Part shown: positions 1 to 36,164 of the stretch, piece by piece
How positions within the stretch are numbered: the first letter of the stretch is position 1
How the letters are laid out: each line of letters begins with the position of its first letter
Origin: a virus
Taxonomy: Duplodnaviria; Caudoviricetes
Length of the DNA stretch: 36,164 nucleotides
Virus record (IMG/VR): IMGVR_UViG_3300033407_000072
Location: 1 to 36,164 of that record
Direction: 5' to 3' (one strand)
Position numbers and translations under genes: made by a program
Notes under the pieces: generated by a model
Seen by the model: only the letters and a program-made list of their open reading frames with translations
Databases searched by the model: none
What the model was told of the DNA's origin: nothing

Positions 1-40
1 CCCAAGCGGCGTCCCCAGCGGCGTCCCAAGCGGCGGCCGA
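1..40. repeat. 12-bp tandem repeat CCC(A/C)AGCGGCG(T/G), same family as the repeat at the far end
   Basis: cccaagcggcgt ccccagcggcgt cccaagcggcgg at 1-36. Confidence 0.9.
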
Positions 41-472
41 CTTCTTGCGGGCGTCTTCAAGCACCGTCATGCAGTCAGCGAGGACCGACCAGTCCGTGAC
101 GGGTGGGAGACCTGCGACCGCGTCGGCGTTGGCGGTGAGCCCAGCGAGGCGCAACCAGGCGGGCGTGTAGATGCGGATCAGCCAGTCGGCGGCGAGCAGG
201 CCTCGTTCCTGGTCGCGGCCGTCGTTGGTGCCGACGAGCCGCGGCAGGTACGGCTTGAGGATCTGTCGGTGCTCTTCATCCCAGTTGTCGTTGAGGCCGA
301 TCATGAAGTCGGCCAGCACCTTGGAGACGCATTCGGGATGGTCGGTGTGGCCTTCCCCGGCGAGCCAGGCGACGGCCTCCATCGCGCACATACCGTCGTC
401 CCGTTTGGCGTGCGATCCGTGAGCAAGGATGAGTCCGTCGAGTTGTGAGAGCCGATCGTCGAGGATGGTCAT
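1..472 (-). CDS. Phage protein with (W/R)-(D/A)-A-A tetrapeptide repeats, N-terminal part (continues across the window junction)
   Basis: Manual translation from ATG 472: MTILDDRLSQLDGLILAHGSHAKRDDGMCAMEAVAWLAGEGHTDHPECVSK...KKSAAAWDAAGDAAW. It runs off position 1 with no stop. GAAAGGA RBS upstream. Confidence 0.8.
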   Translation of the reverse strand, partial: MTILDDRLSQLDGLILAHGSHAKRDDGMCAMEAVAWLAGEGHTDHPECVSKVLADFMIGLNDNWDEEHRQILKPYLPRLVGTNDGRDQERGLLAADWLIRIYTPAWLRLAGLTANADAVAGLPPVTDWSVLADCMTVLEDARKKSAAAWDAAGDAAW

Positions 473-505
473 GGGATTCCTTTCATGGGTCTGTCCTCTT
501 GAACT

Positions 506-877
506 TCACTTCGAGACGGTCCCGTACACGTCGACGTCGATCTGACCGATCAGCTGATCGCCGGTGGGACCGACGAGTGGTTGGCCGTCGAGTTCGAGGT
601 GGGTGGCGCCGGCGGCGACCAGATAGCCGATCATCAGCCTGATCGTGTCCACCGTGCCCGATTCGAGGTCGTCTACCGCCCGTCTCAGCGTGTCTGAGCG
701 TTGCCTGCCGGTTGTGTGCGGGTCAGGTAGGACACGCAGCGCTTTTCCGTTGACGGTCACGTCATGGGCCCCCTCATGGGTGTGACCGGAACGGAGCGAC
801 TGCACTTCGACATCCAGGTGGGCGGTTATCGGCCCGACACTCAGCTTGCGCGGTTCCTTGTGCGGCTTCCAGGTCAT
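506..877 (-). CDS. Hypothetical protein (MTWKPHKEPRK..., 123 aa)
   Basis: Internal ATG of ORF 506..1012, overlapping the upstream stop as ATGA. Confidence 0.7.
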   Translation of the reverse strand: MTWKPHKEPRKLSVGPITAHLDVEVQSLRSGHTHEGAHDVTVNGKALRVLPDPHTTGRQRSDTLRRAVDDLESGTVDTIRLMIGYLVAAGATHLELDGQPLVGPTGDQLIGQIDVDVYGTVSK

Positions 878-1473
878 GACATGACCCCTGTCGCTTCGAA
901 GTCGAGGGTGGGCTGGCACTCCGGAGTGCGGGGGATGACCGCGCCGGCGGCGGCGGCCACGTCGAGTGTGAGCGGCTCCACCCAGCCGGCAAGCTCGGCT
1001 GCCGACGCCCACGGATGGGCCAGGATGTGCTCGAACGACGTGCTGTAGAACCGGCTACCAGGGACCGACCGGAGGGCGGTGTGGGCGGTGGCCTCCTCGG
1101 TGGTGAACGAGTCGGCGAACGGTTCCCACGGTGTCGGCGTGGAGGGGCGGAGGAACGCGTCGAGGAGTTTGGCCTGGGAGCGGGCCTGCTGTTCGTGGTT
1201 GCGGGACAGCCAGATGAACACCCATCCGCCGGGTGCCCGGCGCAGCTGAGTGAAGTCGACGGCGCCGCCCAGCAGTTTGATGCTGTGACCGGCTCCGGTG
1301 TAGGTGACATGTCGAAGCCACTGGCGGCCGCTGGAGCCGAGCATCTGGGTGTGTTCGTAGCCTCGGGGTGACCCGCCCGGATACGGGTGGATGCCGCCCT
1401 CGTCGAGCATCTCCATGACCAGGGTGGACCCGCAGCGGCCGAGCCCGCACACGGCGATGAGAGGCAACGTCAC
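874..1473 (-). CDS. Sulfotransferase-family (P-loop/PAPS-binding-like) protein
   Basis: N-terminal AVCGLGRCGSTLVMEML..GG, GYE and FIWLSRN..QQARSQ motifs typical of small bacterial sulfotransferase-like proteins. GTG start with AGGAG RBS and GTGA overlap. Confidence 0.7.
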   Translation of the reverse strand: MTLPLIAVCGLGRCGSTLVMEMLDEGGIHPYPGGSPRGYEHTQMLGSSGRQWLRHVTYTGAGHSIKLLGGAVDFTQLRRAPGGWVFIWLSRNHEQQARSQAKLLDAFLRPSTPTPWEPFADSFTTEEATAHTALRSVPGSRFYSTSFEHILAHPWASAAELAGWVEPLTLDVAAAAGAVIPRTPECQPTLDFEATGVMS

Positions 1474-1710
1474 AGCAGCGTCTCCTGGACGCCGACGTCC
1501 TCCGGAGCGAACCGGTGGATCCGATCCCACACGTCACGCGCCGACTCCTCCAACGTGGCCGACCGGTGCGGTGGTAGACGCTTACTCACACGACCACCAA
1601 CCCTGGGACCGAGGTTGCAGTAGGCGGCGATACCCGCCTTGGTGCGGCGGACGTAATGCCACCAGATGTTCTTGCCGCACGGGCACTGCTGGGGGGGGGG
1701 TCGACGTCAT
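1470..1710 (-). pseudogene. Small gene frameshifted at a G10 homopolymer (1691-1700)
   Basis: ATG 1710 (ATGA overlap) and TGA 1470 (GTGA overlap) span 241 nt. With 9 instead of 10 G it reads MTSTPPQQCPCGKNIWWHYVRR...VQETLL with phage-like codon usage. Confidence 0.55.
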
Positions 1711-2123
1711 GCCACCGCCTCGACCTGTGGGAGGTCGACGACGACGCCGGTGCGGTCACGCCACTGGCGGCGGGCCAACACCATCAGCCGGAGGAACCGG
1801 AACCGTGCCCCAGCTGGGAGGTCGTGGGACAGGATGTCCTGGGCGAACCCGTAGCCCTCCTCGCAGAGGTCGAGGACCATCTCCCAATACCAGTTCTCCG
1901 GGCAGCCGGTGAGCTGGGCGCCGACCGTGATCAGGGTCCGGCAGTGGCCGCACATCTTCCAGGTGACCACCGAATTCGACCAGTGATCAACGCTCGTCTG
2001 AGACCAGTAGGACTCGCCGGGCTCGATCGGCCGTCGGCATTCCAAGCATTCGTGGGCCTTGCGGGCCCGCCGGAACCCGGAGTGGAGATTCGTGTGGTCG
2101 TCGTCGTCGATGTACAGGCACAT
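1707..2123 (-). CDS. Cys-rich phage protein (RARKAHECLECRRPIEPGESY...CGHC), putative Zn-binding
   Basis: ATG 2123 in TGATG overlap with the ParB stop; CxxC pairs. Confidence 0.75.
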   Translation of the reverse strand: MCLYIDDDDHTNLHSGFRRARKAHECLECRRPIEPGESYWSQTSVDHWSNSVVTWKMCGHCRTLITVGAQLTGCPENWYWEMVLDLCEEGYGFAQDILSHDLPAGARFRFLRLMVLARRQWRDRTGVVVDLPQVEAVA

Positions 2124-3508
2124 CAGGCGGCGTCCCCCGTGTCGATCGTCTGCTGGTCGTCGTCCCACTGGTCCAAACCAAGAAGCTGGACGAAGTCACG
2201 GGCCACGGACTTGTCGTTCTGGTCGAGACGCCATCCCTCACCGGCGGCGAGAACGATCGCCATGGCGGTCTGATGCGTGTGAGAAGCGAAATGCTCTATC
2301 AGCCGGTCCCGCATCCGGGACACGGGCGCCGACTTCGGTGTCGACTGGCCGGTCACGTCGGCGAGCAGATCCAACGCCATGTGCAGCGTCTCCCCCGTCA
2401 TATGCATTTCCTGATGTAGGGCGAGGGCGATCGCCTGCTGATAGACCAGGTCGACTGTGACCGGCCAGGTGTACGGGTCGGCGGCCATCAACGTCTTATA
2501 GAAGGTGGCTCGCTCGACACGGCGGGCTTCCCGCTGTCGCTGGTTCCGGTCGAACGGGGATTCCGACGTCGCCGTGTGACGGTCAGGGTCGTGTTCGGCC
2601 CACCAGTCGTCGGTCACCTTCACCGTCGACTCGCCGTCCGGGAAATGCCGGGACGGGACAGCACACCACCATTCCGGTCCGCTATCCTTCCCCCGCCATG
2701 TGAGCCGCCACCTCGAGCATGGCTCCGTCAGGTGGGCGTCGTAGTCGACGTCCAACCCGTTCCACCCTTCGATCGGACGTCCGCTGCTGCGTTCGTCGTC
2801 GCTGAGTTGGACAGCGCCGGCGTCGGTGAGCTCCCGGACGATCTTCGCTTCGACCCGGGACGCCTCAGCCCGGCGGGTGGCGGTCGTCGCCGCCCACAAC
2901 ACGTCACTGTCGAACTGGAAGTCGCTGGTCAGGTCGTCAGGGTCGGTGAGGATCTCCACCACGTTGGCGACGAGCTGGGCGGAGTCGACGTCCCGGTCGC
3001 CGATCGCGCGAGCCACCTCATAGGCGGTTTCCACCCCGATCCTCCCGTCCCGCACCGCCGGCAGAATGTCGTCGGGAAGGTCGAGGAGGCGAAGCCGTTT
3101 CGACACGACCGCCGGCGACCGGCCGGTCTTCTCAGCGATGTCCTTCTGCCGCCAACCCAAATCGACCAGGATCCGGTAGCCGGCCGCCTCCTCCAACACG
3201 GTCAGCTCCTGACGTTGCAGGTTCTCGACGAGCATCGCCGCATACGCCATCCCGTCGTCCAGATCCTCGCGAACTTCGGCGGTGATCTTCTTCAACCCGG
3301 CCTTCGACGCCGCCGCATGCCGGCGATGCCCGGCCACCAGCTGATACTCGCCCGGCTTGTCCGGATGCGGCCTCACAACGATCGGCTGGATCAGACCGAC
3401 CGCCCGGATAGACGCGGCGAGCTGGTCGACGTCAGCGAGACCGGCCCGATAGTTATGCGGATGCGGATGGACCTTGCCGATCGGCAGGTCCACAAGCTGA
3501 CGAGTCAT
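2123..3508 (-). CDS. parB: ParB/Spo0J-family protein
   Basis: LAASIRAVGLIQPIVVRP, YQLVAGHRRHAA (ParB box II), LVENLQRQEL, HTH QKDIAEKTGRSPAVVSKRLRLL. Confidence 0.92.
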   Translation of the reverse strand: MTRQLVDLPIGKVHPHPHNYRAGLADVDQLAASIRAVGLIQPIVVRPHPDKPGEYQLVAGHRRHAAASKAGLKKITAEVREDLDDGMAYAAMLVENLQRQELTVLEEAAGYRILVDLGWRQKDIAEKTGRSPAVVSKRLRLLDLPDDILPAVRDGRIGVETAYEVARAIGDRDVDSAQLVANVVEILTDPDDLTSDFQFDSDVLWAATTATRRAEASRVEAKIVRELTDAGAVQLSDDERSSGRPIEGWNGLDVDYDAHLTEPCSRWRLTWRGKDSGPEWWCAVPSRHFPDGESTVKVTDDWWAEHDPDRHTATSESPFDRNQRQREARRVERATFYKTLMAADPYTWPVTVDLVYQQAIALALHQEMHMTGETLHMALDLLADVTGQSTPKSAPVSRMRDRLIEHFASHTHQTAMAIVLAAGEGWRLDQNDKSVARDFVQLLGLDQWDDDQQTIDTGDAA

Positions 3509-3765
3509 CGCGGCACCGGAGTCCGATCGCGGGGCCCGCCAGTCGGGGCCGTCACCGGTGCGAACAGGGAGACACCCTCGTCGATGTAGTCCACTTCCTG
3601 TTCGTCGAAGACGAACGCCTGCGGCTGACCGTCCTTGTCATGATGGGCGAGCGACACTCGGACACAGCCGTTCCGGTAGAAGTAGACCGCTTCGGCGATC
3701 CCGTCCCATCCGGACACCTGGTCCCGGTAGCGGGCACCGAGCTTGATGCTGGTCCTGTAGGTCAT
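3505..3765 (-). CDS. Conserved phage hypothetical protein (IKLGARYRDQVSGWDG...FDE...TGGP)
   Basis: ATG 3765 with ATGA overlaps at both ends; motif pattern familiar from small phage proteins. Confidence 0.75.
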   Translation of the reverse strand: MTYRTSIKLGARYRDQVSGWDGIAEAVYFYRNGCVRVSLAHHDKDGQPQAFVFDEQEVDYIDEGVSLFAPVTAPTGGPRDRTPVPR

Positions 3766-4160
3766 ATTCGGTTGATCTCCTCTCGGATTTGGAGGGCGAG
3801 CTCGTACCAGTCGACGTGGGATTGGACGAGGGCGGCGGCACCCGGCTGCCAGACACCGTCGACGTCCCGGTAGCCGCGGAGCAGCCGTCCGACGGTGCGT
3901 TCGTCGACGTCGAGGAACGAGGCGACCTGCCGTTGGGTGGCGGCCGTGTAGTAGGTGGCGGCGAAACAGAACATGCGGCGGGCGAACGCCGCCTGCGGCC
4001 GGCGGGTATGACCGTCGCCGGTGATCCAATCCGGGTCGACCATCAGCCGGCCGGCGACGATCGACAGGACCCGGTCCAGGCCTGCATCAGCGGCCGTCAA
4101 CACCGAAGGGAGGGCAGGGGTTGAGGCGGTGGGCCCCTCAACAGGACAACGGGCGGTCAT
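3762..4160 (-). CDS. HTH protein resembling the DnaA C-terminal (domain IV) DNA-binding domain
   Basis: ITG..TRR..AFARRMFCF.....ATQRQVASFLDVDERTV pattern. Confidence 0.65.
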   Translation of the reverse strand: MTARCPVEGPTASTPALPSVLTAADAGLDRVLSIVAGRLMVDPDWITGDGHTRRPQAAFARRMFCFAATYYTAATQRQVASFLDVDERTVGRLLRGYRDVDGVWQPGAAALVQSHVDWYELALQIREEINRI

Positions 4161-4327
4161 CGGCGCCGCTCCGGATGCGCCAACCCGTCGACATCTTCGA
4201 ACCGGTCAGCGTCGGCATCGAAGAGAGCCAGGAACGCTTCTTTGATGACCGGCCAGATCAGGCGGGCGCCGTACCCGACGGCGATAGCCGTACCGAGCAG
4301 CTGCAGGTCGGTGAGGAGACGTCTCAT
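4157..4327 (-). CDS. Small protein with hydrophobic segment (MRRLLTDLQLLGTAIAVGYGARLIWPV..., 56 aa)
   Basis: Manual translation; TGATG and ATGA overlaps fill the gap exactly. Confidence 0.6.
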   Translation of the reverse strand: MRRLLTDLQLLGTAIAVGYGARLIWPVIKEAFLALFDADADRFEDVDGLAHPERRR

Positions 4328-4665
4328 CACATGCCCCCGGCTCGGACACGCTCAGTGGCGGACTCGTTGAACCAGTCCGGCATCGAAGGGTCACGCCAGC
4401 CCTCGTTCATCGCCCACACGACGGCCGGTACAAGGTTGTCATGGACCGGGCCGACTTGGTTGCCGTCGGCGTCGACGAAGCGGGTCTTCTGATGGCCGCG
4501 GGAGCCCTTCGCGGGACGTTCCATCCACACCTCGAGCCCGTCGCCGGTGACATAGTCGGCGCGGTTGGGGTTGAGGTCGATCTCCACCGGGTCATGACCC
4601 AGGGAAGCGACCATTACGGGATGCGAGACGACAACGTCGCGGAAGTTCTGGACGGGGCGGCTCAT
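4327..4665 (-). CDS. Hypothetical protein (MSRPVQNFRD..., 112 aa)
   Basis: 3' part of ORF 4327..5550; ATG 4665 in ATGA overlap. Confidence 0.7.
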   Translation of the reverse strand: MSRPVQNFRDVVVSHPVMVASLGHDPVEIDLNPNRADYVTGDGLEVWMERPAKGSRGHQKTRFVDADGNQVGPVHDNLVPAVVWAMNEGWRDPSMPDWFNESATERVRAGGM

Positions 4666-4775
4666 GGGGCGATCACCCGGTATCCGATGATCGAAGCGCC
4701 CACGACCTCGGCAACGACCAACGCCACGAAGATGAGCGACGCCAGGATCAGCACCGCACACCCGGGGGCCCTCAT
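4662..4775 (-). CDS. Small membrane peptide (MRAPGCAVLILASLIFVALVVAEVVGASIIGYRVIAP)
   Basis: Single hydrophobic helix; ATGA overlap with the methyltransferase stop. Confidence 0.6.
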   Translation of the reverse strand: MRAPGCAVLILASLIFVALVVAEVVGASIIGYRVIAP

Positions 4776-5695
4776 CGCGCGACCTCGCCCTCTTTGCGGA
4801 ACGTCTCCCAAGCTCGAGCGGCGCCTCCGGAGCCGGGGAACAGGTCGACGAAGGTGTCGTCGGGTGCGGCGGCGAGTAGATCGAAGATCCAGAAGAGGAA
4901 TGCGGCCGGTTTGGCACCGACGACGCGCTTCGGGTCTGTCGTGCGGGCCCGCGCGACGTATTGGAGGGTGTCCACGCGCCGATCGGTGGTGCCGGCCCAA
5001 AGGGGGCGGGCCGGGTGGTAGATGACGGGCTCCCAGCCGTTGAGGGGATGCCAGGAGGCAGTCGGCCGTTCCCCCCGGTGCCAGGAGGCCACCCGTACGT
5101 CGGGGGGGCAGAGAGCGAGGACGTCGCGGAGCGCCGGCACACTCGTCGACAGCGCCCAGCCGTCGTATTCGGCCGTGAGCGACGCAACAAGACTGACGAG
5201 ATCGACTTCACCGGCGAAGTCAGGATGGTCCCGGTAATAGCGGGCGGAGAGCCCCGGATAGGGCGGATCGGCGTAGGCGAGACGGAGCGGAGCCGTCGCG
5301 TCCTCCGGCGTGGTCGACGGATCGCGGCGGTGGGAAACGAAACGGTGGTTCGCTTGTCGGCACCGTTTGGAGCAGTAGACAGAATCGCGGCGGGCGTTGG
5401 GCCGGATGGGGTCCTCGCACCATGCGCAGACCCGTCGTGAACCGATCGCACCGCGACGCGTCGTGTAGGTCCTAAACGACGCGTCGACCTGGTCCTCACG
5501 ACGCGTCGTGTCGGGATCCTGAAGCGACGTGTCGTGTGGTGCGGCCGCACTTCGCGACACGTCGTCGCGCTGCAGGGTCGACGTGTCGCTGGTGGCCACA
5601 GACGACGCGTCGTCTTTCACCACGGCGAAACGCGACGGGTTGCGGGCGTACCCCTCGCGGGGTATGTCAAGGCGGGTATGAGTCACGCCGGCCAT
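4772..5695 (-). CDS. Amino-DNA methyltransferase (N6-mA/N4-mC, beta-type motif order) with N-terminal Zn finger; start uncertain
   Basis: Motif IV YADPPY precedes motif X/I (KP...FVDLFPGSG). Zn finger CAWC...YCSKRCR. Very short region between WEPVIY and KP. The 5' part reads through the palindrome array. Confidence 0.85.
   Translation of the reverse strand: MAGVTHTRLDIPREGYARNPSRFAVVKDDASSVATSDTSTLQRDDVSRSAAAPHDTSLQDPDTTRREDQVDASFRTYTTRRGAIGSRRVCAWCEDPIRPNARRDSVYCSKRCRQANHRFVSHRRDPSTTPEDATAPLRLAYADPPYPGLSARYYRDHPDFAGEVDLVSLVASLTAEYDGWALSTSVPALRDVLALCPPDVRVASWHRGERPTASWHPLNGWEPVIYHPARPLWAGTTDRRVDTLQYVARARTTDPKRVVGAKPAAFLFWIFDLLAAAPDDTFVDLFPGSGGAARAWETFRKEGEVAR
5428..5635. repeat. Array of palindromic 10-bp repeats CGACRYGTCG with unique 12-20 nt spacers
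   Basis: Consensus copies at 5454, 5477, 5499, 5525, 5555, 5579, 5603; degenerate copies at 5428 (AGACCCGTCG) and 5626 (CGAAACGCGA). Confidence 0.92.
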
Positions 5696-5853
5696 CCGAT
5701 ATGCGCCTCAGCGGCCGCCTTCGTGGCGTGGATGCCGAGCAGATGCCAGTGCGGACCCAACGCACAGACACAGTCGAACGAGACCTCCCAGCTGCGGCCC
5801 CGCTTCTCGACCTTGAACTCGGCGCCGTTGATCCGGTAGAGGGAGGCGGTCAT
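5683..5853 (-). CDS. Small hypothetical protein (MTASLYRINGAEFKVEKRGRSWEV..., 56 aa)
   Basis: Manual translation; ATGA overlap upstream; GC3-rich codons. Confidence 0.7.
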   Translation of the reverse strand: MTASLYRINGAEFKVEKRGRSWEVSFDCVCALGPHWHLLGIHATKAAAEAHIGWPA

Positions 5854-6077
5854 CGCGATGCCCGTTTCGCCTTACGTGCGGCCTTCCGGCGTGCCCGGTC
5901 GCGCGCGATCCTGTTCTTCTGGCCGGCATGCACATGGCACACGGACCGACCCGGGAGCGATATCCGGGAGCACGTGTAGAAGCCGGTGTCAGGTTGAGCG
6001 TCCCACTGGCAGCGGACCTGCACCCCGCGGCGGAACGTCGTATACGGGCCCTGCTCGGTCGAACGGCGAGGCCTCAT
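5850..6077 (-). CDS. Small basic Cys/His protein (possible Zn finger)
   Basis: C..C..CHVH followed by an Arg/Lys-rich tail; ATGA overlap. Confidence 0.6.
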   Translation of the reverse strand: MRPRRSTEQGPYTTFRRGVQVRCQWDAQPDTGFYTCSRISLPGRSVCHVHAGQKNRIARDRARRKAARKAKRASR

Positions 6078-6208
6078 CGCGCACGCTCCCCGACCGTCCC
6101 GTTGGCGAACAGCTGAGCGACGGCGAGACGGTCGCGGAAACGGCACAGAGGCGTACGGCAGCGGGTCACGTCATCGAGGACCGACAGGAGGGTGATGACG
6201 GCGGTCAT
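6074..6208 (-). CDS. Small hypothetical protein (MTAVITLLSVLDDV..., 44 aa)
   Basis: Fills the gap with ATGA overlaps on both sides. Confidence 0.5.
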   Translation of the reverse strand: MTAVITLLSVLDDVTRCRTPLCRFRDRLAVAQLFANGTVGERAR

Positions 6209-6408
6209 GCGGCGAGCTCGAGGGATTTGGCCCAGCGGCGGATGGTGGCTTCGTGGAGGGGGACGCTGGTACGTTCACGGATTTCGATGGTGATGTCCGT
6301 GTAGGACTTGCCCTGTTCGATGAGTTGGGGAAAGAGAGTCGAGAAGGTGGTCCCCTGGTCCTCGAGGGCGGCTTCGACCATCCGATACACGGTGCTCTTC
6401 GGTGCCAT
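6205..6408 (-). CDS. Cro-like HTH protein
   Basis: 67 aa, HTH-like SYTDITIEIRERTSVPLHEATIRRW; first gene of the lytic operon, divergent from the repressor; ends in LAA. Confidence 0.7.
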   Translation of the reverse strand: MAPKSTVYRMVEAALEDQGTTFSTLFPQLIEQGKSYTDITIEIRERTSVPLHEATIRRWAKSLELAA

Positions 6409-6412
6409 GAGA

Positions 6413-6446
6413 GTGCATCATGCACGATTACAGGCGCAATTGTCAA
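6413..6446 (-). promoter_or_regulatory. Early lytic promoter (probably leaderless) with overlapping palindrome
   Basis: Minus strand TTGACA (6446-6441), 18 nt, CATGAT (6422-6417), 8 nt, ATG. GTGCAT-C-ATGCAC dyad at 6413-6425. Confidence 0.7.
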
Positions 6447-6492
6447 GCATTTGCGGTATCTACTGCGCTACTCATCCCACGTACTGCGCCCC

Positions 6493-6521
6493 TTGCAAGT
6501 GTTTAGCAGTTGCGATATCGT
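6493..6521 (+). promoter_or_regulatory. Repressor promoter
   Basis: TTGCAA (6493), 17 nt, TATCGT (6516); GAAAGG RBS before ATG 6571. Confidence 0.55.
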
Positions 6522-6570
6522 GCGGAGCGGCAGGAGTTGGGCGGAACGTACGAGAGAAAGGCACCCCACA

Positions 6571-7047
6571 ATGACCACCCTCGACCAGACCCCGGCAATC
6601 AGCGCCCGGCGAGCGAAGCAGGCCGAACGCATCCGGATGGCCCTCGGCAAAGCCGGCCTCTCAAACAAAGCGTTCGAAAAGGTCTCCAGCCAGCGAGGCG
6701 TTCGCCAGATCCCACGCAACCGGATCGCGACGCTGCAAGCCGGGACCGCCAAGCAGGTCCTGGACGACGAGCTCGTAACGGTCGCTATGGTGTGCGACGT
6801 CTCACTGGCCTTCATCTCAGGTGAAACCGTCACCCTCGACGGCTACGAAGCCAGTAAAGCTAATCCGGGGTATCTCAATCCTGAGACCATCAACCGTTCG
6901 CGCATCGACCACGCCATCGGCGACTGCATCGGCTGTGCCATCGACCGCAACTTCCACGTCGTGGACGAATGGAACTACCACGACCCGATCACCGGACAGA
7001 TCGAGCTGATACTCGACCTCACCGGAAATCTCGCCGAAGCCGTATAG
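6571..7047 (+). CDS. Immunity repressor (XRE-like HTH) with C-terminal extension
   Basis: AERIRMALGKAGLS...RIATLQAG...ELVTVAMVCDVSLAFISG XRE pattern; divergent from Cro-like gene and upstream of integrase. Confidence 0.75.
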   Translation: MTTLDQTPAISARRAKQAERIRMALGKAGLSNKAFEKVSSQRGVRQIPRNRIATLQAGTAKQVLDDELVTVAMVCDVSLAFISGETVTLDGYEASKANPGYLNPETINRSRIDHAIGDCIGCAIDRNFHVVDEWNYHDPITGQIELILDLTGNLAEAV

Positions 7048-7073
7048 GGCGTTCGGCCCATCGACCGTCGTGC

Positions 7074-7901
7074 ATGGGGTGCCACTATGGCCTCTTGTCC
7101 AGGTTCCGCGACCACCTCGTCGCGTCTGGATTGGCGGACAACACCATCAGGGCCTATGACCTGAGACTCCGACAAGCGTTGGAATGGTGCGACGGGGCAG
7201 ACGTCGATCTTGAGCGTGCCACAGCACTCCAACTGCGTGCACTGAGCGAAGCGTTCCCTAAGACCCACACGAGACGCAGACAGTTACGGTCCGCGTTGCG
7301 GTGGTACTACCAGATGATCGAACGACACGACTCGCCACTCGGGGCGATACAGGTCCCGAAGAAACCGCACTACCGGAACCGTGCCCTCTCCACACACGAG
7401 GCCCGGCTGCTTTCCAAGACGGCACGGCATTGGAACCCCGAAGGACTGGTCGTAACCGTCGCCCTCCACATGGCGTTGAGGGTCCACGAGATCGCCACGA
7501 TGCGGTGGGACCGGTTCGACGGGACCTGGTATCAGGTGCTCGGCAAAGGCGACGAGACGTGGCCGATGCCGGTGCATCCGAAGATCACCGCGCAGCTCCG
7601 CACCTATCGTCGCGACGGCCCGTACCTGTTCCCCGGGTCACGGGGCCGGGAGCATGTCACCGACACAACCGTGTGGAAGTGGGTACGCAAGGTGTCGAAC
7701 GAGGCGGGGATCGGCGACGTGCAGCCGCATGTGCTCCGCCACACGGCGATCACCAACGCGAACGACCACACGCCGGACATCGCAGCGGTGGCCCGGTTCG
7801 CGCGGCATGTCCGGTTGGAAACTACCAGGCTGTATGTGCGGACCACCGACGAACAGGTCGAGGGTGTCGTGTGGGCGATCGACTACGAAGAGGACCAATA
7901 G
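7074..7901 (+). CDS. int: Tyrosine recombinase/integrase (XerC-like, no arm-binding domain)
   Basis: Catalytic R (ALRVHE), K (GKG), HxxR (PHVLRH), H (ARH), Y (TRLY); ~275 aa from ATG 7074. Confidence 0.93.
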   Translation: MGCHYGLLSRFRDHLVASGLADNTIRAYDLRLRQALEWCDGADVDLERATALQLRALSEAFPKTHTRRRQLRSALRWYYQMIERHDSPLGAIQVPKKPHYRNRALSTHEARLLSKTARHWNPEGLVVTVALHMALRVHEIATMRWDRFDGTWYQVLGKGDETWPMPVHPKITAQLRTYRRDGPYLFPGSRGREHVTDTTVWKWVRKVSNEAGIGDVQPHVLRHTAITNANDHTPDIAAVARFARHVRLETTRLYVRTTDEQVEGVVWAIDYEEDQ

Positions 7902-7905
7902 AGGA

Positions 7906-7939
7906 AGCCCCCCGATCCTCCGAAGAGAACCGAGGGGCT
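7906..7939. terminator. Imperfect hairpin between convergent integrase and lysis operons
   Basis: AGCCCCCCGATCCTC-CGAA-GAGAACCGAGGGGCT. Confidence 0.5.
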
Positions 7940-7968
7940 ATCGAACTCCAGACCGGCGTGGATCAAGT

Positions 7969-8073
7969 CTAGCCGGGCGGGTCGTCACCACCCCACAAGC
8001 GTGGAATCAGGACGAGCAGAGAGATCACGACGACCACGGTGCCGCCGATCACCCAGGGAAGCCACGGGTCCAC
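7969..8073 (-). CDS. Small single-TM protein after holin (MDPWLPWVIGGTVVVVISLLVLIPRLWGGDDPPG)
   Basis: GAGGAGG RBS before GTG; one hydrophobic helix. Confidence 0.6.
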   Translation of the reverse strand: MDPWLPWVIGGTVVVVISLLVLIPRLWGGDDPPG

Positions 8074-8084
8074 GCCGCACCTCC

Positions 8085-8300
8085 TCACACGGGGCCTCGT
8101 TCGACGCCGATGCGTCCCAGGACTTGGAGACGCTGGACAGCAACCGACTTGGCGAACGAGAAGAGGGTGGTCGCCCCGACCGTCGCGAGAATCGGGATGG
8201 TCACGTCAAGTAGCGATTCGACTGCGATCACAGCCAGAGCGGATTCGATCGACGTCCAGAGGGCTCGTTCGGTGATGGCAGGCCATGTCATCTTCGTCAT
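8085..8300 (-). CDS. Holin (r1t-like, 2 TM)
   Basis: ERALWT motif, two hydrophobic segments, directly downstream of endolysin; AAGGAG RBS. Confidence 0.8.
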   Translation of the reverse strand: MTKMTWPAITERALWTSIESALAVIAVESLLDVTIPILATVGATTLFSFAKSVAVQRLQVLGRIGVERGPV

Positions 8301-8318
8301 GTGGGTCTCCTTTGATGT

Positions 8319-9410
8319 TCAGGCGGCACGGATACGGCGGACTTTGGTGGCGACGTTGGGCCCGTGGTCGGGGCCGGCCCACCGCCAACCGTCGGATAGG
8401 AGCGACCGGGCAGTCCCGCGGATCGAATCGAAGTGGCGGGGATCGACACGCAACTCGCCGGGTATCCACAGGCCGGCGTAGAGGGCGGCATGCTGGATCA
8501 CTGCTCGCACGCCGGTCTCGTCGTCGGGGAAGCGGGCGTGCGCGTCGGGATCATTGTTGTCGCCGCCGGCGGTGGTCTTGATGCCGCCCCAATTGTGATG
8601 CTCGGGCCCGAGCACGCCGCCGAAGTGTCCGCCGGCGGCCTCATGGTCCATGATGGCGGCCGGGACAGCCGGGTCGACGCCGTAGGCGACGGACTGGGGC
8701 CAGACGCAGACCATGAGCTCGCGGAAGCGGGCGGTGCCTCTACGGGCGGTGGCGTAGCGTTGCAGCTGCGGCAATGTCACTGTGGGGGCTGCGAGGATCG
8801 GCACGTCGTCGGCGGGGGCGTCGGGTGGCGGTGTGCCAGTCGGGGGAGGGGCTGGCGGGTCGAGGGTGATCCGGGGGAGAGCTGCGAACAGGTGGCCGCC
8901 GGGGCAGGCTGTCGCTTTGGTGTCCCGATGCCCGTAGACGATCCGGCCTGCCGGATGCGTGTCGGTCAGGTTCGGGAACCCGGATTTGCGGAGCCACCGT
9001 ATCCGGTTGTCGATCGACGCGATCACCACGTCGATCGCGTCAGGGTCGCCCAGGTCGAAGTTCCCGGCGACCGCCCAACCGAACCCGGCCGTGTTATGAC
9101 CGGCCGTGTGCGCCCCGGTGCGGGACAGGCCGCGGCCTTCCATGATCGCCACATCCAGGTTCTCGAGAACGTAGAACACTTCGGTGTAGGGGATGTCTTT
9201 GCCGAGGTCGGGGCGGATGGTCTGTAGCTGCCGCTGATATTTGATGGCGTTCTTGATGGTCCAGCGGTTCTTGGTGAAGTCCGACGTGTCCACCGCGGCG
9301 GTGTGATGGATGTGTGCTTCGGTGCGTCTGGCCGGATCGACGTTGAAGCCGAGCCGGGGAAGATTCGTGTTCACACCCCAGTCGGCGCGCGACAGGTAGC
9401 GGTCAGCCAT
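8319..9410 (-). CDS. Endolysin: N-acetylmuramoyl-L-alanine amidase (PGRP/Amidase_2) + Pro linker + glucosaminidase-like domain
   Basis: HIHHTA, DIPY, EGRG, GAHTAGHN, GHRDTKATACPG; C-terminal YGVDPAV...HE.....FGG....HNWGGIK...HARF. Confidence 0.9.
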   Translation of the reverse strand: MADRYLSRADWGVNTNLPRLGFNVDPARRTEAHIHHTAAVDTSDFTKNRWTIKNAIKYQRQLQTIRPDLGKDIPYTEVFYVLENLDVAIMEGRGLSRTGAHTAGHNTAGFGWAVAGNFDLGDPDAIDVVIASIDNRIRWLRKSGFPNLTDTHPAGRIVYGHRDTKATACPGGHLFAALPRITLDPPAPPPTGTPPPDAPADDVPILAAPTVTLPQLQRYATARRGTARFRELMVCVWPQSVAYGVDPAVPAAIMDHEAAGGHFGGVLGPEHHNWGGIKTTAGGDNNDPDAHARFPDDETGVRAVIQHAALYAGLWIPGELRVDPRHFDSIRGTARSLLSDGWRWAGPDHGPNVATKVRRIRAA

Positions 9411-9436
9411 ACGGAGCTCTCCTTCGTGATTAGTGG

Positions 9437-9757
9437 TCAGCCGCCGAGGGCCCGGATGAGTCCGGCGACAGACCCGCCGGCGACGACGCCCGCCCCGGCG
9501 AACGCCCACAAGAGCCTGTCGATCTTCTTCTCGACCCGGTCGATACGTTCATGTGCCCGGGCGTCACCGTCACGGCGGCGTTCGTCGATCCCGTCGTGGA
9601 CGTTCTGCGAGTCCCGGCCGAGCACTTCGAGCATTTCGGTACGTTTGAGCAGGCCGAGATGTCCGATGGAGTCGTCGCCGAGGAGTGCCCGTTCAACGCG
9701 GGAGAAACGTCTGGAGAGGTCTTCGAGGAGATGCTCGGTGGTCAGGTCGGGGGGCAT
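9437..9757 (-). CDS. Lysis-cassette membrane protein (coiled coil + C-terminal TM, XhlA-like)
   Basis: RAHERIDRVEKKIDRLLWAFAGAGVVAGG; AGGAG RBS; upstream of endolysin. Confidence 0.7.
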   Translation of the reverse strand: MPPDLTTEHLLEDLSRRFSRVERALLGDDSIGHLGLLKRTEMLEVLGRDSQNVHDGIDERRRDGDARAHERIDRVEKKIDRLLWAFAGAGVVAGGSVAGLIRALGG

Positions 9758-9789
9758 TGAATCTCCTGGCCTAGACAACATCGGGTACG

Positions 9790-10629
9790 GTGATCTGGGT
9801 GAAAACGCTTCAAGCCTTGGAACGTCGGATCGTCCCCTTTTTGATTGACCGGTGGGCGCCGTCAGAGCTGATCCGTGCATCATGGAAGTACGCACCGAAA
9901 CCGCCGGCTGGGACGGTTAACGCGGCCGGTTTCCGGTTCGACATCGACCCTCGTGGCGGACGGCCGAACGATGCCGCCCTCTACTACCACGGCACCTACG
10001 AAGCGGGCACGGTGCAGGTGCTTTCCCGGGTGGCTGCCGGCGGGATCTTGGTCGACGCCGGAGCCCACATCGGGGCGATCGCTCTTCCCCTATCTCGGCA
10101 TGCGTCACACGTGCATGCCTTTGAACCTCATCCTCGGACTCACACTGTCCTCGCGGCGAACGCAGACCGCAACGGGCTGACGAACGTGACCGCCCATCAT
10201 GCAGCCATCGGACTTAGGGACGGGACGGGGATGGTCACCGACCTGGACAACGCTGCCGGGAACACGCTCGCGGACGGGACGGGTTCTATCCCGGTGCCAG
10301 TGAGGAGCCTCGACTCTCTCACCGACGAGTACGGCCCGCCCGCGGCGATCAAACTGGACGTCGAAGGATGGGAGCTCGACGCGTTGAAAGGTGGGGAACG
10401 GCTGCTGTCGTCCGGCGACGCGCCCGCCTTGTGTGTTGAGTCGTCGACGATCGGAGCTGGGGACCGGTCCGGTGTGGTGGAGTGGATCCTTGATGTGAAC
10501 GACTATCGGGTGTTCCGGTTGAGCCGGGGGAAGGACACGAGGTCTGATCTGGTGCCGTTCGATGGGCGGATGCCACGTCACGACAACCTGTTCTATCTTC
10601 GCCCGTCCCACATGGGGGCAGTCCTATGA
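9790..10629 (+). CDS. FkbM-family SAM-dependent methyltransferase
   Basis: LVDAGAHIG, VHAFEP, SLDSL, IKLDVEGWELDALKG motifs. Confidence 0.9.
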   Translation: MIWVKTLQALERRIVPFLIDRWAPSELIRASWKYAPKPPAGTVNAAGFRFDIDPRGGRPNDAALYYHGTYEAGTVQVLSRVAAGGILVDAGAHIGAIALPLSRHASHVHAFEPHPRTHTVLAANADRNGLTNVTAHHAAIGLRDGTGMVTDLDNAAGNTLADGTGSIPVPVRSLDSLTDEYGPPAAIKLDVEGWELDALKGGERLLSSGDAPALCVESSTIGAGDRSGVVEWILDVNDYRVFRLSRGKDTRSDLVPFDGRMPRHDNLFYLRPSHMGAVL

Positions 10630-10754
10630 GGTGGGTTGTTGCGGGTGTGGGTGTGGTCGTCGTGTGGGTGGCGGTCGCAGTGTGGCTTGAAATGATCGAT
10701 ACCCACCGGACACTCCGGAGGGTATCCCGGGGTGAAACCCCGGGGGAACATTGA
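10626..10754 (+). CDS. Small membrane protein (MRWVVAGVGVVVVWVAVAVWLEM..., 42 aa)
   Basis: ATGA overlap with FkbM stop; one TM helix. Confidence 0.55.
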   Translation: MRWVVAGVGVVVVWVAVAVWLEMIDTHRTLRRVSRGETPGEH

Positions 10755-10789
10755 CCTAGACCCCCTCCGAACGGTTCCATCGCCGACGG

Positions 10790-11644
10790 TCAGGCGAGCT
10801 TGCGGAACGAGTCGACGATAAAGTCCCCAGCCCCGGTCCCGAATATCCGGCCGACCCCCACATGGGCGATGGTGATGCCGTCGAAGGCGCGTGTCGTCGT
10901 GTATTTCGGAATGAGAATCCGGTCGTGGGGTGAGACGCCGCATGTGACAGTTTCGGCGGTGTCGTCCCATGCGAGCGTCAACCAGATCGGCCACCCGTAC
11001 GAGGCGAAGAGATTGGTCGGGAAGTCGAATGTTGTGTCTGTGGCCCCCGCCCCGTTCGCCCATGAGGTGACCTGACGGAGAAACACGTCGGCGTCGCCGT
11101 TGTCGACGAACACGCCCGTGCCGTTCCCGGAGGTGTCAACGACGAACAAGCCAAACATGACGCGGGACGAGGCGGGCTGATGCATCGCCACCCGACAACC
11201 GATAGTGAAGTCCCCCGACGGGACCGCCTGATAGATCGCCTGGTCGGCGGACTCACCGGAAGGAATATCCAGATACAGGCAGCCGGCGGCGACCGCGTCA
11301 TCCAACACCAGCCACGAGGCTGTCCCCAGGTTCCGTTTCGACCATTTCGCGTCGAGCCCGTTCGACGGTCCCGACATGTTCGTAGCGTCGTTGAACTCGT
11401 CATCCTCGGTAGCCGCCGCCGCGGCAGGGGTGTGGATGAACGCCTTGGTGTCGAACACCGAACCGCCGCCACCACCTGACGCGGTGGAACCGACCGTCAC
11501 GTCCACTTCGTCGTTACCCGAATCGTCGGAGACGGTCAGGGTGATGTCGGTGCCTTCGATCAGGTTGATCGCCGAGCGAGTGCCTATGAGCGTCCCGGCC
11601 TTCTTCACCGCGACCTTGTTGTCAGCGTCCGGTATCCATCCCAT
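10790..11644 (-). CDS. Minor tail/receptor-binding protein (Gly linker + beta-sandwich/lectin-like domain)
   Basis: Last tail gene; INLIEG.DITLTV N-terminal motif, GGGGG linker, DDEFN...W beta-rich domain. Confidence 0.7.
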   Translation of the reverse strand: MGWIPDADNKVAVKKAGTLIGTRSAINLIEGTDITLTVSDDSGNDEVDVTVGSTASGGGGGSVFDTKAFIHTPAAAAATEDDEFNDATNMSGPSNGLDAKWSKRNLGTASWLVLDDAVAAGCLYLDIPSGESADQAIYQAVPSGDFTIGCRVAMHQPASSRVMFGLFVVDTSGNGTGVFVDNGDADVFLRQVTSWANGAGATDTTFDFPTNLFASYGWPIWLTLAWDDTAETVTCGVSPHDRILIPKYTTTRAFDGITIAHVGVGRIFGTGAGDFIVDSFRKLA

Positions 11645-11648
11645 CAGC

Positions 11649-14600
11649 TCATACCTCCGGCACGATCCAGATCGACGTCGATGACACGCTCACGCCGCCC
11701 TGATCTCTGAGGACGATCCGCACCGTGTTCGCCCCCGGATTCAGGAAGCTGGCGATATCGGTGGGACCGCGGGCAGCTGGCGGGTCCGTGAGGTCGGTGT
11801 GCTCGAGCACCCCGTTCACGTAGATGTCGATGGCGTTGTCGACCGTGTATGCGCCGGTCCCGTCCGACTCCCTCGACACCATGACCGTGCCGGACGTGTA
11901 GAACAGCTCGAAGGTGGCATCCAAGAACACTTCGTTGGTGGGTGATGCTGGTCTAACAGCAACCCCGGCTGTGACGAGGATCGGACCGTCCGCTCCCACC
12001 TCCCGATCGACCAAGTAGACCGCAAGGGTTGCGGACGCCAGATCCTGGGCGGAGGCGTCATCCGCATCGACATAAACGCGGATCAGATCACCAGCTTTGC
12101 AGGGGATCGCCGGGGCCACACTCGAAAACCTGGACGCTCCGGTAGCCGTCCACACGGCCGGGTCGTCGGCGGGCGGCCACACTGTCAGCTCGGCGCCTCC
12201 CCGGTCGCGGGTGACCCACACGGACCCGCCAGCCGTCCACGTCGACCAGCCGAGCGTGACAGCCACGTTGTAGTAGCCGGGCCGCTCGATCCGGAAGGCG
12301 TTGCGGGGCAGCGACGTGGACCCGTCGAATCCGACCGGCGGGATGTGAACCGTGTCCCATTCGATCGGCTCACCGTCGACAGCGATTGACTGGGTCGCCG
12401 CACGGGTCAGGTGAAGATATGCGCCGGAACTGTCCCCGGCGAGCGGCGGAGCTGCCTGCGGTATCGGCCCTTGACTGATCCTGCCCCTGTCGTCTTCGAG
12501 GGGAGTGAACTTGCGGAGCATCCGGCGGATCGCCTCATACGCTCCGTCCTCGCCGGGGTAGAAGCGTGAGCCGGTGATCTCGTAGATGGCGGGTTCGGTG
12601 TTCGTCCAGGTGATCTGACGGACCCGCTTCGCCGTCTTGTCCAGGGCGGTGGGGAATTGGAACCACATCCGGTCGCCCGGGCGGTATGCGACGAGCGGCC
12701 TCGGATGATCAGCCGCCGCGCGGACGACGGCGTGGACGGCCTGCCGGTTCCGCTGCTCGGCGGACAGCTGCTCATCGGCCACCGCCTGCAGCGACGCCGT
12801 CGAGGCGAGAGTCCGGTCCCCGACGTAGCGTTCCATCCGTCCGAAGTTCGCCAACGCGGTCGCATCCGAATCTTCGAGGATGGTGTTGGCTGCCCCTTCG
12901 ACGAGGACCGACGTGTAGGCGGGTATGCGGGAGATGACTTCTCCGTCGATGACGGACTGGCCGACGTTCAGGGCGGGGGATGCTGCTGTCGTGTGGTCGG
13001 TCTGGCGGCCTTCCGGCCCGTACACGTGGAAGTCATGTGTTTTGCCGCCTGACGGTGTGGTTTTGGGGCGGAGCTCCCATTCGTAGCCGAGGCGGGTGAT
13101 CTTGTCGAGGAGCTGCCCGTACCACATGCCGCGGTGGATGGTGATGGACTCTTCCCGTGGCCACGCCACTCCCGCCGAGTCCAACGTGGCGGTGATACTG
13201 GAGTAGTCGATCCAGTCGAGGATGGTGCCGCGGATGTCGGCGGCGTGGTCGACGGTGGCGTCGTCGAGGAGGTCGATGAGGATCCGGCCGAGCAGCTGCG
13301 GGCCCAAGCCGATTTCGAAGTGGGCGTTGCGGATGTAGAACTTCGCCCACGCCGTCTCGTCGGTGTCGACGGTGGCGATCCGGACGATGATCTGGGTGGT
13401 GTTCTCCGGGATCTGCACATCCGACAGGGACATCTCGGTGAACGAGCCGGTCGCGAGCTGGGTGCCGCCCGTGTAGGACGGGTCGGCTCCGTTCGGAATC
13501 GAGTTCTCGTTGAGATCGCGCAGGACGAATCGGAAGTCGCCGGCGACGGTGGGCTGCACTTCGATCGAGGATTGCGCCAGCGCGCCCGGGTCGACGTCGA
13601 GGACGACCTGGCCGCCGCCGTACCGGCGGGTGGGAATGACCACAATGCAGTCGGCTGGTTCACCCAGCGACGTGTCTGACGCCCGTATCGTCGTGTCCTG
13701 GCCGTGGACCAGGCCGGTGTTGGGGTTTCTGCTCACCGTCCACGGATGCGGATCTCCGGCCCCGCCAGCGGCTTCTCGGGTGACAGTGACCGGCTGACAC
13801 GAAACAAGCGACGAGTCGTCGACGGTCATGAGGGCGACGGCCTGTTCGCCGGGGTCGACGAACTCGACGTGAATGTCGGCGTGGTCGAAAGTGCCGCGGG
13901 AGTCGTAGAACTCTTCGACCTCGACCGCCACCGCGATCACGTTGGTGAGTGCGACGAGGGCGGCGTCGATCTGTTGGGCGGTCGTGTGCCAGGTGGCCGG
14001 GTCCCCCGAATGCGGGTTCCATGGCAGCGCCGAAGTCGTCTGCCCGTCGAAGGTGAGGGTGATCTCCCCGGACGGGACCTCCTGGGCGAGCGCATCATCA
14101 GCGTGGGCGGCTGCCGTCGTGTCCGCGTATCCGCGGGTGACGGTCAGGGTGTTCGACGCGACACCTGTGACACGCATCTGCTCTGAGTCGACAAGGATCG
14201 AGAACGGGACCGACGCGAAGAACACGGATGCGTCGTCCACGTCGAAGCTGGTGGCCCCCGCGGTGATGGCGCCGACGATCGCCGAGGAGCGGAACACTCC
14301 GTCGATGTGGATCCGCTGCACTTCGTTGAGGATGTTGTCGGTGCCGGACGGGTTCGAGATCAGGTTCCGTGACCCGTACACGTGGTCGGGGAACTTCGAT
14401 GGGGCGACCGGATAGTCCCACGGGTAGACGACTGCACTGTCGAAGGCGGCGCCGGCGAGGTCCGGGCCGCCGGCCACCGTGACCTTCTTGCCGACCAGTG
14501 GGCGGGGGGACCGGGCGACGACGAACTCTTGGATGGTTGTCGTCCCGTCGATGGCTTTGACCAGCCGGCCGGCGGTGTCGGAGATGAGCTCGTCGTGGCG

Positions 14601-14753
14601 GTCGTAGTCCCATGGGACTGTGAACTGGGCCTCACCGAAGTCCGACAGGGGCACCGTACCGGAGGCGGCACCGACCGGTACGGGAAGGTCGGCGATGACC
14701 CGCTCGAAGGTGTTGGACCATGGGAGTGTCCACGCTTCGAACCTCAGCCCCAT
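11649..14753 (-). CDS. Large minor tail (tail tip/hub) protein, multidomain
   Basis: 1034 aa after Dit; FGRMERYV, YRPGD hub-like motifs; C-terminal beta-rich modules. Confidence 0.8.
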   Translation of the reverse strand: MGLRFEAWTLPWSNTFERVIADLPVPVGAASGTVPLSDFGEAQFTVPWDYDRHDELISDTAGRLVKAIDGTTTIQEFVVARSPRPLVGKKVTVAGGPDLAGAAFDSAVVYPWDYPVAPSKFPDHVYGSRNLISNPSGTDNILNEVQRIHIDGVFRSSAIVGAITAGATSFDVDDASVFFASVPFSILVDSEQMRVTGVASNTLTVTRGYADTTAAAHADDALAQEVPSGEITLTFDGQTTSALPWNPHSGDPATWHTTAQQIDAALVALTNVIAVAVEVEEFYDSRGTFDHADIHVEFVDPGEQAVALMTVDDSSLVSCQPVTVTREAAGGAGDPHPWTVSRNPNTGLVHGQDTTIRASDTSLGEPADCIVVIPTRRYGGGQVVLDVDPGALAQSSIEVQPTVAGDFRFVLRDLNENSIPNGADPSYTGGTQLATGSFTEMSLSDVQIPENTTQIIVRIATVDTDETAWAKFYIRNAHFEIGLGPQLLGRILIDLLDDATVDHAADIRGTILDWIDYSSITATLDSAGVAWPREESITIHRGMWYGQLLDKITRLGYEWELRPKTTPSGGKTHDFHVYGPEGRQTDHTTAASPALNVGQSVIDGEVISRIPAYTSVLVEGAANTILEDSDATALANFGRMERYVGDRTLASTASLQAVADEQLSAEQRNRQAVHAVVRAAADHPRPLVAYRPGDRMWFQFPTALDKTAKRVRQITWTNTEPAIYEITGSRFYPGEDGAYEAIRRMLRKFTPLEDDRGRISQGPIPQAAPPLAGDSSGAYLHLTRAATQSIAVDGEPIEWDTVHIPPVGFDGSTSLPRNAFRIERPGYYNVAVTLGWSTWTAGGSVWVTRDRGGAELTVWPPADDPAVWTATGASRFSSVAPAIPCKAGDLIRVYVDADDASAQDLASATLAVYLVDREVGADGPILVTAGVAVRPASPTNEVFLDATFELFYTSGTVMVSRESDGTGAYTVDNAIDIYVNGVLEHTDLTDPPAARGPTDIASFLNPGANTVRIVLRDQGGVSVSSTSIWIVPEV

Positions 14754-14754
14754 G

Positions 14755-15471
14755 TCAGGCGCTCTTGTTTCGCCACGAAACCGTGATGTTCACAGTGGAG
14801 GTGATCGTCTGGGCGGCGGCCGGGGAGAACCTCCACCACCACGGCTGATCCACGGTGAGGAACGAATCCTGGTGTGCGCTGGCCTTCTTCACGGTGCGGG
14901 CCCCACAGTCAACGTCGTAGGTGCCGGCGCCGGCGGCGGCGTCGACGGTGATATTCGACACCACCCCGTTCTCGTCGGTGTGGGTGGCGGTGCCGGGCCC
15001 GGCGAACGTCACGGTCATGTCGTCGATCGGCCGGTCACCGCCGGTGGTGACCGCCGGGGTGGTGGACGGTCCGACACTGGTAGCGGCGGCGTCTTCCCAG
15101 AAGCCGGCCGGGTTGCGAAGCCGGAACAGGTAGGTGAACCGGTCCTGGGTGGGCATCGGATCGGCGAGCAGCTCCACCGCCGCCCTGATCGCACCCTTGT
15201 ACGGGTCGGTGTAGGCGAGGGTGACGTGCCCGGTGGATTTGCCGAGCAGCCGGGAGATCTCCGACAGGTGCTCTTCGGTGTCCTCGAGAAGCACCCCGAC
15301 TTCGAGGAGCAGGTCGACCGGCGCATACCATTTGTCCGGGTCTGACCATTCGCCATGCCGGTGCGGGATGATCAGGTTTTGACCGCGTTTGAACCCGGAC
15401 GTGTGTTTGAGCAGCCGCGCGAATCGGGCGTGGGTGGGGACGAGGGCGGTGCCGTCGGCTGTGAACGACAT
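14755..15471 (-). CDS. Distal tail protein (Dit-like)
   Basis: 238 aa directly after tape measure; GQNLIIPHRHG and ..WRNK C-terminus. Confidence 0.75.
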   Translation of the reverse strand: MSFTADGTALVPTHARFARLLKHTSGFKRGQNLIIPHRHGEWSDPDKWYAPVDLLLEVGVLLEDTEEHLSEISRLLGKSTGHVTLAYTDPYKGAIRAAVELLADPMPTQDRFTYLFRLRNPAGFWEDAAATSVGPSTTPAVTTGGDRPIDDMTVTFAGPGTATHTDENGVVSNITVDAAAGAGTYDVDCGARTVKKASAHQDSFLTVDQPWWWRFSPAAAQTITSTVNITVSWRNKSA

Positions 15472-18311
15472 CAGCCTGCCACCTCGACTGTCCGACTGAT
15501 ACCGGCGAGGAGCAGACCTTCCTGGACGCCTCGCGCGACGTCGACGGTGGACGCCGGGTTGTACACGTGGACCGCGACCGGACCGGCCGGCCCGCCGCCA
15601 CCGGTGAAGGCGGCGATCATCCGTTGCACATCCGTATTGGAGAAGACGGTGCCCCGGTCGCCGGGGATCATCAGCAGCTCCGGCCGGTCCCCTTCTCCGA
15701 CCCGGTAGTGGAAGTCGGCCATGACCGGACCGCCATGCGCCCGGGGGATAGCGGTGGAACCCGACGCCGACGTGCCGCTACGGACGGTGGGGGTGGGCAG
15801 GTCGAAGTCGAAGCGGACGTTCTCGGCGAAAGCCTGCGAGAAGATGTCGGCGATGCTGCGGCCGGCCCGCATCATCTCTTCGAGCGAGTCGATCGATGTG
15901 ACACCGGCCGCGAGGTCGCGGACAGCGTCGAAGCCGATCTCGTCGGCGTGCTCACGGATGAAGTCGGCGATCCCGTCGTCGATGCTCTCCCCGATTTCGA
16001 CTCCCGCATCGGACGCGAAGGTGAGGGACGCCGGTGAGGTGACCCCGGCCGCCAGGTTTTTGATCTGGTCTTCGGAGAGGCGGCCGGCGTTGCGGTTGAT
16101 GAACTCGCCGATCCCGCCGAACAGTTTCAGCGACACTTCCTGACCGAGGGCGTCGAACCCGGCGGCGATGAACTGTTGGCGGAGGGCGTTCTCGTAGGCG
16201 GTCGCCGTGTTCTGTGCGGACGTTTCGGCGGCGGCCACCTGGTCGAGGTTGTCGAGCAGCTCGAGGACGAGATCGTTCAGTCCGGGACCGACCGCTTCGA
16301 TCCGGTCGGCCATGGCGCCGAAGCCGGCGTCGGTGAGGCGGGTCAGGTTCGCTTCGAACTCGACCTGCTGTTCGAAGCTGCCGAGGAAGTTGGAGAGGAA
16401 CTCGTCCATGGAGATGTCGAGTTGTTCTACGGCGCCCTTCATCGGGTCGATCTGCCGGCCGATCTCGTTGACCCGGTCCCGGAACCCGGCGAGCTCCACT
16501 TCGATGCGGGCGAGCGAGTCGAATGGCTGACCTTCGAACAGGTCCGATCCGAAGATCTCCGTGATCGACTGGCCGGTCTCCTCGGCGGCGGCGAGGAGGT
16601 CAGCGAAGGTGACGATCGTGTCCTCTAGCGCGCGGCGTCCCCGTTTGCTGATGTCCTCGATGTTCTCGATGAACCCGACATCGCCGGAGAAGGCAATCTC
16701 GTCTTTGAGGACTTCCAGTTCGAACCGGAGGAAGGCGACGTCGTCGGCGGCGAGACGCAGATGGGCGGAGTTGTTGAGGAACGTTTGTATGGCGTCGCCG
16801 AGGGCCCCGCCGGACAGTCCGGCGGTGGCGGCCAGCTGGCCGAACTCGCCGCGGAGGGACACCCCTTCCGAGGTGAGAGCGGAGATGGCACCGCCCAACG
16901 CGAACAGCGGGTCGACGCCGCCCTGGATCGCCGTGATCAGATCCAGGCGGGCGTACAGGCCGGCGAGTGCCTCGGTGTGGGCGGCCGCCCTCTCCGCGGC
17001 GTCGCCGGCCTGCTCGACGTCTTGGACCCGGCGTCTGAACGTTCGATCGGCGTTGCCCTCTGTTCCGACTTCCGACCACCGGGCGAACAAGTCCTCCAGT
17101 TGTAGGCTGAAGATTTCGACGGCGACCGGGAGACGGGCCAGCAAGTGGAGGGTGCCGATGATGACCCCTCCGATCTCGTCGGCAGAAGCGGACACGGACG
17201 ACGCCAACAATCCGAGCGCCGGTCCGACCCCTTCCAGGGCCTCGATCAGGTCAGGTGCGAGTTGGAGGATCTCGAGGTAGGCGGGGATCAGTTCCTCACC
17301 GAGCGCCGCCCGGGCGTTCTCGGCGGCGGCCGCCTGGATCCGGGCGAAGTTGGCCGGATCGTCGGCGGTGCGGGCGAAGTCGCCGGCTACCCGGGCGGTG
17401 TCTTCGAGGATCAGCTGGTATCGGGCGGTGACCTTGGCGGTGTCGTCGATCTCCGCCTTCGACGCGGCCAGTCCCAGTTCGAGGGCTTTCGCTTCGACCC
17501 GGGCGGCGCTGATGGACGCGCCGAACCGTTCGATCGGGTCACCCTCACCGCGCAAGGCTGCTTGGATGGCGCCGAGCGCTTCGGACACGTCAGTGTCGAA
17601 GACGGACGCCAGGTCGGCGGCCCGTTGGGTGAGTACGACGGCGGCGTTGGCGGCGGCGGTCGCTTCGAACCCGAAGTTGCGGAGCAGTGATCCGATCGGG
17701 ACGACGAGCTGCTGGAAGTCGCCGCGTGCCAGGCCGGCTGTCCGATGGACCTGTTCGCCGTAGTCGAAGACGATGTCGGCGCCTTCACCGAACGCCACGT
17801 TGACGGCGTTGACGGATTCGTTCAGGGTGTTGTAGGAGGCGATCGCCTCGCCTGCGCCTCTCAAACCGACACGCACCGCGGCGGCGATCGCTCCGACGGC
17901 GATCGCCCCGGCGATCAGCCCCTTCATCTTGGCGAAACCCTGATTGAGTCGGCCGACGCTCTGATCTACGTCGTCGGTGTTGTCCTTCGCCCGGCGCATC
18001 TCCCGTGCGAACTCGGCTGCTTCCCGCTCTGACAGGCCGAGACCGCGGGCCACCGCCCGCAGCTCGTCGTCCAGCTCCCTCGACTCCCGGACCGACTTCG
18101 ACACTGACGATGCCAGTGCGCGGGCTTCGTCTTCGGACCGGCCGATCTTTCCGGACACGTTCTTGAACGACGAGTCCAGATCGCGCGACGACGCTTCGGC
18201 TTCTTCGGCGGCGGCAGCAATGTCACGGGTGGCCCGCGCCGAGTCGCGGGCCTCCCTTTTGTACTGGCCGGTGACGAGCTCGAGGATCAGTTGGAGTCGT
18301 TCACCGGCCAT
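15471..18311 (-). CDS. Tape measure protein
   Basis: 946 aa, Ala-rich helical; LTQRAADLASVF, ALRGEGDPIERFG, RAHGGPV..YRVGE..PEL. Confidence 0.93.
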   Translation of the reverse strand: MAGERLQLILELVTGQYKREARDSARATRDIAAAAEEAEASSRDLDSSFKNVSGKIGRSEDEARALASSVSKSVRESRELDDELRAVARGLGLSEREAAEFAREMRRAKDNTDDVDQSVGRLNQGFAKMKGLIAGAIAVGAIAAAVRVGLRGAGEAIASYNTLNESVNAVNVAFGEGADIVFDYGEQVHRTAGLARGDFQQLVVPIGSLLRNFGFEATAAANAAVVLTQRAADLASVFDTDVSEALGAIQAALRGEGDPIERFGASISAARVEAKALELGLAASKAEIDDTAKVTARYQLILEDTARVAGDFARTADDPANFARIQAAAAENARAALGEELIPAYLEILQLAPDLIEALEGVGPALGLLASSVSASADEIGGVIIGTLHLLARLPVAVEIFSLQLEDLFARWSEVGTEGNADRTFRRRVQDVEQAGDAAERAAAHTEALAGLYARLDLITAIQGGVDPLFALGGAISALTSEGVSLRGEFGQLAATAGLSGGALGDAIQTFLNNSAHLRLAADDVAFLRFELEVLKDEIAFSGDVGFIENIEDISKRGRRALEDTIVTFADLLAAAEETGQSITEIFGSDLFEGQPFDSLARIEVELAGFRDRVNEIGRQIDPMKGAVEQLDISMDEFLSNFLGSFEQQVEFEANLTRLTDAGFGAMADRIEAVGPGLNDLVLELLDNLDQVAAAETSAQNTATAYENALRQQFIAAGFDALGQEVSLKLFGGIGEFINRNAGRLSEDQIKNLAAGVTSPASLTFASDAGVEIGESIDDGIADFIREHADEIGFDAVRDLAAGVTSIDSLEEMMRAGRSIADIFSQAFAENVRFDFDLPTPTVRSGTSASGSTAIPRAHGGPVMADFHYRVGEGDRPELLMIPGDRGTVFSNTDVQRMIAAFTGGGGPAGPVAVHVYNPASTVDVARGVQEGLLLAGISRTVEVAG

Positions 18312-18321
18312 CCGGCTCCTC

Positions 18322-18732
18322 TCACAGTTCGTCGTCCGGGTCGTCTTCGTCGGTGGCCGCCCAGGACGGGATCATCACGGTGGACCATCCGGCCCGGTCG
18401 ACGTTCGGGTTGTCTGCCGCGGTGCGACGTTCCCTGCTCATCGCCTGGTCGGCGGTGTCGAGGACGATGTCGCCGGGGCACCGGTGGAACTGCCACGTGT
18501 AGGCGGCCGGGTTGTCGTCCCATTCCCACGGGTAGGTGCCGCACCGTCGGCACCGGTCGGCCTCTTCGATCTGCCAGACCTCGAGGACGGCACGGTCTTC
18601 GTGAGTCCAGCGGGGTTCGCCTTCGCCGGCTACCCGCCCTTCGAGCTCGGAGACGGGGATTCCCTGGTCGCAGGCGTATTGGACTCGCCGGCGCCACCTC
18701 CGGTCATACCGGTACCGGCGGATGAGAAAGGG
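18322..18732 (-). CDS. Tail assembly chaperone, frameshift (gpT-like) portion
   Basis: -1 frame ORF PFLIRRYRY...RWTHEDR...CRRCG overlapping the chaperone; no good start of its own. Confidence 0.75.
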   Translation of the reverse strand, partial: PFLIRRYRYDRRWRRRVQYACDQGIPVSELEGRVAGEGEPRWTHEDRAVLEVWQIEEADRCRRCGTYPWEWDDNPAAYTWQFHRCPGDIVLDTADQAMSRERRTAADNPNVDRAGWSTVMIPSWAATDEDDPDDEL

Positions 18733-19244
18733 AGTTCGGAGCCTTCCTCCTGGATGTCCCAGACGAGAGACCACAGCTCGTTGCGTTGACCGCGGGACGT
18801 CACCCACAGGCGGGCGGCCTGGTCGACGTTCATCGCCGGGTCGACCATCGCCTGCGCCAGCAGTTCAGGCCCGGCCGTGTCCGGGTTGATGACCGGTGGC
18901 CGGGCGAACATGGGGGCTGCAGCCGCCCGTTCCTTGTACCGTTCCATCTGGGCGGAGGAAGGCGGATGGTTCCGTTTCAGCTCGTCGAGCCAGTCGGCGT
19001 CGACGGTTTTCGCCACGAAAGTGACCGCCTCGTTGGCGGCCCGCTCGACCAGCTCGTTGAGCTGCGCCCCGAGCTTCTCGGCGGGTGACCCGAGGCCCTG
19101 CGGCTGGGCTCGTTCGGCCAGACGCGCCTGGTCCCGCATCGCGCGTACCTGGTCGATCTCGCCGAGGAGCTCGCCGTCCATGACGAGCGGCCGGGAAACC
19201 GTCCGGGGTTTGCGCGATGCGATGACCTGTTCGATGTCGGTCAT
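18630..19244 (-). CDS. Tail assembly chaperone (gpG-like)
   Basis: Between major tail and tape measure; has slippery site near the 3' end. Confidence 0.8.
   Translation of the reverse strand: MTDIEQVIASRKPRTVSRPLVMDGELLGEIDQVRAMRDQARLAERAQPQGLGSPAEKLGAQLNELVERAANEAVTFVAKTVDADWLDELKRNHPPSSAQMERYKERAAAAPMFARPPVINPDTAGPELLAQAMVDPAMNVDQAARLWVTSRGQRNELWSLVWDIQEEGSELPFSSAGTGMTGGGAGESNTPATRESPSPSSKGG
18726..18732 (-). promoter_or_regulatory. -1 programmed ribosomal frameshift site C-CCT-TTC
   Basis: X-XXY-YYZ heptamer; reads Pro-Phe in both the 0 and -1 frames. Confidence 0.75.
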
Positions 19245-19723
19245 GCGAGGACGGCGACGTCCCAGGCGATCGCCTCGGTGAGCCCCATCGGGACCCTCTT
19301 CCGGCGGGCTTCACCGCGGGGGGTGGCCCCGTCGGATTTCAGTCCGACTTCGACGTGGGCGACGTCGCAGACATCGCCGGCGGCCGGGTCGGCGCCGGCG
19401 ATGTTGCCGCCTTCGAACTTGACGATGTAGTACTCGGTCTGGTTGTCGAGCGCCGGATACGCGATCGCGCCGGTCTTCGGCTTCCAGATCTCGATCTCGA
19501 GGTTTTCGATCGAGATGGTGGAAGTCTGCTGCTTGTCCTGTGCGGTTGAGATGTCCGACGTGTCGGCGTACTGCTGGCTGCCGGCGAAGTTGACCGGGGC
19601 CGGCAGGTCGATGGTGATCTCCGTGCCGGCTGTCACTTCGGCGGCGGTCGGGGCGAGCGTGGCGGAGGCGATCGTGGTCAGCACGTACACCCGCTGTTCG
19701 AACCCCATTGGTTTGGCAGTCAT
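19241..19723 (-). CDS. Major tail (tube) protein
   Basis: 160 aa; IASATLAPTAAEVTAGTEIT motif typical of actinophage-type tail tubes; position. Confidence 0.8.
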   Translation of the reverse strand: MTAKPMGFEQRVYVLTTIASATLAPTAAEVTAGTEITIDLPAPVNFAGSQQYADTSDISTAQDKQQTSTISIENLEIEIWKPKTGAIAYPALDNQTEYYIVKFEGGNIAGADPAAGDVCDVAHVEVGLKSDGATPRGEARRKRVPMGLTEAIAWDVAVLA

Positions 19724-19887
19724 CAGCTGTCACCGTCCTTCTTGGTGGTCTTGGCGGCCGGCTTGTGTTCCGTCCACCCCTTCTTCGACCACAGCTGTTG
19801 GAAGCTGCGGCGGAGAACCCGCGGCGGGTTCTCTTTCGTGTGTGGGAGGTTCGGATGCTCCATCAGCACCCACTCGTTGTCGGCCAT
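19723..19887 (-). CDS. Small protein (MADNEWVLMEHPNLP...KKGW, 54 aa)
   Basis: Manual translation; GAAAGGA RBS; TGATG overlap with the tail tube start. Confidence 0.7.
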   Translation of the reverse strand: MADNEWVLMEHPNLPHTKENPPRVLRRSFQQLWSKKGWTEHKPAAKTTKKDGDS

Positions 19888-19943
19888 CAGCCGGTTCCTT
19901 TCGGGTCGAGCGGGAACACGTGGGCGTCCCGCGGATGGTGTCT

Positions 19944-20324
19944 TCAGGTGAGGTCGGTCTGGTAGAGCAGGTAGTCGACGATCCGCCCGTGAAGGTGGGC
20001 GTCCCGTTCGTAGGTGTCGCGGGATCCGGCGGGTTCGGCGAGGATCACCTGACCGAACGTCTGCAGTTCGAGCGCCGCATGCACCTGTGTTTCGACGTCG
20101 CCGGCTTCGAGGTGGGTGGCCGCCCAGCCGGTGATCTGATATCGGTGGCGTTTACCGGCGATGGATGCCTGGCCGACGTCGGCGACGTCGGTGATCTTCT
20201 GGTAGACGACCGCCGGGACGGTCGGACTGTCGGGCAGCCTGTTCGGATACACACGGGTCCCGATGAGGGCGGCGAGCCCGGCGTGGCCGGTGAGTCGGGT
20301 GACCAGGTCCGAGTCGACGCTCAC
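19944..20324 (-). CDS. Tail terminator (DUF3168-like)
   Basis: LAALIGTRVYPNRLP...PAVVYQ...RYQITGWA. Confidence 0.85.
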   Translation of the reverse strand: MSVDSDLVTRLTGHAGLAALIGTRVYPNRLPDSPTVPAVVYQKITDVADVGQASIAGKRHRYQITGWAATHLEAGDVETQVHAALELQTFGQVILAEPAGSRDTYERDAHLHGRIVDYLLYQTDLT

Positions 20325-20680
20325 AGTCGGAAGTTCCGGCTGATCTGGTCGACGATGTTCCTCCTGACGGCTTCGACCGCCGGGGCGGTGCCGTGGTCGA
20401 TGGCGGGACGGAACCACGGTTGGGCCGCCTGGAAGGCGGTGCCGAACTCGGGGAAGTGGGCCCGCCAGGCGGTCGTGTCGTCGGGACCGACCTGGATCAT
20501 CCCGGGGTGCGGTTCGTTTTCTTCGGCGCGCATGGATGCGGCCAGGTCGCCGTCGCCGACGGGGGCTCGGTCGGACATTTCTTGTTGGAAGATGTGGCCG
20601 GCGGGGCGGAGCGCTTCGAGTTCGTCGATGTCGGCGAGGCGGTCGACAGCTCGGATCGCCTGGTCGAGGTTGCCTTTCAC
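20321..20680 (-). CDS. HK97 gp10-like neck protein
   Basis: RAPVGDGDLAAS...HFPEFGT...AQPWFRPA. Confidence 0.85.
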   Translation of the reverse strand: MKGNLDQAIRAVDRLADIDELEALRPAGHIFQQEMSDRAPVGDGDLAASMRAEENEPHPGMIQVGPDDTTAWRAHFPEFGTAFQAAQPWFRPAIDHGTAPAVEAVRRNIVDQISRNFRL

Positions 20681-21003
20681 GGTGTGATCTCCTTGCAGGG
20701 GATGACCAGTTCGCGGCGGCGGCCGTCGGGGTCGATGGCGGGTCCGACGATGTGGAAGGTGCGGCTGGTGTCGGTGGTGATCCGCATGTCGGGGGTGATG
20801 CCGGTCCGGTGCCGTATGCGGACGACGGTGGTGGTCTGTTCGGTGACGGCGGTGGAGCGGATCATTTCGGTGGAGGCTTCGTCGTCGACGGCGCCCCACA
20901 CTGTGAACTGGTCCTGCCAGGCGCCGTCCGGTTCCCCGTCGGCGTTCTGGCCGGCGGCCCGCTGTTGGAAGGTGAGCCGCCGGCGGAGGAGCCCGGCCCG
21001 CAT
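20677..21003 (-). CDS. Head-tail adaptor/head closure protein (SPP1 gp16-like)
   Basis: MRAGLLRRRLTFQQ...DGEP...W...TVWG...IRHRTGITPDMRI. Confidence 0.88.
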   Translation of the reverse strand: MRAGLLRRRLTFQQRAAGQNADGEPDGAWQDQFTVWGAVDDEASTEMIRSTAVTEQTTTVVRIRHRTGITPDMRITTDTSRTFHIVGPAIDPDGRRRELVIPCKEITP

Positions 21004-21590
21004 CAGAACCACCAGATCCGGTACGGGAAAAGGATCCATTCGATCGACTGTGGGAGCGGCGCGGCGATGGTGCCGACGACCACCGATTCCCGGTGTTCGT
21101 AGAGGGTGCCGACGAGGAGGCGGATGGCGGTGACGACGGTTTCGGGTACGTCTGCGGCGTCGCCGTATCCGGCCACATACGTGATGCGGACGGCGGAGGC
21201 GCGGGTGAGCTGGTCTCCGGGCCAGGATTTGCCGTCTCCGAGGATCACACGGCCGGGTTCGCTGTCGACGTCCGGGTCGTAGTCGCCGGCCGGCATGACG
21301 CCTGTGGTGCCGTCTGAGCGGGTGTACTCGATCGACGTGACTGATTGGAGGGGCGGACGGGGCAGGAGGATCTCGTCGCCGTACGGCCACCGGTCGAGGG
21401 TGAGCCGGAAGGTGGCGGTCACCAGCTGGCGGGTCAGGTGTTCTTCGATGCGGCCGACAGCCGCATCGATGTACGAGCTGATGAGGGTGTCGTCGTCGGT
21501 GCCGTCGACCCGCAGATGCTTCTTGGCGGAGGTCAGGTCGAGGGGCGCCTCGGCGGGCGCCACGGTCCGTCGAAGCGCCCAGCCGGTCAT
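21003..21590 (-). CDS. Head-tail connector (HK97 gp6-like)
   Basis: PAEAPLDLTSAKKHLRVD..DDTLI, LPRPPLQSV, AGYG..VP...AIRLLVGTLYEHRE. Confidence 0.92.
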   Translation of the reverse strand: MTGWALRRTVAPAEAPLDLTSAKKHLRVDGTDDDTLISSYIDAAVGRIEEHLTRQLVTATFRLTLDRWPYGDEILLPRPPLQSVTSIEYTRSDGTTGVMPAGDYDPDVDSEPGRVILGDGKSWPGDQLTRASAVRITYVAGYGDAADVPETVVTAIRLLVGTLYEHRESVVVGTIAAPLPQSIEWILFPYRIWWF

Positions 21591-21594
21591 CGGC

Positions 21595-21918
21595 TCATTC
21601 CTCTTCGTCGGCGGCGAGCAGCTGCATGAGCGGATCGGTCAGCGACGTGCGCGGCTTGGACCGTTCCGACTCGATGTTCAGGGCGGCGGCGGCTCGTTCC
21701 TGGTCGTCGCCGACCCAGGCGAGCACCTTCTTCACGGATCCGGACGGGACCGTCCCGGCGTCGTCGGGGCGGCGACGGCGGCCGTCGACGTCGTCTACCG
21801 GGTCGGCGTATCCGCCGGCCACCAGACCGTTCGCCACACTGTCGGGCAGGTCGAGGACCTGGCCGGGGGTGGCCCGGGCGGTGGGTGTGGCGTAGGTGGA
21901 ATGGAACCTGATCTTCAT
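21595..21918 (-). CDS. Small virion-module protein
   Basis: 107 aa with AGGAG RBS; PGQVLDLP...LVAGGYA and VKKVLAWVG...E..KPRTSL motifs. Confidence 0.75.
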   Translation of the reverse strand: MKIRFHSTYATPTARATPGQVLDLPDSVANGLVAGGYADPVDDVDGRRRRPDDAGTVPSGSVKKVLAWVGDDQERAAAALNIESERSKPRTSLTDPLMQLLAADEEE

Positions 21919-21940
21919 GGTGTCTCCTGACGGGCGTGAG

Positions 21941-21978
21941 ACCCTCGGACAACCCCGGCTGCGGGATCATCCGAGGGT
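21941..21978. terminator. Intergenic stem-loop
   Basis: ACCCTCGGA...TCCGAGGGT inverted repeat. Confidence 0.5.
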
Positions 21979-21991
21979 CCGCATCGGACGG

Positions 21992-22393
21992 TCAGACCTT
22001 GCGGGCCTTGCCGCGGGCGACGGACGCTGCGAGCTGCAACGTCCCTGACGTGTTGGCGGTTGTGACCACCACCACCCGGATCCACCGTTTCCCGCCGATG
22101 TACTCGAGCTGGTAGATCTGGTCGTCGTCGGTGGCTCCGTCCACGACCGGTTCGGTGCCGTTCAGGTCGGCGGCGGCGACCGCCGCGTACGTGTCGGGCG
22201 ATCCGGCGCCGTCGTCGTCGGCTTCCTGCACCTCGAAGGTGTTGGTGCCGTCGGTGGCCCAGGCGCCCACGTCGATGACGACGGTGGCCGCGTCGTAGCC
22301 GGCCAGGTCGACGTCTTCGCCGGTGACGGTGGCGTCTGCGTTGACCTCTTGGGGGCGCAGGCTCTGCGCCACACTGATGTGCTGTTCGAGCAT
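21992..22393 (-). CDS. Capsid decoration/cement-like protein
   Basis: 133 aa beta-rich protein right after the capsid gene; VDLAGYD, VQEADD, YIGGKRWIRV; GAGGAG RBS. Confidence 0.75.
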   Translation of the reverse strand: MLEQHISVAQSLRPQEVNADATVTGEDVDLAGYDAATVVIDVGAWATDGTNTFEVQEADDDGAGSPDTYAAVAAADLNGTEPVVDGATDDDQIYQLEYIGGKRWIRVVVVTTANTSGTLQLAASVARGKARKV

Positions 22394-22430
22394 GACTGTC
22401 TCTCCTCGTTGATGGGACGTGCGGGAGGGG

Positions 22431-22460
22431 CCCGGGATGAGACAACCGTTTCATCCCGGG
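22431..22460. terminator. Stem-loop directly after major capsid gene
   Basis: CCCGGGATGA...TCATCCCGGG perfect 10-bp inverted repeat. Confidence 0.6.
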
Positions 22461-22467
22461 TTCTCGG

Positions 22468-23688
22468 TCAGGCGACCTGGAGCCGGACGAACGCTTCGGA
22501 GAGGACGGGCATGCCGTCACCTTCGTAGCGGCCGATGAACCCGACCTGGTTGGTTTCGGCGTACAGCTCGACGAGCCGCTGTATCTCGAACTCGAGTGAG
22601 TCGACGATCCAGTAATGCTCGAACGCTCCGACCATCCCCACGTAGGCGGTGGCTGAGATCGTGTTCGGAGCGAACTCCGACACGACGTACGGCAGCTCGA
22701 GGATGGTGTCGGGGCGGCCGCCGGCGAGACCCGGCGCCCACACGTACTGGCCGTCGGAGTCCTTGATCTTCCGAACCACCTTGATGATGTCCCGGTGGAA
22801 CAGCCAGCGGGCTGTCCGCCAGTACTGCTCTTTGAGCGTGTACTTGGCGTCGATCAGCTGGTCGGCGGTGGCGGTCGTCGCCGGGATGGCACCGGCCGCC
22901 CCGATCGCCGAGTCCCGGGCGGTGGGGATGCCCTGGGCGGAGGCGACGAACAGGCCGAGCGGCTTCTGGGCGCCGTCGCCGGTCATGTACGCCTTCTCCT
23001 GGGTGACACCCACCTTGTAGCCGAGACGGTCGCGGACGATCGTCTCGGGGCTCATCGACCCGCGGCGGAGCAGAGTGCGGGACACCTTGATCCGCTTGGC
23101 GAGCGGATGGGGCCGCAGCTCCCGCTTCCCGAACTTCATGTCCGAGTCTTCGGTGCCGGTGCCGAGCTCGGTGGTCCAGTCGAAGTCGGACACGTCCGTG
23201 TCGAGCGACGGGGCGCCCAGCGACTCACCTTCGGTGAGGGTCATCGTGGTGGCCAGGCCACGGATGTGGACCATGTCGTCGACGAACTTGATCAGCTGTT
23301 CGACGAACTGTTGGGGTGCGACCAGGTGGCCGCCCTGTTCGTCGGGGGTGATCTGGAGGGCTCGGGCCTGCTCTTCGGTGAGGCCCCGCTCGCCGTGCGC
23401 CAGGTACCGGCCGAACGCCTGCCGGGCGACTTCGGCCGGGTCGGCCGGGTCGCCGGGCTCCGGGTCGGGGTCGTCGGGGTCGTCGTCGGCGATGCGACTG
23501 TCGAGTTCGCGCTGCCGCTTCTCGCGGGCGATCTGGCCGTCGAGCTGGTCGGCTTCGTCCATGAGCGCGTCGAAACGCTGACTGTCCTCGGCGGACAGTT
23601 CTTCGCCGGCGGGGACGGCGTCGAGGATCGCGCGGGCGTCGCCAGCGAGCTTCGCCCGCTTCTGCTGGAGTGAACGGATGTCCATCAT
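22468..23688 (-). CDS. Major capsid protein (HK97 family) with delta domain
   Basis: N-terminal coiled coil, QGGHLVAPQQF, VSRTLL, GDGAQKPLG, KDSDGQYVW, ELYAETNQVGF; GAAGGAG RBS before ATG 23688. Confidence 0.96.
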   Translation of the reverse strand: MMDIRSLQQKRAKLAGDARAILDAVPAGEELSAEDSQRFDALMDEADQLDGQIAREKRQRELDSRIADDDPDDPDPEPGDPADPAEVARQAFGRYLAHGERGLTEEQARALQITPDEQGGHLVAPQQFVEQLIKFVDDMVHIRGLATTMTLTEGESLGAPSLDTDVSDFDWTTELGTGTEDSDMKFGKRELRPHPLAKRIKVSRTLLRRGSMSPETIVRDRLGYKVGVTQEKAYMTGDGAQKPLGLFVASAQGIPTARDSAIGAAGAIPATTATADQLIDAKYTLKEQYWRTARWLFHRDIIKVVRKIKDSDGQYVWAPGLAGGRPDTILELPYVVSEFAPNTISATAYVGMVGAFEHYWIVDSLEFEIQRLVELYAETNQVGFIGRYEGDGMPVLSEAFVRLQVA

Positions 23689-23725
23689 GGTCTCCTTCAT
23701 CGTTCGTGGGTGGGCCGTCGGCCGG

Positions 23726-23792
23726 CCGTCGCGTGAGCAGACGGTGGGGGGACGGGACAATGTCGCCGGCGGCCGCCGCGTGAGCAGACGGC
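23726..23792 (-). promoter_or_regulatory. Two tandem hairpins with identical 9-nt loop in the capsid 5' leader
   Basis: CCGTC-TGCTCACGC-GACGG (23726-23744) and GCCGTC-TGCTCACGC-GGCGGC (23772-23792). Confidence 0.7.
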
Positions 23793-23807
23793 TGGTGGTG
23801 ACATCAG

Positions 23808-23882
23808 TTGCGGCGGCAGGATTTGAACCTGCGACCTCCAGCGCATGAGACTGGCGAGCACTCCGGGCTGCTCCACGCCGCT
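23808..23882 (-). tRNA. tRNA with CAT anticodon (fMet-like body, atypical anticodon stem; CCA not encoded)
   Basis: AGCGGCG TG GAGC AGCCCGGAGT GCTC G CCAGT CTCATGC GCTGG AGGTC GCAGG TTCAAAT CCTGC CGCCGCA A folds as a cloverleaf. Confidence 0.88.
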
Positions 23883-23889
23883 TCGATCT

Positions 23890-24519
23890 TCAGTCGGCGG
23901 TCGCCTCGACCAGGCGGAGGCGTTTGCGGGCAACGGTCAGCCGGGCGGCGGCCGCCTCGTCAGCGTCGACCGCGGTCGACGGGGTGGGGTCTGGGGTGGG
24001 GTCGATGTCGAACGCTTCCCGAACCCGGGCCATCGACTCTTCGAACTCGCGGAACGCGGCCCGGCCGACGTCGGCGACCGCGTCGGGGTCCATCGGGATC
24101 GGCACGACGGACAGTTCGAACAGTTCCCAGGCGGCGGGCACACCGTTCTCGTCGATGTCCCAGGCGTCGAACCCGACCGACGAGGCGTTCAGGAACCCGC
24201 CGCGGACCTTCGTTTCGACCCGGGTGGCGAACGGGTCGTCCTGGTCGAATTGGACGGCGATCCGCAGTTCGGGGGCGTCGACTTCGATGTCAACTCCCCG
24301 CCCGATCGGAAGGGAATCGCGGCCCCAGTACGAGTGGCCGTATCCGATGACAGGGTTCTTTTCGAACCGGTCGAGGCGGAGCCGGTCCATCTGCAGGTCG
24401 AGGCCGTCGGCTTTGCGGCCTTCAGTGGTGGCAACGAACCAGATCGGGTCGCCGGGTTCGCCGGGGGCCCGGCCGTCGGCGTCACGTTGGACGTAGCCGC
24501 GGAGGAACTCGGTGTTCAT
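23890..24519 (-). CDS. Prohead protease (HK97 family)
   Basis: NPVIGYGH, PIGR, GFLNASSVGF, WELFELSVVPIPM. Confidence 0.92.
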   Translation of the reverse strand: MNTEFLRGYVQRDADGRAPGEPGDPIWFVATTEGRKADGLDLQMDRLRLDRFEKNPVIGYGHSYWGRDSLPIGRGVDIEVDAPELRIAVQFDQDDPFATRVETKVRGGFLNASSVGFDAWDIDENGVPAAWELFELSVVPIPMDPDAVADVGRAAFREFEESMARVREAFDIDPTPDPTPSTAVDADEAAAARLTVARKRLRLVEATAD

Positions 24520-24659
24520 CGTGTGGGTCCCTTCTGCTGCTGCCGGTCGCGGGTAGGTCTGATCTCACGGTCCCGGGGCGCCCGGCGCCGTTCGCGGAGG
24601 GCCTTCTCACGGGCCCGGCGGCGGGCTTCGACTTCCTTCTTGGTCAGATGCTCGGCCAT
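24516..24659 (-). CDS. Small very basic protein (MAEHLTKKEVEARRRAREK..., 47 aa)
   Basis: GGAGG RBS; ATGA overlap with protease start. Confidence 0.6.
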   Translation of the reverse strand: MAEHLTKKEVEARRRAREKALRERRRAPRDREIRPTRDRQQQKGPTR

Positions 24660-24671
24660 GACGCTGGCCTC

Positions 24672-26645
24672 CTATCCCTCGACGATGGTGCAGTCACAGC
24701 CGGGGTGGACCGGCGGCGCGTACGTGTTCCGTTTGACTTCGATCTGCTCGTCGTCGTCGCCGCCGGTGAGGACGTCGCCTGCCGACACGAAGGTCTGTTC
24801 GATGCCGACGACTTTCCCGTCGAGCTTCGAGCAGTACGGGCAGCTGTCGCCCTGGGCTGACCAGCGGATCTTCTTGACTCCGGCCCGCAGCCACGTTTCC
24901 CGGGTCGCCGCGTTCGACATCTGCATCGACTCCCAGAAGGCGGCCTGTTCCGGGCGGACGGCGACCACCTCGTCGAGGTGGGCGAGGACGGCGTCGACGA
25001 GGTCCTCGGGGGATTCGGCGAGGTCGGTGGCGATCGCCAGGATCTGCCGGCGGGCCGACCCGATCCGGTACGCCGAATGTGCAGTCACGTAGGACTGCGC
25101 CCATTCGTCGAGGGCATCGGGTTCGTCGAGGGCGAGCTCGTCGGCAGCTTCGACCGAAATGTCAGTGGCGAGGGCGAGCAGTACGGGCAGCCAGCGGCTG
25201 ATGGTCTCTTCGAGGATGGTCCCTTCGAACAGGTCTTCGAGGTCGGCGGCGAACGACGACAGGCTGTTGCGGCGGCCGGACCGGAAATGCGCTTTCACCA
25301 GTTTGGTGACTTCCCGACGTTCGAGCTTGGCCAGCCGTTCGTCGACGTCTGCGAGTTTCGGCCGGTATGCCCGGGCGATGCGCCGGCGGGTCTCCGCCGA
25401 GCGGGACCGTCGTGCCGCGCGGGGCGGTTCGTTGTCGCCGGGGCTGGGTGCTTCCACCCAGTTGAGCGGCACCATGTACACCGAGCCTTTGCCGTCGGGA
25501 AGCGGATTCCGGTTCTCCAGCTCGCGGATGTCGTCCGCCGAGTACACGCCCATCTCCCGGCCGACCCGGTACCCCTCAAACCGGGTCTTCATGTCGCCGC
25601 GGAGAAGCCCCTCGACCACATGCTCGGCGAAGAAAGTGTCTCGTTCGAAGGCGGTGAACAGGCGCAGGCGGACGGCCGCCTCCCACGTGTTGAGCCAGAT
25701 GCGCAGGGTCTCGGACACGTATTCGATCTGGGAGTGTTCGATGTTGTTCCATGTGGCCCGGTCGAGTTCCTGCAGCTTGTGTGGGGGGAGACGCAGCCAG
25801 CGGGCCATCTCCACCACTGAGTTCTTGCGGGATTCGAGGAACTGGGCGTCGCCGGGTGGGATGCCGATCTGCTGCCAGGTGACCCCTTCTTCGAGGATGG
25901 CGATCCGCTGGGCGTTGTCCGGGCCCTTGTGGATCCTCTCCCAGGATTCCCGCATGTTCTTCTTGCCGGTGTCGGACACGACGCCGGGATGGGTGAGGAC
26001 TCCACCCGGGAGGGACCCGTTCCCGAAGAACCTGCCTCCGAACTCTTCGGCGGCGACGCCGGCGCCGATCGTCTTGCGGGCCATCTCCACCGCCGAATAG
26101 CCGGTGACCCCGTTGAATCCGAACCCGTAGACGTGGAGGATCTGGTCGGGGCGGAAGTCCTGGACGATCCCGTTCGTCGGATCCTCGTACCGGTAGACAA
26201 GCCGGCGGCGTTTGGGACCGACCCTCTTCACTTTCATCCTGTCGGGCCGCAACGGCCAGACGGCGACGATCTCGCCACGCCCGTCGGCGACGATCTCCCC
26301 GAACCCGCCGCCCCATGTGATGGCATGGCCGGTGAGGACCTCCCGGAACACGTGAGCCGGCATCATCGGGTTCGGTTCGTCGTTGAGGATCGTGTGGATC
26401 CGATGGTCCCGGGCCCGTTCCTTGCCCCGTGGGTCGAGGTGGCGGTAGACGGGAAACGGGAGGCTGCCGACGTCCTGGGAGATGTTGCGGATGCCGGCGA
26501 AGAACGGCCCGTAGTGGAGGGCGGTGTCTTCGGTGACGAACACTCCGGCCGGGGTGGCCGTGCCGCCTTTGAACCAGTCCACCACCCACTTCTCGGGGAT
26601 TGCCAGGCTGGATCGTTCCGCTGCTGCAGTTGCGAGCCGACCCAT
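24672..26645 (-). CDS. Portal protein (HK97 family) fused to MuF/gpF-like C-terminal domain
   Basis: EPNPMM, FFGNGSLPGGVL, DAQFLESRK, NNIEH, DIRELEN; C-terminal KIRWSA..DSCPYC..LDG...PPVHPGCDC. Confidence 0.93.
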   Translation of the reverse strand: MGRLATAAAERSSLAIPEKWVVDWFKGGTATPAGVFVTEDTALHYGPFFAGIRNISQDVGSLPFPVYRHLDPRGKERARDHRIHTILNDEPNPMMPAHVFREVLTGHAITWGGGFGEIVADGRGEIVAVWPLRPDRMKVKRVGPKRRRLVYRYEDPTNGIVQDFRPDQILHVYGFGFNGVTGYSAVEMARKTIGAGVAAEEFGGRFFGNGSLPGGVLTHPGVVSDTGKKNMRESWERIHKGPDNAQRIAILEEGVTWQQIGIPPGDAQFLESRKNSVVEMARWLRLPPHKLQELDRATWNNIEHSQIEYVSETLRIWLNTWEAAVRLRLFTAFERDTFFAEHVVEGLLRGDMKTRFEGYRVGREMGVYSADDIRELENRNPLPDGKGSVYMVPLNWVEAPSPGDNEPPRAARRSRSAETRRRIARAYRPKLADVDERLAKLERREVTKLVKAHFRSGRRNSLSSFAADLEDLFEGTILEETISRWLPVLLALATDISVEAADELALDEPDALDEWAQSYVTAHSAYRIGSARRQILAIATDLAESPEDLVDAVLAHLDEVVAVRPEQAAFWESMQMSNAATRETWLRAGVKKIRWSAQGDSCPYCSKLDGKVVGIEQTFVSAGDVLTGGDDDEQIEVKRNTYAPPVHPGCDCTIVEG

Positions 26646-26869
26646 CAGGACCTCCTGGCATTCGACGGGTCAGCCGGCCGGGGCCTCCTCGGGAAGATCA
26701 GCCGGCCGACGACTGCGGCGAGTGTCCCGCCGACGACGAGCAGGGCGATCCCGAGATCCCATGTCAGCCAGGCGCCCGCCCCGATGAGCACCACCGCGAC
26801 GAGGCCGGTGATGTCGAGCCAGTCGACATCATGTCGCGCGAGCGGACCCGGCTTGGTTGGTTCGGTCAC
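26645..26869 (-). CDS. Small 2-TM membrane protein between terminase and portal
   Basis: Hydrophobic GLVAVVLIGAGAWL..GIALLVVGGTL; GTGA and TGATG overlaps. Confidence 0.7.
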   Translation of the reverse strand: MTEPTKPGPLARHDVDWLDITGLVAVVLIGAGAWLTWDLGIALLVVGGTLAAVVGRLIFPRRPRPADPSNARRS

Positions 26870-28473
26870 AGCGACGAGAACCCGGTCGTCTCGTAGATGC
26901 TTTCGGTTGGGCCCGCTTCGGCGCCGGAGGCGATCGCATCCGACCGGCATTCCCAGGAGAGGGCGCCGGCCATGGCTGCGTCCATCTTGCGGGGGGACAT
27001 TGGGGCGTCCTTGGAGAGGGTGTACATGCGGCGCTTCTCCTCGTCGTACACGTTCCGGTAGTCCTTGCGGGCGTTCCGGATGTGAGCTTCGAACCGGGGG
27101 TCGTCGTCGTGGGTCTGGTCGCCGGCGTGGATCGCCTGGACATAATGGCGGACGGCGTAACAGACGGCGCGGTCGCGGTAGGTGAACCATTCGATGACGG
27201 TCTTCTCACCCCACCGGCCACGCCACCGGTCGACGAGCTTCTCGATGCGTTGCGGGTCGCAGTAGGCGCGCCACACGCTGTACCGGTCGAAGAGGGCCAT
27301 CATCGCCCGGTCGGCTTCTTCGAGGTCGTGCTCGTAGTCGTCTGGCGGGTTGGGTGGTGTCTCGAGGAGGCAGGCGACCCACTGGTGGCCGGTTTCGACT
27401 TCGGTGGCGATCATGGCCAGCGAGTCGTCCCAGCGGGCCCCGTCCACGCCGACCACGACGAGGGCGCCGTCGGGCGGTTCGTGACCGTCGAGGATGTTGG
27501 CTTTCCACTTGGCCATGTCGACCGGCGAGTCGGATCCGGATCCAATCCGGTTGAGGAAGTACTGCTCGGCCTGCGCCTGGTCCCGGTCCATCAGGGCGAT
27601 CACTTCGGATTCGATCCGGTCGATGTTGATCCAGCCGCCCGGCTGGTCGTCGCGGTGACCGTCGTAGCCCTTGCGGAGCATCCGTCGGCGTTCCCGCTTG
27701 TTGCGGATCGATCCGGGTCCGGCGTCGATCATCTTGCGGTACACGCCGGGCTCGTCGTTCTCCCATGTTTGTTGGGCGACCGAGTTGTGATGCTGATTCC
27801 AGGCGTTCGGGGTTTCGAGCCAGCGGCCGCCCATGCCGGCGATGTTGCGGCGCTGGTTGTCGGCGAGGGTCCTCCCGTGGTTCCGTTCTGTCCACGATTC
27901 GGTCTGGTCCTGGACAGCGAACGTGATCCGCTGGCCGAGCCTCGATCGGTGGGCGGCAGTGACCGGTTTGATCTGGCCGCCGCCTCGCAGGTTGATGCGG
28001 GTCTCCCCCGTGTCGGGGATGTCGGCTCGCAGGTCACCGAGTTCGATCATGGGTACCAGCGCCGCCCACACGTTCTCGGTCTGGTCGTGTGAGACGGCGG
28101 TGATCTGGATGCGGGGTGTCGCCCACGGTTTGCCGACGGGTTCGCCGTCGGCGTCCCAGCCGGCCGGCAGGACGGGCCCGTCGGCTTCGGCGATCGCTAT
28201 CGCGGCGGAGAACGGGCCCTTCCCCCATTTCTGTGGGGCGACGAGAGTGCCGCCACGATCCCACCTGAACCTGCAGGTCACAGGGTCGAGGCGGTAGTAC
28301 CAGAGGAGGTAGTCGAGCTGCGGGTCGGTCAGCCGAAACGGTTCGCCGGCGACAGCCCGGTCGGGGATGACAACCGAGTCCTCGATGTACTCGGCGACGA
28401 GATAGCCCAACGTCGGGAACTCACCTGGGTATTCGGGACCGCGCCAGCCTCCCTTACGTTTGCGCTGCGCCAC
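26866..28473 (-). CDS. terL: Terminase large subunit
   Basis: Walker A PQKWGKGP, ITAVSHDQT, TPNAW, nuclease GVDGARWDD, KMDAAMA. Confidence 0.95.
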   Translation of the reverse strand: MAQRKRKGGWRGPEYPGEFPTLGYLVAEYIEDSVVIPDRAVAGEPFRLTDPQLDYLLWYYRLDPVTCRFRWDRGGTLVAPQKWGKGPFSAAIAIAEADGPVLPAGWDADGEPVGKPWATPRIQITAVSHDQTENVWAALVPMIELGDLRADIPDTGETRINLRGGGQIKPVTAAHRSRLGQRITFAVQDQTESWTERNHGRTLADNQRRNIAGMGGRWLETPNAWNQHHNSVAQQTWENDEPGVYRKMIDAGPGSIRNKRERRRMLRKGYDGHRDDQPGGWINIDRIESEVIALMDRDQAQAEQYFLNRIGSGSDSPVDMAKWKANILDGHEPPDGALVVVGVDGARWDDSLAMIATEVETGHQWVACLLETPPNPPDDYEHDLEEADRAMMALFDRYSVWRAYCDPQRIEKLVDRWRGRWGEKTVIEWFTYRDRAVCYAVRHYVQAIHAGDQTHDDDPRFEAHIRNARKDYRNVYDEEKRRMYTLSKDAPMSPRKMDAAMAGALSWECRSDAIASGAEAGPTESIYETTGFSSL

Positions 28474-28954
28474 CAGGATCCACAGCTCGCCGGCGGCGGA
28501 CCCGCTCCTCGCGCCGCTTCGCCAGCTCGTCGGCTTCCGCCGCGACAGTGCTGGCAGCGTGGTCCGGGTCCGGGAGCAGCCATCGGAGATCGCGGCGGCC
28601 CTTCTCGGAGATGCCGAGGCCGTCCTCGAGGTGACGCTGTTCGGTGAGCAGCGACGACAGCCCCTTGGTGACGCCGTCCTTCGTCATCCGGTTGACGAGC
28701 TCGCCGACCACCAGCAGCCGGAGCAGCTTGGACCATTCGGCTTGTGTCCACATGTGGGCCATCGGCGACGACCACCATGACACCCACGCCTGCTTCGAGG
28801 ATGCCGACAGGGCCCCTCTGATCGGTGCGCCACGCAGGTCGGGACGGGGCCCCTTGTACGGGTCGGAGGGGAGTGTCGTCCACTCGCCCCGCTGGGGTGT
28901 GGTCCGGTTGACCCGCTCGTCTTTCTGCTTGGGGGCAGGACCGTGACCGGCCAT
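28454..28954 (-). CDS. terS: Terminase small subunit
   Basis: MAGHGPAPK start, WVSWWSSPMAHMW, LEDGLGISEKGRRDLRW; GGAGG RBS. Confidence 0.88.
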   Translation of the reverse strand: MAGHGPAPKQKDERVNRTTPQRGEWTTLPSDPYKGPRPDLRGAPIRGALSASSKQAWVSWWSSPMAHMWTQAEWSKLLRLLVVGELVNRMTKDGVTKGLSSLLTEQRHLEDGLGISEKGRRDLRWLLPDPDHAASTVAAEADELAKRREERVRRRRAVDPGGAAQT

Positions 28955-29028
28955 CCGTGACCTCCGATCGATGTGAGGAGTCTGGGGAACTGGCAGAAAC
29001 CTCCAGACTTGTACAGGGGAGGAGAAGC

Positions 29029-29427
29029 TCACCTTCGCCGTTCCTCGCGGCCCCCTGGGAAGTTTCCGACCGCCCCTCCCCCGTGTCGCCGAGCCCGGGC
29101 GGCCTCGGCGGTCTTCCGGTTGTGGCAGGGCAGGCACAGGGTCTGAAGGTTCGCCGGGTCGAGCCGGGCGCCACCGTCCTCGAGCTCGACGATGTGGTCG
29201 ACGTGGTTCGGGCTGCGGGTGGTGCCAGGGCTGCCGCAGCGGACACAGAGGGGGTGGCGGTGAAGATGCCAAATGCGCAGACGATCCCAGGCCCGGTCGT
29301 AGCCCTGCGCTCGGGCACTCGGCCTCTTCGCCTCACCCGTCCGGTTCCGGACCAGGTGATGGTCAGGACAGGGACGAAGGTGGGGGCATCCCGGCTCGGG
29401 GCATGGGCCGGGGGGCCGGCGGCCCAT
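29029..29427 (-). CDS. HNH endonuclease (packaging-associated)
   Basis: QGYDRAW, HPLCVRC, VDHIV, GG, NLQTLCLPCHNRKT; directly upstream of terS. Confidence 0.93.
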   Translation of the reverse strand: MGRRPPGPCPEPGCPHLRPCPDHHLVRNRTGEAKRPSARAQGYDRAWDRLRIWHLHRHPLCVRCGSPGTTRSPNHVDHIVELEDGGARLDPANLQTLCLPCHNRKTAEAARARRHGGGAVGNFPGGREERRR

Positions 29428-29738
29428 CAGACGACGTGGTCAGCTCGGGACAGCTGGTTGCGGTAGTGACGGATACGGGCCCGGGTCCTGTCGCTCTCGG
29501 GCAGCGTGTAATCGATCACATAGTCGGCCATGCCGTACACGCGCAGTGGGTCGGGCTCGCCCCTCAGAGCCGCGGCGACACGGTCCCGAACCCCGGACGC
29601 GTCATCGCCGAACTCGTCCAGTCCAGTCGCCGGCGAGTGAACCAGTCCGACGATGTCCGCAATGAGATGCAGCGCCTCGGGATAGACGTCGCAGGCTGCA
29701 TGCATTTGGAGAAGGGAGAGGAGCGGATCCGACGTCAT
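29427..29738 (-). CDS. Hypothetical protein
   Basis: 103 aa ORF with coupled overlaps. Confidence 0.65.
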   Translation of the reverse strand: MTSDPLLSLLQMHAACDVYPEALHLIADIVGLVHSPATGLDEFGDDASGVRDRVAAALRGEPDPLRVYGMADYVIDYTLPESDRTRARIRHYRNQLSRADHVV

Positions 29739-29914
29739 GCTGGGACAGCCGAGGCTGGTTGCGAGCAGAAGGACCCGTCGTCATGCTTCCAGTACCGGAT
29801 ATCGGGCGACCGGCTCCAAGTCTCGAACCCGTCAGCCGTGACGCCGGTCGGATGCGGCACACCGCCCACGTGGTCCGTCACCACAGCTCGCTCACCACAA
29901 ACTTGACAGGTCAT
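29735..29914 (-). CDS. Small Cys-containing protein
   Basis: CQVC...WKHDDGSFC; GGGGAG RBS. Confidence 0.6.
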   Translation of the reverse strand: MTCQVCGERAVVTDHVGGVPHPTGVTADGFETWSRSPDIRYWKHDDGSFCSQPASAVPA

Positions 29915-30027
29915 CAAAGGTCTCCCCTCTCAGGATGGAATCCAGCAGACGAGTTTCGCTGCGAAAGTCCCACTGGAACGAGAAACACGACGGGCCGCTG
30001 CGGGCGCACGTCGTGTGAATTACCGGC

Positions 30028-30056
30028 ACTCTGACAGCAATCGGTGAACGAGTCAA
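30028..30056 (-). promoter_or_regulatory. Candidate late promoter
   Basis: TTGACT, 17 nt, CAGAGT on the minus strand in the intergenic gap before the packaging module. Confidence 0.5.
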
Positions 30057-30067
30057 GGACCATCGGA

Positions 30068-30331
30068 TCAGAACCTATGTGTCCGGTCGCGGTCGACGAC
30101 TGTCACCGCGGTCCGTGCCAGACGGCGACCGCACACGTCGCAGCGGCCCGCATGGCTGCCGTTGGGGATGGTGGGGGGACCGACGATCCGATGACCCTGG
30201 TCGCAGACCCACAGGCCGAGCGCGAACGGGACACCCAGATCCGCATCTTCGATCCTCGACCGGTTGCACAGGCACGGGTAGGGGCGGTGATGCAGCGGAT
30301 AGGTGAGGGCGGTCGTGACCGTAGTGGTCAT
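30068..30331 (-). CDS. Cys-rich hypothetical protein
   Basis: ATGA overlap; CxC, CDQGH, CDVC. Confidence 0.55.
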   Translation of the reverse strand: MTTTVTTALTYPLHHRPYPCLCNRSRIEDADLGVPFALGLWVCDQGHRIVGPPTIPNGSHAGRCDVCGRRLARTAVTVVDRDRTHRF

Positions 30332-30822
30332 GCGGCGGGAGGAGGGCGACGGTCGAGTCCGCAGTTCGGACAGTACCGAAGGTCACGGACCGACAGGTCG
30401 AGTTCGTGTTTGCAGCGGCGGCATCCCTGCCGGCGGGAGTCGACTGGTGGGCCGTGGTGGAGCCAGGAGCGGATAGAGCGGGTCAGCTGGTGGAGGTGGT
30501 CTATCTGGTGGTTGAGGAGGTTGTGGGCGTGGACGGGGCGGACGTTCGGTGACGGACGTGTTTTCGAGCCCGAGACTCTGACCGTGTCGGTGCGGATCGC
30601 CTGATTCGCAGACGACTCGAGAGCGAGAGTGTCCAGAGCGTCGAGATAGTCGACGACCGCACTGTTCTGTGTGGGAGTGAGGTTCTCCTGCCATCCCAAC
30701 TTGCGGCGAAGACCCGACGCCTCGTCCCTCGCCGACTGCAGATCCTTCACCAGACGCTTGTTCTCCGACTCGGCTTTCACCGCGCGGATCTGCCACTCGT
30801 TCGCCGGACGTTTCTTCCCCAC
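30328..30822 (-). CDS. Coiled-coil protein with C-terminal Zn ribbon
   Basis: Heptad-like N-terminus; CRRC...CPNCG. Confidence 0.7.
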   Translation of the reverse strand: MGKKRPANEWQIRAVKAESENKRLVKDLQSARDEASGLRRKLGWQENLTPTQNSAVVDYLDALDTLALESSANQAIRTDTVRVSGSKTRPSPNVRPVHAHNLLNHQIDHLHQLTRSIRSWLHHGPPVDSRRQGCRRCKHELDLSVRDLRYCPNCGLDRRPPPAA

Positions 30823-31050
30823 TCAGGACTCCCGGCAGGTGCACGACGGGCAATGCCGACGCGACTCGGCCTCGGACCGACCCAGGCGGTGATCGGTGCG
30901 ATGTTCGGTCTGGTAGTCGTCCGGGTCGACGCTGTCGAGACCATGCGGCGAATAGCCATGGTCGGTCATCAGATGCGCGTACAGGTCGTGCGCGTCGCCG
31001 ACCGGGTGATGCTTCTTCGACCGGTGCTCGTCGACGTCGACGTCGATCAC
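30823..31050 (-). CDS. His-rich small protein
   Basis: GTG 31050 (GTGA overlap); HL..DH, EH..DH, CPSC. Confidence 0.6.
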   Translation of the reverse strand: MIDVDVDEHRSKKHHPVGDAHDLYAHLMTDHGYSPHGLDSVDPDDYQTEHRTDHRLGRSEAESRRHCPSCTCRES

Positions 31051-31307
31051 AGGGACCGACCTTCGTTGAGGAGTTCGGGGACGACGAAGACGGGCATCGT
31101 GCGGCCATGCCACGACATGAGAATGTGACGGTCACCGTCGATGATGCGCTCCAGGTCATCGTCGTCGAGACGGAGGACCACACCCACCATTGGGAGCATC
31201 CTGTCGCCGAACCCGGACATCAGCGACTGATAGACGATGCCCTCCGCCGGCGGAATAGCACCTAGCCACTTCCGCCACCAACGTGACAAGACAATATGCT
31301 CGGTCAT
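31047..31307 (-). CDS. Hypothetical protein
   Basis: 86 aa, coupled overlaps. Confidence 0.65.
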   Translation of the reverse strand: MTEHIVLSRWWRKWLGAIPPAEGIVYQSLMSGFGDRMLPMVGVVLRLDDDDLERIIDGDRHILMSWHGRTMPVFVVPELLNEGRSL

Positions 31308-31525
31308 CGCTTGGCCTTCACCAGACGCAGCCGGCGGCCGTCAGCCGGAACCGAAATCGCCTCCTGCAGAATCGTCGCCGCGGCGACCAACTCGTTCGCC
31401 AGCTCCGGGCGTGCCAACGATGCTTCCGACCGGGTGACAGTGAACAGGGCCGCCTCGACCAGGACCATCGCCTGCTCGCCGGTCAGATCAACGGTGACCG
31501 TTCCCGGTGTGACAGCATCAGTCAT
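31304..31525 (-). CDS. Hypothetical protein
   Basis: 73 aa, ATGA overlaps. Confidence 0.65.
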   Translation of the reverse strand: MTDAVTPGTVTVDLTGEQAMVLVEAALFTVTRSEASLARPELANELVAAATILQEAISVPADGRRLRLVKAKR

Positions 31526-31740
31526 GACGCTTCCCGTTGTTCACGGGCCCTAGTGATCGTCTCAGCGCACGCCAAACACACGTAGCGGCGACCCTCCGTC
31601 GACACCAGCACATCCACCTTCCGAGGACACGCCGAACATGGGCGGGGCATCATCGGTGATGCGGTCAGATCCGACAGTGAGATCAGGGTCGTGTCCACCC
31701 CCAGCTCGCGGAGCGCTTCGATCGTGGCACGGGCAGTCAT
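31522..31740 (-). CDS. Small Zn-finger-like protein
   Basis: CSAC...VCLAC. Confidence 0.65.
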   Translation of the reverse strand: MTARATIEALRELGVDTTLISLSDLTASPMMPRPCSACPRKVDVLVSTEGRRYVCLACAETITRAREQREAS

Positions 31741-31976
31741 CAGGTCCTCCGATGCGAACGGGAGTTCGGGCAGGTCACGAAATGGGACAGGTGAAGGTTC
31801 TCCCCCTGGGTGCGGGCCCGGGCTAGACGGTCACCCGCCAGCACCTGATATCGGTCGTTGTCGAGGAGGCGGATGTTCCCTTGAGGGACCGACTCGAGAT
31901 CGATCGGCATGGGCCGGTCGCTGACCATGTGACGGGCCCACAGGACCGGTGCCTGGCAGGTACGGCAGACGGTCAT
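31740..31976 (-). CDS. Conserved phage Zn-binding protein
   Basis: CRTCQAPVLW...MPID...GNI...SHFVTCP pattern. Confidence 0.8.
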   Translation of the reverse strand: MTVCRTCQAPVLWARHMVSDRPMPIDLESVPQGNIRLLDNDRYQVLAGDRLARARTQGENLHLSHFVTCPNSRSHRRT

Positions 31977-32794
31977 GCGACACACCGTTCTGTGATCCGA
32001 TGATCAGCGAGAGGACGGCCGCAGCCTCTGCAGGTGAGCTTTCCGGCCATCGACGGCGGCGGCGGGACTGGGACCGACCGGACGGCCGTTGGTGGTTGTG
32101 CGTTGGTGGGGATGGGGACACCGGGGGTGGTGAAGTCGACGTCGGATGGGGGCCGTTTCGGTTTCGGCGTGTACGGGCGGCCGGTCGGCCCGTGGATCCG
32201 GTCGGGGACCGGCCGGTACAACAGCTGGCGGAGGATCGCCAGATGGCCGACAGTGATCTCCGTCCGGTGCGGTTGCGCCACCTGCAGCGCCACAGCGTGG
32301 GGGCCGTGCACATGCCTGGCGATCGACGTTTTCGTCCATCCGCGGGCTATGAGCTCGTCAACGATCGAGCGGGCTTCGACGACAGGGACCTTCGCGCCGG
32401 CGGCCAGGTCCAGGTGGGTGGCCAACAGTTTGCGGGCGGTGTCACGACGCACCTGTTTCGATGGGCGTTGCCGGCCCTTCACCTTCTTGCCGTAGACGAG
32501 TTTCCACAGGACACCGGACGGGACACCGGACACGTCACGGATCCGTTTCAGGCCCATCCCCTCATCCATGAGGGATTTGACGTGGGCACGGACCGGGCGG
32601 GCATCGGTGTACGGGTGCGGTTTCACCCCTGCCAGCCACAACGACCGGGACCTCTCATAAGCGGCGTTCGACGCTGAACAGTCCGGACAGCGGCACCGGT
32701 CCAGCACGTAACAGGCGTGAGTCCCATGCATGTGATCAGCGACCTTGTGTTCGCATGTGTCGTTGGGGACGGTCGGCCGGTCGGTGACACTCAT
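31973..32794 (-). CDS. HTH DNA-binding protein with HGT..Y...CRC..C Zn motif
   Basis: HGTHACYVLDRCRCPDC, DARPVRAHV..L...GMG, two HTH-like repeats. Confidence 0.8.
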   Translation of the reverse strand: MSVTDRPTVPNDTCEHKVADHMHGTHACYVLDRCRCPDCSASNAAYERSRSLWLAGVKPHPYTDARPVRAHVKSLMDEGMGLKRIRDVSGVPSGVLWKLVYGKKVKGRQRPSKQVRRDTARKLLATHLDLAAGAKVPVVEARSIVDELIARGWTKTSIARHVHGPHAVALQVAQPHRTEITVGHLAILRQLLYRPVPDRIHGPTGRPYTPKPKRPPSDVDFTTPGVPIPTNAQPPTAVRSVPVPPPPSMAGKLTCRGCGRPLADHRITERCVA

Positions 32795-33240
32795 CGTGAC
32801 CATTCCTCGACGAGGGCGGCGACGAAGTCGGGGAGGTCCCGGCGGGCGACGATGAGCAGCTCGTCGGAGCCGTCAGGGACGGCGGCCATCACGAACGGGC
32901 GGAGATCACCTATCGCGCGGGCAGCATCCGACTGGTTACGGGCCTCCACATAGCGGGTGGCGATCGGCTGCACCTGCTTCCCGGATTTCGTTTCGACCCG
33001 CACCCGGGCCCGCCACGACTCCTCGTTGCCTTCCCGACTTCGGTACTTCTCCGGGTTGAGACGAAGCGCAGTGCGGGCCCGCCGCTGCCCCTGTCGTCCT
33101 TTTCTCGAGTTCCGGCTGTTGCGGCATGACCAGCAGTCACACTCCGAACGGGGCCGACCCGTGTCCGGGCAGAAACGCCGGGCCCGGGTGGTGGCCCGGG
33201 CCAGCTGCGCATCCTTCGACAGGTCCGGCACGTCGCTCAC
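32791..33240 (-). CDS. Putative PD-(D/E)XK Holliday junction resolvase-like nuclease
   Basis: NSRKGRQGQR N-terminal motif, VETK, QS, PFV, LLIV..DL.DF; location after replication genes. Confidence 0.55.
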   Translation of the reverse strand: MSDVPDLSKDAQLARATTRARRFCPDTGRPRSECDCWSCRNSRNSRKGRQGQRRARTALRLNPEKYRSREGNEESWRARVRVETKSGKQVQPIATRYVEARNQSDAARAIGDLRPFVMAAVPDGSDELLIVARRDLPDFVAALVEEWSR

Positions 33241-33467
33241 AGCAGCATCCCGTCGGCGAAATGGTCGGCGTGGATCCACACCCCGTCGAAGAAGGCGATC
33301 AGCGTGCCCTCCTCGATGGGACCGTCGCAGCGGAGACAGTCGCCGGCATGCCGGGCCCGCACCGTCCTCACAGCCGGTTCTTCGATGAGACGACGGCCGG
33401 CCGGGACACGAGGGCGGGCACACAGCGAACAGGTCCCCAGGGCCAGGTCGTGGATGCAGTCGCTCAC
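33237..33467 (-). CDS. Small Zn-binding protein
   Basis: CIHDL...CSLC; ARHAGDCLRCDGPIEEG...H. Confidence 0.7.
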   Translation of the reverse strand: MSDCIHDLALGTCSLCARPRVPAGRRLIEEPAVRTVRARHAGDCLRCDGPIEEGTLIAFFDGVWIHADHFADGMLL

Positions 33468-33640
33468 CTGACAGCCCTCCACATCGCCCGCCGTTTCCCA
33501 CGACGTGTCCACCACAGGCCGCCGATGCCGAGCACCCGGTCGAGCCGCAGCAGCGCCCGCCAATCGACGAACAGCCGATACGGGGCGGTCAGCCAGTCGC
33601 CGAACACCCAGCCGGTCACGTAACGGTCACGGACCCTCAC
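33464..33640 (-). CDS. Small Trp/Arg-rich hypothetical protein
   Basis: GTGA overlaps on both sides. Confidence 0.5.
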   Translation of the reverse strand: MRVRDRYVTGWVFGDWLTAPYRLFVDWRALLRLDRVLGIGGLWWTRRGKRRAMWRAVR

Positions 33641-33864
33641 AGTTCCACCGGCTGCCACGAATCCACGAACCGGGCTTCGATGTCATGCGGCCAACACGAC
33701 GAACCGGTACTGCGATGCCGGTTCTCCATCTCACAGAACCGGATGGCGTCGTCGAGGGTGCGGAACTCCCAGCAGTGACCCCGATGATCCGGACGGGCGC
33801 ATATCACCCGGTACTCGGTGTGGGCCGCCGGCGACGACCGGAACGTCACATCCGGTGCCGTCAT
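33637..33864 (-). CDS. Hypothetical protein (MTAPDVTFRS...)
   Basis: ATGA overlap; 75 aa. Confidence 0.6.
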   Translation of the reverse strand: MTAPDVTFRSSPAAHTEYRVICARPDHRGHCWEFRTLDDAIRFCEMENRHRSTGSSCWPHDIEARFVDSWQPVEL

Positions 33865-34286
33865 CGTGCCGCCCCATGGGACCGACCCGGGTTGATGTGA
33901 TCGGCGTGGTGGGCGGAGAGGAGATGGCGGGCACCGACCCGTTGCGGGTCGGGGAGGAACATGCCGCAAGAGCACAGGAACCCTTGGGTGACGGTCGGCG
34001 GCCACGTCCGGTCCACACTGCGAGGCCGTCGCTTCCGGGCGTACTCGTACGGTCCGGACATGCTGGTGCGGGTGGCGTGAACAAGCCCGGCGGCTTTCAA
34101 GTCGATGAGAGCCCTACGGACCGAGTCGGGTTTCCGGCTGAGACGGGCTGCCAACTGCATCGCAGTCCACCATCGCTGGTCGGCGGCCTCCTCCAACAGG
34201 TCGAGGACACGGGCCGCGATCGACCCGTCGTGAACTCTCGGACCGCCACACCAGCGGCAGCGATGCTTGTAAGCGGGGCGGGTCAT
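33861..34286 (-). CDS. Winged-HTH protein with Zn ligands
   Basis: RVLDLL...TAMQLAARLSRKPDSVRRALIDLKAAGLV; CRWC and CSCG...HH. Confidence 0.75.
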   Translation of the reverse strand: MTRPAYKHRCRWCGGPRVHDGSIAARVLDLLEEAADQRWWTAMQLAARLSRKPDSVRRALIDLKAAGLVHATRTSMSGPYEYARKRRPRSVDRTWPPTVTQGFLCSCGMFLPDPQRVGARHLLSAHHADHINPGRSHGAAR

Positions 34287-34681
34287 CCGGACACCCGCTG
34301 TTCGGCGGCCGTCCGGTACTGGTCGGCACGGCCCATCCACACATGCCGGCACGCCTGGTTGGCGCATGTCAATTCGACGTAGCCGTTGCCGACGTCGTCG
34401 ATTCCGAACGTCCGATGCAGACAATGCGCCGGATCAGCTGACAGTTCCCGCATCACTGTCTTCGTGGCGGCGAGCAGCCGGGAAGGCGACGGCGCCCGAT
34501 CATGACCGGCTTCGAACCAGCGGGCCGCCGCCAGTTCGAGGGCGGTGACAGTCGTCGAATGCTGAAAGTCCGCATAGAGGACCTCCGGGTCCTGGGCCCA
34601 GGTGCGGGAGCTCGGCCAGCGGGCCCGGATCCAATCGACAGTCCGTGCGAAGTCGTGGCCGGTGAGACGAGGACGGGTCAT
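34283..34681 (-). CDS. Putative helicase loader/inhibitor (G39P-like)
   Basis: Directly downstream of the initiator; I.A.WP...W...A..RW......PSP..L pattern. Confidence 0.55.
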   Translation of the reverse strand: MTRPRLTGHDFARTVDWIRARWPSSRTWAQDPEVLYADFQHSTTVTALELAAARWFEAGHDRAPSPSRLLAATKTVMRELSADPAHCLHRTFGIDDVGNGYVELTCANQACRHVWMGRADQYRTAAEQRVSG

Positions 34682-35700
34682 GCCGACGCCACCTCCGACG
34701 AACATGCCGGACAAGGGATCGGATGGTCCACTCCGACGTCGTGGGCCAGGTCCTCGTCGGTGAACGGGACGAGGCGGCCGTCGAGGAGGACCGCCAGTTG
34801 GCGGCGGCCGCCGCACCGGTCACAGCCTCGGCGGCTGTTCGCCTTGACAGCGGTCATCCACCAGCCCTGCGGATGGTTGATGCCCTGCCGGTCCGCCAGC
34901 TCGAGGAAGTCGACGTCGACGTCCACCCCGTCACGGCGCAACGCCGAATACGCTTCGATGACGGCTGGGACCAGCGAACGGCGTGCCCCCTCGAATGGGA
35001 TGTTCTTCAGTTCCGCCCACCGCCGCGCCAGCGTCACCGTGACCAGCTCCGGCGGGTCACCTGTCACGGCGTTCGCACGCGCCTTGGTGGTTGTTGATGG
35101 TTCTTGATGGTTCTTCCTTATAGGGACCGGCAACGGGTTGCCGGTTTGGGCGCGCTGGGTTGCCGGTTTGGGCGCGCTGGGTTGCCGGTTTGCATTCCCG
35201 TCCAATCCGGCAACGGATTGCCGCTCTGCGTGGCCGTCTGAGGGCTGTTCGGCACTCTCCGTGGATGTGATGACGGTACCGTCATCAGCAGATTCCTGAC
35301 CGGCAACCGGTTGCTGGTTAGCCGGGAGGTACCATCCGGCAGGCCGAGACCATCCGTCGTCCAGGTTCTTCACCGAGCGGCCGGCCCGCGTCGCCTCTGT
35401 CCCCCAATCGACGACCTGTGGTTCATCGGTCGGGACGTGCAGCTGGTATTGCATGGTCCGACCCTCCCGGGTCGGATGCGAACGCCGGCCGAGCCGTTCG
35501 ACGATCCCCATCGCCTCGAGCACATCGATGTTGTGACGGACGGTGCGTGGCGCCTGCTCCACCTTCTCGCCGAGGAGCTCCTCACCGGGCCAGCAGTAGC
35601 CCTCGTCGTTCGCATGATCCGCCAGCCTCAACAGGACCATTTTCAGATGGCCGGGAAGACCATGCATGTCCCACACCGCCGACATGAGACGGATACTCAC
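34678..35700 (-). CDS. Replication initiator (N-terminal HTH, lambda O-like organisation)
   Basis: MSIRLMSAVW...KMVLLRLADHANDEGYCWPG...RTVR...LE..GIV; iteron-bearing central linker. Confidence 0.88.
   Translation of the reverse strand: MSIRLMSAVWDMHGLPGHLKMVLLRLADHANDEGYCWPGEELLGEKVEQAPRTVRHNIDVLEAMGIVERLGRRSHPTREGRTMQYQLHVPTDEPQVVDWGTEATRAGRSVKNLDDGWSRPAGWYLPANQQPVAGQESADDGTVITSTESAEQPSDGHAERQSVAGLDGNANRQPSAPKPATQRAQTGNPLPVPIRKNHQEPSTTTKARANAVTGDPPELVTVTLARRWAELKNIPFEGARRSLVPAVIEAYSALRRDGVDVDVDFLELADRQGINHPQGWWMTAVKANSRRGCDRCGGRRQLAVLLDGRLVPFTDEDLAHDVGVDHPIPCPACSSEVASA
35088..35320. repeat. Candidate replication origin: iterons and AT-richer flank inside the initiator gene
   Basis: 22-bp repeat GGGTTGCCGGTTTGGGCGCGCT at 35135 and 35157 with a partial copy at 35179; dyads CCGGCAAC-NN-(G/A)TTGC at 35127, 35207, 35300; adjacent TGGTT(G/C)TTGA repeats. 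Confidence 0.75.
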
Positions 35701-35996
35701 TGGTCACCTCGCGTGTCGAGGACCGACCGGGCTGCATCGAGGTCGGAGATCAGAACACCCGGCACCCCCGGCCAGCCGGGGAGGCTGTCGAACCGTTCGA
35801 TGTGGAACCGGTCCGGGTCGGCGAGGATGTAGTCGGTGCCGGCGTCCCGGAGCACCTCAAGCGCGTAGGACAGGCCACAGCCGCGGCAGCGGACCGACCG
35901 TCCGGTGGTGAGTACCGCGACGAGCGGCTCGAGGCAGTACAGGCACCGTTGCGGCTCGCCGTGGAAATGAAAGACGTCGTCGATGGTGCAGCTCAT
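35697..35996 (-). CDS. Zn-ribbon hypothetical protein
   Basis: CLYC...CRGCG; GTGA overlap with initiator. Confidence 0.7.
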   Translation of the reverse strand: MSCTIDDVFHFHGEPQRCLYCLEPLVAVLTTGRSVRCRGCGLSYALEVLRDAGTDYILADPDRFHIERFDSLPGWPGVPGVLISDLDAARSVLDTRGDQ

Positions 35997-36027
35997 CGCG
36001 CGACATCCCGGAGCACGTCACGGCGGC

Positions 36028-36164
36028 TCACGGGTCGATCAGCTGCTCAAGCAAGTCAATGGCGCTCGCGCGTAGTCCCGCAACGGTGGGCGCTAGCGCG
36101 GCCCGAGCGGCGTCCCGAGCGGCGTCCCGAGCGGCGTCCCGAGCGGCGGCCCGAGCGGCGGCCC
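36028..36164 (-). CDS. C-terminal part of the junction-spanning repeat protein (...AAARAAARDAARDAARDAARAALAPTVAGLRASAIDLLEQLIDP*)
   Basis: In frame with 1..472 if the ends are joined; TGA at 36028-36030. Confidence 0.8.
   Translation of the reverse strand, partial: AAARAAARDAARDAARDAARAALAPTVAGLRASAIDLLEQLIDP
36102..36164. repeat. 12-bp tandem repeat CCCGAGCGGCG(T/G), about 5 copies
   Basis: Directly visible up to the last base. Confidence 0.9.

Follow-up and report, generated by a model that had tools for sequence, protein, structure and literature searches.

Known DNA methyltransferases read their targets with protein. The C5 methyltransferases of phages SPR and phi3T cover several host motifs through swappable protein target recognition domains (TRDs) and carry a PC motif, while the mom gene of phage Mu is gated by host Dam methylation. 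Among systems built on arrays or guides, CRISPR has repeats of about 21-48 nt and a near-constant spacer length, and box C/D guide RNAs obey a fixed-offset rule.

Beta-class methyltransferases, a dimeric family, are described as having the motif order IV (DPPY), TRD, I (FxGxG), and CcrM is described as opening a bubble in DNA (PMC7544214). The M.BceJIV dimer is reported to bind two duplexes, its two sites being methylated independently and without cooperativity (PMC11380664). Non-specific methyltransferases are reported from Mu-like prophages (PMC3299994), and the phage-borne M.EcoGII, Hia5, Hin1523 and Nma1821 are described as protecting against many enzymes with little or no sequence-reading TRD (PMC3299994, PMC7544214). 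In TIGR-Tas, a Nop-domain protein is accompanied by a dual-repeat array that is processed to 36-nt units, according to the account of that system (Faure et al. 2025, PMC12045711).

The locus compared here with these systems is a repeat-spacer array lying in frame within a predicted methyltransferase open reading frame (4772-5695, minus strand) of a temperate phage; the window is the whole stretch of 36,164 nucleotides that was analysed. The phage protein resembles M.BceJIV, CcrM, M1.MboII, M.RsrI and M.PvuII in motif order and fold, but has a much shorter TRD region, a fused C4 zinc finger and DNA arrays, whereas known beta-class enzymes have one motif, read by protein. Hia5-type enzymes are Dam-related and adenine-only, and the passages of PMC3299994 that concern them mention no array; in the arrays near the listed genes, in contrast, C makes up 84% of target bases, and the targets are written in DNA. 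With Com and Mom of phage Mu the locus would share the combination of a zinc-finger protein and a tightly controlled anti-restriction DNA modifier, as described in PMC3299994. In Mu, however, the regulator Com stands apart from the modifier, and Mom is another kind of enzyme, whereas the phage protein has a fused finger and a DNA element with many motifs at a fixed register. The likeness to multispecific C5 enzymes lies in one phage enzyme serving several host motifs through swappable specificity modules, but the phage protein has DPPY and a loop of 35 residues, and its variable modules are DNA spacers. The locus resembles TIGR-Tas, CRISPR and box C/D systems in pairing a repeat-spacer array with a phage-borne enzyme of nucleic acids and in the fixed offset from handle to base. 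Unlike these, the locus has a methyltransferase fold rather than a Nop or Cas protein, a single palindromic repeat of 10 bp, a period of 22-30 bp set by the motif, spacers of 10-22 nt with a length that follows the motif, use of both orientations, and short motifs with free flanks in place of protospacers. No Cas match was obtained among the 30-31 window ORFs scanned. The many dispersed chromosomal copies typical of REP-type elements were not seen either: 31 host genomes contained 53 paired repeats, of which 49 lay, by our reading, in the gene or within about 25 kb of it.

The repeat-spacer array and its +8 register

Seven exact copies of CGACRYGTCG were located at 5454-5612 (Table 1), and the window holds eight in total against 1.41 expected, a number reached in none of 100 shuffles. 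The seven palindromes, two degenerate flanking copies and eight unique spacers described in the initial annotation were thus confirmed by coordinates and shuffles. The repeat is stop-free in every frame, and the one DNA sequencing run found to contain the stretch, possibly its source, showed no variants and no joints, while no RNA run was listed for it.

Table 1. Coordinates of the array, its spacers and the adjoining gene; the base in brackets within a motif is the predicted target
Feature	Position	Strand	Details
Repeat-spacer array	5428..5642	.	exact repeats at 5454, 5477, 5499, 5525, 5555, 5579, 5603, plus two end repeats
End repeats	5428-5437 and 5633-5642		outward halves degenerate; flank the 8 spacers
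Spacer, 16 nt	5438..5453	both	CG[A]TCG; targets 5445 +, 5446 -
Spacer, 13 nt	5464..5476	both	AGGW[C]CT; targets 5471 +, 5469 -; Sse8647I/AvaII-type
Spacer, 12 nt, double duty	5487..5498	both	GGT[C]C on + (5494), AC[C]AGGT on - (5491); AvaII- and SexAI/EcoRII-type
Spacer, 16 nt	5509..5524	both	GG[A]TCC; targets 5516 +, 5517 -
Spacer, 20 nt	5535..5554	both	G[C]GGCCGC; targets 5542 +, 5547 -; NotI site
Spacer, 14 nt	5565..5578	-	CTGC[A]G, in register on this strand only; target 5571
Spacer, 14 nt	5589..5602	both	TGG[C]CA; targets 5596 +, 5595 -
Spacer, 20 nt	5613..5632	both	CR[C]CRYGGYG; targets 5620 +, 5625 -; not HphI
Gene with zinc finger and predicted beta-class amino-methyltransferase fold	4772..5695	-	307 aa; first ~89 residues are translated array
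C4 zinc finger and basic helix (CxWC..R.D..CSxRCRQ)	5330..5428	-	lower bound approximate; putative repeat reader
Zinc-finger cysteine motifs	CAWC 5428-5417, CSKRC 5374-5360	-	
Catalytic motif IV, DPPY	5258..5269	-	residue 143
WEPVIY, 35-residue TRD-position loop, GAKP	4907..5035	-	
SAM-binding motif I, DLFPGSG	4826..4846	-	residue 284

It had also been proposed that six of the eight spacers carry an exactly centred site. Under a strict rule (an exactly centred palindrome or GGWCC/CCWGG, with a null rate of 2.6% per spacer) this held for five of eight, with CCACGG of the re-parsed last spacer as a sixth, while the PstI and 12-nt spacers were off-centre. The last spacer had been assigned an HphI site (TCACC) from a wrong boundary; at 20 nt it is longer than the 13 nt supposed, and it contains the motif CACCACGGCG (CRCCRYGGYG, core CCRYGG). 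Exact centring was rejected as the rule of the array, and a +8 register counted from the repeat fits instead, centred motifs being a by-product of two such registers. The status of a spacer as a restriction site is by itself weak evidence, because 56 of the 64 palindromic hexamers have an enzyme, and the +8 register is a stronger pattern than the restriction-site content of the spacers. In the window, all eight spacers have a catalogued target C or A at +8 on at least one strand and seven have it on both, compared with 7.3% and 0.9% of random windows of the same phage, using a motif list drawn from family spacers with the window's own included.

The register was then followed through the family, in locus sets comprising the best 80 of 228, the best 80 of 193 and the best 80 of 467 matches. 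The discovery set held 162 loci and the held-out metagenome set 80, four being dropped from each for having no catalytic motif match. From 464 raw units, 338 unique spacers were obtained (no more than 1 mismatch in the inner repeat halves, lengths of 10-22 nt). A palindrome with at least 6 paired bases was present in 87% of these, as opposed to 43% of shuffles, in agreement with the expectation that variable spacers are enriched in restriction and methylation motifs. At +8 after the half-site YGTCG, C or A was found on both strands in 244 of the 338 spacers from the listed loci (mean 82.5 and maximum 107 in 1000 shuffles) and on at least one strand in 337. Held-out spacers gave 112 of 176 for both strands (mean 42.6 and maximum 64 in 300 shuffles) and 173 of 176 for at least one; the corresponding counts for distal arrays were 16 and 21 of 21. 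Near 234 listed genes, a motif target stood at +8 from 1151 of 2475 anchors, against 124-271 at other offsets, with 606 targets sense and 545 antisense, and 966 C and 185 A. Spacer length tracks the position of the target base within the motif.

When set against SMRT-mapped motifs (supplement rows of Blow et al. 2016, PMC4752239), the +8 base coincided with the methylated base in 119 of 176 held-out spacers; other offsets gave 20-78, and shuffles 30.7. In those rows the mapped base equals the predicted target for ggATcc (m6A, Frankia sp. DC12; BamHI-type spacer), cTgcAg (m6A; PstI-type spacer), tgGCca (m4C; TGGCCA spacer) and cnCcryggyg (m4C, Cellulomonas sp. KRMCY2; last spacer), and for ggATcc and cnCcryggyg they list no cognate restriction enzyme (PMC4752239). 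Three mapped motifs, gAcgTc, cCgcGg and cGsCg, were at odds with the predicted targets.

Outside complete units the rule was obeyed by 93 of 142 outward-facing end half-sites and by 18 of 72 solitary repeats in array-bearing phages (1-8 at other offsets); elsewhere, solitary repeats had a +8 target in 2 of 20 cases in finger-less phages and 3 of 56 in host chromosomes. Anchoring of the phage's own sites was not observed across the window, where a +8 target followed 0 of 14 ACRYGTCG and 22 of 588 YGTCG (17-37 at offsets 2-16), and where 52 CGATCG, 163 GGWCC and 126 CCWGG sites lie outside the array.

The methyltransferase gene and its family

The protein is predicted to have a beta-class amino-methyltransferase fold with intact motifs. 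The N-terminal zinc finger (CxxC..CxxxC), DPPY and DLFPGSG noted in the initial annotation are all present, and the short TRD position from WEPVIY to KP, put at ~30 residues, was counted at 35. The order of motifs IV (DPPY), TRD and I is that which defines the beta class, and a permuted seven-strand fold was seen in the predicted AF2 model (pLDDT 94, pTM 0.89), which replaced an earlier model from 34 sequences in which the finger was poor (pLDDT 72). The best fold matches with VIA-align were M.BceJIV (Z 13.0), CcrM (Z 12.7), M1.MboII (12.2), M.RsrI (11.2) and M.PvuII (10.4), with rmsd of 3.0-4.1 and identity of 14-16%, and all 12 chains with Z of at least 8, led by M.BceJIV and CcrM, were DNA amino-methyltransferases. 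No Pfam, PHROGs or NCBIfam family matched the open reading frame at cut-off, Pfam D12 reaching E 0.15 only; profile matches of the zinc finger were weak and of treble-clef type (L24e, E 0.39; DUF2116, E 0.022, in a homologue). Across 139 homologues the D and Y of DPPY were invariant (139/139), and the D, P, G and G of DLFPGSG were conserved at 90% or above, as were the four Cys, the Trp, two Arg and the Gln of the finger.

A profile search gave 1,880 clusters (50% identity), among them relatives that lack the finger. The gene is carried by phages and plasmids, with lysogen loci in Microbacterium, Nonomuraea and Actinoplanes, and the methyltransferase family with arrays is widespread, unnamed and without a curated model in the scanned libraries. 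Co-occurrence of array and methyltransferase was upheld among the listed loci, with units in 99 of 145 zinc-finger loci and 0 of 13 finger-less ones, although the latter figure represents few independent events because finger-less homologues sit mostly in one part of the tree. Of the zinc-finger loci, 46 lacked a strict unit and 9 lacked even a relaxed half-unit. Arrays occupy four places within the gene and also positions 10-21 kb distant, which speaks against simple autoregulation. The zone of the TRD-position loop holds 178 of the 464 raw units, many homologues having their array in this loop. Near-identical proteins (141/154) had different motifs in the same slot. A shared primase-polymerase-like gene adjoins the gene in 17 loci, and no conserved partner was found, no neighbour family exceeding 17 of the 158 listed loci. 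Among nine loci with three exact repeats, four were plain tandem repeats with the gene not nearby.

Proposed function and competing explanations

The catalogue and its register are established, as are the occurrence of units in both orientations, the association with proteins that carry the zinc finger, and a predicted fold with intact motifs. From these we propose, at roughly even confidence, that the array is a double-stranded DNA catalogue that templates the target choice of the zinc-finger methyltransferase elsewhere in the phage or plasmid, as an editable protection list against host restriction. Somewhat more tentatively, and a little short of even, it may be the first natural programmable DNA methyltransferase and guide system with double-stranded guides in the element's own genome, in which a written anchor, 7 nt and target would determine the motif and the base that receive N4-cytosine or N6-adenine methylation. 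The zinc finger would bind the repeat half-site, and the enzyme would act as a dimer, one of its sites engaging base +8 of an array unit while a target duplex occupies the second. This step is modelled on beta-class dimers and the two duplexes of M.BceJIV, whose independently methylated sites we counted against the proposal. Like the DNA in the CcrM bubble, both duplexes would open, and a pairing that tolerates mismatches would compare them from about -4 to +7; this comparison is the weakest step, and no precedent for it was found. A matching C would become N4-methylcytosine and a matching A N6-methyladenine, so that progeny DNA would be protected from the next host's restriction enzymes. Catalogues would change by mutation and inter-repeat recombination rather than by spacer capture.

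The initial annotation had also suggested that the array acts as RNA or structured DNA and as a CRISPR-like memory. The latter was not supported: no conserved partner gene was found, and a search for protospacers in the element's own genome gave no clear signal, 110 spacers having 2.37 mismatches to their own genome versus 2.51 to others (p 0.096, 3 exact). Guides of RNA from both strands, or of the single-stranded DNA of replication or transfer, with a YGTCG handle and the +8 rule, would agree with a fixed handle offset, the expected pattern for a guide-type system, and with the action of beta-class members on single strands and RNA described in PMC7544214. The array also folds better than shuffles (single-stranded DNA z -4.3, RNA z -2.5), but this follows from the palindromes alone. 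Between neighbouring repeats there was no covariation (C-A versus T-G oppositions 57 and 48, Fisher p 0.12), by which an RNA hairpin between them was rejected, and no G-U bias; apparent stem extension in 18-20 nt spacers was rather a preference for YGT after the anchor on each side. Rfam gave no match at cut-off and two chance miRNA matches far below it. Single-strand units split 55/50 and 30/38 without strand bias, so every array would need two-way transcription, and solitary half-sites follow the +8 rule. Single-stranded guides are accordingly considered improbable, and the usability of units in either orientation and without a second repeat points to a double-stranded DNA element rather than a processed sense RNA.

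The main rival develops the sensor or decoy alternative of the initial annotation and is considered unlikely, if still of some weight: spacers would be full substrates of a host methyltransferase or restriction enzyme, and a repeat-anchored phage protein of broad activity would inspect the mark at +8 and be switched on or off, akin to com/mom of Mu, in which a zinc finger controls a harmful broad modifier according to PMC3299994. Whole motifs of 5-10 bp with motif-specific edges were kept even with one anchor in register (the distal four bases of CRCCRYGGYG in 34 of 41 single-register units versus 3.6%, GCCCGGGC in 21 of 30 versus 2%), while flanks of several 6-8 bp motifs were at genome background. 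Such boundaries are natural for host enzymes, whereas the templating model needs an assumption of graded pairing. A bait would also explain why +8 is the host-methylated base even in motifs with no listed restriction partner, and a single instance of a degenerate motif would be enough for it. Yet an anchored, active enzyme would overwrite the mark that it reads, and the catalytic and SAM motifs vary little or not at all; arrays lie at four gene positions and far away, not at the promoter, and the gain for protection in the next host from reading marks of the current one is not evident. The rarity of the all-G/C variant at degenerate positions (1 of 27 versus 48% background) is not predicted by a neutral bait, although shared ancestry may explain it. 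Methylation of the array sites alone, with YGTCG(N7)C/A as the specificity and the resulting group of marks, similar to those of the host, as decoy, loading site or self-signal, would be the simplest reading of the geometry and fits the few solitary units scattered over genomes. It is nevertheless quite improbable, as the phage's other sites in the window are unanchored, and nothing would keep self-protected sites from decaying, whereas whole motifs are in fact retained. Neutral expansion of palindromic repeats, whether REP-like or slippage-driven, in the floppy loops of a methyltransferase that is itself ordinary or non-specific, with restriction sites arising by chance in GC-rich DNA, would suit a stop-free repeat, the abundance of restriction sites among palindromic hexamers and the plain tandem repeats away from the gene. 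It is contradicted by the +8 register, replicated in held-out and distal sets, by the clustering of paired host-genome repeats in or near the gene and by the absence of register in host chromosomes, and is given very little credence.

At degenerate positions of single-register units, A exceeded T (33 versus 11); this could reflect wobble pairing or strand-specific deamination, shared ancestry making the bias a hint only. Listed motifs were not less avoided than those unlisted (Wilcoxon p 0.23 over 18 motifs) in the phage records compared, 24 of array type and 9 finger-less, of which G013 and G020 had no parsed motif. The comparison is confounded because array-type phages avoid palindromes less in general, catalogued or not, and because the hosts differ. 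Host avoidance (2 x 400 kb) was mixed: CAGCTG and CCRYGG agreed with the lineage catalogues, whereas GGATCC, GCCGGC, GCGGCCGC and CTCGAG did not. The BamHI Pfam family was found in 0 and 0 of 201 + 201 host genomes, with the control equally silent.

Implications for phages, plasmids and their hosts

A literature search returned no description of a methyltransferase whose targets are spelled out by a nucleic-acid array. Were the array to programme the enzyme, phages and plasmids would possess a new anti-restriction strategy and a new way of comparing the sequences of two duplexes, and a programmable methylase of ~220 residues could help DNA to escape restriction in actinomycetes that are difficult to transform. 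Were it a panel for host enzymes, it would amount to an undescribed viral reading of the host epigenome. Should the templating reading hold, the arrays would double as an inventory of the motifs restricted and methylated in actinobacteria, among them TCGSCGA and CRCCRYGGYG, for which no enzyme is known. Under either reading the +8 rule names both the motif and the modified base for host systems still uncharacterised.

The array in the window and its phage

Seven exact CGACRYGTCG palindromes, of eight in the whole window where 1.41 would be expected, are flanked by two degenerate end repeats (see table), and the eight spacers between the end repeats are all unique and 12-20 nt long, which bears out the palindromic repeat-spacer array reported in the initial annotation. 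After the array, the ORF encodes a C4 zinc finger, then the DPPY motif, a loop of 35 residues and finally DLFPGSG. Calling the spacer motifs restriction sites says little by itself: the REBASE-derived list of Biopython, used for the look-up of hexamers and motifs, names an enzyme for 56 of 64 palindromic hexamers. The HphI site assigned to the last spacer was wrong, this spacer being 20 nt long and containing CACCACGGCG. The eighth palindrome has no catalogued motif in its flanks at +8, the eighth base after the half-site YGTCG.

GC content is 62-70% across the 36,164-base window, matches were obtained to portal, capsid, terminase, tape measure, endolysin, integrase, ParB and replication initiator, and on its predicted genes the window reads as a temperate tailed phage. 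Actinomycetota form the majority of named homologous loci. The contig probably breaks inside a terminal repeat near the replication genes, and the window may represent an almost complete circular genome, against a completeness estimate of 51%. The divergent small and 158-aa genes, for which a family scan returned no match, are likely an immunity switch, and the sulfotransferase-family gene possibly encodes a modifying enzyme.

Coordinates of features in the window and in related records
Feature	Record	Position	Strand	Remark
ORF of the zinc-finger protein	Window	4772-5695	-	Array in frame, at start of ORF
Seven exact palindromes	Window	5454-5612		
End repeats	Window	5428 and 5633		Degenerate in outward halves only
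Eighth palindrome	Window	19556-19565		Solitary
Same 12-bp tandem repeat	Window	1-38 and 36090-36164		Both window ends
Replication initiator	Window	34678-35700		
Sulfotransferase-family gene	Window	874-1530	-	PF13469, E 3e-6; early region
Small gene	Window	6205-6408	-	Divergent from 158-aa gene; ahead of integrase (region 6205-7901)
158-aa gene	Window	6571-7047	+	Ahead of integrase (region 6205-7901)
tRNA-Met (CAT) gene	Window	23807-23882	-	Just upstream of major capsid gene
Satellite array	Elener (PQ868979)	33603-33670		Between portal and protease genes
Anchor in gene gp27	Elener (L162)	17378		Inside conserved enzyme core
Array	G021 (L193)	5350-5504		Between tape-measure and tail genes
Array	G021 (L193)	15533-15611		
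Frameshifted gene copy	pS16-1 (L163)	12089-12812		Unannotated
Degenerate anchors	pB-N39 (L354)	6440-6540		Relaxase precedes gene

A fixed offset and the bases modified in hosts

The spacers follow one rule, that the +8 base (bracketed in the motifs below) is C or A. In the window a catalogued target base stood at +8 on at least one strand in 8/8 spacers (null 7.3%) and on both in 7/8 (null 0.9%), for a motif list drawn from spacers of the family, those of the window among them. Among 338 unique discovery spacers it held for 85% on the sense and 87% on the antisense strand, on both strands for 244 (shuffles 82.5, maximum 107) and on at least one for 337; a palindrome with at least six paired bases was present in 87%, against 43% of shuffles. 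The 176 new spacers held out from 76 parsed metagenome loci gave 112 on both strands (shuffles 42.6, maximum 64) and 173 on either, and 21 units of arrays distal to the gene gave 16 and 21, the three sets being kin whose counts are not independent events. That array and sites arose by chance is barely credible.

Spacer length is set by the position of the target base within the motif: 12-nt spacers hold GGAT[C]C, CTGC[A]G and GTCG[A]C, 13-nt spacers GGW[C]C, 14-nt spacers GG[C]C, AG[C]T and AGT[A]CT, 16-nt spacers GG[A]TCC and GA[C]GTC, 18-nt spacers CR[C]CGGYG, and 20-nt spacers G[C]GGCCGC and CR[C]CRYGGYG, with general background as the source for the target positions in GGAT[C]C and GTCG[A]C. 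The centring of motifs noted initially does occur, but only as a by-product of two opposed +8 registers. Several motifs proved longer than first read, with AGGWCCT in 27/34 (Sse8647I site), ACCWGGT in 17/21 (SexAI site), CGTCGACG in 6/8 (SgrDI site) and CGCCGGCG in 27/42 (MreI site); GCCCGGGC is the SrfI site, and Biopython's list names no enzyme for TCGSCGA or CRCCRYGGYG.

In tables S3 and S4 of Blow et al. 2016 (PMC4752239), searched by term, the modified base is the +8 base in the rows cTgcAg, gGwCc, caGCtg, ggATcc, agTAct and tgGCca, and further in cgGCcg, cTcgAg, cCwGg, cCGg, gCwGc, gcCGgc and cnCcryggyg, and it lies elsewhere in gAcgTc, cCgcGg and cGsCg. Within those rows, the +8 base is thus the base modified by host methyltransferases, three rows disagreeing. 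The same source gives the CRCCRYGGYG-type motif as m4C at C3 in Cellulomonas, and 16 of 36 20-base spacers match this motif with that base at +8. A published modified base stood at +8 in 119 of 176 held-out spacers, where the remaining offsets gave 20-78 and shuffled spacers 30.7, for a motif list that was not blind, its search terms having come from the discovery motifs.

Catalogues differ even between proteins identical at 141/154 positions. GGATCC was catalogued in 10/12 Microbacteriaceae and 0/14 Streptosporangiales loci, and AGCT in 1/12 and 10/14. Among the host chromosomes (L334-L353), CTCGAG (O/E 0.17) and CAGCTG (0.45) were strongly avoided in five of Streptosporangiales and not avoided in five of Microbacterium.

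Arrays across the methyltransferase family

By motif order and predicted fold, the zinc-finger protein is a putative beta-class amino-methyltransferase. Its AlphaFold2 model, from 139 sequences (pLDDT 94, pTM 0.89), matched M.BceJIV best (Z 13.0, rmsd 3.1, 162 aligned), followed by CcrM (Z 12.7), M1.MboII (Z 12.2), M.RsrI and M.PvuII; among homologues the catalytic D and Y never vary, the zinc-finger cysteines hardly do, and methyltransferase activity is predicted. Scans of Pfam, PHROGs and NCBIfam gave no family at cut-off. The family is large and unnamed, with 7,349 profile matches among 8,000 scored candidates and 1,880 clusters at 50% identity; 27 of 30 atlas matches were unnamed clusters, the three displayed being mostly viral. 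Longer forms (P0263, P0198, P0128, P0184) are fused to DUF5131, a C5 methylase piece or extra phage zinc fingers, two fingers occurring in one protein.

Arrays are a family trait of the finger-bearing homologues, whose DAS/TRR/RRV repeats are the palindrome's three translations. In the 158 of 162 loci parsed for position, the 464 raw units lay before the finger (118), in the linker (19), in the TRD-position loop (178), and in (146) or after (3) the C-terminal tail. Strict units occurred in 99/145 finger-bearing loci versus 0/13 finger-less loci, and at least three relaxed half-units in 120/145, with two in 0/13; because a quick tree places most finger-less proteins in a single region, the lack of units in them represents few events, not thirteen.

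Six phages (whole records), Elener among them, have satellite arrays at a distance of 10-21 kb from the gene, and none was seen in nine finger-less records, some of them covered in part. In Elener, a cultured Curtobacterium phage, the anchor in gp27 places CTGC[A]G at +8; in the complete phage G021, both arrays lie a long way from the homologue, a divergent one with 34% identity. Nine viral loci had three exact repeats: four have the methyltransferase gene within 2 kb, one carries a catalogue array with a weak match some 15 kb away, and four are plain tandem repeats. These tandem repeats (L167, L168, L172, L173) share the 10-bp palindrome, have identical spacers and lack a methyltransferase in the 2 kb around them. 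Of 53 paired repeats in 31 host genomes, 49 lay, by our reading, in the gene or within about 25 kb of it. No conserved partner gene was found among the neighbours of 158 loci, the commonest being a presumably primase-polymerase-like gene (17 loci) and an integrase (16 loci). The gene also occurs on plasmids. The copy on Miniimonas pS16-1 has a decayed array and lies downstream of ssb, in a setting resembling a plasmid leading region; on Pimelobacter pB-N39 the parser gave no unit, and by eye degenerate antisense-strand anchors put AGGA[C]CT and AC[C]AGGT at +8.

Proposed DNA templating and its alternatives

Single-strand-register units fell evenly on the two strands (sense/antisense 55/50 and 30/38; half-units 606/545), neighbouring repeats showed neither covariation (p 0.12) nor G-U bias, and solitary repeats obeyed the rule in 18/72 cases in array-bearing phages, some on both sides; elsewhere it was not obeyed (finger-less phages 2/20, host chromosomes 3/56). 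Intact outward-facing end half-sites obeyed it in 93/142, some perhaps facing a repeat too decayed for the parser. The minimal unit is one YGTCG half-site with its motif, in either orientation. This fits a protein that binds duplex DNA at the anchor and flips base +8. The even split, the rule-obeying solitary half-sites and the lack of covariation and G-U bias make single-strand guides quite unlikely. Of the initial proposal that the array supplies specificity as nucleic acid, the RNA form is therefore disfavoured, and the DNA form, a template for protective methylation, is given about an even chance.

Several results count against templating. Single-register units keep whole motifs out to +7 (34/41 versus 3.6%), and around several shorter motifs the flanks do not exceed background level. 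Host enzymes would account for this combination without further assumptions, whereas a guide would require graded pairing; it suits an array that serves host enzymes as bait or as a sensor panel, a possibility we place on the unlikely side. Listed motifs were not less avoided than unlisted ones in phages (p 0.23), avoidance of catalogued motifs in host genomes was mixed, and some catalogued motifs have no restriction partner in the rows consulted (PMC4752239). Marking of the array sites alone, in cis, is very unlikely, since sites elsewhere in the phage lack a cis anchor; for the same reason, protection would have to be conveyed in trans. Parts suited to this are present in beta-class enzymes, namely dimers, two duplexes per dimer and strand opening. 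M.BceJIV holds two duplexes per dimer (PMC11380664) and CcrM opens strands (PMC7544214); the two sites of M.BceJIV act independently (PMC11380664), which again counts against templating.

The initial observation thus extends to a family-wide rule, and its interpretation is supported in part. A fixed offset is shared with guide systems, but the array falls outside CRISPR, to which it had been likened. By the definition used for comparison, the enzyme is not a multispecific C5 methyltransferase. The array also falls outside TIGR-Tas (PMC12045711). Its nearest anti-restriction precedents are non-specific phage methyltransferases and Mu Com/Mom (PMC3299994). A literature search over result listings and the openings of abstracts, with subscription journals, REBASE and bioRxiv supplements outside its scope, returned no description of an array-bearing methyltransferase. 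Under templating, protective methylation would be laid down in the host making the progeny, for enzymes which that host may lack; such protection would need a motif and a base, exactly what the array appears to store.
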